64,000 nucleotides of DNA. Origin: an uncultured delta proteobacterium (GTDB lineage: Bacteria; Desulfobacterota; Binatia; UBA9968). Below, piece after piece: positions 1 through 64,000 of this stretch. The first letter of the stretch is position 1; the number at the start of each line of letters is the position of its first letter. Position numbers and translations under genes: made by a program. Where the stretch lies: positions 64,001 through 128,000 of the forward strand of contig CAVUZH010000025.1 in assembly GCA_963745835.1 (NCBI GenBank). The letters are read 5' to 3'. Under the pieces are notes generated by a model that worked only from the letters and a program-made list of their open reading frames with translations, did not search any database and had not been told where the DNA came from.

Positions 1-107
1 ATCGTAGATGGAAAAGATAATGACTTCTCTCGGCTGCGAGCGGTCAAGGGTGTGTTGCCGGCGAATAGTTCCTGGCGCGAGCTGGCGGAATCGGAAAAGG
101 TGACCGT

Positions 108-1226
108 ATGAGTGACAGATCGACTTTCGCTCGGAGTATTTGTCACTGTTTCACCATGCCGGCGGCATCACCGTATCGCGGCATCGGTTTCATTGCACTT
201 GCAATGGCATTCTTTCTAACCGGCCCCTACTTCGCGTCCGCGCAGACGTCTTCCTCGGCTAGACTGCAAAAAGCGGTGGCTATGGTCGGCGCGCGCAGCG
301 GAGCCTCTTGGCCGCTTTGGTTGGCGAAAGACGGCGGCTATTACCAGAAACACGGCCTCGACGTCGAGCTGGTGTATGCGGTTCACCCGGCGCCCATGGC
401 AGCCGTGATCAGCGGCCAGGCGGTGATGACTTCCACAGGGGCCGATCTAGGCTTACTTGCAGCCTTCAGAGACCCATCGTTGACTCTGAACGGGAGCTTC
501 TTGAACAAAGGCAGTTTCGCCATGGTCGCTGCAAAAAATCTGAGTCGCATGGAACAACTTTCCGGCAAGAAAATCGGCATCGGCAGAGTCGGCGACCCTC
601 CTTATTACATGAGCATCAGCCTGCTGGAAAAATTCGGCGTGACGGCCCGGGACGTACAATGGGTTTCGATCGGTGTGGACGCCGCCGCGCGCGCCGCTGC
701 GTTGCAGGGTGGCCAAGTCGATGCGGCTCTCGTTACCGCGCCGTCTTATTTTCGGCTGGAAGCCGCTGGTTATCCGATTCTCGCGTCGGTGGCGGATTAT
801 GAGGACATTTATGTTTCAACCTATCATTTGTTCCGGAAAGAAACGGTTTTAAACACACCGAAGATCGCCGAAGCTTTCATCAAAGCCCACAGCGAAGCCA
901 TCAAGCGTTTTTACGATGATAAACCCTTCGCGGTTCAGACAATTTTTAAATATGGCGCCGCCCGGGATCAACAGGACGGAAGCAAAGTCTACGAGCTGTT
1001 CAACAAGAGCCGCAGTTTCGAACCGGTGCCCTACGTTCTCAAGGATTCGGTAAAAGCTGTCGTAGAGCGGCAGAGCCAGGCGCAACCGCAAATAAAGCAG
1101 TTCGACTTTTCGAAGGTCATCGACAACAGCATTGTCGACCGGCTTGCGAAAGAGGGATTTTTTCAGCAGATCTTCGGATCATCGATTAGAGAGTTGCAGC
1201 AGAAGCGTAAGTCGCAGTCTTTTTAG
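108..1226 (+). CDS. ABC-type solute-binding protein, NMT1/THI5/SsuA-like family
   Basis: Signal-like hydrophobic stretch (IGFIALAMAFFLTGPYFASAQ), WLAKDGGYYQKHGLDVEL, LSGKKIGI, AALQGGQVDA motifs; real start may be 156; no permease or ATPase adjacent. Confidence 0.85.
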   Translation: MSDRSTFARSICHCFTMPAASPYRGIGFIALAMAFFLTGPYFASAQTSSSARLQKAVAMVGARSGASWPLWLAKDGGYYQKHGLDVELVYAVHPAPMAAVISGQAVMTSTGADLGLLAAFRDPSLTLNGSFLNKGSFAMVAAKNLSRMEQLSGKKIGIGRVGDPPYYMSISLLEKFGVTARDVQWVSIGVDAAARAAALQGGQVDAALVTAPSYFRLEAAGYPILASVADYEDIYVSTYHLFRKETVLNTPKIAEAFIKAHSEAIKRFYDDKPFAVQTIFKYGAARDQQDGSKVYELFNKSRSFEPVPYVLKDSVKAVVERQSQAQPQIKQFDFSKVIDNSIVDRLAKEGFFQQIFGSSIRELQQKRKSQSF

Positions 1227-1275
1227 TCTAGCAGGGTTCCTGAAAAAACTCTGATTGCAGGCGGCTCCAAAAGAC

Positions 1276-2214
1276 TCAGAGGCGAGAGTAAGAAAAAGAG
1301 TAGATGTTGATAAAAGAGTTAAGAAAAGAGAGAAGTAAGAGAAAGAAAGAGAAAAGAGAGAAATGGGAGATTAAAAGAAGAAAAGAGATATAAGGTAGAA
1401 AAAATAGGATAGAAGAGAAAAGAAGAAGAGAGAAGAAAGAAGAGAAGTAGAGAGAGGAAAGAAAAGAAGAAAGAAAGAGAAAAAAGGAGAGAAGGAAAAG
1501 AAAAAAAAAAATATAAAAAAAAAGAGGAGAGAAAAAAAAGAGAGAAGAGATATGAAAAAGATAAAGATGAAAAAGATAAGGAAGAGAGGAAAGAAAAGAG
1601 AGAATGAAGAAGGGAAAGATAAGAGGAAAAATATAGAGAAGATATAATAGATAAAGAGAGAAAGGAATATGAGGGAAGAGAAGAAAAAGATAGATAAAGA
1701 AGAGAGAAAGAAAAGATAAGAAGAGAAAGAAAATGAGAAAAAATAAGTTTGAGAAAGGAAAAGAAGATAAGAGAAAGAGGATAAGTAAAAGAGGAGAAGA
1801 AAATAGGTGAGATGGAGAAGAGGAGAGAAGAGAGAGAGAAGATATAGGATAGAAGGAGAGGGAAAAGAGAGAAGAGAGGGAAGAAAGGATAATAGAAAGA
1901 GAGAGAAGAAAAAGGAAAAGATAAAATAGGTATAGGAGAAAAGAAGGATAGATAAGGAGAAGAGAAGAGAATAGGAGAGGGTAAAAGAAGAAGAAGGGGA
2001 ATGAGGAAGAGAGAGAGAGAAAGAAAAGAATAAGAAGATAGACGAGAAGGGTGGATAAGAAAAAAAGAAAAGAGAATAAGAGAGAAAGAAAAGGTATAAG
2101 AAGAGAGAAGATAAGAGCCTCTAGATTCGGGATAGATTCTCTACTACCGCCCGGACGCATAGCGATATCCAGCGTAGCTTTCGATACGTCGATTCCGACA
2201 AACAAGCTCTCTAC
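1276..2214 (-). pseudogene. IS110 transposase/recombinase: first ~33 codons intact, remainder corrupted to low-complexity sequence
   Basis: VVESLFVGIDVSKATLDIAMRPGGSRESIPN followed by F/L/S-rich sequence that keeps IS110 motif spacing (FPFFFFYP ~ LPVVVVNP; LLYIFPLIFP ~ LLxSVPGIGP; SSLYFSS ~ AALYMAA; LLSFLNSFI ~ LLTILNSMI). Confidence 0.75.
1284..2117 (+). repeat. ~830 bp A/G-rich low-complexity tract
   Basis: Only one C (position 2043) on the + strand, in an otherwise GC-rich window. Confidence 0.95.
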
Positions 2215-2328
2215 CACAATCCAATCCTCCTTCCTGTTAACCCCCTCCAGCATGGCTCAACCTTCCACATGATGCGGGCTTATCAGCCCAGGCAACTGTT
2301 CGAGCTCTCGCAGAGGCAGGACGGGAAG
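1285..2328 (-). mobile_element. IS110-family insertion sequence (degraded in this consensus)
   Basis: DEDD-type N-terminus FVGIDVSKATLDIA on minus strand; AG (CT on element strand) at both 1285-1286 and 2327-2328; removing the element joins CTCAGAGGCG-AG-GCGCGCGAGA; no terminal inverted repeats. Confidence 0.7.
2254..2306 (-). ncRNA. Candidate IS110 bridge-RNA donor-binding loop (partial)
   Basis: Minus strand folds as GCUCGA-[ACAGUUGCCU]-GGGCU(GAUA)AGCCC-[GCAUCAUGUGGAAGG]-UUGAGC, i.e. stem / large internal loop / hairpin, directly upstream of the transposase. Confidence 0.55.
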
Positions 2329-2340
2329 GCGCGCGAGATT

Positions 2341-2407
2341 GGCATATGGCTGATAGCCTATGGCGCACAGATCGAACCAAGGAAACATACGCCGTAAGCC
2401 ACCTGCC
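2341..2407. repeat. Imperfect 22-bp inverted repeat (REP-like host element flanking the IS110)
   Basis: GGCATATGGCTGATAGCCTATG (2341-2362) matches the reverse complement of 2386-2407 at 16/22 positions. Confidence 0.55.
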
Positions 2408-2430
2408 AACTATCGTTACGGAGGTGAACC

Positions 2431-3315
2431 ATGGGTAAATTTCGTATTCTATCGCACGCGCGCCTGCAAGAATGGGTCGCGGAAGAGAGCGGCTATTTCA
2501 AGCAGGTCGGTTTGGATTACGAGTTCGTTGTCAAACCGGCCGCGGGCTGGTCCGCCCATGTAGCGTCTACCGAATCGGTGCCGGAGGAAATAAAAAACGG
2601 CGCCTTCGAATCGTATGAAGCCGGCCGAGGCTGCGACGTCAGCGCCGCTTGCCATTGGGCGGTGAATATGGCGGCTTCTGCGGGACACGGCCGCATGTGG
2701 GCCCATGCCTACTCCGTCACTCCTTCAGGCATTTTCGTGCCGCCTGATTCTCCCATCGAAAAACCAGCCGATCTGGCCGGAGTCGATGTGACCGTCGGCT
2801 ATCATTCGGGCAGTCACTTTTCTACCCTGCAGGCGCTTGAGACCTTTCTCAAGCCCGAAGAGATAAAGCTCCACTTTGCCGGTCTGCCGTTAGACCGATT
2901 AGCTTTGATGGTCGATCGAAAGGTCGGGGCGGCGAGCCTGTACGGCGCTCCGATGTACGTGCTGGAGCAGCTCGGGTTCAGGAAAATTGTCGACACGACG
3001 TTCATGATCGGATTCCTGGTCGCCGCCGAGGTTAAGGACAGCGACGCCAAGCTCTACTTCGAGGCGTTGCGCCTTGCGCAGGTCGCGATCGATCTGGAAC
3101 CCGAGCGCTACAAGCATTATTTTTTGAACGAGCTGCCGGAGCGCTATCACGCCATGGTCGATGTCCGGACCTTCGGTATCGGCGAGCGGCTGGTGTTCGA
3201 GCCCTATACTCGAGAGATGTTTGAGCAAACGCATCGTTGGATGATGAACTGGAAAATGTTTCCAGCGGAGCAGTCGGGAAATTGGGCTTATGACGACCGC
3301 GGTGTCTGTAGATGA
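2431..3315 (+). CDS. Solute-binding-protein-fold protein (NMT1/THI5-like) without a signal peptide
   Basis: RBS GGAGGT; EWVAEESGYFKQVGLDYEF, PDSPIEKPADLAG motifs; no hydrophobic N-terminus. Confidence 0.75.
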   Translation: MGKFRILSHARLQEWVAEESGYFKQVGLDYEFVVKPAAGWSAHVASTESVPEEIKNGAFESYEAGRGCDVSAACHWAVNMAASAGHGRMWAHAYSVTPSGIFVPPDSPIEKPADLAGVDVTVGYHSGSHFSTLQALETFLKPEEIKLHFAGLPLDRLALMVDRKVGAASLYGAPMYVLEQLGFRKIVDTTFMIGFLVAAEVKDSDAKLYFEALRLAQVAIDLEPERYKHYFLNELPERYHAMVDVRTFGIGERLVFEPYTREMFEQTHRWMMNWKMFPAEQSGNWAYDDRGVCR

Positions 3316-4007
3316 CCCCGCATATGAGCTACCGGGTTGGTGTTGTTGGCTGACGTTGACATCAAACCCGGGACCAACGGCGTAAATTTGTATTCGCCTC
3401 TATCCAGCCTGAAGAGGCTGTCTGCATCTCGGACTATTCAACCTATAGCGCGGCCGGCGGCGCGTCGATCGCTCAGTGTTCTTGCTCTACCATGTGTTTT
3501 TAAACTGCGTTCTGATGGGATTTAGAGCCGCCCCTTTAACCGCTTATGCCCATGAACGAGGCCGTTTTTGCTGTGCCAGAATCGGAAAGTGATTGAAGTC
3601 TTCCGCAATCCGGTCAACTCACGGATCGGGGTTGGACTGAGGAACGCGGGTAATCAATCAGTAGGAAACAAACTACATCCTTGAATCTCCAATCAGTCCC
3701 TTTCTTAGCGGCAAGGTTTTCTGTACGGCTCAGGATGATTCGGGCAGGCGGGATAATTCCCCGAGACGCAAAGGCGAGGTCCAGCGGCGAGCAACCTAGA
3801 TGGACCAGTTCCGTTGGCCAAGATCTCCTGTATTGACCAGGAGTTGAAAATTCCTGGTCTACGAGTTACCGACTCGACTAGGACTGTTTCACAGCGGGAG
3901 CTTACGGAACGACCTGGGAGGCTCCAGATAACACCAGCGTTAAGATCGTCTCAATGATCTTGCGTCTATGATGTTGGCCGGTTTAACACCGCATCGTCGG
4001 ATCGGAT

Positions 4008-4479
4008 TTACAGCCTCTCGCTATGCGTGTGTCTGTGACTGATGGCCTCTGTTCCTCGCTCCCATCTCTGTGCGACATCTTTGCAGACCCGAAATCCGAA
4101 CCGTTGATAGAACCCGGCAATGCCACTGCCATCGGTCAAGGTAACGGACACATAGTGCGACCGTTGCAGGTGCGCCAGCAGCCCACGCATACACTGGCTC
4201 GCAATCCCACGACGGCGATAGTCAGGGTGCGTGATGACATCCAACACTTGGGCCACGTACGGGTCGCCACAGACACGCGCGAATCCTACAAAGGTGCCCT
4301 CGGCCGTGTGAGCAGCGATGTAGTAGTGGCTGAGGCGCAGCATTTCGGTCGTTTCAGCCTCGATGCGTCGGTTTTGACTGTCCCAGCCAATGTATCGATA
4401 GAGGGCATTCAGTTGGGAAAGGTCAACGCTCGCCGTTTTCCGTGAAAGTGATGTCTGCTAACGACGCGTGCTCATTCAT
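4008..4479 (-). CDS. GNAT-family N-acetyltransferase (one frameshift near 4435)
   Basis: FVGFAR, DVITHPDYRRRGIA (acetyl-CoA motif), FYQRFGF; N-terminus MNEHASLADITFTEN lies in another frame from 4479. Confidence 0.8.
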
Positions 4480-4766
4480 AGAGTACTCGGAGTATCCCTG
4501 CGGTAGTTTGTAACCGCGACCTAACGGGCAAGCGTTTCTTAGATTCATTGTCGATGCCATATTGTGATGCAGTCTAACATATCAGATGGCTTGCGGTTCA
4601 CCTCGTCGCAAGCGCCGTCCAATAATCTCACCGTAGACTTTTCACTACCCTGGGGTAGAGAAAAAACTATCCTTCAGGCGTATAGCGGTCTGACTTAAGA
4701 TCCCGCCCACTCGAAATTCTTCCGTTCACTCAACAACATACTTCATCGAGCTTCACGCCCTGAGCG

Positions 4767-4782
4767 TGGCACGACGGTTGCC
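4767..4782 (+). promoter_or_regulatory. sigma54 (-24/-12) promoter
   Basis: TGGCACGACGGTTGCC fits TGGCACG-N4-TTGC with exact GG-N10-GC spacing; intergenic, ~235 bp upstream of the haloperoxidase-like gene. Confidence 0.7.
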
Positions 4783-5017
4783 AAAGAAAATCTGCGTCTT
4801 TTGTCTGGCCGTACACCCATTTCGATCCCCTCGTGGGCGTTGGCGTTCTCCCCTGGCTGTTTACTCAACAAGAAGAAAGGAGGTGATGTTATTGCTTGTC
4901 GGATTGGAAGATGAAGACAAAGAGGATGACTAGAGAGACAAGAAAGCACGTCACCAAAATAGCAGATGTACAGCGGGTAGTGCTTACCCTCCGCTTGTTC
5001 TGCAAACGAGAGGTCTT

Positions 5018-6345
5018 ATGAAAAAATTATTTTTGGCATTTTTCATGCTGTTGCTTTTCCTCAGTGCCGGAGGGTCGCGTATTGCCAGGGCGGATGCGGT
5101 CACCGACTGGAATGCAAACGCGGGCAAAGCCGCCATCGCCGCTTGTATATCTCCCGCTGACGACCCACTCCATGAATCACGGATGTATGCCATGATGCAT
5201 ATAGCGCTCCATGATGCGCTGAATGCCATCGACCGGCGCTCCCGTCCTTATGCGTACGATGATAAAGAGCGGGCACGCGTTTCCGTGGATGCCGCTGCAG
5301 CGGCAGCGGCCCGCGACGTCCTTGTCCAGGTCCTTGGCCAAATCTCTGCTCCTTTTCTCCCGGCGTGCATCGCTAACGGTATCGCCAGTGTGGAGGCAGA
5401 CTATACCGCTGCCCTCGCGACGATCCCGGATGGCCCTGGTAAGACTCAGGGCCTGCAGATAGGGCAGGACGCTGCCGCTGCCATCCTTGCGCTCCGCGCC
5501 GGCGATGGGTCAGACACCCCGTTAATCGATGATACCTACCCGAAGGGGATGAATGCGGGCGAATGGCACTTCACTCCAACGTCCTTCGCTTTCGCACCGG
5601 GCTCGGGAAACATTACGCTGTTCGTGCACCGCGACGGCGCCCGAGCCCGCTCGGGTCCTCCTATGCCGTCACCAGCAAGAAATACACAGCCGACTTCAAA
5701 GAGGTGAAAAGACTGGGCGGTGACGACGTAACGACACCGAGCGAGCGCACAGAGGAGCAGACTCAAATCGGTATTTTCTGGATCGAGAACTCGCCCCTGG
5801 CATGGAATCGCATCGCGCGCACCGTCTCCGCCACTGAAAAACTCGACCTGTGGGAGAATGCTGGCTGTTCGGCTTGCTCAACATGGCAATGGCCGATGGT
5901 TACATCGGGTCATTCGAAACGAAATACCATTACAGTTACTGGCGCCCGGTAACCGCTATTCGGATAGACGAATTGACGGCAGGTCGGACACAACTGGAGA
6001 TCCGACCTGGACGCCGCTGCAACTGACGTATCCCATACCTGACTACGACTCGGCGCACAGCGTTGAAGGTGGCGCAGCCGAGGAGGTTTTAAAGCGATTC
6101 TCGAGATTGACCGCATCAGGTTCATGGCTTGCAGCTTGTCACTGCCGATAGTAGAAGAGCAGTGCGGCGGCGCATCAGAGGTGCTGCGGCAGTACAAAAG
6201 CTTCTCCCAGGCGGCGGAAGAGAACGGTGAGTCGCGGATTCTGATCGGCATTCACTTTTGTGAAGGAGTCGAGGAGGAAATGAGGCATGGGCGTAAGATC
6301 GCCGACCGTGCGGTCGATGGGTTCATGGAGCCGATAAAAAAATAG
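5018..6345 (+). CDS. Secreted vanadium-dependent haloperoxidase / PAP2-superfamily protein (about 4 frameshifts)
   Basis: Signal peptide, DAVTDWN, AMMHIALHDALNAI, KYHYSYWRPVTAIR, PDYDSAHS and SRILIGIHF motifs spread over several reading frames. Confidence 0.8.
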
Positions 6346-6371
6346 CGGCACTGCCTCCGCATCCTTATCCT

Positions 6372-6422
6372 GCAGTAACGTAGCCCGGATTCTGGCTCGT
6401 TCCATCTGGGCTACCTTACTGC
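6372..6422. repeat. GTAG-family REP-like hairpin
   Basis: GCAGTAA-C-GTAGCCCGGAT ... ATCTGGGCTAC-C-TTACTGC inverted repeat just after the stop codon. Confidence 0.6.
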
Positions 6423-6504
6423 GTCACGGGTCGGCCCTACGCAGAATAACGTTTTTTGCGCGTTTCATTCGTTCACGTTCCTGTATGCCGAAATAGACGT
6501 TCCC

Positions 6505-7895
6505 GGTAGCGTCAAGAGTTGTGTGTAAATTTTAGGGGTTGCAGAAGCCAATTTTGATTGAGGTGATGAAAGACGGCGAAGACTATTCGTTGAAAGGCTC
6601 TGAGTATGAGCCATGACCCCCATGGGCCGAGTTCTTCGTCTCACCTCTCGAAACGCTCTTTCGATTAAGTTGGTGGTTCTCAGTCGACTCCAGAGCTCAG
6701 AGTTTTTGATCTGGAAAAAGCTCAGCAGCTGATCGAAGTCTTTCTTCAAGCAAGCCACCGCCCTGGGATAGGCCTTGCTCCAGCGGGAGGACAATCGCCA
6801 GTAGGCGTTCGTCGCTTCACGGCGGTTGGCAGCATGGCTGATGCGGTTTAAAGCCTTCTTGACCGCCAGCTGATCGTTCTTTTTCACTTTGTCCAAGACG
6901 TTTCTGGTCTTATGCGCCCAGCAACGCTGCAAAAGGGTCTTGGGATAAACGATCTGTAAGGCTTGATGAAGTCCAGTGCCGCCATCGGTGGCGATCAGCT
7001 CACACGGGCCTCCTTTAAGCCCTCTTTTATACAGATCCCCTAAGAACGCTTCCCAACACGCCTCCGATTCACTGGCTGCCGGATAGAAATCGATCATCTC
7101 CTGGCGGCCTTGTACCGTGATGCCAAAGGCACAAAGTAAGATCTTCTTTTGGACCTTGAGCGCTCCTTTGCTCTTTAACACTACCCCATCGAAGAACAGA
7201 TACCGGTACTGATCCTCAAGACCACGGCCGTGATAGCGGCTGACCTCCCGGTCCAAATCCCGCGCGATGCGCGAAATGGTGGCGGCCGACACCGTCTCCC
7301 CCAGCACAGGGGCCAGCACCGAGGCGGCTTTGCGCGTGGAAAGCCCCAAACAAAAACACGCCAACAGGACCCGATCCACCGACCGGCAGCGCCGCGCGTA
7401 GCGCTCAAAAAGCTTGGAGGGAAACTTTCCCCTACGGCTGCGCGGCACCAATAGCTCTATATCTCCCATCTCGGTCAACAGGTGTCTGACATAGTAGCCA
7501 TTTCTATAATCGTGCCGGTCCGCCGGCATGCTCGTAGCGAGCCACTCCCAGATAATCCGCCATCTCTTCTTCCAAGCGTTTCTCTAGGAGATCCTTGAGC
7601 GCTTGGCGCGCCATCGGTTTAAAGTCTCCCTCCCAGTCAAATCTGTTGATCTCCCGCATCGCGCGCGATACATTCCTTGGCGTTGCTTGATCGAGCAGCA
7701 TAGGGGTGCCCTCCGGTTGTTTGTGTTGGTTGCACAACTCTGGAGTTAGCACCCCTTCTCTTTTCCCAATCCAAATAGTCCCTCGGCCTTTCCCTTAACC
7801 ACCTCGAAATCTCCTCTCCTCGGCCATATCTGAAAGCCATTTCTCTCCACTTCCCTCTCTCCCTTCCCAATTTACACACAGATCTATACATCACC
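6505..7895 (-). mobile_element. IS256-family insertion sequence, 1391 bp
   Basis: 27-bp terminal inverted repeats GGTAGCGTCAAGAGTTGTGTGTAAATT / GGTGATGTATAGATCTGTGTGTAAATT (20/27 identical) enclosing a transposase; no target duplication. Confidence 0.9.
6512..7701 (-). CDS. IS256-family (Mutator) DDE transposase, frameshifted near 7530 and 6590
   Basis: YRNGYYVRHLLTEMGDIELLVPRSR, GLSTRK, YLFFDG, TDGGTGL, QRCWAHKTRN, RTTNLIERAFREVRRR. Confidence 0.9.
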
Positions 7896-8090
7896 CCGGA
7901 CTCTGAAGCGGTTGACAGCGAAGTTCAAGGTCGGATAGGCTCTCGAACCGGATCCAAGAGCCTCGCGTTTTCAGCCTCGTCGCGATTAGCGAAGCGACAG
8001 TTCTCTTAGAATAGCTTAGGAGAACTCTGGTGGGATGGCTTAGGGCAGCAAAGAAAAAAGACAATCCACAAGTTACCGAACTGAAGCCAA

Positions 8091-8250
8091 CTCAAGGAAG
8101 AGTTGCGCCGCGTCTCTGAAAACCTCGAATACCGCGAGGACGAACTCGCCGAAGCCTTAGAGCAGCAGACCCGCTACAAGTGAGATCCTGCGCGCAATCG
8201 CGAGCTCGCCACCGATATTCGACCGGTGCCGAGTTTGAGTTGGTGATCAA
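8091..8250 (+). pseudogene. Fused remnants: GAF-sensor coiled-coil linker plus the C-terminal motif of an ABC_sub_bind protein
   Basis: ELAEALEQQTATSEILRAIASSP / TDIRPV followed directly by EFELVIN (compare KFELVIN in the next gene); no complete ORF. Confidence 0.6.
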
Positions 8251-8335
8251 CACCGGTAAGCGGACGAACTGACTGACTAGGCGAGAGGCGCGAGACGTAA
8301 GGCCTGAGATAAGATTCAATCGTATAAGAAAATTT

Positions 8336-9302
8336 TTGCTCTTGTTCGTCATCGCCGCTCTGCTCTTTGTGCTTTGCTTCTCCGCTGAGGCGCAGCAGCC
8401 AAGGAAGATTGCTCGGATAGGTTATCTGAACCCGGGAGACCCCGTCAGCAGGCTTTATCGCATCGAGGCATTCCGCCAAGGGCTGAAAGAGCTCGGATAC
8501 ATAGAGGGAAAAAATATTATCATCGAGTATCGGTTCGCAGAGGCCAGGCCGGAACGGTTACCCGAGTTGGCGCGAGAGCTTGTCGGTCTAAAGGTCGACA
8601 TTATCTTTGCGGGAGGCGGGCCAGCAACGAAGGCCGCTAAGAACGCGACCCAGATGATCCCGATTGTCACAAGCAGTCAGGACCCTGTTGGGCAGGGGTT
8701 TGTCGCCGGCTTACCGCGACCGGGTGGAAACATTACCGGACTGACCAACCTTACCTCCGAGCTGGTCGGAAAACGGCTTGAGCTGCTCAAGGAGGTGATT
8801 CCGCAGCTATCCCGCGTCGCCGTCCTTTGGACTCCAGATCATCCTGCGTCCACAACCTGGAGAAGGACCGAGGTTGCCGCTCAATCCCTGGGCGTGCAGC
8901 TCCAGGCCGCAGAAGCTACGAGATCGAGACGATTTAGAGCCCGCATTCGCAGCTATAAAAAGAGAACGTGCTGAGGCCCTGTTCATGATACGGAGCCCCA
9001 TCGTTAATGACCTGACAAAACGGATCGTCGATCTTGCGGCCAAGAGCCGGCTACCGGCGATCTACGATGAGAAAAGATTTCCGCAGCTTGGTGGCCTGAT
9101 GAGTTATGGAACCGATCTGGCTGATCTGGACCGGCGTGCGGCAATCTACATTGATAAGATTCTCAAGGGAGCCAAGCCGGCGGATCTCCCGATAGAACGG
9201 CCGACGAAGTTCGAGCTGGTGATCAACCTCAAGACAGCCAAAGCACTGGGATTGAAAATTCCTGCGCACCTCCTCATGGAGGCAGACGGGGTGATTGAGT
9301 GA
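8336..9302 (+). CDS. ABC transporter substrate-binding protein (ABC_sub_bind/PF04392-like), one frameshift near 8915
   Basis: AEAQQPRKIARIGYL, AFRQGLKELGYIEGKNIIIEYR, PGGNITGLT, GGLMSYG, KGAKPADLPIERPTKFELVINLKTAKALG. Confidence 0.9.
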
Positions 9303-9447
9303 GTCAATTTTTGAATTTCGATGTGCGATTGCCGGAAATAGACGAACGAATCATTAGACGGACGAGATTTTCGGATTCTCGGATTGACGGATATTGTACG
9401 AATCCTTCCGAGGATAATGAAGGGCCTCGAGTGAAAGCAGTCAGCGG

Positions 9448-11415
9448 GTGAGTATGCCTGCATTAATCCAAAAGCTAAAATCGACAATCCAAAATAAAAG
9501 GGTCCGCTGGAAGCGGGCTCGTCTAGTTCGCCATTATTTCCTCATATCCCTGGTTCTGATCAGCGGCGGGCTTATCACGAGCGGACTCAGCGAACTTTAT
9601 TTCCGTTATCGGGAGAGTGCAGCAGACCTTGTACGGCTTCAACAGGAAATTACCTCCGGGGCCGCCTCGAAAATCGAGCAATTTGTCCAAGAGATCGAGC
9701 GCACGACGAGAGGAGCCGCCAAAAGCCGTGAAATCACGGAGAAAGGACTCTCACCGGAATATCGGTTCGAGTTGAGACGGCTCCTCGCTATCGCCCCGGC
9801 TATCACAGAGGCAGTGGCAATCGACAGCGATGGAATATCTCGAGTAGCCGTGTCGCGTCTTACCCGCGTTTTACCGGCAGATAAGAAAATCGATTCCGCG
9901 TTGCCGGCGCTCCAGTTGGCCAAAGAAGGAAAGTCCTATTTCGGTCCCGTCTACTTTTATAGGGATTCTGAGCCTTACATGACAATTGCCGTTCCCATCG
10001 AGCGATACGTGGGACGGCTGATTGGAGTGCTTCAAGTTCAGGTCAATCTAAAATACGTTTGGGATTTGGTATCGAAGCTAAAAGTCGGAACCGAAGGTTA
10101 CGCTTATGCTGTAGCGCGCAACGGCGATCTCATCGCGCACCCGGACATTAGCCTCGTATTGCAACGCCGCAACGTAGCGCACCTCGATCAAGTGCGTTCG
10201 GCATTGCAACCCCAAACCGACGCAGAAAGCCCGACATGGACGATAGCGAAGAATCTTCGAGGGCCGGCGGGTTTTTAGCTCCTGGTCGCCGATACCCGAT
10301 ACTCGGCTGGGCGGTATTCGTTGAGCAACCGGTCGAAGAAGTCTATGGCCCACTCTATGCGTCGTTGTTTAGAACTTCCGGTTTCCTGCTCGCTGGGTCT
10401 TGGCATGGCGCTTGTTGCCTCTTTGTTTGTTGCCCGGCGAGTCGTTCGGCCATTGGAAACATTGAGACATGGGGTCGAGCGATTGGCGGCTGGCGATCTG
10501 AATTCACGCCTGGAGTTGAAAACTGGAGATGAGATCGAAGTGCTCGCGGAAGAGTTCAACAAAATGACGCAGAATCTCCAACAGGCTCACGCCGGCTTGG
10601 AACACAAAGTCGCGGCGAGAACCCAGGAGCTTGCTGTTGCCAACGAGAGACTAAAGGAGCTTGGATCACTTGAAATCAGACTTTGTCTCCAACGTCTCTC
10701 ACGAACTGAGGACGCCGCTCACGGCAATCAAAGGCGCCGTGGATCTTGTGCTGCGCGAGGTGGCGGGACCACTCACCGAGAAGCAAATATCATTATCTCA
10801 CCCGCGTGCAGATCGAATACGCAGCATCTGGCCGGATTGATCAACGATCTTTTGGATCTCTCCAAGATCGAATCGGGAAAGATCGAGATCAAATCTAGTC
10901 GTGTTTCCCTGGGTGGTCTCGTGCATGAGGTGGTGGAGAGCTTGCGGCCGATTGCGGCAGAGAAGTCATTACCCTTGAAGCGACCTTCCGTGAACCGTCC
11001 ATTCTGGTCTGGGCGGATCGGGACAAGGTCAATCAAGTCCTGATGAACCTGATCGGCAATGCAATCAAGTTCACGCCTGTTCAGGGCAGGGTTACGGTCT
11101 CAGCGTCAAGAGATGAAGAAGAAAACGTGCAGGTGTCTGTGTCCGATACTGGTCCGGGAGTACCACCCGGATGAATCGGAAAAAATTTTTGAGAAGTTTT
11201 ATCAGATCACCGAAGCGGAAGGGACGAAGCCAAAGGGCACGGGTCTTGGTCTCGCGATTTGCAAATCCCTTGTGGCACTGCACGGCGGCAAGATCTGGGT
11301 AGAGCCCAAACCAACTGGCGGCAGCATTTTTTGCTTTACTCTGCCTGTAGCCATATCCGTAGATGTCAAATCGCCGGCCATATGCGCATATGAATGTCAG
11401 CTGATTTTCACATGA
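9448..11415 (+). CDS. Membrane sensor histidine kinase (Cache-HAMP-HisKA-HATPase), several frameshifts
   Basis: TM helix, Cache-like periplasmic region, HAMP (GDEIEVLAEEFNKM), VSHELRTPL H-box in an alternate frame near 10695, DLLDLSKIESG, GTGLGLAIC...HGGKIWVE. Confidence 0.85.
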
Positions 11416-12764
11416 AAACTCTTAGCGGAACGATCGTCGTCGCTGACGACGACGCCGATATTCGCGACATCCTAAGGGACACGCTGAACACCCTCGGCGC
11501 CAGGGTTATTACGGCAGAAGATGGCCGCGAATGTTTAGATCGCGTCGCGCAGGACGCCCCGGATGTACTCCTTCTCGATATCGAGATGCCGATTAAAAGT
11601 GGTCTTCAGGTGCTGCAGGAGTTACGGCAGCGCGGCAATGAAACGACTGTCATCATGATCACCGCCTACGGCACCATTGAGCGCGCCGTGCAGGCGATGA
11701 AGCACGGCGCCTATGATTTTATCACCAAGCCGTTCGATCTCGATCATATCTCGCTGGTTGTCGAAAAGGCGTTGGAGCGCGAAAAGCTTAAACGCGGTCT
11801 CGAACACTTCGCCGAAGAAACGGGCGAGCGCTACCGGCTGGTTGGCGGCGAAAGCCCGAAGATGCGAGAGGCGGTCGAGACCGCCAGGAAGGCGGCAATC
11901 AGCAAATCAACAGTCTTGCTTCTAGGGGAGAGCGGTACGGGGAAAGAAGTCTTTGCCCGGGCAATCCATAACTGGAGCGAAAGAAAGGGAGAGCCCTTCA
12001 TCGCAATCAATTGCGTAGGTCTGGGAAGAGAACTCCTGGAGAGCGAGCTTTTCGGCTACGAAAAGGGCGCATTCACCGGAGCGCATCAGCTCAAGAAGGG
12101 CAGGATCGAGTTGGCGCATGGCGGCACAGTTTTTCTCGATGAGGTAGGCGATATCTCAGCAGAGCTCCAAACCAAATTATTAAGGTTTCTTCAGGAACGG
12201 GAGTTTGAGCGGGTTGGAGGAACTCAGTCTATTGCAGTCGATGTTCGGGTGATAGCGGCGACGAACCGAGACCTGTTGAACGCTATGAAGGATGGCCGCT
12301 TTCGCGAGGATCTGTACTATCGCCTAAACGTGATTCCAGTCTCGCTTCCGCCATTGCGAGAACGGAAGGAGGATATCCCGATCTTAGCGAAATATTTCGT
12401 TCGGCGTTTTGCCAAAGAGACGAAGAAAACATTCACCGCGATCACGGCTGACGCTGAAGCCAAGCTCGTTTGCTACCGCTGGCCGGGGAACGTCCGCGAG
12501 TTGGCAAACGTCATTGAACGTGTTGCCGTACTAAGCGATGGACCGGAAATAGCGGGTGAAGATTTGCCACCGCGGATTGCCGACACGGAGACGAACAGCG
12601 CGGCGGACGGGTTTTCATATCGCCAAGCGGTAGATTCTGCCAGAGCCGATGTTATCAAAAGAGCCCTTGCTCACACCCATGGAAATCGCGCCGCCGCGGC
12701 AAGAACCCTCGGCCTGCACAAAACTCATCTTCTGAATCTAATGAAAACGCTGAGTATCGAGTAA
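11412..12764 (+). CDS. sigma54-dependent NtrC/AtoC-family response regulator
   Basis: REC domain (ADDD, LLDIEMP), GESGTGKE, ESELFGYEKGAFTGA, FLDEVG, WPGNVREL, C-terminal Fis-type HTH. Confidence 0.95.
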   Translation: MKTLSGTIVVADDDADIRDILRDTLNTLGARVITAEDGRECLDRVAQDAPDVLLLDIEMPIKSGLQVLQELRQRGNETTVIMITAYGTIERAVQAMKHGAYDFITKPFDLDHISLVVEKALEREKLKRGLEHFAEETGERYRLVGGESPKMREAVETARKAAISKSTVLLLGESGTGKEVFARAIHNWSERKGEPFIAINCVGLGRELLESELFGYEKGAFTGAHQLKKGRIELAHGGTVFLDEVGDISAELQTKLLRFLQEREFERVGGTQSIAVDVRVIAATNRDLLNAMKDGRFREDLYYRLNVIPVSLPPLRERKEDIPILAKYFVRRFAKETKKTFTAITADAEAKLVCYRWPGNVRELANVIERVAVLSDGPEIAGEDLPPRIADTETNSAADGFSYRQAVDSARADVIKRALAHTHGNRAAAARTLGLHKTHLLNLMKTLSIE

Positions 12765-12790
12765 AGATGAGCGTCGATTCTGGTGTTTGA

Positions 12791-13666
12791 CTACAACAGG
12801 AGAAAATCGCTTACCGTCTGGGCTAATGCTTCAGGATTGTCTTGATGCACCATATGGCCGGCATTTTCGATGATGACATGACGCCGGTTTGAAATCGCTT
12901 CGAAACGTTTTTCTTTGTCGGTGCGTTTGGTTTGATGGCTCTCTTTGCCTTCGATGGTAAGCGTCGGACATTCTATGCGGCGCAGGAACTCAATAGCCTG
13001 CTCCGTGTAGAAAGGCTGCGGCGCAGTGGTGCGATGCAGCGGATCGAATTTCCAAACCCATTTGCCGCTAGTGTTTTGCCTCATTCCGGTGTGGGCCAAC
13101 TCCAAGGCAAACTCACTATTCAATCGCGGGTTAGTCTGCTGTAACTGCTTGGCTCCGGCGTCTATGCTGGTGTACTGCCGAAAGTGATTTCGTCCTCTCT
13201 CCCGCACCTCGGAGATCCACTTCTCCATCCGAGGCGGCGCGTCTGAAAAGAGTGATCCCGGAGGCCCCACGCCTTCGATCAGCACCAAACTGGCTACTTG
13301 TTTTGGAAATGTAGCGGTGTAAAGAAATGATATCGTGCCGCCCATGGAATGACCGATGAGTGACAGGTGTGACGCGCCGAGATTCTGAATCAGGCAGTGG
13401 AGATCAAAAACATAGTCAGGAAAATGGTAATACCCGCCGGTGCCAACCCAGCCGCTGTCGCCGTGGCCTCGGCAGTCCGGTGCGACAATCCACAACGGTT
13501 TTTTACTTTTGCTTTGAAGAGACGTTATGAATGGGCGCCAGCTGTGCGCATGATCTAAGAATCCATGCACAAGTATCATTAATTCGTCTGCCGGCGCGCC
13601 CCACTCTAAATAATGAATATTCAAGCCGGCTGCATCGATACTTTTCTCGCGATATCCGGCTTCCAC
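12791..13666 (-). CDS. alpha/beta-fold hydrolase
   Basis: LVHGFLD, PDCRGHGDS, GHSMGG nucleophile elbow, AGHMVHQDNP. Confidence 0.9.
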   Translation of the reverse strand: MEAGYREKSIDAAGLNIHYLEWGAPADELMILVHGFLDHAHSWRPFITSLQSKSKKPLWIVAPDCRGHGDSGWVGTGGYYHFPDYVFDLHCLIQNLGASHLSLIGHSMGGTISFLYTATFPKQVASLVLIEGVGPPGSLFSDAPPRMEKWISEVRERGRNHFRQYTSIDAGAKQLQQTNPRLNSEFALELAHTGMRQNTSGKWVWKFDPLHRTTAPQPFYTEQAIEFLRRIECPTLTIEGKESHQTKRTDKEKRFEAISNRRHVIIENAGHMVHQDNPEALAQTVSDFLLL

Positions 13667-13747
13667 GCAAGCCTCATTATTTACGTTATGTATCGTTGAA
13701 GCGCCGATTTGGTTCCGAGATATAGAGCTCTGATATCGTTCTATGTG

Positions 13748-14233
13748 CTAATAATTTTGCTCGGAGGTATCTACGGTAACTTCGGTAAAATCTTTTTCTT
13801 CCTCCGACCAGATATAAGCACGGATATCTCTAATTTCCCGATGATAGAGGGATACGACGATCTGGGCGGTTTCAGGAAAAATAGGTTCCCCAAAAGGACT
13901 GGCGAAGGCTTTGTCCTCTTCGGAGAAGTACGCGTTGTGATCAGGGTGAGAGTGATAGAAGGCTTTGAGTTTGGCGCCGTTCAATGCGGCGTTGTCGATG
14001 ATCCTTTCCAATTCCTTCGGATCCACGGCGTAGGCAATGGCTGCGGTTCTTGGATAAGTTTGCGGATCGAGGGCGTGGAGCTGGTTCTGAATATTATTCA
14101 GGCGCTGGACGTAGTCGGCCGTGCCGTCGGTCAGAACGATTCCGCAGCATTCCTCAGGAAACGTTTCCTCGGCGTGTTTGCAGATAGCTTTCGATGCTTC
14201 CTTTGAGAGCACTAACGACCGGCGTGTATTCAT
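13748..14233 (-). CDS. JAB/Mov34 (MPN+) metallopeptidase, Mec-like
   Basis: PEECCG and YHSHPDHNAYFSEED (JAMM E...HxH...S..D motif). Confidence 0.9.
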   Translation of the reverse strand: MNTRRSLVLSKEASKAICKHAEETFPEECCGIVLTDGTADYVQRLNNIQNQLHALDPQTYPRTAAIAYAVDPKELERIIDNAALNGAKLKAFYHSHPDHNAYFSEEDKAFASPFGEPIFPETAQIVVSLYHREIRDIRAYIWSEEEKDFTEVTVDTSEQNY

Positions 14234-14309
14234 GTTCGCGCACCTGATCTTCTTTCATTAACACAAGAACGGCAGGGGTTGCCAACATAACCAACGGCTG
14301 GGTTAGTTC

Positions 14310-15008
14310 TCAGAACGTGACCGGCTTGATCTTTTTGAATTTTTGATGCGTTGCGAGGACTGCGGTTGCATATTCGTCGGTGTATTCGATCTGGTTCTCC
14401 ATACGGATCCGAAGTTCGTTCGGTCCAAGATTGTAGGCGATTAGAGCTTTACTCAGATTCTGAAAGCTTTTTCGAAGATCATGCAAATAGTAAGTGCCAA
14501 GCTTGATATTGACAATGGGATCATCGAGATGCTCGGGCGTGAATTGCTCCGCTTTGATCTCTTCGGCCAATTCGCGCACCCTTCTGACAAGAAACTTTCC
14601 CGTCGCCGGCATGATCTGCATGATCCCTCTGGCGCCGGCGGGTGAGATTGCGCCGAATTGAAATTTGCTTTCAACGTCGATCACGGCCAGGATCAGTATC
14701 GGGTCCAGTTTATATTTGGAACTTTCCTTAAGAATGACTTCTGACAACTCCCATGCTTCCCGTTCCATGATGTCAGGCCGATTCGCCTCAATGATGGAAA
14801 AAATTTTCACGAGCTCCCGCGAGCGCGGCTTTTCGCTAGTGCGAGCTTGTAGGGCTAGAATCGGCTCTATTGTTTGGTAGTGCTGCGGTATGTAGCCGGT
14901 GGCGACGAGTCCTGGCAATAACAGGATGACGGTTATCGCGAGCTTCAAGCAGTTCGTCGTCCTCCAACACAAAGTATGAGTGGGCGTTTTCTTGGGACGT
15001 TTCTCCAT
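14310..15008 (-). CDS. Lytic transglycosylase (SLT domain)
   Basis: LAVIDVESKF, AISPAGARGIMQIMPATG, ALIAYNLGP; N-terminal TM segment. Confidence 0.9.
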   Translation of the reverse strand: MEKRPKKTPTHTLCWRTTNCLKLAITVILLLPGLVATGYIPQHYQTIEPILALQARTSEKPRSRELVKIFSIIEANRPDIMEREAWELSEVILKESSKYKLDPILILAVIDVESKFQFGAISPAGARGIMQIMPATGKFLVRRVRELAEEIKAEQFTPEHLDDPIVNIKLGTYYLHDLRKSFQNLSKALIAYNLGPNELRIRMENQIEYTDEYATAVLATHQKFKKIKPVTF

Positions 15009-15217
15009 ACTTAGACCTCAGTGGATTTCTATTAGTGGTGGATCTGCGGGAGCGAAGATACAAAAGCTATGAGTTAGGTAGCAAAGGAGCTGATTTTTGT
15101 CAACGTAAATTTTGCGTTTTTGCATTCACACAGGAGCATCGGTGTCATTGCCGAGAGCTGATTTTACTTTTTGAACTCACAATCTCACTAACCCGTCCTT
15201 TCTTATTTCTCGGCGTT

Positions 15218-15255
15218 AAAAAACAAAGGGCAGAGAAAAAATCCCTGCCCTTTGT
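15218..15255 (-). terminator. Rho-independent terminator of the UbiD-like gene
   Basis: Minus strand ACAAAGGGCAGGGA-TTTTT-TCTCTGCCCTTTGT followed by a T-run. Confidence 0.75.
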
Positions 15256-15282
15256 ACTCGAACCGTGACTGTGTGCTGGAAA

Positions 15283-16857
15283 CTATCTACCGGTGCGCGC
15301 CAATGAGTGTACCCAACCCTGCATCCGCGCCTTGGCGTTTTGAATATCTTTTTCACTGAACCATTTCTTGAGATCTATTTTGTCGACAGGATAAACCGGT
15401 CGCATAAAGTCGCTCTCATAACCAAAAGGAACAGTGGCATCGATGCCCATGCCGCCCTCAAACATCGTATTTGACGCGGTCCATTCCCGCTCACCGGCAG
15501 TCATCCTCTCAGCCGGCATGAAGGTTTGACCGCGGCCGCCCGGTAGCGGATTGATAATATCGGTTTTGGGGTTGACCCGAGTTGTCAGACACCACATCAC
15601 GTCATCCATGTCGTAGGGATCGGCGTCTTCGCTGACCGCGATGACGACCCGGGATCCCTGTGAGGTCGCAAGAATCGCTGCCATAAAGTTGCGCTGCCAG
15701 CCTTCCTCGATTTTGTTGCGCTTCTTAACTTGAATGATCGCCCCTCCCCAATCGGTCATGCAGTAGGGAATGTTGACGTCCATGATGATGCCCGGCTGCA
15801 TTCGTTCGCATAGCTCGAACATCGCCGCCTCACGCACGGTGGTGTCGATGTTGTGGTCATCGAGAGTGTGCACGCCCAGCGGGAAGATAATCGGCTTGCT
15901 CTCACGTTTGCGCGTGGTGACCGCCGTGACGTGAAAAGTCGGCGCCTTGTAGGCTTTGCCCATATAGCCGGCCCATTCCGGGTGGAAATGGTAGCGGCCT
16001 TGTACGCCGGCCTTTTCGGCCTCTGCGGTTTCGAAACGTCGGTCTCTCGGGTTGAGATAACCTTCGAGAACGACTTCAGCATCGGCAACGGCCAGTGCGT
16101 CCACGGTGCGCGCTTTGACCAGCCGCACCGGAAAACCCTGCACGGCTCCCGCCATACCGATTTCATCGCAGCCCTGCGGCAAAATCACGTAATCAAAACC
16201 TGAGCCTGCCAGCAGGCTCGATGATGGGGGCAAGCCAAAGTTCATCGTGATCGGCACAAGCTTGTTGTCTTTGTAGTACTTGGTAACGACTTGCCAACTA
16301 TGTGACCCGGGAGAAATTTGGAAAGTGCCAACATTTCCCCAGCGGAAGTTCATGCGGTTATAACCGATGTGTGATCCACCATCGAAGTACTCACCCGATA
16401 TCAAGCCGTTGCCGGAACCAACGGTTAGCTCGGGCTCGATATCCGTGTGACGGATCGGAACGACAAACTCGTTGGCGTCAGCAGGTTTCTCATAGACTTC
16501 TTCTTGGACCGGAGCATCCTTTTGATCGATGATCACCGGCGGAATCGGATGAGTTAGAGCGTATGCCAGTTTCCTGGTGCGGTCAGCGTGATCTTTCCAG
16601 CCGAACAGCTTGCCGATCACATTCATGTCGCCAAAAAGATTGGTGATGCAGCGATGGTGTGGCTTTCCTTTGATGTTGTTGAAAAGAATCGGGCAACCAC
16701 CGTCCAATTGTTTCTGAATTCCGGTGATTTCCAGGTCGGGATCGACCTCTTTGTCGGTCACGATGAGGTCGCCGTTTTTCTTCATCCACTCTATGGCGGT
16801 CCGTAAATCCCTGACGGATTCGACCGGAGCGCTGTCTCGTTTCTCAGCCTTAGCCAT
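15283..16857 (-). CDS. UbiD-family (prFMN-dependent) decarboxylase
   Basis: KEVDPDLEI, GYNRM, AEVVLEG, PEWAGY, VIAVSEDADPYDMDDVMWCLTTRVNP, MGIDATVP; RBS GGAGG. Confidence 0.88.
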   Translation of the reverse strand: MAKAEKRDSAPVESVRDLRTAIEWMKKNGDLIVTDKEVDPDLEITGIQKQLDGGCPILFNNIKGKPHHRCITNLFGDMNVIGKLFGWKDHADRTRKLAYALTHPIPPVIIDQKDAPVQEEVYEKPADANEFVVPIRHTDIEPELTVGSGNGLISGEYFDGGSHIGYNRMNFRWGNVGTFQISPGSHSWQVVTKYYKDNKLVPITMNFGLPPSSSLLAGSGFDYVILPQGCDEIGMAGAVQGFPVRLVKARTVDALAVADAEVVLEGYLNPRDRRFETAEAEKAGVQGRYHFHPEWAGYMGKAYKAPTFHVTAVTTRKRESKPIIFPLGVHTLDDHNIDTTVREAAMFELCERMQPGIIMDVNIPYCMTDWGGAIIQVKKRNKIEEGWQRNFMAAILATSQGSRVVIAVSEDADPYDMDDVMWCLTTRVNPKTDIINPLPGGRGQTFMPAERMTAGEREWTASNTMFEGGMGIDATVPFGYESDFMRPVYPVDKIDLKKWFSEKDIQNAKARMQGWVHSLARTGR

Positions 16858-17174
16858 TGCTTTCCTCCAGAATAATTTATCTATCTGACTATTATAGTTA
16901 GCACAGTATGGACACGGACAGTAAGTACCAGCGGATCTTAAAATCGATGCCCGAATCTAGACCATGACAGCTAAAATGCGTGGAAGATCTTTTGATTGGG
17001 GTTATCTGACATCGATCAAAAAGTCAACGAAACCAGCAGCGCGCAATGCTTCTATTTACGTATGTTTTTACCGTCTTATTTAGCGCTCCTGATAAGCAAT
17101 CAACCCTTTACAGTCTTCGACGGGCTTGCTATCACTGCGGATTGTTTCTGTAGGAGTTCGTCCGGGAGAAAATA

Positions 17175-20100
17175 ATGATCGTAAGTTCCAAACGTTCGAC
17201 ACAAGACTGGCTCCTTCTGGTCGGTCTGTTTTGTTTCTTCTTTTCCGGCGCCGCCGGCCTTGTTTATCAGGTGGTATGGACCCGGATGCTGACGCAGATC
17301 TTCGGTAATACGACCTATGCTATCGCAACGGTTCTGTCTGCGTTCATGGCAGGATTGGCGATCGGCAGTTATCTGTTCGGCAAGATAGCCGATCGCGGCA
17401 AAAACGATTTCTTGCTGTATGGTCTACTCGAAGCAGGCGTGGGCATTTATGGATTTGCCGTCCCGTGGCTGTTTGCTTTAGCGCAAAAAGCCTACGGTCC
17501 GATTTTCGGATTGAACGAATCGTATCCATTCCTGTTCAACCTAGTCCTTTTCTTTCTATCATTTGTGCTGCTGGTTTTTCCCACCTTGCTAATGGGCGCA
17601 ACTTTGCCGGTTCTGAGCCGATTTTATGTGCGCAGCTTTTCGCAGTTTGGTCGCCGGGTAGGCGACCTTTACGCGACTAACACAACCGGAGCGGTGATCG
17701 GTTGCGCGGCTGCCGGATTTTTTCTCATTCCAACGTTTGGTATGCGTACAACGGTATATGTGGCGGCGGGGTTGAATTTGATCATCGCCGCGCTGATTCT
17801 CATCGTCGACCGATTGCGGGACAAGAAGCCGCTGGAATTCAAGACGGCCAGCGCAGACGAGATACCTGAGACACCGGTGACGGACAATTCGCCGCCCTGG
17901 CTCGGCTGGGTGGTCCTGGTTTCCTTCGGGTTGTCCGGTTTTGCCTCGCTCGTATATGAGAATGCCTGGACACGCGCGCTGACGTTGGTGATCGGCAGCT
18001 CGATCTACTCATTCACCACTATGCTGGTGACATTTCTGATCGGGCTTGCCCTAGGAGGATTTATCTATGCCCGCTTCTTAGGCCAGCGGGAACCTCGCTT
18101 GAGTAGCTTCGGCCTAATCGAATTGTGGGTTGGATTGGCGGCGCTCGCCACAATACCGCTGTTTGAACGGCTGCCGCTGATCTTTGTCCGTTTGCTGCAC
18201 GGCTTCGGCGATACGTTTACTGTTTTTCTCTACTTGCAAATATTTCTATCGGCTCTCGTCATGTTCGTTCCCACGGTTCTTTTGGGCATGACGTTTCCCT
18301 TAGTCGCGCGCCTGTTTACTCAAAGTCTTTACCGGGTCGGCAGCGGCGTCGGCAGCTCGTACGCCGCCAACACCATAGGAGCGGTGCTGGGCGCCTTTGC
18401 AGGCGGATTTATTTTGATTCCGACTATCGGCGTTCAGAATGCGATCATTTTCGCAGTGGTGATGAATTTGCTGATCGGTTGCGCGCTGGTCGCGAGCGAT
18501 CCCAAGCTCGCGCCGCTGCCGCGAGCGATGCTGGGCGTGGCGGTTTTAATTTTGGCGGTCCTGGTGCCGTTCAAAGTGCAACGTTGGGATCCGCACATCC
18601 TGACCAGCGGCGTCACTATCTATAACGACCGCTATGAGAGCTTGCCTTCGGATTCGTTGCGGATTGAGGAGATGAAACGTGACGATATTTTGTTTTATCG
18701 AGAAGGGCTGACCACCACAGTCAGTGTCCATCAAATCTCCGGCAGCGACTATATCTATTTTAAATCCAACGGCAAAATCGACGGCTCGTACGGCGACGCT
18801 CTGAGCCAATTGATGACCAGCTACATTCCCATGTTGCTTCATCCGAAAGCCGAACAGGCGCTCACGATTGGGCTCGGCAGCGGTCACTCGGCCAAGGCGC
18901 TTGCAACTTTTGATACGGTGAAAGAGATCGAAGTCATCGAGATCGAACCGGCCATGATCGAAGCAAGCAAATATTTCGATCGCGCGTCCGTCGAGATGGA
19001 AGAATTTCCCGAGGGGATGTCCCTTCCGAACACGCCCGCCGGTCGGATCTGGTACGACGACCAGAAGAAGCGTCTTTTCTACAAAGGCGTTATGGAAGAT
19101 GACGAACGCTCAAAGCTCATGTCTCTCTCCGAGGACAGGGAATATCGCGGCGCGGTCGATCGCCTCTATCGAAACGCGCGCCATTCGCGCCATTCCAGCG
19201 TTCTTGAAGATAAAAGGGTGCGGGTGATTCCGACCGACGGCCGCAACTATATCTTAGCCACCCCCAAATATTACGACATCATCACCGCGGAGCCTTCCAA
19301 TCCATGGATTGCCGGCATTGCCAACCTCTATACTCGGGAGTTTTATCAGGTCATTAAATCCAAGATTAAGGATGACGGTATTTTTGCGCAGTGGTTTCAT
19401 AATTACTCGATGTCGCCGGACGACTTTCGCATGGTTTTCCGCACCTTCGTCGAGGCATTTCCGCATGTTTCATTGTGGTCGATGAAAGAGAGCGATTTCC
19501 TTCTGATCGGCAGCAAACAGGAGCATCCGTTCGATTACGCTGCAGTCAAGAAGATCTATGACAACAATCCGATGTTAAGATCGGATTTTGAATATCTCGG
19601 TTTGTCCGATGTTTATGCTGCTCAGGGATTCTATCGAATGAATCGAGATGGTTTTCTGGCTTTCTCTAAGGACGCCGACATCAATACCGATGACGGAGCG
19701 CAACTGGAATTTTCCGCGCCAAAAAACTTGCGACGGCCGACCACTGAGCTCAATCGCCAGCTAATGACGCCGCATCTCATAGAAGCGCCATGGCTCAAAT
19801 CACGCCCACCCGAGGTTTCCGAGGCCATGCACCATTACTATATGGCGGAATCGTATGCGGCGAGCCTCTCGCGCAATCGGGCGCTGGCCGAGTTGGAGCA
19901 AGCTATCAAGCTGGAGCCCAATAATCCGAAATTTTATTTGCTTCAAGCAAAGGTATTGTTGGATCAGGATAAGAGCACGGAAGGCGCCAAAGCCGCTTTT
20001 GCCGCTCTCGAACGAGACAAAGACGCGATCTCTCAAGTCCTGGCGATGAGCGACGAGTTCTATCTACCCGACGCCAAGGCTGTCTACAGCAAAATTATCC

Positions 20101-20603
20101 AGATGGGCACCAAAGAAGTTTTGCCTTACCTGGGTCTGGGTAATATCGCCCTTCACTCGGGGGATATTCCCGAAGCGGAGAAATGGTTCTCCCGGGCTGG
20201 GGAAATTGACGCCGAGCATCCGGCGGTGCTGCTAGCATGGGGGCGCTTAATCGCCGCCCAGGCGAAGGCCCAAACCGATGAAACCCGCGCCAAAACCCAA
20301 CTTCAAGAGGCTAGAGAATTTTTGGAGAAATCTAAATCCAAGGGCGAAGACTCGGCCACGATTCATTCCGAACTCGGCGAGATCTATTTACGACTGCAAA
20401 TGTGGGATAAGGCTGCCGCCTCTTACGAGGAAGCATTGCGGCTGCGCCGGAGAAGAAATGATTGGCGACGAATACTTGGTCAGGCTTATGCCCAGCTTGG
20501 CCGGACTGGGGAGGCGGAACGGAAATTCCGCGAAGTCTTGGCATTCAGCCCTGACGACGTCGAAGCATGGAGAGGCCTCCAATCTATCGGTAAGAAGTAT
20601 TAG
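17175..20603 (+). CDS. Fused multi-TM (MFS-like) / spermidine-synthase-like SAM-binding / TPR protein
   Basis: FFSGAAGLVYQVVWTR and repeated LSGFASLVYENAWTR membrane halves; TIGLGSG, EIEPAMIEA, DGRNY, YDIITAEPSNPW; C-terminal TPR-like helices. Confidence 0.9.
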   Translation: MIVSSKRSTQDWLLLVGLFCFFFSGAAGLVYQVVWTRMLTQIFGNTTYAIATVLSAFMAGLAIGSYLFGKIADRGKNDFLLYGLLEAGVGIYGFAVPWLFALAQKAYGPIFGLNESYPFLFNLVLFFLSFVLLVFPTLLMGATLPVLSRFYVRSFSQFGRRVGDLYATNTTGAVIGCAAAGFFLIPTFGMRTTVYVAAGLNLIIAALILIVDRLRDKKPLEFKTASADEIPETPVTDNSPPWLGWVVLVSFGLSGFASLVYENAWTRALTLVIGSSIYSFTTMLVTFLIGLALGGFIYARFLGQREPRLSSFGLIELWVGLAALATIPLFERLPLIFVRLLHGFGDTFTVFLYLQIFLSALVMFVPTVLLGMTFPLVARLFTQSLYRVGSGVGSSYAANTIGAVLGAFAGGFILIPTIGVQNAIIFAVVMNLLIGCALVASDPKLAPLPRAMLGVAVLILAVLVPFKVQRWDPHILTSGVTIYNDRYESLPSDSLRIEEMKRDDILFYREGLTTTVSVHQISGSDYIYFKSNGKIDGSYGDALSQLMTSYIPMLLHPKAEQALTIGLGSGHSAKALATFDTVKEIEVIEIEPAMIEASKYFDRASVEMEEFPEGMSLPNTPAGRIWYDDQKKRLFYKGVMEDDERSKLMSLSEDREYRGAVDRLYRNARHSRHSSVLEDKRVRVIPTDGRNYILATPKYYDIITAEPSNPWIAGIANLYTREFYQVIKSKIKDDGIFAQWFHNYSMSPDDFRMVFRTFVEAFPHVSLWSMKESDFLLIGSKQEHPFDYAAVKKIYDNNPMLRSDFEYLGLSDVYAAQGFYRMNRDGFLAFSKDADINTDDGAQLEFSAPKNLRRPTTELNRQLMTPHLIEAPWLKSRPPEVSEAMHHYYMAESYAASLSRNRALAELEQAIKLEPNNPKFYLLQAKVLLDQDKSTEGAKAAFAALERDKDAISQVLAMSDEFYLPDAKAVYSKIIQMGTKEVLPYLGLGNIALHSGDIPEAEKWFSRAGEIDAEHPAVLLAWGRLIAAQAKAQTDETRAKTQLQEAREFLEKSKSKGEDSATIHSELGEIYLRLQMWDKAAASYEEALRLRRRRNDWRRILGQAYAQLGRTGEAERKFREVLAFSPDDVEAWRGLQSIGKKY

Positions 20604-20629
20604 ATTTGGCTTTGCTGTCTCATCTCGAC

Positions 20630-20674
20630 AAAGACAAAGGCCCATTGGCTCAGTGCCATGGGCCTTTGTCTTTT
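20630..20674 (+). terminator. Strong hairpin / probable terminator
   Basis: AAAGACAAAGGCCCAT...ATGGGCCTTTGTCTTT 16-bp stem ending in a T-run, 27 bp after the stop. Confidence 0.7.
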
Positions 20675-20753
20675 GCGCTCCCGGACGACTTTGCAGTTCC
20701 TGCCGGTACGCTCTATTTTGGCAATGACCGGAATGGGCTGAAGGAGAAATCTC

Positions 20754-21566
20754 ATGGTAACTGGAAAGATCGGCATTGTCGGGGCGGGGAAGATCGGTTC
20801 GGCAATTGCGCGAGGTATCATTCGGTCGGGTCTCGTAACTAACGATCAGGTTATGGCCAGCGATGTCAGCGATGCTTTGCGGCGGGCCATCGGTAACGAG
20901 TTGGGAATCGGTGTAACGGCGGATAATCGACAGCTCTGTGACTTTGCCGATGTCGTGATCTTGGCCGTCAAGCCGCAGATTCTCGACTCGGTCGTGAAGC
21001 AAATGGCAAAAAGTTTTGGCGCAGGGAAGCTGCTGGTTTCGGTTGCAGCGGGCGTGCCGCTTTCCCGCATTGAAGCCGGCTTGGCGCCCGGCGCTCGCGT
21101 CGTCCGTGTGATGCCTAATATTTGCTGCGTGGTTGGCGCCGGTGCCGCGGCTTACGCAGCAGGGGCGCACGCTACGCCGCAGGATTTGGAAATCGTTGAT
21201 GCGATTCTCAACAGTTTCGGGATTGGCTTGCCCGTCGAGGAAAAAGATTTGGATGCGGTCACCGGGCTGAGCGGTAGCGGGCCGGCCTATGTTTTCCTTT
21301 TCATTGAGGCTCTGGCGGATGGCGGCGTCAAAGTTGGTTTATCGCGCGAGGTGGCGCTCAAGCTTGCGCTTCATACTGTCTTTGGCGCTGCGCGCATGGC
21401 GCTCGATAGTGCCAAACACCTGAGCGAACTCAAAGACGAGGTGACTTCGCCGGGCGGCACTACCATCGCAGGCCTGTATGCCCTAGAGCAGAACTCTTTT
21501 AAAGGAATCGTGATGGAAGCGGTTGTCAGCGCGACTAAACGCTCGCAGGAACTGGGGAAAGGATAA
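20754..21566 (+). CDS. proC: Pyrroline-5-carboxylate reductase
   Basis: GIVGAGKIG, ILAVKPQ, VRVMPN, AVTGLSGSGPAY, VTSPGGTTIAGL. Confidence 0.97.
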   Translation: MVTGKIGIVGAGKIGSAIARGIIRSGLVTNDQVMASDVSDALRRAIGNELGIGVTADNRQLCDFADVVILAVKPQILDSVVKQMAKSFGAGKLLVSVAAGVPLSRIEAGLAPGARVVRVMPNICCVVGAGAAAYAAGAHATPQDLEIVDAILNSFGIGLPVEEKDLDAVTGLSGSGPAYVFLFIEALADGGVKVGLSREVALKLALHTVFGAARMALDSAKHLSELKDEVTSPGGTTIAGLYALEQNSFKGIVMEAVVSATKRSQELGKG

Positions 21567-21629
21567 AAAGGTCGAGATGAAACCTGAAAGACCAATAATA
21601 CTCCTATTAGCAGCAGCCTGGATTCGTGC

Positions 21630-22214
21630 TTACTTCCTTTTCCAATTTCCTTGCGCGTCCTGGATCCACCAGCCCGATTGAGCCTGATCTATCCAGCTCT
21701 TGGCAAAAATTCCCTTAATCTTCGGCACCGCATCGGGAGGAATATTGTTGGCCTTTGCAATCTCCGCGTACAGCGCTTCGCGGTCGCGGTTCTCGGCTTC
21801 GATCAGCTGTTGCACTTCAGCACGCTCTTTGAGGCTTAATCCCTCACTGCTGCGAACCACCAGCAGGCCGCCTTGATTGATGCCGGCACTGCCTTTGTCC
21901 ATATAGGGTTTGATGGCTCCGCTGCGGCGCTTTATCGAATCCCTCAGTCCGCGGATCGCCGGGTTGGACACATTGATATCGGCTTCTTGGGCGAACGCCT
22001 CACGGGTCAGGCTGAGCGAGAGGGTTCGGTGCGGGGCAAATGGCAGCAGGCTCTGAGGCTGAACGCGCTCCGATTTCCCGTTCGAACCGCCCCACGTCTC
22101 TTTAACTATTTCATCTGCGGCGCGCTGGACCGCGGCGGCGGGAAAATAGATGTTTACTGTGACGCAGGCACTCAGAATAAGTAATAAAACCACTGTAACT
22201 CGTCCCCGCATCAT
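21630..22214 (-). CDS. Lipoprotein with YnbE-like N-terminus and YdbL/DUF1318 C-terminal domain
   Basis: Lipobox LSAC followed by VTVNIYFP; AENRDREALYAEIA and GWWIQDAQGNWKRK are typical of DUF1318. Confidence 0.8.
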   Translation of the reverse strand: MMRGRVTVVLLLILSACVTVNIYFPAAAVQRAADEIVKETWGGSNGKSERVQPQSLLPFAPHRTLSLSLTREAFAQEADINVSNPAIRGLRDSIKRRSGAIKPYMDKGSAGINQGGLLVVRSSEGLSLKERAEVQQLIEAENRDREALYAEIAKANNIPPDAVPKIKGIFAKSWIDQAQSGWWIQDAQGNWKRK

Positions 22215-22221
22215 TCCTCCA

Positions 22222-25200
22222 TTATTTTACTTGCGGCTTCTCCGTTGTGATCCGCTCTAGTCTTCGCAACAGCTCAGAGAAGCCAATCTCCTGCGTGTGG
22301 CTGATGATATTAACCGTGGGCGGCAGCAGGGTTCCGACGACGAGAAATTCTTTGCCGTCGCGGCTTTCGACTCCTCGTAGTGTCAATTTGTCGTTTCTCA
22401 GGCTCGCCCTGAAGCCCATTTTACTGTAACGGAAATTGTCGAATAATCCGGCTAAACCGCCGTAAAGCACATTCGAATCCTGTCCGGAACTCAGGATAGT
22501 GATTTTGTTCAAAGCTTCGACGCTGATCCACTGACTACTTTCCGGCCGTTCGACGGTTTCAACCTGAGCTTGAAAGCGCGCCGGTTGCCCCTCCGTGATC
22601 ACAAGATCGTCAACCGCTCCCTCTAAAATGCCCGAGATCTTGCCAAATGCAAAGGTATCGGAAACTTGCTCCAGGCGAATTTTTTGAAAGCGCGCTGCCA
22701 ATTTGAGCGATGGGACGGTGGAGAACAGATTCTCGATCTCCATTTGATCAATTTGCAGCTGCCCGCCGAACAGGTCCGCGTGTACCTGACCCTCGCTGCG
22801 CAGTGTGTCTCCGGTCGAACGAATCTGCGGGATGGTTCCGCTCAATGTTCCGCTAAAGCGGGGCCATCCCAAAGCATCGGTCAATTCCTGCAGTTGTAAA
22901 AGCCTTAAGTCGAGAGCAAAGGACATCGCTTTCGGATCGTTGACAACGTCAGGCCAGGCTAAATTAGTGATCTCCACGGTGCCGCCAAAAATCACCAGTC
23001 GAACCGGTTGGTGGAAAATCAACGTATTATTAGATAGGGAAATCGCGCTGGTTATGGGTGCGAACGAGCGCGAGCCGAAACGGCCGCCACCAATCGAAAG
23101 AATTCCGGGCGGAGTGCGGTTCACGCTGTTTGATTTTTCCGGATAACTGACCTGGAACGGTAAGGTAAGAGCAAGCGGACCGATTTCCCATTCATTGGCT
23201 CCGCGGCGCAGTTCGCCGCCTTGCAAAGTCATGCGCCCCTCGGTAATCAGGCGGTCCCAATTGCCGCGCGCGTGAAGCTGAAAAGCGATTTGTCCGCCAA
23301 TGCTTAACTTGTCGATGAATGGATATTGACGCTTAAAGTTTTCCTGAACGAAAGAAGTAAAGAAGCCGCCGGCACTTAAATTATCGCTGTGCGCTTGGAT
23401 TTCGATCGATGGCGCCCGCGCCAGCTGATTGATCGTGCCGCTAACCTCGATGGCTCCGGTAGACGCAAGAGTTAACCGGCCCTGACGTAGCCGTATGCTG
23501 TCGTCGTCGCGTAAATAATCGCCGTCGAATTCCAACACCGGTCGTTGTCCACCCAAACCAGCGAAAAACTTCCCCCATAACATTTCACCGCGTTGTAACG
23601 ACAGCTTGCCGGCGATCCGCATTGGATGGCGCTCGGTATTGGAGACAACCTCGACGCTGCCCGACAAGAGGAGATTCTCGCCGAGCTTAGTGCCGTCAGC
23701 CGACGCAAAGCGGCCCCCGTTTATTTGAACTCGCCCATTTACGACTAACGGCGCTTCCGGTGTGTATGCAAGCGAACCATTGATCTGCACCTGCTCGGCG
23801 CCGGCTTTAGTACGGTCCTTTTCGCCTGATACCAGCGATTGCCCTTTGAGCGAGACGTCCTTTAGTTTGAGCGATGAAGCGGTCCAATCGATCGGCGCAT
23901 GTAAAGCGATATCGGCCAAAGAAAAGTTACCGCCATGGAGGTCTAATTTGTTGCTACTGATTGCGCCGGTCACTTGCAAAGTTTTCCAAGATCCGTTGAC
24001 GGTTAATTCCGCTGCGGCCATTCCACGGTAAGTCCACTGATTCACAGGCTCGGGCAGGAATCTCTTAAGAACCTGCCACGGCACGCTATTAATCGACAGT
24101 TGCCCACGATTGACACCCAAGTCGCTGCCGGTGCTAACACTACCTTGCACATGAGCCGCGCCGAGCGGGGTAGCGATTTTCAAAGCCGTCACTGAGAAGA
24201 GCTTATCGATGGCTGAATAGCTGCCCATGAGGGTTGCCACAGCTGCCCCCTCACGACCTTCGCTTACTCCAGTGACGACGTTAGCAAAATCGGCGATTTC
24301 AAAGCGCGCCGCCACTGTTGCCTCAGTGAAATCCGGGTTGGGAATCACGCGAGCATCAAGGCCGCCGGTCACTGGTTTGGGGCCGATTTTTAGGTCTTTG
24401 AATTTGCCGATTACCGCCAAGCTGGGTGACCCGTTCGGAGTCCTTGTAAGCTTTGCCTCCAGACGCAACATTTCTTTTGCTACCTTGTCTGAACCGGCAA
24501 ACGGAACCAGACGCTCAGATAACGTTTCGCGGAGGACCAGATCGACTTTCGTGTCCTCGTTCTGCTGATTGAGAAACAGCTCCGCTTTGGCATTTAGCCG
24601 TGGCACGTCAGCATTCAAGCTAATGCCGCTCGATTGCCCGAAATTTAGATCTCTGGCGCGCAAGTTGATAGAAGAGAATTCAACGCGCTTACCGTCCGCT
24701 GTATTTAAAACGACGGCGCCGTCACGAATCTCCAAGTGACGTATTCGCAGCGGTGAAGATGCTTGGGCTGGGGCTTTCAGTATCTCCTCTAACTCCAGAT
24801 GAATCACCGGGCGTTCTATCGTCACTTGCTGAATGGTCTTGTACACGAGATCCAGAGGATTGACGCTCATCGCCACGTTGGCAGCAGTCGTTATAACATG
24901 ACCGGATTTTGCGATGGTCAGGGCGGCGCTGGTTATTTTAAATGGCAATCCGAAGTTGATGTCGCCAAAAGTGATTTCACAACCCGTCCTAATCGAAAGC
25001 TCACGTTCCAACCACAGCTGAAATCGTGAAGAGTTAAAAATTACAGAGAGCGTTCCATAGCCCAGAATGATGAGAGTGACACAGACCAGGGCTGACGTTA
25101 CGAGATAACGCTTCAAAGCAGCCAGAACATACACGCTGGTAATTATACGGGCAACCAGCGGGCGCGTTCGCATCAGTGCTGGAAGTATCCAAACTCTGTC

Positions 25201-25287
25201 GAGTAGATTATCAAGCGGGACGAATGTGAGCAGTGACAGCAACCATTGGCAGGTGTACTGGGAATTTTCCGACTCCGAATTGCTCAA
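22222..25287 (-). CDS. YdbH/AsmA-like intermembrane lipid-bridge protein
   Basis: Single N-terminal TM anchor, ~950 aa of beta-rich repeats, C-terminal NFRYSKMG motif, adjacent to a ydbL-like gene; true start probably near 25173. Confidence 0.75.
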   Translation of the reverse strand: MSNSESENSQYTCQWLLSLLTFVPLDNLLDRVWILPALMRTRPLVARIITSVYVLAALKRYLVTSALVCVTLIILGYGTLSVIFNSSRFQLWLERELSIRTGCEITFGDINFGLPFKITSAALTIAKSGHVITTAANVAMSVNPLDLVYKTIQQVTIERPVIHLELEEILKAPAQASSPLRIRHLEIRDGAVVLNTADGKRVEFSSINLRARDLNFGQSSGISLNADVPRLNAKAELFLNQQNEDTKVDLVLRETLSERLVPFAGSDKVAKEMLRLEAKLTRTPNGSPSLAVIGKFKDLKIGPKPVTGGLDARVIPNPDFTEATVAARFEIADFANVVTGVSEGREGAAVATLMGSYSAIDKLFSVTALKIATPLGAAHVQGSVSTGSDLGVNRGQLSINSVPWQVLKRFLPEPVNQWTYRGMAAAELTVNGSWKTLQVTGAISSNKLDLHGGNFSLADIALHAPIDWTASSLKLKDVSLKGQSLVSGEKDRTKAGAEQVQINGSLAYTPEAPLVVNGRVQINGGRFASADGTKLGENLLLSGSVEVVSNTERHPMRIAGKLSLQRGEMLWGKFFAGLGGQRPVLEFDGDYLRDDDSIRLRQGRLTLASTGAIEVSGTINQLARAPSIEIQAHSDNLSAGGFFTSFVQENFKRQYPFIDKLSIGGQIAFQLHARGNWDRLITEGRMTLQGGELRRGANEWEIGPLALTLPFQVSYPEKSNSVNRTPPGILSIGGGRFGSRSFAPITSAISLSNNTLIFHQPVRLVIFGGTVEITNLAWPDVVNDPKAMSFALDLRLLQLQELTDALGWPRFSGTLSGTIPQIRSTGDTLRSEGQVHADLFGGQLQIDQMEIENLFSTVPSLKLAARFQKIRLEQVSDTFAFGKISGILEGAVDDLVITEGQPARFQAQVETVERPESSQWISVEALNKITILSSGQDSNVLYGGLAGLFDNFRYSKMGFRASLRNDKLTLRGVESRDGKEFLVVGTLLPPTVNIISHTQEIGFSELLRRLERITTEKPQVK

Positions 25288-25410
25288 AAGAAGATTTTTG
25301 ACTACCTGTTGTAGTCGAGACGGGGTTCCCTCCTAGATCTAGTTTACTCCCGGTAGTTTCACGGTAGTAACCTTAAAGATTACATGGAGATTGTAAATGC
25401 TTAAATTTTC

Positions 25411-25439
25411 TTGACAAGCACAAATTCCTATATTACGGT
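25411..25439 (+). promoter_or_regulatory. sigma70-type promoter of the OmpA-family gene
   Basis: TTGACA-N17-TACGGT, 35 bp upstream of ATG 25474 with RBS GGGGAGGG. Confidence 0.65.
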
Positions 25440-25473
25440 AGCCCAAATTTTCACTACTTTTGGGGAGGGAGAG

Positions 25474-26199
25474 ATGCAAAACAATAAGTATTTGGCGTTG
25501 ACCGCGCTAGGCTTTTTCTTAGCTGGTTGCACGGGGATGACGCGTAATCAGGCCGCGCTGGTCGGCGCGTTGACATGCGGCGCCGCTGGCGCTGGCGGCG
25601 GCGCCTATGCCGCACATCAAGGTATCGATGGTAAACATCGCAATGAAGCGGCCGGAGCCGCGATCGGTGCGGTTAGCGGCGCATTAATTTGCGGTGGTCT
25701 TGGTTATTTATTTGGTGAGGATCCAAAACCGCCTCCGCCACCACCGCCGCCTCCTCCGCCACCACCGCCGCCTCCTCCGCCACCGCCACCGCCACCACCT
25801 CCGCCGCCCCCGCCGGCGCCGAAACCAACACCGCCGCCACCACCACCGGCGCCTAAGGTTGAGCGAACGATTATTCTCGATGACGTACTCTTTGACTTCG
25901 ACAGGAGCAACGTCAAGCCGGAAGCGGCTAAGATTCTTGATCGTCTGGTAGCTTTCATGCAGGAGAACAAGAATTCCAAGGTAACATTGTCAGGCCATAC
26001 GGATAATGTCGGTTCGGATGCCTACAATCAGAAGCTGTCAGAGCGCCGGGTTACGGCAGTCAGGGAATATGTCGTGAAGAAGGGTGTCGATGCCGGACGA
26101 ATCTCTGGACAGGGTTTTGGCGAGAGCAAGCCGATCGCTGACAACAAAACCCGGGAGGGTCGGTCCAAGAACCGCCGGGTCGAAATCAAAGTAAACTAG
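25474..26199 (+). CDS. OmpA-family lipoprotein with glycine zipper and polyproline linker
   Basis: Lipobox FLAGC, Gly-zipper helices, P29 run, OmpA_C motifs (VLFDFDRS, GHTDNVGSDAYNQKLSERR, NRRVEI). Confidence 0.92.
   Translation: MQNNKYLALTALGFFLAGCTGMTRNQAALVGALTCGAAGAGGGAYAAHQGIDGKHRNEAAGAAIGAVSGALICGGLGYLFGEDPKPPPPPPPPPPPPPPPPPPPPPPPPPPPPPAPKPTPPPPPPAPKVERTIILDDVLFDFDRSNVKPEAAKILDRLVAFMQENKNSKVTLSGHTDNVGSDAYNQKLSERRVTAVREYVVKKGVDAGRISGQGFGESKPIADNKTREGRSKNRRVEIKVN
25729..25815 (+). repeat. 29 consecutive proline codons including ~2.5 copies of a 21-nt unit
   Basis: Uninterrupted CCN codons; CCTCCGCCACCACCGCCGCCT repeated from 25732. Confidence 0.95.
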
Positions 26200-26226
26200 A
26201 ATCAGGTCAGCTAGGAGGGATTATCA

Positions 26227-26598
26227 ATGCGGATGCCAGGAAAGACGATTGTTTTTTTCCTCGCATCCGCATTGTTTTTCCCGGTTCTCGCTCCTGCTCA
26301 GAACTTTACGTTCAAGGAAATTGAAGCTCGAGTTCTCGAATATCGGAAGTGGTTGGACCAAGTCGGGTCCAGCGGTTCGCGCTACTGGATCCGATTAGAT
26401 AGCAGTAAAAGACCCCACAAGCTTTACGTGGGCGAAGGTTTCATGCAGGCAGGTCCCGACGAAAAGGAGAATTTTGTCGAGATCTTCTCGCGTTTTCTCG
26501 CCGGTCATCCTGAAAAAAATATGCTTATCGACATTTACGATGCCACCAATGGTAAGCCCATTGGTGAGTATGGTTTTGGCGGTTTTAAGCTTTTCTAG
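26227..26598 (+). CDS. Hypothetical secreted protein
   Basis: RBS AGGAGG, signal peptide ending APA-Q; no recognised family. Confidence 0.75.
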   Translation: MRMPGKTIVFFLASALFFPVLAPAQNFTFKEIEARVLEYRKWLDQVGSSGSRYWIRLDSSKRPHKLYVGEGFMQAGPDEKENFVEIFSRFLAGHPEKNMLIDIYDATNGKPIGEYGFGGFKLF

Positions 26599-26707
26599 TC
26601 GCTACTTTTCATCGTTTAAGGCCACCAGTAGTTTACTGGCTGACCTTACCTATCCAACGCGGCATACCGGGCTTTCATTCGCTTTTACATTTTTGTAGTA
26701 CAGCGGC

Positions 26708-28036
26708 ATGAAACCCGTTTTTTCATTACGGCAGGATGCCCGAGAAATATTCAATGCGGCGCTAACGGCGGCAGACGCGGCCAAAGCTGTTTCACGTCAT
26801 CTCAAAGTCGCTGGCGAGGCTATCGATATCGCCGGTCGGCTTTATTCCTTGCGCAGTTATAAACGGCTTTTCGTCATCGGGGCGGGGAAAGGCTCCGCTC
26901 TGATGTGTTGCGCTCTCGTAGAATTGATTGGAGATTGGCTTTACGGCGGAACTATCATAGCAAAATATGGCTATGCGGTTGCGATGAAGAAAATCACGAT
27001 CATCGAAGCCGGCCACCCGATTCCAGACGAGAATGGACTGCGAGCCACAGAACAGATAGTCCGCTTGTTGCGGCAGACCACGAGCGAAGATTTAGTAATA
27101 AATCTAATCTCCGGTGGCGGCTCGGCGTTGTTATGCAGTCCAGCGGATGGTATCTCTTTTCACGAGAAACAGGAGATCACACGACGCCTGTTAAGCTGCG
27201 GCGCGCCGATCGGCGAAATCAACGCGATCAGAAAGCACATTTCAAAAGTTAAAGGCGGCCGGCTCGCCAGACTTGCTTATCCATCGACGCTGATCTCGTT
27301 GATCTTGTCAGACGTGGTCGGAGATTCGATCTCAGCCATCGCTTCGGGTCCCACAGCGCCGGATCCGAGCACGTTCTCTGAGTGCCAGGTCATTCTTGAT
27401 CGCTATAAGCTCCGGACAGAAAAAGCTGTCTCGATCGCTAGATTGATCGACAAGGGCAGCGCGGGAGAGATCGAAGAAACTCCAAAGCCTGGCGATTCTA
27501 TATTCGATAACGTTATGAATGTGGTGGTCGGCAGTAATCGTCTTGCGGTGATCGCCGCGAAAGAGCAGGCCGAACGCTTAGGATATAGTGTCAAAGTGAT
27601 CGATAAGCTAGCTGAAGGTGAGGCGACTGAACTAGCCGTGGCTCATGCCGCAGTCGTCAAAAAAATTTATCATTCGGGGACGGTTCGGCGACCCGCTTGC
27701 GTCATCTCGGGGGGCGAGGCAACGGTAACGCTCCGTGGCGATGGGTTGGGCGGACGCAATCAAGAATTCGCGCTTGCAACCGCGCTGGAGATTGATGGTT
27801 TGGATCGCGTCGTCGCACTGATAGGTGGAACCGACGGCAGCGACGGCCCCACCGAGGCGGCAGGTGGGATCGTCGATGGCGGCACTGTTCGCAGGGGTGA
27901 AACTAAGGGTCTCGATGCGCGGGACTACCTCAGCAGAAACGACTCCTACCATTACCTGAAGGCAACGGATGATCTGCTAGTGACCGGACCGACCTTTACC
28001 AATGTGATGGATCTCCGCCTTTTTATCATTGATTAG
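26708..28036 (+). CDS. Glycerate 2-kinase, MOFRL family (TtuD-like)
   Basis: GAGKGS, EAGHPIPDENG, ISGGGSAL, RKHISKVKGGRLA, GGRNQE, GTDGSDGPT, TGPTFTNVMD. Confidence 0.93.
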   Translation: MKPVFSLRQDAREIFNAALTAADAAKAVSRHLKVAGEAIDIAGRLYSLRSYKRLFVIGAGKGSALMCCALVELIGDWLYGGTIIAKYGYAVAMKKITIIEAGHPIPDENGLRATEQIVRLLRQTTSEDLVINLISGGGSALLCSPADGISFHEKQEITRRLLSCGAPIGEINAIRKHISKVKGGRLARLAYPSTLISLILSDVVGDSISAIASGPTAPDPSTFSECQVILDRYKLRTEKAVSIARLIDKGSAGEIEETPKPGDSIFDNVMNVVVGSNRLAVIAAKEQAERLGYSVKVIDKLAEGEATELAVAHAAVVKKIYHSGTVRRPACVISGGEATVTLRGDGLGGRNQEFALATALEIDGLDRVVALIGGTDGSDGPTEAAGGIVDGGTVRRGETKGLDARDYLSRNDSYHYLKATDDLLVTGPTFTNVMDLRLFIID

Positions 28037-28253
28037 CGAGTTGAACTAGGCGAAAGTCATGCGATTCATCGTTTGAGCGCTGTTTCACCACGCAAAATTG
28101 GGACTTGGCGACGTGACTCTTAAGAGCATCCGAAGCGGACGATTTGGCAAAACGGGTTGATTTCGAATCTGTTCATGATTAAAGTGCCCGTTTCCTGGTA
28201 ATCCGGTTTACGGATCAGGACCGCGACTCAAAAATAATTGCCGGGAGTTGAAA

Positions 28254-28469
28254 ATGATTGATGTGAGTTTGCGCGGAGTCAGATGCCGGGCGGCGCAAGA
28301 AATTCTTGATACCGACGGCACGGTCGATATCGCCACCGAGGGAACAATTGTCTATGAACTCGAGGGTGAAGGCGGGCAGCTTGTGAGTGTCCAATGGGAC
28401 ACCGGAACAACTTGCTTAGTTTCTTCCGAGGAGATCGAAATAACCGACAGCAGCGTAAGCTGGCAGTAA
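28254..28469 (+). CDS. Small acidic hypothetical protein (possible SH3-like barrel)
   Basis: GGGAG RBS; EGTIVYE...VSVQWDTG...EEIE pattern. Confidence 0.5.
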   Translation: MIDVSLRGVRCRAAQEILDTDGTVDIATEGTIVYELEGEGGQLVSVQWDTGTTCLVSSEEIEITDSSVSWQ

Positions 28470-28500
28470 TCACATTGGTGGCAAGTTGGAGCGGCATGCG

Positions 28501-30966
28501 TCAAGTGCCGCTTAGATTGCGACGGAACTCTATTGACGCCGAACTCGGTAGTTTGATAGCCAGCTTTCGCGCTAAATCTTCAAAAATAATCAGCCATTCT
28601 TCTGCTGTTTGCTCACCTTCGATGTGACGCTTTTGCATCTGGAGATAAAGCGATTGCATCAAGACATAAAAAATGTTCTGCACTCGCCATAAATCGACAG
28701 GAAAAGGCAGCTTGACGAGTAACCCAGTTGCCTCCCGGAGTTCCCGCAGGACAGATACCGTCGGTGTTCGCGCTAGGCAATTGGTCAACCGTTCCAAATT
28801 CTGGCGATAGGCGAACTCCAAAGTAGGCGCATCGAGCGTTACTCCAGCGATTTTCGCGGATTCCAATAAAGCAGTGACACGTTCGGAATTGATCTCTCGC
28901 TTTTGAAGTGCCCGGCGCAAATCGCCATTGAGTACCAGTTCTGCTGCCGCTGTAAAGGCCCTCGGTAGCGGAATATGCAGATCCGTCAGGTAGCGCATAA
29001 CCGGCCCACGTTGCTCGTAAATTTGCCGGTATAACGTCTCGGTTTGGCCCAAGGCCGAAGCTAAAATGCTTTCAATTACGGTTCTCTGTTCTTCCCGAAA
29101 AAGCGATCGCAGAGAGTAATTGGACTCACCGAAGCAACGATCCATGATTCGAATCACTTCGGCGAAATCAGCGCGAGTGAATGAAGCGACCGATTCACCG
29201 ACGAGGCTTTGGTAGAGTCTATCCGGCATGAACTCCTGAACTCCACCATTTACGTTGTGGTCGCCCATGTGCAGCACTCCAAAGCTCAGTATCGATGATT
29301 CTAGAGTGATTTCGCTGGTTAGCTTTACACGGCCGACGGCTAGTCTGGCTGTGCCGGCGTTGAAGACTTGATAATCGTCGCGTTCTGCCCGAAAGCAGTA
29401 GATTGAAGTTTTGTCCGGATAGCTTTCAAACAGTGAGCGTACCGCGTAATGCGCGCCGATTCGCTCCCAGTTGATCATTGCCGTGCGCACGAGCTGGTAA
29501 TAAATGTCCCTTCCCCCGCCGCGCTCCGATTGATTGGTTCTTGCAACAGATAGTTTCTCAACAAACTGAGACTCCGGTGATTCGCCGAACAACTCCTGGC
29601 TCAATTGAACAACCCGCGCGGCATACTGAATGATTTGCACGGTTTCTATCCCCAACAGATCATCGAAGAACCAACCACAGCTGGTATACATCAGCATGGC
29701 ATGCCGCTGAAGCTCAAGCAGCTTGAGTGCGGTTACTCTGGAGCTGGCGTCGAGCGGACCAATCGCATGACGTGAAAAGAAGCGTTCGACGATTTCGGCC
29801 GCTCGGTTGTGAACGACATCTATATAATCGTCGCGGGCTGCCCAAGGATCCTTTAAAAACTTGCCGGCTTGTGTGTCGAAAGATTCTGAAAGCGAATCGC
29901 GCAACCAATCCAACGCGTTGCGCAGTGGTGTTCGCCACTCCTGATTCCAGTTCGGATGCGCGCCCGTATTGCAGCCGCAGTTGCTCCACCATCGATCGAT
30001 GCCATGGAAACAACTCCAGGAGCTTTTTTCGATGATTTCAACTTGTTGGGTTGGCGGGTGCCGCTCCAGGTATTCGCCATAGTTGGTCAGCCGCGCCAAC
30101 TTCTTGGCTTCGATTTGGTTCAGGGCATAAGCCAAGGCCATGTCACCGAAACGATGATGATGCCCATAGCTCTCGCCGTCGGTTGCGATATGTACCAGTT
30201 GCGGCCAACGCCGTTGATCCGAAAATGCGCCGACGAGTCTGTCCGCGAAATGATCGCCGCGCGTCAGTAAACCTTCAAAAGCTACGGCCCGCGCAATCGG
30301 TCCGTCATAAAAAAATAGTCCAATGCTTTTACCGGAAGCTAGCTGTTGTAGGTAGGGCCGAGTCGGATCAATTTTTGCTCCAGTCACATCTTGCCATAGC
30401 CGCGCGCCGGCGCGCAGCACTCGCGACGCCTGGTGCGGCGCAAGGATCGTAAAGCGAATCCCTTCTTCCGCCAAAATCTGCAGTGTTTCCAAATCCACGG
30501 CCGTTTCCGGTAACCAAATCCCTTCGGGCCTGCGCTTGAAACGGCGTTCAAAATCACCGATCCCCCATAGAACTTGTGTCCGTCGATCTCGCCGACTGGC
30601 GAGCGGCAATATGATGTGGTTGTAAGGTTGAGCGATCGCTGAGCCATGGCCGGCAAACTTGTGCATGCTCAGACGATCCGCGGATAAGATTGCTTCGTAA
30701 ACTTCCGGTTCGTTGTTCTCTAGCCACTGAAGCAAAGTCGGGCCGAAATTGAAACTCATTCTAGAGTAGTTGTTGACTAGCTGAACGATTCGACCCTGAT
30801 CGTCCAGGATCCGCGCTACGGAATTCGGCGCATAACATTCAGCGGTGATGCGCTGATTCCAATCGTGGTAGGGATAGGCGGAATCCTGTAGCTCGACTGT
30901 TTCCAACCAGGCATTTTCTCGCGGCGGCTGATAAAAGTGTCCGTGAATGCAAACGTAACGTTCCAT
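28501..30966 (-). CDS. GH57 glycoside hydrolase with DUF3536
   Basis: IHGHFYQPPRENAW, GIWLPETAVD, ATDGESYGHH, MYTSCGWFFDD. Confidence 0.93.
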   Translation of the reverse strand: MERYVCIHGHFYQPPRENAWLETVELQDSAYPYHDWNQRITAECYAPNSVARILDDQGRIVQLVNNYSRMSFNFGPTLLQWLENNEPEVYEAILSADRLSMHKFAGHGSAIAQPYNHIILPLASRRDRRTQVLWGIGDFERRFKRRPEGIWLPETAVDLETLQILAEEGIRFTILAPHQASRVLRAGARLWQDVTGAKIDPTRPYLQQLASGKSIGLFFYDGPIARAVAFEGLLTRGDHFADRLVGAFSDQRRWPQLVHIATDGESYGHHHRFGDMALAYALNQIEAKKLARLTNYGEYLERHPPTQQVEIIEKSSWSCFHGIDRWWSNCGCNTGAHPNWNQEWRTPLRNALDWLRDSLSESFDTQAGKFLKDPWAARDDYIDVVHNRAAEIVERFFSRHAIGPLDASSRVTALKLLELQRHAMLMYTSCGWFFDDLLGIETVQIIQYAARVVQLSQELFGESPESQFVEKLSVARTNQSERGGGRDIYYQLVRTAMINWERIGAHYAVRSLFESYPDKTSIYCFRAERDDYQVFNAGTARLAVGRVKLTSEITLESSILSFGVLHMGDHNVNGGVQEFMPDRLYQSLVGESVASFTRADFAEVIRIMDRCFGESNYSLRSLFREEQRTVIESILASALGQTETLYRQIYEQRGPVMRYLTDLHIPLPRAFTAAAELVLNGDLRRALQKREINSERVTALLESAKIAGVTLDAPTLEFAYRQNLERLTNCLARTPTVSVLRELREATGLLVKLPFPVDLWRVQNIFYVLMQSLYLQMQKRHIEGEQTAEEWLIIFEDLARKLAIKLPSSASIEFRRNLSGT

Positions 30967-31087
30967 CTAGTTGATCCGATTTAAATGATAAATGCGGGAT
31001 GACATGGTCGAGAAGAGTGAGCCAGGTGAAAGTAACGTTCTAATAGGAGAAACTGGGCAAGAGCGTTCCGACCGAGCGACGCTGCCA

Positions 31088-32335
31088 TCAAGGGTTGGTC
31101 ATGATCCAGCTGGTCTTGCGTTCACCTCGAGCCACCACGACAATACCGGTTTCCGAGACGAAATAATGCTCCTTATCATGGGCGGCATCGTAGCCAATCT
31201 GCGTTCCCGAGGGGATGACATTGGACTTGTCGATGATAGCATTGCGAATTTTGCAGTTACGACCAATCTCCACCCAATCCATAATCACTGAATTTTCGAT
31301 TTCGCTATAGCTGTGAATCCTAACATTTCTACCAACGACACAATTTCGTACCAAGCTTCCACTCACTATGGTTCCTTCCGACACAATGGAGTTGAGCGCC
31401 ATGCCTTTGCGATCGTACCAATCAAACACAAATTTGGCCGGCGGATCGCCGGACCCCACCGTGCGCAACGGCCAACTCCGATTGTAAAGATTGAATGATG
31501 GGTCGACCGAGCATAAATCCATATTAGCTTCGTAGTACGCTTCGATGGTTCCGAGATCACGCCAATAACTGGCTTCCTCTCCCTTGAAGGGGACCGGTAC
31601 ACGATTCCTGCGAAAATCATAGGCGAAAACCTTTTGATCCCGAATGAGATCCGGAAGCAGATTTCTCCCAAAGTCGTGAACGCTGCGGTTGTTTTTGGCG
31701 TCGGCGACGAGAGCGGGAACCAGCACGTCGGTATTGAACAGATAATTGCCCATCGAGACCAGCGCATAATCCGGCTCGCCTGGGATAGATTTTGGCCGGA
31801 TCGGCTTTTCATCAAAGCCGACGATGCGCCAATCCGCGTCCACTTCAATGACACCAAACGCGCTGGCCTCGTTGATTTTCACCGGTAGCGCGGCAACTGT
31901 AGTCGCGGCATTCCTCCGCTGGTGCTCGTCGATCATCTGCCGGATGTTCATTCGATAGATGTGATCGGCGCCGAAAATTGCCACTACCCTCGGGTTGTGC
32001 CGTTCAATCAAATACAAATTCTGGTACACGGAGTCTGCAGTGCCCTGGTACCATTCGAATCCCATGCGCATCTGGGCCGGCACGGCGGTGACGAAATGTT
32101 CGCCCAAGAAATCGGTGCTGCGCCACCCTCGATCTAGATGTTCGAGCAGGGACTGCGCTTTGAATTGAGTCAAAACATAAATCGATAGAATGCCTGAGTT
32201 AACGAAGTTGGAAAGAACGAAGTCGATGATCCGATATCTTCCGCCGAACGGCACTGCGGGCTTGGCCCGATCCTGAGTTAAAGGAAAAAGCCGTTCACCT
32301 CTACCCCCGGCTAGCACAACCCCTAAGACATACAT
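31088..32335 (-). CDS. glgC: Glucose-1-phosphate adenylyltransferase
   Basis: LAGGRGERLFPLTQDRAKPAVPFGGRYRIIDF, WYQGTADSV, SMGNYLF, YWRDLGT. Confidence 0.97.
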   Translation of the reverse strand: MYVLGVVLAGGRGERLFPLTQDRAKPAVPFGGRYRIIDFVLSNFVNSGILSIYVLTQFKAQSLLEHLDRGWRSTDFLGEHFVTAVPAQMRMGFEWYQGTADSVYQNLYLIERHNPRVVAIFGADHIYRMNIRQMIDEHQRRNAATTVAALPVKINEASAFGVIEVDADWRIVGFDEKPIRPKSIPGEPDYALVSMGNYLFNTDVLVPALVADAKNNRSVHDFGRNLLPDLIRDQKVFAYDFRRNRVPVPFKGEEASYWRDLGTIEAYYEANMDLCSVDPSFNLYNRSWPLRTVGSGDPPAKFVFDWYDRKGMALNSIVSEGTIVSGSLVRNCVVGRNVRIHSYSEIENSVIMDWVEIGRNCKIRNAIIDKSNVIPSGTQIGYDAAHDKEHYFVSETGIVVVARGERKTSWIMTNP

Positions 32336-32356
32336 TGATCGCCTCGTATCTCGAGC

Positions 32357-33796
32357 TTAAGCCAGGAGCTTTTGGTAAATCTCGCTATACGCGCGCGCGG
32401 AACGATCCCATGAGAAATCCATGGTCATCGCTCGGCGCTGTAACGCAATCCAGGATTTCTTGTCGGGAAATAGTTCCAAAGCACGATCAATCGTTTTCAA
32501 AAGCTCCTGCGCTTCGTAGGCTTCGAACACAAAGCCGGTGCCAGCTGATCGCTCAGCGTTGTAATCTTCTACCGAATCCTTCAAGCCGCCGACGGCGCGC
32601 ACGATCGGAATTGTACCATATTTTAAACTGAACATCTGATTCAATCCGCAGGGTTCAAAGAGCGAAGGCATCAGAAAGATGTCCGCGCCGGCTTCAATCT
32701 GGTGCGCCAGCGCTTCATCGAATCCAATGCGTACTCCTACCTTGCCTGGGAATTGCGCCGCTGCACGATGAAAAAAATCTTCATAGCGGCTTTCACCGGT
32801 TCCCAACAATACAAATTGGACATCTCGTTGGATCAGCGTGTCGAAACTTTTTTCAACGAGGTCAACGCCTTTTTGCGAGGTCAACCGAGAGATTATGCCA
32901 AACAGAGGCACGCCGGGTTTAATTGCCAGTCCCATAGTTCGCTGCAGGTTGTCTTTGCAAAGCGGCTTACCGTCGAGACTGTCTTCGCTATACTGCTTGG
33001 CAATTAATGGATCGACCGCGGGATTCCATTGATTGTAGTCGACGCCGTTCAAAATGCCGATGAGATCGTTCCCTCGCTGCTGGAGCACGCCTTCAAGCCC
33101 GAATCCCTGCTCCCTCGTCATGATCTCGGCAGCATGAGTCGGACTCACGGTGGTTATCTTGTCGGCAAAGATGAGGCCTCCCTTCAGAAGACAAAAATTC
33201 TGGTAAAACTCAAGGTAGGCGGGGCTGAAGAGATACTCGTCAAGATTCAAATAGTGCCAGTCGGGGCGCCAAAAATTTCCCTGGAACGCGATGTTGTGCA
33301 CGGTTAAAACTGTTTTCGCCGAGGCGATCTCCGGGTACCGCAATGGTTGCGTCTTTAAGAATACCGGCGCTAGAGCCGTCTGCCAGTCATGGCAGTGAAT
33401 GATCTCTACATTTTCATGGCGCAAGATCTCCAATGCGCTACGGGTGAAAAAAACAAATCTGGCAAGATTATCGGCATAATCGCCTTGCTTTGTTCCGTAC
33501 AGAGATTCGCGATCGAAATAACGGTCGGCGCGAACTAAGTAAACAATCACGTCACGTCCCAATTTGGTTTTCAGGATCGTAGCCGTTTCCTGTCGATCTG
33601 AAAGCGGAACGGAGACGTCCAGCGATACGTTCCTCAAAGCGAAGCCGCCCTGGAGAGTCGAACGATAAGCCGGCATGATCAAGCAAAGCTTGTGTCCGAG
33701 TTGTTCCAGCGCAATTGATAAACTTCCGACCACGTCGGCCAAACCTCCAGTCTTAGCGAATGGAGAAATCTCAGATGATATTACGCCAATTTTCAT
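32357..33796 (-). CDS. glgA: Glycogen synthase
   Basis: KTGGLADV, HCHDWQ, SRLTSQKG, MPSLFEPCGLNQ; start taken at MKIGVISSE. Confidence 0.97.
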   Translation of the reverse strand: MKIGVISSEISPFAKTGGLADVVGSLSIALEQLGHKLCLIMPAYRSTLQGGFALRNVSLDVSVPLSDRQETATILKTKLGRDVIVYLVRADRYFDRESLYGTKQGDYADNLARFVFFTRSALEILRHENVEIIHCHDWQTALAPVFLKTQPLRYPEIASAKTVLTVHNIAFQGNFWRPDWHYLNLDEYLFSPAYLEFYQNFCLLKGGLIFADKITTVSPTHAAEIMTREQGFGLEGVLQQRGNDLIGILNGVDYNQWNPAVDPLIAKQYSEDSLDGKPLCKDNLQRTMGLAIKPGVPLFGIISRLTSQKGVDLVEKSFDTLIQRDVQFVLLGTGESRYEDFFHRAAAQFPGKVGVRIGFDEALAHQIEAGADIFLMPSLFEPCGLNQMFSLKYGTIPIVRAVGGLKDSVEDYNAERSAGTGFVFEAYEAQELLKTIDRALELFPDKKSWIALQRRAMTMDFSWDRSARAYSEIYQKLLA

Positions 33797-34298
33797 ATGA
33801 TGTGTCGATGCCACGTGCTCGTTTTTGTCATCGCGCACTAGCCGCAGCGAGATGTCTCTTTATTGGTCCATTTGAAGACGCAAGCTTGTGACCGCTACCG
33901 CTCTACCTTGTGGACTCGTGGAATTTCTGTGCCCGCAAATCTATTCTGTCTTGAATCTCTTTCTCGCGCTATAACTTTTTAAATTCGTTTCAGTGGTTTG
34001 TTCCTGAGTTAACAATGGGTGGTCTCCACTGTTGTCTATCGCAATTGCGGCATGCGCGTAAACCAACCGATACCTTTAGCCAGTTGACTGGCAAACCAAA
34101 GAAGTGGACGCAGGAGAGAACGACAGACTTAAACGCGCAGCCCGCTCTTGTAAATACCGGCGATCATTGCAGCTCCACTACAGGCATAATTTAAGGCACA
34201 CGCGGTCACCTCAGGTTGGGCGAAACAACCCCAATGAATGGTCTGCGAAGGACGCAGAGTATGATTATCTGTACACTTAGCCCTACATATGTCAAAAG

Positions 34299-34312
34299 TG
34301 GCCGATCGGCCA
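34299..34312. promoter_or_regulatory. Perfect 14-bp palindrome, candidate activator site
   Basis: TGGCCGATCGGCCA, ~180 bp upstream of the sigma54 promoter. Confidence 0.3.
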
Positions 34313-34488
34313 TTCGCATCCTTTTTGTCTCTTACGGCCCGGCAATCAGGAGCTCCCTATACTTCAGGCAACAGCGACAATAATACCAGCCTTATTTGGC
34401 CGAAAAAGGGAATGCTGGGATTCCTGAAAAATACCTAAAACGCTAAATTTCCATTGCTAAACAAGGACATCTGTGGGAAATTAGGCAG

Positions 34489-34504
34489 TGGCATCGCACT
34501 TGCT
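34489..34504 (+). promoter_or_regulatory. sigma54 (-24/-12) promoter of the EPS operon
   Basis: TGGCATCGCACTTGCT with exact GG-N10-GC spacing, directly upstream of the first gene. Confidence 0.75.
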
Positions 34505-34524
34505 CAGTGTTTTAGCCTGTCGGG

Positions 34525-35097
34525 GTGTATAGGGTGGAGAATTTGCAACGCGATTGGTACGTCATCTACAGCAAGCCTCATAAAGAGGAACAAGCGCAGT
34601 TCCATCTTGGTCTCAAAGGCGTGGAGACTTTCTTTCCCCGATTACATTTGCCCGGACCGGTTGAAAAAAAGAAACGGCTAATCCCGCTGTTTCCCAACTA
34701 CCTATTTGCCTGTATCCATCTTCCTACCGAATATCACTCTGTAATTTGGGCGCCTGGCGTTAAAAAGATCGTCTGTTTCAGCGATACGCCGGTGCCGATT
34801 GAAGACAACGTAATTCGCTTTCTTCAGCAGAACGCGGATGACAAGGGAGTCATTCAGGCCCGGTCGCAATTACGACGAGGCCAGGAAATTGAAGTAACCG
34901 GTGGACCCTTCAACGGTTTGATGGGGATCATCCAGGATCCCCCCGATGCCAGGGGGCGAATCAAAATTCTTCTCAAGCTTTTGAGCCGACAAATAACTGT
35001 GAAATTGGGCGTTGAGTTTATCAAGGCAGAGCATACTGCCTTCGGCCCGCCAATCCGGGCAGACATAGGAACTGGTTTCGTTTCAGCCGCTAGCTGA
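34525..35097 (+). CDS. NusG-paralogue transcription antiterminator (RfaH/UpxY-like)
   Basis: WYVIYSKPHKE, PLFPNYLF (NGN domain), GQEIEVTGGPFNGLMG (KOW); first gene of a polysaccharide operon; start may be 34534. Confidence 0.9.
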   Translation: MYRVENLQRDWYVIYSKPHKEEQAQFHLGLKGVETFFPRLHLPGPVEKKKRLIPLFPNYLFACIHLPTEYHSVIWAPGVKKIVCFSDTPVPIEDNVIRFLQQNADDKGVIQARSQLRRGQEIEVTGGPFNGLMGIIQDPPDARGRIKILLKLLSRQITVKLGVEFIKAEHTAFGPPIRADIGTGFVSAAS

Positions 35098-35209
35098 AGG
35101 ACCATTTCCGTTTAGGTGTTTAAACGAAGGATTTTTAATCTGAAGGGCGGAGCTGTATCTACTACTCGGATTCTTATGTCCATATGCCCGACGAATTGGA
35201 GGGTTTGAA

Positions 35210-35958
35210 ATGAGGATAAGTCCGATTATGTCGCGCTGTATAAATGCACGTTCAGGTTTCTTGTTAGCCGTCTTACTGGTTAATGGCTGTTCCAGCCCAG
35301 CGTCAAATATCCCGGAGCTCACTCCGGAACGGCTGGTTGCCGAAGCCAGCGTCTCAGGCGCCGCTCGAGAAAACTTACAAGATGGTTCCTTATGATCAGA
35401 TCAATGTGAGATTTACCTATCATCCGGAATCGGATCCGAAAGCGCCAATTTCGATCAGACCCGACGGGCAAATCATGCTGGACGGCGTGGGTTCGATCCG
35501 CGCTGCCGGGATTAACGCCGGAAGAACTAGGCAAAGAGATCGCTACGCCAAAAGTTCAAAACGGCTGAGGGATCCTGAGGTAATCGTTACAGTGTGCTCA
35601 GTTTACTCCAAGAAAGATCTATGTTGGGGGACAGGTAAAGACTCCGGGCATAGTTCAGTTTCAAGGTGACATGACTCCGATTCAAGCTATTTTCGATCGG
35701 GGTGGGTTTACGCCTGAAGCGCAAATTGATAGCGTCATCCTTATACGCGACACCGGTGCTCCCGAGCCGGTTATAGGGCGGATCAATGCGATGCAGAGCT
35801 TGGAAGGAGGCGTTCCTGAAAGAATCAGTCTGTTAACGAACGACGTCATTTATGTTCCGATGTCGGGCATCAGCACAACTAATCAATGGATCAAGCAACA
35901 TCTGCGTGAAATCATGCCAATCGAGCTTTTGGGTCTCGGGTATCTATTCGGTAGCTGA
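35210..35958 (+). CDS. wza: Polysaccharide export (OPX/Wza-like) lipoprotein, short form, frameshifted
   Basis: Lipobox VNGC, YKMVPYDQINVRF, IRPDGQIML, LRDPEVIV, SLBB-like MTPIQAIFDRGGF, DVIYVP. Confidence 0.8.
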
Positions 35959-35998
35959 GAACCACAATCGATTTCTGTCTGGGAGACAAGGAACGCTC

Positions 35999-37523
35999 AT
36001 GGATTTTCTCCAGGTCGACGGTAAAGAAATTCCGCTTTTAGAGGCGCCACAAAAGTATGAAGCCCCGCCCCGGCGCATTCTCTATGTTTTGTTCAAGCAA
36101 AAGAGATTAATCTGCGCAATTTTTCTCGCCTTAAGTGTGCCGGCGTTCATCTATTTGCTCCTCAAGCCCGTGGAATATACCGCGACCGCGAAAGGTTCTA
36201 GTCAAACCAAGTCGAGAGTTTCTCAACGTTTCGCCGAGTAATACGGGGTACGGCAATGCTGGGATAAGCCTACTTCCTTCGCCTGAGATTATTAATACTG
36301 AGGTTCAGATCATCAAGAGTCCGCAGTTGGCCGAACGGCTGGTGAAGGACGTGCCGTTTCCGGACGAGGACGGAAATATCCCGCACACGCTCAGTGAAGC
36401 TCAAGTAAAGTACCAGGCCCGCTGGATGAAGTCTTTGATTGTCGCGACGCCCGATAAGAAATCTACTGTAATCGATATTAGCATCACCACTCCGTACCAG
36501 CAGGATTGGACGGCAAAGGCGGTTAATCGTGCTGCCGAGCTATATCTCGAAGAGCATCTCAAGGTTCATAAAACACAAGGCGTCGGAGAGTTCTACGACC
36601 AACAGGAAAAAAAGCTCCGGCTGCAATTGACGCAAGCAGAAGAAGCGCTCCAGGCGTTTCAGGAAAAAGAAAACATTATCGATGCTCCGGCCGAAATTAC
36701 TGCCGATCTCAGTGCGTGGGCGACCTTTGACAAGTCATTGAAGCAAACTGAGTCAGAGATCCGAGAAACCGAGCAGAAGGTAGCGGTTCTCGACGATCAG
36801 TTGAAGCAACAGAAGGCTACAATTTCTTCATCGACGAGCATTACAGAGAACCCAGTCTACATGCAGATCCGAAACCGGCTCACGCAACTCGAGTTGGAAC
36901 GGGACGGTCTTCTGCAGCGCTACACTCCTGAAGATCGCATGGTCAAAGACAAACAAAAAGAAATCGATGACTTGAAGAAGAAACTTGAAACGGTCAAGCC
37001 GACGTCGGTGGGATCGGAAAGCATCAGCCTTAATGATGTGCACCGGCGAATCCTCAACGAGTTGCTGGGAGCTCGCGTTCAGCTCAAAGCTTTAAACGAG
37101 AAGAAAGCCGCGTTGACCAAGCAGGTGGAAAACTACTCCTCCGGCGCAGCAGATAAAAAGCGCAAAGGTTTCGAATATGACCGTCTGCTGCGCGAGGTGA
37201 ATGTCAAGAAAGCGAATCTTGATCTCTATAGGCAAAAAGCCGAAGAGGCACGAATTTCCGACGCCATGGACGAGCAGAAATTCAGCAACGCTTACATTCT
37301 CGAGCGCGCCAGTCCGCCGCTACGCAAGGCGGGTAGAGGCTTTATGGTTCTGGCAATCCTCACACTCATTGCCTCGGCGGGCGCAGCCATAGCGGCAGCC
37401 TTTGGCATCGAATATTTCAATAGTACATTGCGAAACGAAAGCGATATAGAAGACCAAATCGGGTTGCCGGTACTGGCAACCATCCAAAATTACGGGGATT
37501 TCAATCCCGCCCCTTTCAAATAA
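35999..37523 (+). CDS. wzc: Polysaccharide co-polymerase (Wzc/GumC N-terminal part), frameshift near 36190
   Basis: Two TM segments flanking a long coiled coil; INTEVQIIKS; IEDQIGLPVLATI. Confidence 0.85.
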
Positions 37524-37553
37524 CATCAAGCTACTACAAGATCTGGGGGTATT

Positions 37554-38344
37554 GTGAGCAGAACATTTGATGCCTTGAAGAAGGCAGAAGCCGTCGCGAA
37601 AACTAAACAGCTCGTTGAAGGCAAGAAAAACTCGGCGCGTCAGCTTCCAGGCGTTGAGCGTTTTTAAGGAAAAAAAGCGCCCGATTACAATCGACTTCGA
37701 TTTAGATCCCTATATCGAGGAGCAATATCACAGACTTCGCCGGCACCTTCTGCCAAATTCAAAACGCGCCGCAGTCAAGGTCGTGATGGTGGCTGCCACC
37801 GATCATGGCGAGGGATGCACTACAACGGCAGCGATTCTGGCATCTACATTGGCGCGGTCGGGCAACTCGAAGATACTTCTCGTCGATGCAAACCTTAGAA
37901 CTCCCGCTCTAGATGAGGTATTCGAACCAGGGCACGCCTATAAGCTGATTGGATTGTCCGATAAAGTCTTATCCCACGCGCCGTTGGATCAGACCATCTA
38001 CGAGACCGATATTCCCAACTTATTTTTTATGCCATGTGGCAAGGCAGTGGCGTCGCCATCCTATGTATTCGCCAGCGAACCGATCACCGAAATGCTGTCG
38101 ACGCTTGCGCGAGCAATTCGACTTCGTCATTTTCGACGGTTCGCCTTTGCGTGATTATTCGGAATCGTGCTTTCTTGCCGAAAAGATGGACGGCGTCATT
38201 TTGGTCGTCGAAGCAGAACGCACCAAAGCTGAAGTTGTTCGCAAGATCCGAAAAGATCTCGAATCAACGGGAGTAAATATACTCGGAGTGGTGTTAAATA
38301 AGAAAAAGAATTACATCCCTGAGTATCTCGAGCGTTTCCTATAG
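37554..38344 (+). CDS. Stand-alone CpsD/CapB-type BY-kinase homologue with degenerate Walker A, frameshifted
   Basis: MSRTFDALKKAE start, GEGCTT, LLVDANLRTP, FDFVIFDGSP, DGVILVVEAERT, ILGVVLNK. Confidence 0.85.
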
Positions 38345-38540
38345 AAGACTCCGTTCCCAATTCCTATTCCGTCGGACACCAAGGGCAACATTACGGCCTT
38401 TGATCTGCTCGATAATCGATACTGATTTTCGACTCCGGAATTTCATTGAACGTTGGCCAATGCGGCACGAACCGAGTTGGCGTCGTATCTTCGCCCGAAC
38501 ATTCGAACTGAAGGTCTAGGGAAAGAGAAACTGAAGGGCT

Positions 38541-39516
38541 ATGATCAACAATCAGCCATTGGTCACAATCGCCATACCAACATATAATAGAGCCGACAAT
38601 TATTTCCCCTCGGCTCTCCGAAGCGCGCTAAGCCAAACGTATTCCAATATTGAAATCGTCGTATCCGATAACTGCTCCACCGATGGTACCCAGGCGATGG
38701 TTAGGGGTATCGGTGATCCAAGAATTAGATACTTCAGGCATGATCCCGGCATCGGGCAAAAGAACAATTATAATTTTTGTTTTGAGCAGGCAAAAGGAAG
38801 CTACGTCCTTTTGTTACATGATGATGACGTCATTGACGACGATTTTGTCTCGTCATGCATGCACGCTTCCGGAGGCACTGCCGAAGCCGGCATCATTCGT
38901 ACAGGGATGAGGACAATCAATGCGGACGGCGATATCATCGATCAAGTCACCAATGACGTCGTGGGGCTTCCCCTCGAGGCTTTTTTTCGCTGTTGGTTGG
39001 CGGGGAAAACGCCGATCTATTGTTGCAATACATTATTCAACACTCGCCGATTGAGGGAGGTCGGCGGGTTCGCATCGAGACACTTCTGTTATCCGGACAC
39101 AATGGCTATTTTCCGTCTCGCAGCTCAATATCGGACGGATCGATATACCCGAGGTCAAGGCAAGTTTTCGCTTTCACGGCGATCAAGCTGGATTTTCGAG
39201 AAGAATCTCCGAATGGTGTGAGGATTCTCTGGATCTGCTCCACCTCATGTGCGACCTGGCTCCGCAGAGCAGGGAGCAAATCCTGAAAGAGGGAGCGCGG
39301 TGTTTTGCTAGGGGCAATTATGACAGAGCAAACTGCGCCCGTTCGCCGTGGGAACGCGCGGTCGCCACTATGAAAGTCATGAGATATTTTCGCTATCGCC
39401 AACTGCCGTCGGTCAATCTCATCATTCACATCCTGTATGGAACGCGCTTGTACAATGCTCTTCGAATCATAAAACGTTGTGCGGTACGTCCGTTACGCGC
39501 TATTGCCGCACGTTAA
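38541..39516 (+). CDS. GT2 glycosyltransferase (one frameshift)
   Basis: VTIAIPTYNR, VSDNCSTDGT, LHDDD. Confidence 0.88.
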
Positions 39517-39534
39517 CCAAAGCCTCAGCACATC

Positions 39535-41497
39535 ATGTGTGGAATTTGTGGTTCATTGAACTTCGGCGGCCAGTCTGAGCAAGACAAGGCTGCTATTATT
39601 GGCCTCATGAAGCTGATGCGGCGGCGAGGCCCCGATGACAGTGGTCTCTGGGCGGACGAACCATACTGCGTCTTTGGTTTTCAACGGCTGTCGATCATCG
39701 ATTTGTCCACAAACAGGTCATCAGCCAATGACAACACCTAATGGCCGTTACGCGATCATCTACAACGGAGAAGTTTACAATTTTCCGGAACTTCGACAAG
39801 AACTTCAGCAAAAGGGAATAAGATTTCGTTCATCTGGGGATACTGAAGTCGTTCTCCAGGCGCTCGCGCTATGGGGTAAAGACGCACTTCGTCGGTTTAA
39901 TGGTATGTTTGCTCTGGGGTTCTACGACGCTTTAGAAAAACGTTTGCTGCTCGCCCGGGATCATGCGGGCATCAAACCTCTTTACTACCTCATGACTTCC
40001 AAAGGGCTGGTCTTCGCCTCTCAATATGATCAGATCATGGCACATCCGTGGGCGAAAACACTCGATGTGTCTGAAGAGGGTTTAGCGACTCTATCTTCGA
40101 CTCGGATATATTCCCGCGCCTTATGCTATCCTTAAAAACACCTACATGCTGGAGCCGGGCGCCTGGCTCGAACTGGATCGTAAGGGTCAAGCAAAGAGCG
40201 GCAAGTTTTTTGAGTTCCCGGTTTACGAACGAAGCGAGCCTGCGGGGGGGAGAAGCTTACGAGGCCGTTGATGCCGCGGTGACGCGGGCTGTGCGCCGCC
40301 AACTTGTGAGCGATGTTCCCGTGGGCACATTTCTTTCTGGCGGAATCGATTCCCCGCTGGTCGCCGCCAAAGCCAGGGCGGCGAGTAATGACACGGTTCG
40401 TTGTTTCACCATCGGCACAAATGGCGATGAACTGGACGAATCCGATGATGCAGAAGCGTACGCTCAACAGATCGGCGTCGAGCATATCGTTGAGCACACC
40501 ACACCGCAGATGGCATTCGATATGTTGGACGACGTCGTCACTTCATGCGGTGAACCGTTCGCCGATTACTCCGTTTTTCCGACAATGCGCGTCGCCCGTC
40601 TTGCGCGGCGCCATGTCAAAGTCATTCTTTCGGGAGATGGCGGAGACGAACTCTTCTGGGGTTACCCGAGCCGGTTCGTTTCGCCTCTAAAATACTCCGC
40701 CGACTTTCGTCAACCTCAATGGTTTCGAACATTGCGCTGGGGCTGGGCTAGGATTATAGCCGATGGCAACGGCCGCCATGATCTTCGCTATAAATCCATT
40801 GGGCAGCTATACCGCGCATGGCCACTCCCGCATCGACGAAATGACCCTGAAACAGGTTTTTCCCGATGTCGCACCGTGGCCTAGTGATTTTGGTTTATTT
40901 GACTATAACGGTTGTGAGCCCAATCATGTGGCGCAATGGCTGCGTTGGAACGAATTCGTGAGTCATCTGACAATGGTCCTCTTGAAAGTGGATCGAGCGA
41001 GCATGTTTCACTCCCTCGAAGTACGCGTACCCTTGCTAGACCGGGAAGTTATCGATGTGGCCTCCCGCGTGGATTGGCGCTCTTGTCTGGATCTCGATCG
41101 GAATCTGGGAAAACTACCGCTGCGACATGCGTTGGCGCGCCACGTTGGACGTCCGACAGAGACGAAACGCGGCTTCGAGGCGCCCATGAAGGTTTGGCTC
41201 AAAGGCCCGTTGAAAGATATTTTTCAACAAGCGGTGATCGAGCGACAAGAAGTTCTCGGGCTGCCGGTCAATCGGGCCAAGGTAACGGCGATGTATCAAG
41301 AACACAGAGCAGGAATGAGGGATCATACTCGAGCGTTGTGGACGCTCTTGAGCCTCGCTTTGTGGGAAAAAAGGCACTATCGCAGGAGGGAAAGTACCGG
41401 ACAAGTGGACTCGGTTTCGGATTACAGGGTTCGCGGCTCCTCTGGGGAAGACGCGAACTCGAAGCCCAAGCCCTATATCGGCGGATCGAACTGTTGA
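39535..41497 (+). CDS. asnB: Asparagine-synthetase-like glutamine amidotransferase (copy 1), about 3 frameshifts
   Basis: MCGICG, RRGPDD, YNGEVYN, FLSGGIDS, LSGDGGDELF, KVDRASMFHSLEVRVPLLD. Confidence 0.9.
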
Positions 41498-41505
41498 GCG
41501 ATGCC

Positions 41506-42769
41506 ATGAGAATTGCGGTTATCGTCAGCGGATTCCCGTCGCTGTCTGAGACCTTTATACTGCGTCAAATCACCGGTTTGATCGACAGAGGCCATGAGGT
41601 AGATATATTCGCCGGCAGTGCAGGCAATGATCCTGTAAGACACCCTGACGTTGACAAATACCGCCTGCTGTCTCGGACATCATTATCTAACCCAGTGCGC
41701 GTGCTCCGAAGCCGCACCGCTTCGAGCTCTTAAACGTTTGGGCTTGATCTTCGCAAACTTTCACAAAAACCCAACGGTAGTTCTAAGGACGTTCAACGTT
41801 GCCGCTTATGGCAAAGCAGCTGCTGTTTCTTCAGATTCTGTGTCAAATCGTACCCTTTTTGGATAAAGATCCGTATGACATTCTTCATTGTCAGTTTGGT
41901 CCGATTGGAGAATTCGGTCTTCTTCTGAGGGACACCGGCGTTTTTCATGGAAAGATTGTCACTTCCTTCCGCGGGTTCGATATTTCTTCTTACGTAAAAG
42001 AGCAGGGGGAGAACACTTATCAGGACCTGTTTAGGAGGGGTGATCTCTTCCTCTGCGTCAGCGAACACATAAAAGCCGATTTGATAAGACTCGGTTGTGA
42101 TCGCGAAAAGATCATTGTGCATAGATCGGGTATAGACCCGAACACATTCACCGTCATACCGCGAGAGCCGAAAAAGGGCGGCAAGACTACGATATTAACC
42201 GATCGCACGGCTTGTCGAAAAGAAAGGCGTGGAATATGGCATCAAGGCGATTGCAAAGATCGTTAAAAAGTATCCTCACATTGAATACAAAATAGCCGGT
42301 GACGGGCCGTTAAGGGACAAGTTGCAGCTCTTAATGAAAGGAACTGAACGTCGGGGACAAAATCGAGTTACTCGGATGGAGGTCGCAGGATCAAATTGCC
42401 GAACTACTGGAAAGGTCAGATATCCTCTTGGCTCCGAGCTTCACGAGCAGCAAAGGCGATCAGGAGGGTATTCCGGGGGTGATCATGGAAGCATTCGCTA
42501 CCGGACTGCCTGTGGTAAGCACGGAGCATGCTGGCATACCCGAGCTAGTTCAAGACGGAGCCTCAGGATTTCTCGTACCGGAAAAAGACGTCAATGCTTT
42601 AGTAGAAAAATTAGAAATTCTGATTGAGCAACCGCAACTGCGCTACGAAATGGGGCGAACCGGACGAAAGTTCGTCGAAGAATACTACAATATCGAGACT
42701 CTCAATAATCGACTCGTAGAAGTATATCAGCAACTACTTCGGGGCGAATTTGCGCCCGCTCACCTTTGA
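41506..42769 (+). CDS. GT4 glycosyltransferase, WcaL-like, frameshifted
   Basis: FPSLSETFILRQITGLIDRGHEV, HCQFG, SFRGFDIS, GDQEGIPGVIMEAFATGLPVVST. Confidence 0.85.
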
Positions 42770-42950
42770 CAGCCGACTGAGACGTCGATTCCATCACATT
42801 CGATCTCTCACAATGTTGCATCCAGCTAACCGCGTTATGGCTTGAGCGTTCAGTGGAGGTAAAGTCATTCTTCGCTGAGCTGCTGTGCTATTTCGACCTG
42901 AGAAACAGTCTGTTTACCGGGTATCGGATGGATCTAATAAAACGTTTATC

Positions 42951-44401
42951 ATGAAATCCGTAATTATGATCGCCTACAACTTTGCTCCCGAAGGAAATGC
43001 CGGAGCGCACCGGCCACTTCGTTTCGTGCGTCATCTTCCGTCCGAGGGATGGAAACCAACAGTTGTTACGGTCGAAACTAAATCGTTCGAAAGGTATGAT
43101 CTTTCGCTGCTGGCCCAGGTTCCCCGTGACGTAGAAGTGATTCGCGTCGCTAATCGGGATCCATGGTTGGTGTTGCAAGAGCGACGAACGAAACGGTGCA
43201 AAGAAGAAACTCTAGTCTCACTCCAGAAGAGCTCACAAAAATCGAGACAGCACAGAAGGCTCCGTTTCGCTCGCTCGTCAGAGAAGCGATCCGAACGGTC
43301 GAGAGTTGGTGCTATCACCCAGATCCCGTGATGGGATGGATTCGACCGGCTGTAAAGACGATCAGAGAACTTCAAGCTCGGCAATCGGTGGACGTGATTT
43401 TGGCGACGGGGGGACCTTGGTCTTCGTTCATCGTGGCTGAGCGCGCGTCCCGGCTGACGGGTGTGCCTTATGTTCTAGATTTCCGTGACGCTTGGACATT
43501 GACGTGGGAACCTTTTACCGGCAGGCGGCCGTTCTGGGCCACTCTATACGACAGGCGGACGCTGTATCGGTTACTTAAGAACGCACAAGCGATCATTTTC
43601 CGATATGAGACGGAAGCCGAATGTTACTGGCGTGCATATCCTGGTGCGTTGGATCCACAAAGGATTCACCTGATCCCGAATGGCTTCGATGGCACTCTCG
43701 ATGAGCCTAAAACAGTTCGCGGAGAAAAGTGCCAAATTCTTTATACCGGGACTTTATCCTATTACCGTTACGACACGCTGCTTGACGCACTAGAGCGTCT
43801 GAAAAAGGACGACGGGAGCCGTATCCGACAACTTCGGCTTCTGTTTGTCGGAGAACAGTCGGACTCGCTTTATGCAGAGGCAGCCAAACGCGGCCTATCG
43901 GACGTAGTCATTCCTTCGCCCCCAGTTTCACATGCAGAGATTTTGAACCTTCAACGGGAGTCTGACGCGCTTTTAATGCTCGAGCGCGAACAGACCATGA
44001 AAGGACATGAACTTCTAGCGGGGGCTAAACTCTTCGGTTACCTGAAAGCCGGGCGTCCTATCGTCGGGATCTTGCCGGACGGCGAGGCGAAAAAAATCCT
44101 GCGGGGGGTGGGTGTCTCAACCTTAGCTGATGTAAAGTCTGTCGACGGAATTACGAAGCTTTTTCACCGCATCCTTCGCGCTTGGGAGGAGCAAAGCCTA
44201 TCATCTCTTGTGCCGAACCCTATCGCCTGCGCTGCTTTCTCAGCTGAAAAACAAGTAGCGGTTCTGACGCGTGCTCTCGAAGCGCAGACGCCAAGGGAGC
44301 AGTTTGTACCCGGTCTGGCGGAGGTGCCTGCATCTCTTCGTGATATGATCGGAGACCGTGGTTGGGTACATGCCGCCGAACGATTTCCGTTGCTGCCGTG
44401 A
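42951..44401 (+). CDS. GT4-like glycosyltransferase (one frameshift)
   Basis: IAYNFAPEGNAGAHR, DFRDAW, IPNGFD, KLFGYLKAGRPI. Confidence 0.8.
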
Positions 44402-44514
44402 TCAAATTACGGATTCGGTAATTACGCCATGACGCCTCGAAACGTCTCACGAGATCGTTCTAGGACGGCTGATTCGTTTCTGCAGTCAACGATCGCGTGT
44501 GGTCTGGGGAGACA

Positions 44515-45225
44515 ATGAGCTATCTTCAAACACCTGTGTCACGGCCGACGATACTCGGTCGAAATGATTCAGCCCAATACCGAGAATCAGACGAGATTGA
44601 AGTCCAAACCGAGAACCACAAGCACTTTTGTGATCGTTTGCGTCAGCTCAGCCTTTCCGCTGGAGAGCGAATAGCGGCCGTAGATCTGGGTTGTGGAACG
44701 GGCCGTTATTTTCATTGCCTTCAAAACGTCGAAACATTGATCGGTGTTGATGTCTCGTGGGAAATGGCCAAGCAGGCCCGTTCTCCGGTGAGGGGTGAGG
44801 CCGTCACGATTGGCGGCATTAATCTGATTGCTGCAGATGTTTTGGATATTCATCTGCGTGGATCCTTTGATTTAATTTATTCTATCGGTGTTTTTGGTGA
44901 ACTCGTTCCGTGGGACATTGCGATTTGTAATAGATTGCATGATTGGCTCAAACCTGGTGGCAAGTTGTTTTTTACCGTTGTCGATGTTTTATCGAAATAT
45001 TCTTACATGTCGAATAAAAGAAAGGTGGCGGAAACGGTGAATTTGCTTTTGCCGTCACTGTGGAAGAGAAAATTACGAGAACGGCTCGGAACGTACTATG
45101 TGACGAAAAGAGAAATCATCACTATTTTTCGAAAGAGCAAATTTCGAGATTTCGAAACTCGAGGGCATGTTTCCACAGCGTCGTTATGGAAGGGCGCTCA
45201 TTACGAATGTTTGGCTACCAAATAG
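44515..45225 (+). CDS. Class I SAM-dependent methyltransferase
   Basis: VDLGCGTGR, GVDVSWEM, FDLIYSIG, LKPGGKL. Confidence 0.88.
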   Translation: MSYLQTPVSRPTILGRNDSAQYRESDEIEVQTENHKHFCDRLRQLSLSAGERIAAVDLGCGTGRYFHCLQNVETLIGVDVSWEMAKQARSPVRGEAVTIGGINLIAADVLDIHLRGSFDLIYSIGVFGELVPWDIAICNRLHDWLKPGGKLFFTVVDVLSKYSYMSNKRKVAETVNLLLPSLWKRKLRERLGTYYVTKREIITIFRKSKFRDFETRGHVSTASLWKGAHYECLATK

Positions 45226-45273
45226 TGTGGTCCGATAAAAATGAACCTTTCATCTCGACTCCTCAGGTGACAA

Positions 45274-46701
45274 ATGTCGATTGATAGCGATGTGTTCATC
45301 GTAAGATCCGTGCCGCGATATCCAGCATTTCCTTATGACATTGATGATTCTCTGCTGAACGCGCTGCGATTGCTTTTTTCAATGTGGGGTAAAGACCCAC
45401 AGAATCCATTCAAAGAGTGGCTCGGGCCGGGCTCTCGGGTTGTCATTAAACCCAACTGGGTTCTTCACCACAGTCCGAATGAGAAGGGTTGCGATGCTCT
45501 CGTCACGCACACGTCACTGATAAAACACATTATCGACCTGCTCGCCATTGCCTTAGGGGGAAACGGCTCAATTATCATCGGCGACGCTCCGCTTCAGAGT
45601 TGCGATTTTCAGGCCCTTATAACGGAAACCCGAATTGCAGAAGTTGTAAATGATGCCCGTAAAAAATACCCGGGTCTCGATATCAGGATCGAGGACTGGC
45701 GGCTCACGGTGTTTGAAAATCTGAGCGCTGCTCAGAAACGGAATGCTGATTATGACAACTCGATTTTAAAGGATTATCAAATAGTCGATCTCGGTGCGGA
45801 TAGTTTTCTCGAAGACATTTCGGACTACGCCGATAAATTCAGGGTCACCTGCTACGCGCCGCATCTCATGGCTGCGCACCATCAGAAAGGAAAGCACGAA
45901 TATCTGGTGACCCGGAAAGTGTTCGATGCCGATCTGCTCATTAATTTACCTAAGATGAAAACCCATATAAAGGCGGGTCTTACCGGCGCTCTGAAGAATC
46001 TCGTCGGCATTAATGGTCATAAAGAGTTCCTTCCGCATCATATACTGGGCGCTAGTGAAAACGGCGGAGATTGCTACTACAAGGGCAACAGCTTACGAAA
46101 CCTGTACGACGCCGCATATGATAGATTTTGGACACGATACGAGGAGTTGTCGGAATCTCGACGTAAGTTAGGTACCTTGATGCTCGGCGGGCTCTGGCGC
46201 GCGTCTCGGATCGTAACTGGCGACTCAACATCAGCGGGAAGCTGGTTCGGCAATGAGACAATCTGGCGCATGACGCTCGACCTGAATCATCTTCTTTATT
46301 TCGGCCATCACGCACCAAAACAGATCATCTCGATCGTCGATGGTATCATTGCTGGCGAAGGAGAAGGTCCGCTCACCCCTTCACCGAAGCCCACGGGATT
46401 ACTCGTCGGCGGCGAAAATCCTGCGTATGTTGACGCGGCTTTGGCGCAGTTAATCGGATATAACATCTCGCGGGTGCCGACGATTTATCAGGCCATCTAT
46501 CATCGAAAGTCGCAGTTCGGCGGACCGTACCTCGAAAATTTTACTACCCACTTCTGGAAAGAGGGTGAGGCGAAGATTGTTCCGCTTCAGGAGCTGCCGG
46601 ATCTCAACTTCACTAAACCAGAGCATTGGAAGCGAGCAGCCAGACCACTGATAAATTTGCTGCCCGCGACTGCCGGTTCATCGATCACTGAACACGCATG
46701 A
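45274..46701 (+). CDS. DUF362 domain protein
   Basis: VVIKPNWV, LINLPKMKTHIKAGLTGALKNLVG, IVDGIIAGEGEGP. Confidence 0.85.
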   Translation: MSIDSDVFIVRSVPRYPAFPYDIDDSLLNALRLLFSMWGKDPQNPFKEWLGPGSRVVIKPNWVLHHSPNEKGCDALVTHTSLIKHIIDLLAIALGGNGSIIIGDAPLQSCDFQALITETRIAEVVNDARKKYPGLDIRIEDWRLTVFENLSAAQKRNADYDNSILKDYQIVDLGADSFLEDISDYADKFRVTCYAPHLMAAHHQKGKHEYLVTRKVFDADLLINLPKMKTHIKAGLTGALKNLVGINGHKEFLPHHILGASENGGDCYYKGNSLRNLYDAAYDRFWTRYEELSESRRKLGTLMLGGLWRASRIVTGDSTSAGSWFGNETIWRMTLDLNHLLYFGHHAPKQIISIVDGIIAGEGEGPLTPSPKPTGLLVGGENPAYVDAALAQLIGYNISRVPTIYQAIYHRKSQFGGPYLENFTTHFWKEGEAKIVPLQELPDLNFTKPEHWKRAARPLINLLPATAGSSITEHA

Positions 46702-48053
46702 AGCCTTCTCTTTTGAGACGATTGATTCTGCCGGCATGGCAGCGGGCGAAAGGGCAGAATAGCTTAGAGCTATTGCCTTACTTGGATAAGACCCAATGGC
46801 TACCACGCGATGAACTTGAGGGTTTGCAGTGGCGACGAGTTGCTGCTCTGTTGGAACATGCTTATGAGCACGTCCCGTATTATCGAGAGCTCATGCGCGA
46901 GAGGCAGATCGTTCCCGAGTCGCTTGTTCGAAGGCGTTCATTGGAGACGTTGCCTCTTTTGGATCGTCAAATCATAAACCAGCAGCGCGATAGACTTCGC
47001 GCCACAAACGTCCGAGCCGAACGGTTCGTGCCAAACGGCACCGGCGGTTCGACAGGCGAGCCGCTTCTTTTTTTCGATGACGGGGACCAAGCGGGATGGT
47101 CGGAAGCGGCGGTGTGGCGCTCGCACCGTTGGTATGATGTTGATGTTGGTGAGCGGTGTGCGTATCTCTGGGGCGCGAACTTCGATTTGAGCGAGTTTCA
47201 GGGGTTCAGTGGGCGGCTCAAATCGCGTGTGTTGAATTTATTGATGCTGCCGGCGTGGGAACTAAGTGAACCAACCGCATCGCTGTTCTGGAAACAACTC
47301 TGCGAGTTCCAACCGCGATTGTTAGTAGCCTATACCGGTGCATTGCATCATTGGGCGCGTCTGCTGGGCGATGACCGCGATCCAGTCCCTGGCCTTTCCG
47401 CGATCATCGTCTCGGCCGAAATGTTATACGAGGAAACGCGTCGCGTCATCGAGAATTGTTTCAAGGTGCCGGTTTACAATCGCTACGGCGGACGAGATTT
47501 ACATTTCGTCGCGCAAGAATGCCGGGCACAAAATGGGTTGCACATGAACTCAGAGAACTTGCTCGTGGAGATTGTCAAAGATGGACGGCAAGTTCCGCCG
47601 GGAGAGTTGGGGGAAATTGTCATTACCCGGCTGGATAATTTCGTGATGCCTTTTGTGAGATATAGAAGTGGGGATTTGGGCGTTATGAACAATGATGTTT
47701 GCGAATGCGGACGGTCACTTCCGCTGCTGGAAAAAATCGAGGGTCGGGTGCAAGACGCGATTGTCACGGTCGAGGGTAGAATAATCTCGGGACCCTTCTT
47801 CGCACACGTAATGAAAGATTGTCCCGACGTCAGGGAGTTTCAAGTTCACCAGCTTGCCATCAGTCGACTGCTTATTGTGATTGTTCTTCAGGGCGAACGG
47901 CAGTTCGTCAGCCGGTCGAGAATCGAGCGCATCGCTCAGCAGTACATGGGACGTAACATGCAGATCGAGTTCGACGTCCGTGACAGCATTCCGCTGACTC
48001 GCACCGGCAAGCGGCGCGTCATAGTTTCACATCTGAGTGCCAGTGCGGCATGA
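46698..48053 (+). CDS. Phenylacetate-CoA-ligase-family adenylate-forming protein (CapK-like)
   Basis: HAYEHVPYYR, TGGSTGEP, NRYGGRD, PFVRYRSGDLG, IEGR. Confidence 0.88.
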   Translation: MKPSLLRRLILPAWQRAKGQNSLELLPYLDKTQWLPRDELEGLQWRRVAALLEHAYEHVPYYRELMRERQIVPESLVRRRSLETLPLLDRQIINQQRDRLRATNVRAERFVPNGTGGSTGEPLLFFDDGDQAGWSEAAVWRSHRWYDVDVGERCAYLWGANFDLSEFQGFSGRLKSRVLNLLMLPAWELSEPTASLFWKQLCEFQPRLLVAYTGALHHWARLLGDDRDPVPGLSAIIVSAEMLYEETRRVIENCFKVPVYNRYGGRDLHFVAQECRAQNGLHMNSENLLVEIVKDGRQVPPGELGEIVITRLDNFVMPFVRYRSGDLGVMNNDVCECGRSLPLLEKIEGRVQDAIVTVEGRIISGPFFAHVMKDCPDVREFQVHQLAISRLLIVIVLQGERQFVSRSRIERIAQQYMGRNMQIEFDVRDSIPLTRTGKRRVIVSHLSASAA

Positions 48054-48062
48054 TCAGATCGA

Positions 48063-49130
48063 TTGATCCTTCGAAGTGTAGGGACAAAAAATACTGTGGC
48101 TGCCGTTCACATGCTCACGACAGCCGACGAGAATATCGCCGGCTACAGCGGAGCGGACTTTCGCAGGCTTTCTGCGGCCGCGGCCTGCGACAGATTCGGA
48201 AAACATCAACTTGTTGAGTCTCCCGAGCAGGCAGACATCATTCTCTTCGTTGGTTCGACCTATCCGGACCACCGAGATGTTAGATCGCATCCGCTTTTGC
48301 GCCTCTACGCGAACAAATGTTTTCTGTTCCAATCCGACGATTACGTCATCCCATTCCTGCCGGGCGTCTATGTGAACATAGCTAAACGTTGGTACAGCGA
48401 CCGCACTGTCACCGGGCCTTACCTGCAGATGACCCAGTGGGAAGATGTGCCTTATATCCCATCGCTCGCTGGCTGCAAATTCCTGTTTTGTTTTGTCGGC
48501 TCCACGAGGACTCACGGTGTAAGACGACGGCTAATGGGCTTAAAGCATCCCCGTGCCTACCTCGAAGACACAAGTGCGTTGGTACCATCGACTGAATGTA
48601 ATAAAGCATTTGTCATGGTTGAGTACCAACAAGGCGCCAAAACGCATTATGGAGAAATCATCAGCAGGAGCAAGTTTGTACTTTGCCCGCGCGGATATGC
48701 CTGCTCAACCTGGCGGCTTTTTGAAACTATGAAGGCTGGCAGAGTACCGGTTATCGTTTCAGACCAATGGGTCCCGCCCGCGGGTCCTGCCTGGGAAACC
48801 TTTAGCATCCGGGTCAAGCAGAATCAGGTCGGTCGTATACCGTCACTTCTGGAAGAATATGAATCCGAAGCCGAGGCGATGGGCGGGCGGGCCAGAGCTA
48901 CTTGGGACGAGTGGTTCTCTAGGGAGACGGTTTTTCATAGAGTTGTAGAATGGTGCTTGAGTCTGAAGCACCGGTCGCAGGACGCGAACGTCAGCTCTAT
49001 TATGCCATATGTCCAATTACTGCGGCCGTTTTACTTGCGACACGTGCTACTTCCCGAGATTAAGCTGGGACTTTCACATCACATGCTCGGAGTTCAGCGG
49101 TTTCTCTCCGGGCGTTTTTTTTGGAGCTAG
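48063..49130 (+). CDS. Exostosin-family (GT47) glycosyltransferase
   Basis: FLFCFVGS, SKFVLCPRG...TWRLFETMKAGRVPVIVSD.W..P; start may be 48111. Confidence 0.8.
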   Translation: MILRSVGTKNTVAAVHMLTTADENIAGYSGADFRRLSAAAACDRFGKHQLVESPEQADIILFVGSTYPDHRDVRSHPLLRLYANKCFLFQSDDYVIPFLPGVYVNIAKRWYSDRTVTGPYLQMTQWEDVPYIPSLAGCKFLFCFVGSTRTHGVRRRLMGLKHPRAYLEDTSALVPSTECNKAFVMVEYQQGAKTHYGEIISRSKFVLCPRGYACSTWRLFETMKAGRVPVIVSDQWVPPAGPAWETFSIRVKQNQVGRIPSLLEEYESEAEAMGGRARATWDEWFSRETVFHRVVEWCLSLKHRSQDANVSSIMPYVQLLRPFYLRHVLLPEIKLGLSHHMLGVQRFLSGRFFWS

Positions 49131-49199
49131 GCTGCTGCAGAGCGAAGATGTTGCATTCGCGAAAGTGGCGCTCCGCCTAAGAATAAAGGATACGTTAAC

Positions 49200-50000
49200 G
49201 TGCCATCGTGGGATATTCGACAAATCGCGCTCTGCGAAGCGAAAGGGATACGCGTCCGCAAGAATGCATGTATTCTCGACTATGGATGCGGAGCTGGCCG
49301 TCGTGTATACGAGCTGCTCGATGCCGGCTATTTGAATGCATCTGGCTATGATGTGCTGGATTATCTGGAGCTTCGCAACCCTGCCGATCGTAAACACTTT
49401 TACATTGCCCCAGACGGGCGCATTCCATTACCGGATGCGAGTCTCGACTTTGTTTTCAGCGATCAGGTTTTTGAACATGTAATGGACCAACCTTCCGCAT
49501 GGCAGGAGATTGTCCGCGTACTGAAGCCGGGCGGTGCGAGTGTTCATGTGATTCCGACGAAATGGCAATTTATAGAACCGCATATCAAAGTGCCTCTCGG
49601 TGGGTTTCAGTTATTTAAGCGTTATCCCTATTACTTGCTATGGGCAATACTCGGTATTCGGAATGAATACCAGCAGGGGCTTTCCGCCCGTGAGACAGCC
49701 CGCCGCAACCACGACTACAGCCGCACCGCTCTAAACTATTGGAGTTCATGGAAATACCGGCAGCTCTTTCGCACGCTGCCGATCACATGGAGTTGGGAAG
49801 AAGTCTCGTATATGGAGGCTAGCTACAAGCCCCGCATACAGCAGTTGGCACGCGCGGCACGGCGGGTGGCACTGGTCACTACGATTATCCGCACCTTCCA
49901 CACCCGAGTCTTATTTCTGGTCAAAACTGTCAACGGAGAGGAAGCCATCCGTCCGCCTGGTAATCGAAGCCGAGCCTCGGCTGTCGGGCTGCGCCAGTGA
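49200..50000 (+). CDS. Class I SAM-dependent methyltransferase
   Basis: ILDYGCGAG, IPLPDASLDFVFSDQVFEHV, RVLKPGG. Confidence 0.88.
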   Translation: MPSWDIRQIALCEAKGIRVRKNACILDYGCGAGRRVYELLDAGYLNASGYDVLDYLELRNPADRKHFYIAPDGRIPLPDASLDFVFSDQVFEHVMDQPSAWQEIVRVLKPGGASVHVIPTKWQFIEPHIKVPLGGFQLFKRYPYYLLWAILGIRNEYQQGLSARETARRNHDYSRTALNYWSSWKYRQLFRTLPITWSWEEVSYMEASYKPRIQQLARAARRVALVTTIIRTFHTRVLFLVKTVNGEEAIRPPGNRSRASAVGLRQ

Positions 50001-50166
50001 ACGCTGGTTCGAATCACATGAAATAATTTCACAGGTTGCACCGCCGGAACGAATGAGCAACAACAACTTGATTCATCTTCGACAATGTCGAAGTTGAGGA
50101 GCGCGATCTATGATAGGCGAACTCCGGTAGTCATTCATTCAGCGATTTACGGAGAACAAAGAGTCG

Positions 50167-51042
50167 ATGAATGCAATCATCACTGCAGCGACGGGATATA
50201 GCGAAGCTGATCTGCAACCGTTCTTACGCTCAGTCGATCGTGCGTGCCCGGGTACTAAAGTTTTTCTAATCGCGTACAACCGCGATCATGTGGAAATAGG
50301 AGGGTTGCGATCTAAGTATTCGTTTATAGAGCCAGTCTATGTGCCGCGTAAATTTAACCGAGGCGGCAGAGTTTATCGATCGTTCGCGCGCCACTTCATT
50401 CAGGACGATTACTTCGCCTGCGGCTCACGCTGGAGGAGTGTGGGTAGATATTCGCTACATATAGCCCTTGAGCGCTATTTTCTGGCTTTAGAGATCCTGC
50501 GAATCCATCGGAATTCATTCGAGAATGTATTGTTGACCGATAGTCGGGATGTGGTCTTGCAGCACGATCCATTTACACAGATCGGCGACAAGTTGATCTC
50601 TGGCATCGAGGAACAGACAATCGGCGATTGCTCGATCAATACCGATTGGATCACCCATCTGTATGGAACCGATGTTCATAAAAACATGTCTGATCGTAGA
50701 ATCGTCTGCTCTGGAGTTACCCTAGGACCGGCCGATCCAATGGAAGCGTATCTGGTTGAAATGTGCCGGGAGATATGGAAATGTCTGCCGAAACTTGCGC
50801 TGATTGCACAGTATGATCAGGGGATTCATAATCACCTGATTCACACCGGTAGAATCAATCTGCACCTAACAGACAATCGGGCTGGAATCATTGCGACCCT
50901 ACACTATGAAAATCCACGTAACATCCAGACGGATGCTACAGCGGGCGTAGTTACGGTTCAAGGAAAAGCGCCTGCTATCATTCATCAGTATGATCGGCAC
51001 CGCAATTTGGTCGCATTTGTGAAGGAGCGACTAGCAGATTGA
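50167..51042 (+). CDS. Putative GT-A-fold glycosyltransferase of unassigned family
   Basis: VLLTDSRDVVLQHDPF, IVCSGVTLG, DQGIHN, IIHQYDRH; EPS operon context. Confidence 0.55.
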   Translation: MNAIITAATGYSEADLQPFLRSVDRACPGTKVFLIAYNRDHVEIGGLRSKYSFIEPVYVPRKFNRGGRVYRSFARHFIQDDYFACGSRWRSVGRYSLHIALERYFLALEILRIHRNSFENVLLTDSRDVVLQHDPFTQIGDKLISGIEEQTIGDCSINTDWITHLYGTDVHKNMSDRRIVCSGVTLGPADPMEAYLVEMCREIWKCLPKLALIAQYDQGIHNHLIHTGRINLHLTDNRAGIIATLHYENPRNIQTDATAGVVTVQGKAPAIIHQYDRHRNLVAFVKERLAD

Positions 51043-52281
51043 GTGAACCCTCGGCTCTCAAGCTTTCCGAGCAACTGCATGCCTCGCCTCAAGAAACTCG
51101 CGCCCTTATTGCTCCTTTGTTTCTCATCTGTTGTACTTGCTGGACTGATATCGGAGGCTTTGCTGACTATAGCCCAGATAAACACAAAAGCTTACGATCG
51201 ATACATTCCCGGCAAGGGGACTACTTACGTACCTGGCGCCTACTATCGGCACACCAAAGAAGGCTTCTCAGAAGGATACATCAACTCTCACGGGTTCCGC
51301 GACTACGAGCGGTTTTATGAAAAGCCTGAAAATAGTGTCAGGATACTCATTCTGGGCGATTCTTATGTAGAGGCACTCCAGGTTGCGCTTGAGAATGCGT
51401 TTCCGGCGCTTCTTGAAAAAAAGCTCAATGGAAACTCTACCGCGACGAAATTCGAGGTCTTGAATCTAGGTCAGTCTGGTTTTGGAACTGCTGACGCGTA
51501 CATGAGGTATCTGAATTTCGGCGTCAAATATTCTCCCGATTTGGTCCTTCTCGCTTTTTTGACTGGTAACGACCTCCAGGATAATTCCAAATTTCTCAAT
51601 CGAGAAAATCTCCGGTTCTATTTTGTTTTTGACGACCAACAAAGACTGGTATTGGATCGTTCGCTGATGGACCAGTACGAACGGAATCTAAACCTTCCAA
51701 GACGGGTCTTCCAATATCTCAAACGAAATTCTTATCTCGCGAGCTTAATTTCTCAACGGTTTTACCTGCTGAGGCTTCAAATTCGCAATCGTGATTTTGG
51801 CAGGAGCGTCGCAGGAAAACAGCAAAGTGGATCTAAGCCGAAAATAGATGAGTTCTCCCCCCTGAATATTTATTTATCTAACCAAAGTAATCATTGGAGA
51901 CAGGCTTTTGACGTCAGCACAGATTTGCTGTGCAAATTCAGGGACAGTGTAGAAGCGAGCGGGAGCCAGTTTCTCCTCGTTACGCTCTCAAATGCCGAGC
52001 AAGTTCATCCTGAACTTCAGCGGCAGCTCAGGAATGAATACGACACAGAATTTGATTTTGACCAGCCAGACTCTCTTCTTGAGGAATTTGCAAAGAGAAA
52101 ACACATTTCTCACCTAAACCTGATGCCGTTCTTTCGTGAATATCACCTTCGAACTGGAAACTATCTTCATGGTTTTGGTGGAAGTAAGGGAGGACACTGG
52201 AACGAGAATGGTCACCGTCTGGCCGCAGAGAAGATCTTCGAGTTTTTAAAGAACAGCGATCTTCTTCATCTTCCGCTCTAA
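51043..52281 (+). CDS. Membrane-anchored SGNH/GDSL protein (AlgX/AlgJ-like O-acyltransferase or esterase)
   Basis: N-terminal TM, NSHGFRD, ILGDSYVE, GND, GHWNENGH. Confidence 0.82.
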   Translation: MNPRLSSFPSNCMPRLKKLAPLLLLCFSSVVLAGLISEALLTIAQINTKAYDRYIPGKGTTYVPGAYYRHTKEGFSEGYINSHGFRDYERFYEKPENSVRILILGDSYVEALQVALENAFPALLEKKLNGNSTATKFEVLNLGQSGFGTADAYMRYLNFGVKYSPDLVLLAFLTGNDLQDNSKFLNRENLRFYFVFDDQQRLVLDRSLMDQYERNLNLPRRVFQYLKRNSYLASLISQRFYLLRLQIRNRDFGRSVAGKQQSGSKPKIDEFSPLNIYLSNQSNHWRQAFDVSTDLLCKFRDSVEASGSQFLLVTLSNAEQVHPELQRQLRNEYDTEFDFDQPDSLLEEFAKRKHISHLNLMPFFREYHLRTGNYLHGFGGSKGGHWNENGHRLAAEKIFEFLKNSDLLHLPL

Positions 52282-52296
52282 TTTCTGAAGCTAGGC

Positions 52297-53154
52297 ATGA
52301 GCACTAGAATGCGTTCACAAATGGAATTCTGCATCCGCGACGATGACACCAGCTACTTCACGTCACCTGATGACCTAGAGAAGGTATATGGCGGGATTAG
52401 TCAACGGGGTCCGGTTTCATTAGCCGTGGTGCCTTTTCATCGCGCTGGCACGAGCGGGTGCGTGCCTGAGCGATTTCGCATGCGCGGAACCGTACATCCG
52501 CTGCACGAAAATCAGCCTCTTGTAGAATATCTGCGTGATGGAGTGGCAAAAGACCGCTTCGAAATCATGCTGCACGGCTATCATCATGATGAAACAGATG
52601 GGTTGTGCGAATTCACAAATCGCGCCGACCTCAAAGAGCGAGTTTCCCGCGGCCGTAAATATCTCGAAGATCTGCTTGGGACACATATTCGGGTTTTCGT
52701 CCCGCCTGGAAATACAATTGGAACTGCTGGCTTAAAGGCAATCGCTCGGGAGGGTCTCCATCTCGGCGGAACCGCCGGCGTTCGTGCAGGCTGGAATCCT
52801 TTAGGGCCGGCAACTTGGCGAACGTGGCTACGACTCAAAAAATGGCAGCGCAGTGGGGGGGTGGGTATTCCATGGGTTCTTGATCTTGGCGATCACCGTG
52901 AAATTCCAGGAAACCCTGTGACTCCGGCTGCTAGTTTCGAGGAGAACGGGGCGAGATTTCAAACGGCGCTGACGATCGGTGGAGTTTTTTGCGTCGCGAC
53001 GCATTATTGGGAAATGGAGGCTCCAAGTGCGCACCCTGGCGCACCTTCAGTGGGGGAGCATCTTCGACATTTAGTTCAGCTCGCCACATCAAATCCCCAA
53101 GTCAAATGGCGCTCGGTCGGAGATGTCGTCTCTGAAAGCGATTGTGTAGCCTGA
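52297..53154 (+). CDS. Polysaccharide deacetylase-like protein (DUF2334/NodB fold)
   Basis: CIRDDD, SLAVVP, EIMLHGYHH, VFVPPGN. Confidence 0.8.
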   Translation: MSTRMRSQMEFCIRDDDTSYFTSPDDLEKVYGGISQRGPVSLAVVPFHRAGTSGCVPERFRMRGTVHPLHENQPLVEYLRDGVAKDRFEIMLHGYHHDETDGLCEFTNRADLKERVSRGRKYLEDLLGTHIRVFVPPGNTIGTAGLKAIAREGLHLGGTAGVRAGWNPLGPATWRTWLRLKKWQRSGGVGIPWVLDLGDHREIPGNPVTPAASFEENGARFQTALTIGGVFCVATHYWEMEAPSAHPGAPSVGEHLRHLVQLATSNPQVKWRSVGDVVSESDCVA

Positions 53155-53155
53155 T

Positions 53156-55004
53156 ATGTGTGGCTTCTTAGCAATTCTCGGAACGAACCTGCATAAAGTA
53201 AGCAAGAAGCGCCTACTGGATTCCCTTGCGCATCGAGGTCCCGATGCGTCCGGAGAATGGCAGGATGACGGGGTATATTCTGGGGCACCGGCGGCTTTCC
53301 ATCATCGACCTCGCTACGGGAAATCAGCCAATGGAGAGTTGGGACGATCGCTACGTCATCGTTTTCAACGGAGAGATCTACAACTTCATTGAGCTTCGCG
53401 AGCTTCTCATTTCTAAGGGAGCACGATTTCGGACCCGTTCCGATACTGAGGTGATATTGGAAGCTTATCGGGAATGGGGTCCGAAGCTCGTCGATCGTCT
53501 GCATGGAATGTTTGCTTTCGTCATCTGGGATCGACAGCGGCGTGCGGCGTTCGCTGCTCGTGATCGCATTGGTATTAAACCGCTGTCTTGGGCTGCTGTT
53601 CCCCACGGTTTGGTGATAGCCTCTACCCTCGAACCGTTTTCGTTAATCGAAATGTTCCGCAGTGTCGATATGCAGGCCATCCGGGACATTATGGTTTATG
53701 ATTATATCCTGGCGCCCAGAACAATCTTTAAAAACGTGCACAAACTGGAACCGGGCTGCCAGCTCGAGTGGTGCGTTGGTCAAAGAGATCCTGCCATCAA
53801 TCGTTACTGGGCGCCGCCGCTCAATCAACAGAACCTCAAACCTCCCGAATCGGACGAGCTCGAGATCTTGCTCGATCATGCGGTAAAGCGGCAGATGATC
53901 AGCGATGTACCCATCGGAGTGTTCTTGTCAGGAGGCATTGATTCCTCGCTAATCGTCGCTTTTATGGCGCGGCATTCCAGCAAACCGGTGCGAACGTTTT
54001 CTGTCGGGTTCCGCGAAGGCAAGGTGGACGAGTCGCCCATCGCCGAAACGGTAGCTCGCCGGTATGGAACAGACCACACCGTCCTTCAGGGAGAGGAAGT
54101 TGGCCCTGAGGATCTCTTGGAATTGCTCGGGCGGCTAGATGAGCCGTTCTGTGATCCGGCTGTTGTTCCTACGTATGCCCTCTCACTGCTCACGAAGAGA
54201 CACGTTAAGGTCGCGCTTTCAGGCGATGGGGGTGACGAGGTTTTCGGTGGGTATCCGAAATATCTTTATGGCGATACGGATCGCTTTCGTCTTCCATTAT
54301 CATCATGGCTGCGGCCGCTGCTGAAAAAGACACGCTGGAGACCGCGTGGCATGGAGCGAATTTATTGGCGAACGCTCAAGCCCTCTGATCAAGTTCAGTA
54401 CGGATGGGTGCATTACGGCGATTTTCCGGTCTTCCGCAAGGACCTGCGTCAATTGTTGCGGCCCGAGTACCATCATGCGGCGCAGATTGAGGATTATTTC
54501 GAGCCATGGGAACGGCGAGCGCGGCGCTACGGCGTCGGATTCGATAGGGACGTCGTTATGCGCGCGGATCTCGAAACATATTTAAGTGAAAATTGTCTCG
54601 TAAAGACCGATCGAGCTAGCATGCTCGCTTCATTAGAGGTCAGAGTTCCGTATCTTGACGAGAGTTTACTCGAACGCATTCTCCCTCTTCATGCCAGTGT
54701 GAAAATCAAGGATCGACAGTTGAAGGCGCTCTTAATGCCTGTTGCACGCCGCCTGTTGCCGAGAGAGGTTTGGGATCGGCCAAAGCAAGGGTTTGGCGTA
54801 CCGTACGGCTTACAACTCCGGCGTGCCTGGAAGCCCGCCCTCGACGCAGCTCTGAGTTGGGGCGAATCGAACCTGGACATTTTTGACTATGGCTACCTCC
54901 GCCGCTTGCAGGCGATTAATGTCACGGAAGGTGAATCCGGGATGGAACTTTGGAATCCTTTTGTGTTTCTCTCGTGGTCCATGGCCCACTCTATTGAGAT
55001 ATGA
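53156..55004 (+). CDS. asnB: Asparagine-synthetase-like glutamine amidotransferase (copy 2), frameshift near 53275
   Basis: MCGFL, HRGPD, LGHRRLSIIDL, FNGEIYN, FLSGGIDSS, LSGDGGDEVFGGY, KTDRASMLASLEVRVP. Confidence 0.9.
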
Positions 55005-56122
55005 AGATCGCCTTCGTGAATGATCTTATATACGCCTATGCCATGGGCGCTCCTTCTGCCGTCGGCGGAGCGGAACGGCAGCAGTGGCTTTTGGCGCGCG
55101 CACTCGCTGCAGCTGGATGGCAAGTTACGGTGGGCGTTAGGCAATCATTAGAATATAAACGGCGAGTTGACATCGAAGGAGTAAGATTTGTAGGCATCGG
55201 CGAAGGCCAGATCTTGTTGTCCTGGTATCGTTTCCTGAAAGCGGAACAGCCCGATTGGTGGTACTGGCGCTGTGCAAGTCACCTGCTCGGACTTGCGACT
55301 ATTGCAGCAAAGTTCGCCAACGTGCGCATAATCTTTGCTGTTGGGTTCGATAGCGATGTTAACATTCGCTATGCTCTTTATCAGCGTCCTCGATGGTGGC
55401 CGCTCTATGCTTTGGGTGTTGCCTGGGCCGACAAAATTTTCGTTCAGAACGATAAACAACTTATAAGCCTGCCGCGACAGTGGCGAACTAAGACTTGGAA
55501 AGTCCCAAGCATAACTCCGGAACCTGGAGCCGTGATCCCGCAGACGCAACGCGCGCACTATGTTGCTTGGGTGGCGATGTTACGAAAGTTTAAGCGTCCG
55601 GACTTGCTCATAGAAATTGCTGGAAAAGCGCCCGATCTTTGTTTTGTAGTCTGTGGGGGGCTCACCACTTTTACGGCTGCTCCGGGTTACGGTGAAAAAA
55701 TGGTCGAAAGTCTGCAGGCTTTGCCGAATGTGCAATACCTTGGACAAGTTGCACCGGCTAAAGCTCTTCGGGTTATCAGCGAGGCGGCGATCTTTCTTTC
55801 CACTTCGGACGAAGAAGGGTTCCCAAATACATTTTTACAAGCCTGGGGCGCCGGCACTCCGGTAATCAGCTTGAGAATAGATCCAGATCAGGTAATCGAG
55901 CGTTACGCGCTAGGAAGAGTGTCCTGTACCGTCCAACAAGCGATCATTGATATTAGAGACTTACTTGGTTCGCCTGAAGCGCGAGAAGCTATATCTGGAC
56001 GCGCAAGACAATATGTGGCAAATCATCACAGCTCTTCTGCTCTCGTTAGCATGCTTGAGAATGTCACACTCGGTATTCTCCCTCCGATAACTGCGCAAAG
56101 TCAGAGTGCGAAGTTGGTTTGA
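55001..56122 (+). CDS. GT4 glycosyltransferase
   Basis: GGAERQQ, KRPDL, TSDEEGFPNTFLQAW. Confidence 0.88.
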   Translation: MKIAFVNDLIYAYAMGAPSAVGGAERQQWLLARALAAAGWQVTVGVRQSLEYKRRVDIEGVRFVGIGEGQILLSWYRFLKAEQPDWWYWRCASHLLGLATIAAKFANVRIIFAVGFDSDVNIRYALYQRPRWWPLYALGVAWADKIFVQNDKQLISLPRQWRTKTWKVPSITPEPGAVIPQTQRAHYVAWVAMLRKFKRPDLLIEIAGKAPDLCFVVCGGLTTFTAAPGYGEKMVESLQALPNVQYLGQVAPAKALRVISEAAIFLSTSDEEGFPNTFLQAWGAGTPVISLRIDPDQVIERYALGRVSCTVQQAIIDIRDLLGSPEAREAISGRARQYVANHHSSSALVSMLENVTLGILPPITAQSQSAKLV

Positions 56123-56146
56123 TACGGCCTAAAAACTCTACAGACG

Positions 56147-57349
56147 ATGAAAGTTTTGATTCTCCATTCAGAGCTTGGTGTCCTCCGGGGCGGCGGAGAA
56201 AATTTCACGAGAAGCTTGTTTACTGCTTTTGCCAAGCGCGGTCATCAAATCGATGCAGCATTCGTAGCAGACATAAAGAGTAATTATCCGATTCCAATTC
56301 CCGCCGGCATCCGGCCGATTCCATTAGGCGGCTGGTGGTCGCCGGATTTTGGACAGAGGGAGTTGTCATTAGTAGGCCGCTACATTCCAGACGAAACTCG
56401 GCTGCGGAAGGAGTGGGATCGTATCCAGCAGGGAATCTCCTGGCGCACTTTCAGATGGCATAATAAGCGTTTTCAGCGCCGGGTTCAGCTCAGGTTTAGT
56501 AGAACTTGGTCGCAGTTCGATGCCGCATACGTACACGGTGATGCGATCCTGGCAAGTGAAGTTGCCCGTCATCTTCCAACCATTCTGTTTTTACCTGGGC
56601 CGGTGACGGCTGAGCTCGCTCCGCAGTTATTTGCGACTCAAGCAGTCTGCTCCAATGGCGATGCCTTAATCCAGATCCGAAAATTTTTGGGAAATCATGC
56701 CACTGAGCTTCCTGTAGGACTTGACCACGAGGTATTCAAGCCCGGTCCGACAACAATTCGTGAGAGACTTGGGTGGTCGGTTGAAGATCGCGTGGTCGGC
56801 TATGTCGGTCGGTTACACCATATAAAAGGTGTGGACCTTCTTTCCACTGCATTCCAGCAGGTGTCTGAAGTTGTGCGCAACGCCAGATTGCTGATCATTG
56901 GAAGAGGTGAAGAGGAAAAAAATATCCGGTCAGATTTGGCGGATGAAATCTCACGTGGGCTGGTTCATCTTGAGAGGGACGTCAAGCATGAGGGGCTTGC
57001 TGAATGGTACCGCGCAATGGACTTGATGATTATGCCCAGTAGATACGAAAACTTCTCGAATTCCCTGCTTGAAGGGATGGCTTGCGAGATACCCTTCTTG
57101 GGCTCTGATATTGGAGGGAATAGAATGATGGCCAACACCGGAGCAGGATGGGTCTTCCAACCAGGTTCTGCTTCGTCCCTGGCCGGCCGGTTAAGAGAAG
57201 TCCTAAAGAATAGCACTCAGCTGAAAAAGCGTGGAAGACTAGGGGCTCAGCACGTACAACGTCACCACAATTGGCAGTCGAGCGCCGCCCATTTGGAATC
57301 GATCCTCGGGCGCCATCTGGCGAACCGAAAGGATCAGATTCCGGCGTAA
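56147..57349 (+). CDS. GT4 glycosyltransferase
   Basis: GGGENF, YVGRLHHIKGVD, PSRYENFSNSLLEGMA. Confidence 0.9.
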   Translation: MKVLILHSELGVLRGGGENFTRSLFTAFAKRGHQIDAAFVADIKSNYPIPIPAGIRPIPLGGWWSPDFGQRELSLVGRYIPDETRLRKEWDRIQQGISWRTFRWHNKRFQRRVQLRFSRTWSQFDAAYVHGDAILASEVARHLPTILFLPGPVTAELAPQLFATQAVCSNGDALIQIRKFLGNHATELPVGLDHEVFKPGPTTIRERLGWSVEDRVVGYVGRLHHIKGVDLLSTAFQQVSEVVRNARLLIIGRGEEEKNIRSDLADEISRGLVHLERDVKHEGLAEWYRAMDLMIMPSRYENFSNSLLEGMACEIPFLGSDIGGNRMMANTGAGWVFQPGSASSLAGRLREVLKNSTQLKKRGRLGAQHVQRHHNWQSSAAHLESILGRHLANRKDQIPA

Positions 57350-58722
57350 TGGGAGAGGTGACCCCTACTGCGCATCGGATACGCGGTAGAATCCAGTTAA
57401 AACATGCCTAAAGAACCGAGTATCGAACTAGCGGCCCGGCGGGCCAGACCAGATGGGGTAACATATACCCGCATCAGAATACCATCGAGCAACTCGAATT
57501 GGGCTTCTATGCGGCGATGGTTTACTCCCTCACGGCGGACGTTTGGGGCGTTTCGGTTCCGATGTTTGCCGGTGCTTTGTTCTTGGCTCTAGTAGCGCTT
57601 TGCATTTGGGAGCTTCGACCGTTTGCGAAAGCCGCTTACGCTCCTATTTGGCTGCTTCTTGCCTGCGGCATCACCTATATTTTAGTCCAAGTCGTGGTCC
57701 ACGAGGAAAGTATCAGAAGCGAAAGCACAAGGCCTTTCATTATCTGGATCACGCAACTGGCAATTGTCCACTCCCTTTGTTTGCGCCCAGGGTTTTCGCG
57801 ACGCTACCCCTGGTCTTGTTCTGTGTAGCTGCCCTGTCACTGCCATATTTAGCGTATAACACCGGGAACGTTGAGCGGGCACACGTTGAGCGTGATCTCG
57901 GCCTCGGTGGGGGATTAGCCAGCGTCAACGGCCTCGGCGAATGGTTTGGATTCTTTGCGATTTATTTTGCAATTTGCGGGCTCGAAACCAATCGTTTCAG
58001 TCATAGATTGGCAGCTTGGGGAACAGTGGTTGGTTGTCTACTCGTAGTCGGGTTGACGGTCAGTCGTGGATCCATGTTTGGCGCTGCTCTCGGAATCGTG
58101 ATCGCTTTCCGCTCTCTTCTCAAGCGGGGCTTTATACCGGTTCTCCTGCTACTAACGATTGCGGGGATCATTTACGAAAGTGGCTTGTTTGACCAAGCCG
58201 TTACTGGTTATGAGGAACGCGCCATGCAGGAGAGCGGTCGGGAGAGAATCTGGCCAGCCGTCATGAATAGAATTATGGATAATCCGGTTTTTGGCGTGGG
58301 GGAATCGAAAGTTGCCACACAGGTCTCCGCCGCGCGCTTTGACCAACCACACAACACGTTTCTTTACATCTCCCCTTGCCGCCGGAGTCATTCCTGCTGC
58401 GTTTCTGATTGCGTTCTTTATTCAGGCGGGCCGGAAATGTGCCATGCAGAGGAACATGCAAGGGGACGATTCCTTTCGAGTTCCGTATCTTGTCTTTACC
58501 TTCGTAGTGCTGATGCTCGGCGATTTGGGATTTATGGCTCCCTGGGCACTCCTGACGGTTGCGATCGGAGCAGGATGCACGGTCGTATATGGACGACAAC
58601 GTCTATTCGCAGTTCGCACAGGCAATAAAGTCAGGTTCGGAATATATGCAGGGCACGATGCCGGCGGGGCAGAGACAATCATTCAATCAAAAGCTACATA
58701 TGACGTAACGAGGACAAACTGA
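57349..58722 (+). CDS. Wzy polymerase / O-antigen-ligase-family membrane protein, frameshifted
   Basis: Many TM segments, LTVSRGS, SGRERIW...NPVFGVG, PHN (Wzy_C motifs). Confidence 0.78.
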
Positions 58723-58730
58723 AACTTGCC

Positions 58731-59855
58731 TTGCATTCAGATATATCCTCAAAAAGCTGCCGCATCCTTTACACGGTCGGGCAACTCGGTGCTGGCGGGC
58801 TGGAGCGCCAGCTTTACCTGCTTTTGAAGGGAATGGATCGGAACCGTTATAAACCGGCGGTGTTCGTCTGGAATTTTCATCAGGATGATAAGTACGTTTC
58901 GTTATTCCAACGCCTCGATGTTCCAATGCATTCTGCATCGAACTGCTCAAAGACAGCAAAGCTCGCCGCTATTCGGTGGCTAGCCGCACGACTAAAACCC
59001 GAATTGATCCATTCGTACACATTTCACACCAATATAGCGGCATGGTGGGCCGCGCTAGGAACGAAAACAATCCCTTTGGGTTCGGTGCGGAGTGACTTAG
59101 CCCAGGATAAAAAGGCTTCCGGCTTACTGCTGGGTCACATATGTTCTGGTTGGCCCAAACGACAAATTTATAATAATTTCGCTAGCGCGGAAAAAGCTCG
59201 ACGCTCTAGGGGTTTGTTTAAGCCTAAGGATGTGTTTGTTGTTCGCAACGGGTTGGACCTGGCGCAGTTCCGTAGCAGTCAATTGCCGACGGACGTGCCG
59301 GTTCGAATTCTAGGGCTAGGTTCGCTCCTGCCGGTCAAACGTTGGGATCGACTGCTGGTGGCCGGTTTGGCTTTAAAAAGAAGAAGTTTCCGATTTACAA
59401 TCGAAATCGCAGGGGGAGGTCCTTTGCGCCAATCCCTCGAAAAGCAGGCTAATGATTTGGGAATTCTGGATTGTGTTACTTTCAGGGGTCACACAGATGA
59501 TGTTCCCTCGCTGATTTCGACAGCAACTTTCCTGGCACATGCTTCCGACTTTGAAGGCTGTCCCAACGCTGTAATGGAGGCAATGGCGTGCGGCCGACCG
59601 GTAGTGGCAATGGACGCCGGGGACATTTCTTCGCTTATTGATAACGGCCAAACCGGGTTCGTAGTGCGCTTAGGCGATGTTGAAGAATTCATAGAGCGCA
59701 TGGCGACTCTAATCAACAATCGTGCGCTATGCCAACAGATGGGCGAAGCAGGCCGAGCAAAAGCGGAGCGGGAATTTGGGATTGATCGTCTGTTAAATGC
59801 TACATTTGATAGCTATCGCGCTGCGGGATGGAAAGATCCGGTTGAGTTTAGCTGA
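58731..59855 (+). CDS. GT4 glycosyltransferase
   Basis: GGLERQL, VRNGLD, SDFEGCPNAVMEAMACGRPVV. Confidence 0.9.
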   Translation: MHSDISSKSCRILYTVGQLGAGGLERQLYLLLKGMDRNRYKPAVFVWNFHQDDKYVSLFQRLDVPMHSASNCSKTAKLAAIRWLAARLKPELIHSYTFHTNIAAWWAALGTKTIPLGSVRSDLAQDKKASGLLLGHICSGWPKRQIYNNFASAEKARRSRGLFKPKDVFVVRNGLDLAQFRSSQLPTDVPVRILGLGSLLPVKRWDRLLVAGLALKRRSFRFTIEIAGGGPLRQSLEKQANDLGILDCVTFRGHTDDVPSLISTATFLAHASDFEGCPNAVMEAMACGRPVVAMDAGDISSLIDNGQTGFVVRLGDVEEFIERMATLINNRALCQQMGEAGRAKAEREFGIDRLLNATFDSYRAAGWKDPVEFS

Positions 59856-59880
59856 TCATGGCGGTCGGTGTCCGTAGTCA

Positions 59881-60927
59881 ATGCGAATCCTGACGATTAC
59901 GAACATGTACCCGAGTGTCAAAGCCCCGCATTCCGGGGTCTTTGTAGAGCAACAGATCACGGGTCTGAGAGCAATTGGACTGGAGGTGGATCTCATGGTT
60001 GTTGAGCGTCTGGAAAAGGGTATGACTTCATATGTCGGTTTAGGGCGCAGGGTAAGATCCAGAGTCAGAGCGCTCCAGCACACGGTTGTTCACGTGATGT
60101 ATGGCGGTGTGATGGCTAACATTGTGACGCGGGCAGTTACTGATAGGCCTACAGTCGTTACGTTTCACGGTTCCGATCTTCTTGGTGAGAACCTATCCGG
60201 GTGCGTGAGACGAATGATAGCAGGTTACGGTGTTCGGGCGTCCTGGGAAGCGGCGAGACGCGCAAGCCAAATTGTAACTGTATCAGAGGCTCTCAAAAAC
60301 GCCTTGCCGAATGACGTTGACAGAAGTAAAGTTCGAGTCATTCCTTGTGGCATTGACTTGGAGCGCTTCAAACCACTTGATCAGCGTGCGTGCCAAAATG
60401 CGCTAGGCTGGGATCGCGACGAGTTTCATGTTCTGTTCCCCGCAAATGGTGGCGATCCGGTTAAGCGATTTCATCTTGCTCAGTCGGCTGTCGACCTATT
60501 AAATGCATCACGCATTAAGACACAAATCCACCAACTCCGTGGAATCGACAATAGACAGGTGCCATTATGGTTGAACGCCAGTGATGTGTTGCTCCTCACC
60601 TCGTTGCACGAGGGATCCCCTACAATAATAAAAGAGGCCCTAGCGTGTGATTTGCCTGTAGTCTCCGTGGATGTGGGCGATATGAGCGAACGACTAAATG
60701 GAATTCCCGGATGCTATCTCAGCTCGTCCAGCCCAGACGCAATTGCTGCTAGACTCCGTATAGTTTATTTCGGCAATCGGCGGGTTAATGGTCGAGTTAA
60801 GATGCAGGCCCTGTCTTTAGAAAGGATCGCTCGTCAATTAAAGAACGTGTACGAGGAAATTGTCTTGTGCTTCGAAAACAAACACCGCGAGACTTTACCG
60901 AGAAATCATTCGCCATTCTCCGGCTGA
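59881..60927 (+). CDS. GT4 glycosyltransferase
   Basis: TNMYPS, TFHGSDL, IPCGID, TSLHEGSPTIIKEALACDLPVVS. Confidence 0.9.
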   Translation: MRILTITNMYPSVKAPHSGVFVEQQITGLRAIGLEVDLMVVERLEKGMTSYVGLGRRVRSRVRALQHTVVHVMYGGVMANIVTRAVTDRPTVVTFHGSDLLGENLSGCVRRMIAGYGVRASWEAARRASQIVTVSEALKNALPNDVDRSKVRVIPCGIDLERFKPLDQRACQNALGWDRDEFHVLFPANGGDPVKRFHLAQSAVDLLNASRIKTQIHQLRGIDNRQVPLWLNASDVLLLTSLHEGSPTIIKEALACDLPVVSVDVGDMSERLNGIPGCYLSSSSPDAIAARLRIVYFGNRRVNGRVKMQALSLERIARQLKNVYEEIVLCFENKHRETLPRNHSPFSG

Positions 60928-60950
60928 TTGTTTTCCCCGACTCTAACCAA

Positions 60951-63925
60951 TCACGGCACGTATTCGTACGCCCCGATATCAAAAGCCGACCCCTGTGGAC
61001 GGTTTACACCTGAAACATCAGTTGTTATCCCAATAGATGAGAGATCGATGCCCCTATCAATGGCACCGCTTCCTGACTTAAGACGGAAATCGTTGCCTGA
61101 TGGATTAAGAAATAGTGGGTCAGTGGTCATGTTGTTCGAGATTATCGTTCCGCTAGCCTGATTATTGATATCTGTAGCCCTGTTGTTTGTGCTGATGTTA
61201 TTTCTTACGATGACGCCCGTGCTGCTTTGATCAATATCGATTCCGTAACCATAGTTGTTATATAGTGTGTTGCTATAAATTTTACAGTTTAGGCAACGAT
61301 AATTGACCTGAATGCCGCCACCGAAGCCAGCACTGCCGTTTGAATAAATGAGATTGCTATAGACTTGATTGTTTGATCCAGAGGAAACGATTATTCCATA
61401 ACCCCCGCATCCATAACCCGTACATTGCAGGCCATTGTCGTGAATTGAGCTGTTCCTGACAACGTTGTCCGAGACGCTATTGTCGCCACTGTTGTATATA
61501 TGGATGCCGTAGTAACCGTTATTATAGACCTCAAGCCGCTCAAACAAATTGCCGTAACCAGTAATATACATACCATGTGGCGGACCGTATGACGTGGCGA
61601 CCGCATTATGATGAATTTTAGTGTTTAGAATTCGATTATTATGGGCGAAGACGTCTATGCCGCCCCTGGAAAATTTTTAACTTCACCATTCTGGAATGTG
61701 ATACGACTATCAACGCCGCAACAGATTCCAAATCCTACAGAATTCTGATCAGCATTGACACCGTCTATGATCAAACCGTTGAAAACCGTCCATTGGTTAG
61801 CAGTTGTCACACCGCCGATCATCGCCCCCTCACCGGAGGGTCTAATGGTAACGATTTCGGATTGATAGTTCGAAATAAAAGTTGGTGCGGCTGAAGTACC
61901 GCCAACAGGCCAACGCATCCGTTCTAAGTAGGTGCCACCACGAATATACAGAGTATCGCCACCACGCAATACACTGATTCCTTTTGCTATGCTTCTAAAT
62001 GGATTTGATATTGTGCCGGAATTCGAGTCGTTGCCGTTCGTCGCGATGTAATATGTGTTACCGGAAGTATTCTGGGTAGACGACGCAGCGCCTGCCGCAA
62101 CCGTTCCGCTGTCGGGTGTAGTTGTCGGGGCCGCCACGGTCAGCGCGAGTGTCACACTGAGAGTAAAAGCTGTGGTTCTAGTCACACCGCCTCCTGTAGA
62201 CGTCACGGTAATAGGAAAGCTACCGGCCGGCGTCGATCCGGTGGTATTAATCGTTAGTACCGTTGAGCAGGCTGGAGTGCAAGAAGCTGACGAAAAGGAC
62301 GCTGTTAGCGCCTGAAGGCAGTCCTGGATGTTGAAAACGAAATTGCTTGACTGGTTGCCGGATAACGAGTGCGGCAGCGATCGAGTTCGTCACGGAAGAC
62401 CCGGCAACAACGGATTTATCCCCGGAGTTCGAGGGAAAAGAGACGTAGCAGAACTTGAAAATCTCCTCCGGACTCTTGCTGGAAGTGGCTTGAATTTCCG
62501 TACTGGTTAAGGCTCGGTTGTGGACGCGGACCTCATCGATAAGACCCTTTGAAGTTTTCGCCGAATTGGCTTGCTCCTATTTGCAGAGTGCCGGTGCTGG
62601 GCGAGAGAGTCCTGGAAATATTGGAAGTCGCAACGGCAACGCCGTTTCGATAGAGAGTCAGGATTGAGCCGGTATAGGTTGCCGCCAAATGGGTCCAGGT
62701 GTTAGCCGGAAGAGGAGACGACTGGCATACATTATTACTGGTTTGTTCATCGAAGCCTGCCAGAGGGTTCCCGTTACCACAATAACCGGCAACACTCGCA
62801 TATAAATAGTACTTGTAGTTTTTAACCAGGATGGAACGAAAGTCGGTGAAAGAAGAAGCCGGATTGACCCAAGCCGAAAGCGTGAAGGAGCTGGATACAT
62901 CGAGAGAGTTTGAATCGGCTACCCGTGACGTGGTCGTCGATGCCGTCGAAGTATAATCCTTTGCCGATTCTTCCATCCGTCCACAGCGGTCCATTGGTTA
63001 GAGTCCCGGCGTTTCCGCTGCCTGACGAATCTGAAGCCGTTGTTCCACTTCCCTCATCGAATTTCCAGTGCGCAACAAGCCCCGATTCACGAACAGCGGA
63101 GTCTTGCTGGAACAGAGCTTGAATTTCCGTAGTCGTCAAGCCTCTGTTGTGAACGCGAACCTCATCGATCAGACCTTTGAAGTTTTCACCGAACTGGCTT
63201 GCTCCTATTTGAAGAGTGCCGGTGCTGGGTGAGAGAGTTTTGGAAATATTAGAAGTCGCAACGGCGACGCCGTTTCGATAGAGAGTCAGGATTGAGCCAG
63301 TATAGGTTGCCGCCAAATGGGTCCAGGTATTAGCGGGAAGAGGAGCTGGCTGGCATACAGCATTCGTGGTCTGTTCATCGAACCCTGCCAGAGGGTTCCC
63401 GGTGCCGCAATATCCGGCAGCGCTCGCATATAAGTAGTACTTGTAGTTCTTAACGAGTATGGAACGAAAGTCCGTGGAAGTAGAAGCTGGATTAACCCAA
63501 GCTGATAGGGTGAAGGAGCTGGTTACATCGAGGGAATTTGAATCGGCTACCGTCACATTGTCGTCAATCCCGTCAAAGTATAATCCGCCTCCAATCTTTC
63601 CAATGGCCCGGAGTGGACCGTTGATTAATGTTCCGTTGTTACCTTTGCCGGAAGAATCACATGCGGTGCTGCCGGTTCCCTCATCGAATTTCCAGTAGCC
63701 CACCAAGCTAGAATCTGTCCCATTGGAGGGGCTTGTCGGCGTCGAAGATACTGGGGATGTAACTGCCAGTGTGAGACCACTGGGAGCCGAGGGAGTGAGA
63801 GTAGAACACTGCGAATATGCTTCGGATTCAATAAAAATAGAGGAGAGGAATAGAATCAATACATTGAGCAAAAGGCCGTTCATTCTTTTTCTCAGGCAAT
63901 TTCCGGATTTAAACAGACAGTGCAC
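60951..63925 (-). CDS. Large secreted protein: 2x LamG/ConA jelly-roll + Ig-like + right-handed beta-helix with DIGAYE-type C-terminus; several frameshifts
   Basis: Signal peptide (start probably 63883), LVGYWKFDEGTG...DSSG, WTHLAATY, FKGLIDEVR twice; YYIATNGNDSNSGT..PFRSI; Asn-rich repeats; DFRLKSGSGAIDRG...DIGAYEY. Confidence 0.8.
62470..63705 (-). repeat. Tandem ~630-bp duplication encoding the two LamG domains
   Basis: Near-identical blocks offset by 627-629 bp (e.g. 62533 vs 63162; 63052 vs 63679). Confidence 0.9.
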
Positions 63926-64000
63926 AGTTCACTCTCCTTGCTCGTACTTTCTTAGTTCGACGGGGCATGCTGATTCGCGTGCGAATACAGGATGCGTATT

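Follow-up and report, generated by a model that had tools for sequence, protein, structure and literature searches.

A tract of almost pure purine near the start of the window (the whole stretch of 64,000 nucleotides from an uncultured delta proteobacterium that was analysed here) raises the question of what this DNA is, and whether it is DNA at all. The tract occupies positions 1287-2116 on the + strand, 830 nt, and is composed of 497 A, 261 G, 71 T and a single C, at 2043, so that the GC skew over it is +1.0. A single C in 830 nt means that there has been no later drift. The initial annotation had described about 830 bp with one C, which the base count bore out; its bounds for the tract, 1284-2214, had to be redrawn at 1287-2116.

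An open reading frame of 325 aa on the minus strand (1276-2253), taken from the ORF list and its translation, spans the tract. It begins with an intact IS110-type N-terminus, FVGIDVSKATLDIAMRPGGSRESIPN (coded by 2117-2202), and then passes through the tract uninterrupted. The N-terminal part (…LFVGIDVSKATLDIAMRPGGSRESIPNLEA) is normal, and beyond it only the residues F, L, S, P, Y and I occur. The open frame is of little evidential value, because a strand free of G can stop only at TAA; the remaining two minus-strand frames have one stop each within the tract. A Pfam search of the 325-aa ORF gave no match, and no codon-position periodicity was detected in the tract (chi-square p = 0.25). Nor were there true tandem or dispersed repeats within it, the self-similarity being of the low-complexity kind only (60-80%). 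A 40-nt piece of the tract had no exact match in the metagenome contig collection, which is weak evidence.

The tract translation was aligned with 16 real homologues using MAFFT. In this alignment ELPVVVVNP of the homologues corresponds to FPFFFFYP in the tract, LLRSVPGIGP..LAELPELG..QIAALVGVAPL to LLYIFPLIFP..LSSLPYLF..HISSLFFFSPL, ALYMAA to SLYFSS, and KLLTILNSMI to LLLSFLNSFI. From FVGID to the stop codon there are 308 codons in the window and 307-311 in the five closest homologues. Since the fitting itself may inflate an apparent similarity, we also used an alignment-free test, in which the C-indicator of the tract was correlated with that of each homologue on the coding strand over all diagonals. 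The correlation peaked on a single diagonal, d = -6, for 8 of 9 homologues (r 0.13-0.25, where off-diagonal values had an sd of about 0.04); L039, the most distant of the nine, gave no diagonal peak.

The tract was further scored against a nucleotide profile built from 10 IS110 homologues, by banded dynamic programming whose emission table allowed for the conversion. The table was fixed after a first look at the data, and all controls were scored with the identical table. The tract reached 166 bits, 32 sd higher than 40 composition-preserving shuffles (-61.2 +/- 7.0 bits, maximum -42); the reversed tract scored -49 bits and four rotations -53 to -74. When 32 single homologues were scored against the tract, their ranking followed relatedness, and the best-fitting one (L016, 147 bits) carries both PF01548 and PF02371 in Pfam. 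The comparisons showed that the 830-nt tract is a base-by-base corrupted copy, or 'ghost', of a real IS110 transposase gene. Composition, the ghost-aware alignment and the conversion table described below all indicate that the ghost part (1287-2116, minus strand) runs from about codon 38 to the end of the transposase and reaches the right end of the IS. The initial annotation had proposed such a ghost on four IS110 motif pairs, all of which are present in the MAFFT alignment, and had made its case depend on an alignment better than that of shuffled sequence; at 166 against -61 +/- 7 bits, the proposal was upheld.

The N-terminal DEDD (RuvC-like) domain of IS110 transposases, PF01548, is intact here over only 36 residues, and the locus is missing from a genome-wide PF01548 scan. 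Here the decoded tract follows diagonals d = 0 to -4 and is in part out of frame. The C-terminal Transposase_20 region (PF02371, the domain with the conserved Ser) is the best-aligning part after decoding, with PGIGP..ELPELG..GVAPL..DSG matched by PLIFP..LPYLF..FSPL..YIF in the tract; as printed, its actual residues are destroyed.

The substitution spectrum was tabulated on the coding (minus) strand at 220 alignment columns without variation among the 10 homologues. As no near-identical copy was found, precise counts of conversions and indels depend on homologues that share about 50-68% protein identity over the intact N-terminus. At these family-invariant bases the conversion was nearly deterministic. 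C was kept at 43 of 47 positions and T at 62 of 63. G was kept at none of 70, changing to T at 60 and to C at 10, and never to A. A was kept at 17 of 40 positions and changed to T at 20 and to C at 3. Read on the + strand, purines were copied and all C were replaced, by A in about 86-87% and by G in about 13-14% of cases; just over half of the T were replaced, with an A:G proportion like that at C. Ala>Ser and Val>Phe follow from the coding-strand change of G to T (C to A on the + strand), and the same rules account for Gly>Phe, Asp/Glu>Tyr and Lys>Phe and for the retention of Pro and Leu. The directional substitutions reported earlier for this tract (Ala>Ser, Val>Phe, mostly toward A on the + strand) thus reappear in the table as G>T at 60 of 70 sites. 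The changes are neither the transitions (C>T, G>A) nor the A-only changes by which enzymatic hypermutation would be recognised. A bit-mask scheme, in which the low bit of a 2-bit code is cleared (C>A, T>G), was rejected, as T to G occurred at just 3 of 40 sites.

The path of the dynamic programming and windowed diagonals placed three single-base insertions in the tract relative to the family, near 1968, 1799 and 1720, and the windowed diagonals shifted from 0 to -3/-4, then to -5 and finally to -6 along the tract. One whole-codon difference from the family lies near 2012, and a 12-nt difference at the variable C-terminus. By the same two methods a stretch of about 250 nt on the minus strand (approximately 1720-1968) is out of the family frame, after which the frame is regained; protein-level similarity is therefore lost in the middle of the alignment and comes back later. 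The earlier description of the ghost as standing in register at about the expected length was right as to length, and the three insertions went against it as to register.

Together with intact sequence on one side, the ghost forms a whole IS110-family element of 1040 bp (1287-2326, minus strand), delimited on its left by the end of homology and on its right by an interrupted REP-like repeat. In all five loci compared, similarity to related IS ends breaks off at 2324-2326. The non-coding left end of the IS (2227-2326, minus strand, 100 nt) is intact and 72-89% identical to left ends in three family genomes (G084, G088 and G089). It is followed by the intact 5′ part of the transposase coding sequence, recognised by translation (2117-2226, minus strand), with a candidate GTG start at 2226 after GGAGGA. 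The N-terminus encoded there is 50-68% identical to IS110 N-termini in 8 of the 89 other family genomes. An Rfam search over window positions 1100-2600 gave no match at E <= 1. One edge of the corruption lies inside the IS, at 2116/2117, leaving the first 210 bp of the element untouched; the other is no more than about 4 nt from the right end of the IS (1287), the first coding-strand G past the tract being at 1283.

The left half of the REP-like target occupies 1243-1286 on the + strand and has at least 15 further matches in the same genome; the right half (2327-2375, + strand), identified by its sequence and the repeat copies, reads AG and then GCGCGCGAGA... The repeat is interrupted after GAGGCGAG, where copies elsewhere run on as ...GAGGCGAG GCGCGCGAA... 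Paralogous copies were uninterrupted (...CAGAGGCGAG GCGCGCGAA...) in 10 of the 11 inspected, and the empty site predicted by the initial annotation, CTCAGAGGCGAG joined directly to GCGCGCGAGA, is accordingly read through in these copies. The same core dinucleotide, CT in the orientation of the IS (AG on the + strand), occurs at both junctions, at 1286-1285 by the IS right end (1285-1286, minus strand) and again at 2328-2327. Insertion at a specific site of a repeated REP-like target, with no long target duplication, is as expected of the IS110 family. The repeat family itself (…GAAAAACTCTGGTTGCAGGCTGCTCAAAAAGATCCAGAGGCGAGGCGCGCGAAAAATCGACGAGC…) has at least 15 further matches in the genome, for example at C12:15735, C13:40774, C8:142484 and C3:179027, and many in the genus.

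Outside the element, the left flanking gene encodes an NMT1/THI5-like substrate-binding protein (108-1226, + strand; PF09084, E = 1.1e-17), and the right flanking gene has a weak NMT1-like match (2431-3315, + strand; PF09084, E = 2.2e-4). The left flank is 95-97% identical to contig C481 of a close relative (G085) up to window position 1226, and the right flank 86-92% identical from 2420 onward. In that relative the two genes are 12 bp apart, with neither the repeat nor the IS. No other copy of the IS was found in its own genome (7.28 Mb, 25 contigs) by DNA search or by tblastn with the N-terminus; eight PF01548 matches above cut-off elsewhere in this genome proved to be different elements. 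A near-identical intact copy was likewise lacking in the 90 family genomes, in genome contigs (16 loci) and in metagenome contigs (28 loci). Judged from its ends and target, the real feature here is an ordinary IS110-family insertion in a REP-like repeat.

IS621, a member of the IS110 family of bridge recombinases, targets REP elements, with CT as the short core of the site (Durrant et al. 2024, PMC11208160). The present element resembles the elements in the sections of that paper used here in its DEDD-type N-terminus, in a C-terminal Transposase_20 region that is recognisable once decoded, in its REP-like target with CT on both sides and in the non-coding left end upstream of the gene. Unlike them it is short, 1040 bp with a left end of 100 nt, and four-fifths of it is unreadable as printed. 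Solo left-end remnants of a related IS, about 140 nt long, are found in two family genomes (G084:C183:335-469, L049, and G088:C23:29695-29823, L050). Both are cut after …VFVGI and continue into the same unrelated sequence, and are an old shared deletion remnant; consisting of the left end only, they were of no help in decoding the tract.

We consider it highly probable, at close to nine chances in ten, that the tract is an assembly or base-calling artefact and not real DNA. A real 1040-bp IS110 insertion would then lie in the REP-like repeat, and its 3′ 830 bp as printed would differ from the actual DNA. From 2116 leftwards the + strand would have been written in a collapsed alphabet, with purines kept, C replaced and about half of the T turned to A, and three extra bases would have been added during this faulty writing. 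The fault would have arisen in single-molecule base-calling or in the consensus step of the assembler, and from there have entered the contig. The insertion was probably a minority variant, carried by one or very few long reads, with most cells lacking the IS. From 2116 on, the base-calls of the IS-bearing read, or a consensus built on it, would have collapsed, while IS-free reads would have mended the flanks as far as the junction and the interior of the IS would have had no correcting reads. With correcting reads for the flanks only, one edge would be expected at the IS end and the other inside the IS, as observed; a boundary at the IS end would also fit a process tied to the element.

The same assembly contains a second ghost. 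A scan of the whole assembly for less than 3% C in 200-nt windows found exactly two regions, the purine tract and C22:126861-127886. The second tract proper (G000:C22:126875-127866, L013 1376-2367) is 992 nt long and C-free on the + strand apart from 4 C (T 471, A 279, G 238); its composition drifts along its length, with C replaced by T, A or G. When its own translation, with X at stops, was used as a tblastn query, it proved to be a frameshifted ghost of a TylF-type O-methyltransferase gene, with E = 4e-9 and 9e-7 to paralogues in its own genome, one TylF-type paralogue matching PF05711 at 6e-47. On either side of the tract stands a copy of a 57-bp stretch, which two relatives (G088 and G085) have once only and without interruption. 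Where the other copy and both relatives have CC, the copy adjoining the tract has a single C. A corrupted gene within a false duplication is a mark of mis-assembly and not of a mobile element, and its presence in the same assembly argues for an artefact at the IS110 locus also.

When the whole genome was searched by FFT for an intact sequence from which the C22 tract could derive, only the tract itself and composition-driven matches were returned. Two G-rich regions flagged by the FFT scan, C18:399182-399543 and C3:800-1000, look like normal G+C-rich sequence and were set aside. The first of these is 360 nt with more than 50% G on the + strand, is rich in GGNGGN and apparently codes for a Gly-rich repeat, and looks natural. 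CheckM-type figures for the assembly (G000) are 97.1% completeness and 9.33% contamination, for 25 contigs totalling 7.28 Mb; more than one strain or organism may be present in the bin.

Runs of at least 158 nt without C or without G were sought in 90 genomes of the family. They occurred in 7 of the 20 genomes with no more than 100 contigs and were absent from the 70 more fragmented ones (Fisher p = 1e-5; 2.8e-4 when G000 and G051 are left out), contig number being a proxy for long-read assembly and not platform metadata. Absence from fragmented assemblies is no proof of unreality, because short-read assemblers would break at such tracts. That similar runs are seen only in low-contig assemblies of the family, beside homopolymer and (CA)n junk, argues for an artefact. 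The runs form a continuum from ghost-like tracts to homopolymers, the C-depleted A/G/T stretches of G050 and G088 grading into the latter, and homopolymers of such size are not credible bacterial DNA. The preference of the initial annotation for an artefact over hypermutation gains indirect support from the second ghost and from family tracts that grade into homopolymer junk.

As to where the fault arose, the low indel rate and the existence of phantom regions matching no read lean toward the consensus step, and the homopolymer and (CA)n companions lean toward base-calling. A counterpoint is that there are 3 indels in 830 nt although about half of the bases are wrong; so low a rate is odd for a failing signal and fits base-by-base copying. 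Among the public sequencing runs listed, 20 of 24 contain part of window positions 300-3300, the best with a share of 0.57 of the sampled words, which is not evidence either way.

Long-read metagenome assemblers have been reported to produce sequences matching no read, false duplications and single-read paths through minor variants (Trigodet et al., bioRxiv 10.1101/2025.04.22.649783). Like the phantom sequences in the sections of that preprint used here, the tract stands in an otherwise good contig without a counterpart elsewhere, its companion on C22 lies within a false direct duplication, and the contig apparently follows an IS or gene insertion variant that is absent from relatives. Degenerate stretches and false duplications in assemblies of long-read type, with contig number as the proxy, are also what we found. 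The phantom sequences have no BLAST homology to reads, and their content is left undescribed in those sections, whereas the present tract can be decoded position by position. Nanopore base-calling is a second parallel: telomere repeats are miscalled strand-specifically and with length roughly kept, for example TTAGGG as TTAAAA (Tan et al., bioRxiv 10.1101/2022.01.11.475254). The substitutions in the tract are likewise systematic and strand-specific, and length is roughly kept, but the miscalls in the part of that preprint used here concern short tandem repeats and not a unique coding sequence of 830 nt.

Of the other explanations, the one that survives best, improbable as it is, is a real library molecule that was damaged or mis-synthesised in vitro, through loss of purines on one strand or a skewed supply of nucleotides, and was then sequenced correctly. 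Polymerase bypass of apurinic sites has a filling spectrum like the replacement spectrum of the tract, where about 87% of the fills were A and 13% G, in like proportion for G sites (60:10) and converted A sites (20:3); the replacement spectrum of the C22 tract, however, differs and drifts along its length. The effect is strand-specific and the register is kept, with three indels only, but the loss of 70 of 70 invariant G with the outside untouched and a sharp edge is hard to achieve chemically. A strand with about 55% mismatches is one that ordinary polymerases are hardly able to make, and the homopolymer and (CA)n junk of the sister assemblies could not be produced by templated copying.

Less probable again is strand-specific hypermutation of a new IS in vivo, in which the purines of the coding strand were removed or became unreadable and were copied as T by the A-rule. 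The one-strand G>T and A>T spectrum suits this, but saturation is total, with 0 of 70 G kept and one C re-appearing. One edge coincides with the IS end, yet the corruption leaves out the initial 210 bp of the element. Both ghost tracts lie in DNA absent from close relatives, but the one on C22 follows other rules and lies within a 57-bp duplication typical of mis-assembly. Such tracts were seen in low-contig assemblies alone, beside poly-N junk, and the 40-nt piece without an exact match in the metagenome contig collection also speaks against them as real DNA.

Biological hypermutation (APOBEC-type C>U editing, fungal RIP and DGR adenine mutagenesis) makes dense directional changes with length and register kept. 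These changes are transitions, or fall at A only, and to our knowledge they are never saturating; here, by contrast, both purines of one strand went to T, and G was lost completely. We know of no mechanism for saturating, element-confined hypermutation of this kind. That the tract is real, with the coding-strand purines of a new IS110 copy non-instructive over 830 nt and copied by the A-rule in a saturating, strand-specific and element-confined manner, is very doubtful indeed; if true, it might represent an unknown way of killing incoming mobile DNA, with the TylF ghost on C22 as a second victim. Chance abutment of a natural low-complexity polypurine tract on a truncated IS110 gene is barely credible, for although composition explains why all three minus-strand frames are open (apart from the single stops in two of them), and there is neither a Pfam match for the 325-aa ORF nor codon periodicity, it was refuted by the diagonal peak in 8 of 9 homologues and by a ghost-aware alignment 32 sd over shuffles, and homologue scores that rank by relatedness and a fitting length (308 codons, against 307-311) also oppose it.

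If the tract is an artefact, the locus is biologically unremarkable, a further IS110-family insertion at a REP-like site. For quality control, it illustrates that a 'nonsense' stretch in a long-read MAG can be decoded as a real gene corrupted almost in register. The corrupted tract yields a spurious 325-aa ORF, and such stretches would mislead searches of these genomes for hypermutation, H-DNA motifs, low-complexity proteins or unusual repeats. A simple search for long stretches devoid of one base detects them, as in the 7 of 20 low-contig assemblies of this one family.

The individual runs in the family were varied. A poly-T of 424 was present in G009 (L088, C14), and a poly-G of 188 plus a poly-A of 53 in G049 (L090, C12). 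In G088, from the same genus as the window (L093, C25), more than 3 kb of C-depleted sequence surrounds about 650 nt of poly-T/poly-A. The run in G051 (L092, C14:575564-575730) consists of about 23 tandem copies of GGAGAAT; it is among the seven hits, was dropped in the stricter Fisher test and may be a natural repeat rather than junk. G047 (L089 on C1, L109 on C5) has a poly-C of about 55, a poly-A of 277, and (CA)n of hundreds of nt plus poly-A, and contains G-free junk also. A rule that ghost-like tracts are always C-free on the contig + strand was dropped, given this G-free junk and the small number of places inspected (n = 4). Just upstream of the poly-C/poly-A block of G047:C1, about 300 nt (L089 1101-1400) have 1-5% T and are possibly a T-depleted ghost. 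Finally, in G050 (L091, C16:53400-54350) a 500-nt C-free stretch of A, G and T is reached by progressive loss of C, which declines in steps from 24% to 0% within about 500 nt before rising again; the host gene looks like an NRPS adenylation-domain gene, from a YISGSTG..KGV motif recognised by eye.

Follow-up and report, generated by a model that had tools for sequence, protein, structure and literature searches.

Two genes for NMT1-like binding proteins flank the locus described here, at positions 1226 and 2420 of the window, the stretch of 64,000 nucleotides that we analysed (contig CAVUZH010000025.1, from an uncultured delta proteobacterium).

The interval between these genes holds the two halves of a REP-like repeat and, between a CT dinucleotide at the inner edge of each half, a segment that, on sequence comparison, very probably represents one copy of a small IS110-group insertion sequence, inserted at the CT core of the repeat (1287–2326, minus strand). 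The same high probability covers, jointly, our reading of 2255–2305 (minus strand) as the donor-binding loop of an IS110-group bridge RNA. In the direction in which the element reads, the features are as follows (L numbers denote loci, G numbers genomes).

2327–2401, minus strand: left half of the REP-like target repeat, ending ...CGCGCGC and the core CT (2328–2327); 79–87% match to repeat copies in relatives (L028–L033)
2306–2326, minus strand: start of the element as assembled, made up of TCCCGUCC, the predicted 3′ strand of the basal stem of a lost target loop, and a linker; ungapped to intact copy L193 from its nt 124
2255–2305, minus strand: putative donor-binding loop; matches RNA model R1 (below) base for base, its left strand equal to the right end ACAGTTG-C of intact copies
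2116–2253, minus strand: readable 5′ part of the recombinase open reading frame, 46 codons from the ATG at 2253; within the 211 nt that are 91.0% identical in DNA to L193, L190 and L118
1287–2115, minus strand: base-converted rendition of the element body (recombinase gene and right end), recognized by its composition and by mutual information with L193
1285–1286, minus strand: second core dinucleotide CT, at the right end; the repeat halves in L031 overlap by exactly CT
1227–1284, minus strand: right half of the REP-like target repeat, reading CGCCTCTGAG...; the genome has 41 matches to it, its own among them, and relatives have many

Repeat copies without an insertion set the boundaries. In two of them, L031 and L033, the equivalent of 2401→2327 runs directly into that of 1286→1244 through one common CT, so the element lies between the CT at 2328–2327 and the CT at 1286–1285, the two dinucleotides that a first-pass annotation of the window, made from its letters, had named as junctions. 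The same CT on both sides of the element and a single CT in the empty site are the arrangement of the IS110 group (no terminal inverted repeats). In G004, a relative of the same genus with 95% identical flanks (L012, G004:C481), the flanking NMT1-like genes are 12 nt apart and the orthologous site lacks the right half of the repeat; from this spacing, the whole of window 1227–2419 is extra DNA. Repeat and element are thus both insertions into an apparent operon.

The core of the repeat reads ...TCGATTTTTCGCGCGC-CT-CGCCTCTGGATCTTTTTGAGCAGCCTGC..., and the family is abundant in the window's genome (G000) and in its relatives. By manual count, about 24 of the 40 other right-half matches in G000 read CGCGC-CT, while the left half in its window form occurs there once. 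One element copy is set in this genome against about 40 empty target repeats. The REP-like repeat would be the natural target of the element, with insertion at its CT core.

The letters and positions of the candidate loop were all as the first-pass annotation had given them on the minus strand. An outer stem of GCUCGA (2305–2300) and UUGAGC (2260–2255) encloses a left loop strand, ACAGUUGCCU (2299–2290), an inner hairpin (GGGCU 2289–2285, GAUA 2284–2281 and AGCCC 2280–2276) and a right loop strand, GCAUCAUGUGGAAGG (2275–2261), which contains GGAAG at 2266–2262. Upstream of the loop, the core CT at 2328–2327 is followed by TCC at 2326–2324. Folding of the 83-nt stretch alone was not better than that of its shuffles (z = −0.81; 43 of 200 shuffles equal or better), and its minimum-energy fold paired the junction with the GGAAGG strand and did not form the proposed loop; an Rfam search at the locus gave no match. 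That the loop is more than chance follows from the flanking repeat, which confirms the junction, from stems kept in 21 left ends, and from a guide that equals the right end of the element.

Directly after the loop, the frame that opens at ATG 2253 starts MLEGVNRKEDWIVVESLFVGIDVSKATLDIA, which we take to be an N-terminus typical of IS110-type recombinases. Translation probably starts not at ATG 2253 but at GTG 2217, which follows GGAGGA (2225–2230); across the relatives, the Shine–Dalgarno sequence and a TTG or GTG are kept, and the ATG is not. A Pfam search of the window's 325-codon frame, of which 46 codons are readable, found no match.

The remainder of the recombinase body is unreadable in the window because its bases have been converted. 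On the plus strand, 1287–2115 is a purine stretch with 1 C in 830 nt. Across 121 offsets, the median mutual information between this stretch and L193 was 0.007 bit, whereas offset −6 gave 0.12 bit; 100-nt pieces gave 0.24–0.55 bit at offsets drifting from 0 to −6. On the coding strand, C and T are unchanged, G has become T in ~85–90% of cases, and A has become T or stayed A; the plus-strand equivalent is C to A and most T to A. Mutual information and base mapping together identify the stretch as a colinear, base-converted rendition of a roughly full-length body, 829 nt long against 857 expected, with one end falling exactly at the right end of the element.

Another C-free stretch, ~1 kb long (T 474, A 281, G 242, C 8), lies at G000:C22:~126880–127865 between the copies of a ~55-bp direct duplication; local and whole-genome mutual-information scans, which tolerated no indels, found no source for it. 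We regard both C-free stretches as probable assembly or basecalling faults, and the base-converted stretch serves as a warning on this assembly.

Intact relatives and their predicted two-loop RNA

We searched related genomes at the DNA and protein levels and found homologous elements. Comparing copies with one another fixed the ends in G069 (two copies) and in G042 (three copies used); these elements are 1.2–1.25 kb long, start CT/TGTAT... and end ...ACAGTTG/CT (the slash marks the element boundary). Closer relatives came from scans with the window's own loop sequence, which gave five metagenome contigs (L190–L194) and, among the matches listed for genome contigs, L118. In the genome contig scan, 9 of the 119 stretches listed passed the context filter, a looser filter gave more, and the rest look like chance matches.

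Over window 2326–2116 (211 nt, ungapped), the 91.0% identity of L190, L193 and L118 compares with 84–91% for L191, L192 and L194. The whole elements in L190, L192, L193 and L194 measure 1,165–1,169 bp (about 1,166 bp) and are inserted in the same REP-like repeat as the window copy. They start CT/TCTATCTTC (CT/TCTATC) and end ACAGTTG/CT, after which the repeat continues as CGCATCTGA... or CGCCTCTGA..., or, in L190, as TGCATCTGA....

The left end of L193 extends from nt 26 to about nt 196 (about 171 nt to the first ATG), and its right end a few tens of bases past the stop codon, a long left end and a short right end being the arrangement of the IS110 group. The protein of one relative (P0001) matched both PF01548 (DEDD_Tnp_IS110, 2.7e-24) and PF02371 (Transposase_20, 4.4e-20). 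Read by eye, the circle junction of the G069 element would bring TTGACT of the right end, as a candidate −35 box, to 17 nt from TATATT of the left end, as a candidate −10 box; the corresponding putative boxes of the window-type copies (GTGATT and TATCTT) are weaker.

We aligned 21 related left ends and derived a consensus structure with RNAalifold. It comprises two modules, each a loop that encloses a hairpin of its own. In the upstream module, a stem of 15 pairs closes the loop and the hairpin has 4 pairs; in the donor module, the outer helix has 6 pairs and the hairpin 5. Pairing is kept in 96.3% of cells across the 21 left ends (98.4% in helix 93–100/147–154 and 91.3% in helix 108–112/121–125). 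The stems also covary across homologous elements, as the first-pass annotation had anticipated of a real structure: both partners have changed in 14 of the 30 pairs, whereas shuffles gave 4.2 ± 1.7, with none of 500 reaching 14, and slid controls, whose partners had been moved by 1–3 columns, gave 2–6. The upstream module contributes most of this covariation; little variation is seen in the donor module, where two-sided changes affect 3 of 11 pairs.

From the 21 sequences we built a covariance model (R1), which gave 150.6 and 146 bits on the intact copies L118 and L191, both outside its seed, and 68.9 bits on the window, where the donor half alone fits. The donor loop is present in the window copy, and the target-loop half of the model, which does not fit, leaves that copy with one loop of the two.

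Nine other PF01548 matches in G000 (L002–L010) come from at least five different IS110-family elements, one of them with an internal TAG and one split. None of the nine matches R1, and 0 of 8 other IS110 loci of the genome on which the model was run gave a match.

An Rfam search of three intact copies returned a weak antisense match to sX15 (RF02234; 22.2 bits against a cut-off of 55, E 1.4). It spans the whole bridge-RNA region on the opposite strand, at L190:88–247 and L193:1081–1241 (22.2 and 19.3 bits). It was rejected as evidence for the RNA; sX15 might itself be an IS110-associated RNA. Inside the downstream gene, at window positions 2998–3154 (minus strand), Rfam reported an mgtE motif with 19.7 bits against a cut-off of 200 (E 0.049), very likely by chance.

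Guide segments, element ends and insertion sites

For the guides, we applied the geometry of Durrant 2024 (PMC11208160), where, in the part of that paper available to us, left guides pair with the bottom strand, and so read like the top strand including the core, and right guides pair with the top strand. Right-end boundaries had been set independently of the loop, by copy-versus-copy comparison and repeat continuity. The left strand of the donor loop, ACAGUUGC, equals the right end ACAGTTG-C in 18 of the 18 loci with a located right end; these belong to a set of 26 loci, the remaining 8 of which are contig ends or copies in which the right-end motif was not found. Intact copies thus end ACAGTTG-CT, the end that had been predicted for them from the window's loop.

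The right strand of the donor loop changes together with the left end: it reads GGAAG in the 5 window-type copies, whose left end starts TCT, and GCAAG in the 20 other loci with a located left end, whose start is TGT, a difference that amounts to one compensating change in one clade. The earlier proposal that GGAAG matches the element's own end holds in so far as GGAAG pairs with CT-TC(T). It fails in its last letter, however, for the natural right donor is TCTATC... and not TCC; the perfect match of CT-TCC with GGAAG is found at the truncated junction of the window copy only and is a result of the loss of 98 nt described below.

The strands of the upstream loop read like the sequences that flank each insertion, as listed here.

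G069 copies, left strand: UCACUCCU, matching the flank ...TCACTC-CT
G069 copies, right strand: GGGUAAG, the complement of CT-TACCC
Window-type copies, left strand: AUCGCGCCU, matching the flank ...CGCGC-CT
Window-type L192 and L193, right strand: AUGCGAG, matching CT-CGCAT
Window-type L194, right strand: AGGCGAG, matching CT-CGCCT
Window-type L190, right strand: AGGCAAG, against CT-TGCAT, 5/7

In fixed alignment columns, the right target guide agreed with its own flank at 4.43 of 5 positions and with the flanks of other loci at 1.28 (14 loci), and the left target guide agreed with its own flank at 4.4 of 7 positions and with those of other loci at 1.94 (20 loci). Left guide counts fall to 2–3 of 7 in L026, L027, L051, L131 and L183; the low counts in L026, L027 and L183 reflect a register shift, and L131 is without a match. 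The flanks of the window copy agree with the target guides of window-type copies at 5 of 7 and 4–5 of 5 positions.

A second loop with a guide resembling CGCGCGC-CT, which the first-pass annotation had predicted for intact copies, was found in the window-type elements: the left strand of their upstream loop carries ATCGCGCCU (ATCGCGC-CT), and the right strand carries (U)AUGCGAG or AGGCGAG, matching the flanking CT-CGCAT or CT-CGCCT. The guide matches assign a donor-binding role to the loop in the window and a target-binding role to the upstream loop. Family covariation and the agreement of guides with element ends both support the original claim of a donor-binding loop of an IS110-type bridge RNA, and the predictions, made from one truncated copy, were borne out.

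A chance hairpin in the 5′ UTR, or a translational or attenuator structure without a guide role, is highly improbable, for although the single-sequence fold is unremarkable and no Rfam family was found, the loop strands match element ends and insertion sites at many loci, and the stems are kept while the loop strands vary with the flanks.

An intact left end would thus encode, in order, a −10-like box, a short leader, the target-binding loop and the donor-binding loop. The strands of the target-binding loop would read like the left target with CT and like the complement of CT with the right target; in the donor loop, the left strand would read like the right end (ACAGTTG-C), and GGAAG would pair with CT and the bases that begin the left end. 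The DEDD recombinase would, by analogy with IS621, use this RNA to join the circle junction and the target repeat, exchanging strands at CT. The case for an RNA-guided function of the element is built on sequence comparison and on this analogy.

The element appears to represent a new compact subfamily, although the supplement of Durrant 2024 may already list it or its covariance models. It would add a compact (about 1.17 kb) bridge-RNA subfamily from uncultured soil-type bacteria, in which four guide segments, donor, core and a natural REP-like target are all readable from sequence, and which is useful as raw material for collectors of bridge recombinases.

The truncated left end of the window copy as assembled

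Compared with L193, the window reads ...CGCGCGC-CT and then directly TCCCGTCC (L193 nt 124), so that L193 nt 26–123 are missing. With these 98 nt (left-end nt 1–98), the window copy has lost the −10-like box, the leader and, apart from the 3′ stem strand, the target loop, and is left with a left end of 73 nt. In the family structure, the columns of 2306–2326 pair with a 5′ strand that is absent from this copy. With its target loop missing, the window copy can no longer choose a target; it is defective, or has been rendered defectively by the assembly.

The first-pass annotation had seen no target loop and had offered deletion, true absence or supply in trans as explanations. The loop is indeed missing from the copy as assembled, with 98 nt gone; supply in trans found no counterpart, there being no other element copy in G000 by blastn of 2116–2430 or tblastn of the 46 residues, and the donor-loop motif occurring at one locus in the 7.28-Mb genome, the window's own. 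Allowing up to 2 mismatches, we looked for the truncated junction in 401 genomes of the phylum and matched it exactly in G000 only; inexact matches stood at the level of a reversed-pattern control, and 0 of the 9 examined were followed by the loop.

Two species of the window's genus carry an orthologous decayed remnant of the element type (L022, G001:C183; L023, G006:C23), with a recognisable donor loop, a broken target-loop stem and a reading frame cut after about 40 codons. We rejected these as a second instance of a short left end, since both keep a decayed stretch upstream of the stem and give 55 and 32 bits with R1. Also rejected was a deletion between the CGCGCCT repeats of the target flank and the left target guide, or between two copies of GGGTCG, as its product would keep GGGTCG.

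The truncation may have been made by the recombinase itself, either by reintegration into the REP target of a partial circle with the true right end and an internal left endpoint, or by a half-match deletion that joined the left junction to a site inside the element; taken together, the two routes are less likely than not, with only slightly more weight than either of the rivals below. A canonical target, with flanks that fit the family's target guides, has its core CT precisely at the left breakpoint, as a reintegrated partial circle predicts and a random deletion does not, and the new junction CT-TCC pairs 5/5 with GGAAG. Partial circles with one canonical donor end, and reinserted partial IS110 fragments, are reported in the available part of a recent preprint (10.64898/2026.08.14.744561), and donor-only recognition is reported as sufficient for excision in that of another (10.64898/2026.08.31.748434).

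Against a recombinase-made truncation stands the isolation of the window copy, the sole one of its kind among the matches listed: the six other window-type loci (L118 and L190–L194) keep the target loop, the full left end being kept in L190–L194 and the contig of L118 starting inside the leader, and the exact junction is confined to 1 of the 401 genomes, G000 itself. The internal site reads CG-TCC, so that CG stands in place of the core CT; the window's right end cannot be read, and neither a donor element nor a source of the target loop was found in G000. That the window copy is a natural, recombinase-made derivative with the donor loop only, which might still excise by donor-only recognition without choosing a new site, is for us somewhat doubtful.

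A spontaneous deletion after normal insertion, with its breakpoint at the element's first base by chance and with TC microhomology (CT/TC...CG/TC), is unlikely. The breakpoint would have to coincide with the boundary of element and target within 2 nt, and a microhomology of two bases is weak, even though TC does follow both breakpoints, decayed remnants of the family exist (L022 and L023, with their broken stem and cut reading frame), and this is one copy among about 40 empty targets.

Similarly unlikely is an assembly error, by which the truncation, like the converted body, would be an artefact and the organism would carry an intact two-loop element. Several features of the assembly point that way: the adjoining 829 nt are plainly not true sequence, the second C-free stretch is flanked by its ~55-bp duplication, and genome contamination is 9.33%. 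Public sequencing runs containing part of 2116–2900 amount to 20 rows from 9 studies, and the best of them contain a 0.82 share of its sampled words, a shortfall that would fit an error but from which we conclude nothing. Yet 2116–2430 is clean, is ungapped against the intact copies and runs cleanly into the repeat, and no usefully long repeat explains a skip of 98 nt; one at CGCGCCT would resume at GGGTCG and not at TCCCGTCC.

Relation to known systems

A further study of IS621 and its bridge RNA is reportedly that of Hiraizumi et al. in 2024. As IS621 of Escherichia coli is described in the available part of PMC11208160, it has in common with the present element a DEDD recombinase with PF01548 and PF02371 (seen here in relative P0001), a non-coding RNA in a long left end with the target loop before the donor loop, left guides with the top-strand sequence and right guides with its complement, inclusion of the core CT in all four pairings, a REP-type target and, on the reading by eye given above, possibly promoter boxes split between the two ends (−35 in the right, −10 in the left). 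The present element differs from IS621 in its smaller size (about 1,166 bp, of which ~171 nt are left end and a few tens of bases right end), in its donor (ACAGTTG-CT-TCTATC or -TGTAT) and in having no Rfam model match; the window copy, furthermore, is without a target loop.

The IS1111 group, with its seekRNA, shares the recombinase family and the guide logic. The accessible text of PMC11208160 gives a guide RNA in a long right end and long subterminal inverted repeats (7–17 bp) as the marks of that group, whereas here the RNA precedes the gene, in the left end, and the right end is very short. A reading of the element as IS1111-type was rejected for these reasons, and the RNA in a long left end, together with the very short right end, places it in the IS110 group.

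The Pseudomonas elements ISPpu9, ISPpu10 and ISPa11, in the descriptions available, likewise insert at a fixed position in one family of extragenic repeats and leave many targets empty; their host lineage and repeat family differ from those of the present element, and the likeness is one of description. Tobes and Pareja (2006) is said to be a reference on REP-targeting insertion sequences.

With the partial IS110 circles and fragments of the first of the two preprints (10.64898/2026.08.14.744561), the window copy has in common a canonical right-end donor half, an internal start and a proper target. In the available part of that preprint, these products come mostly from large expanded loci, with circles observed, whereas here there is one small copy in a doubtful assembly. 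If the truncated copy is real and recombinase-made, it would be a field example of the partial half-match products that appear in the available parts of recent preprints.
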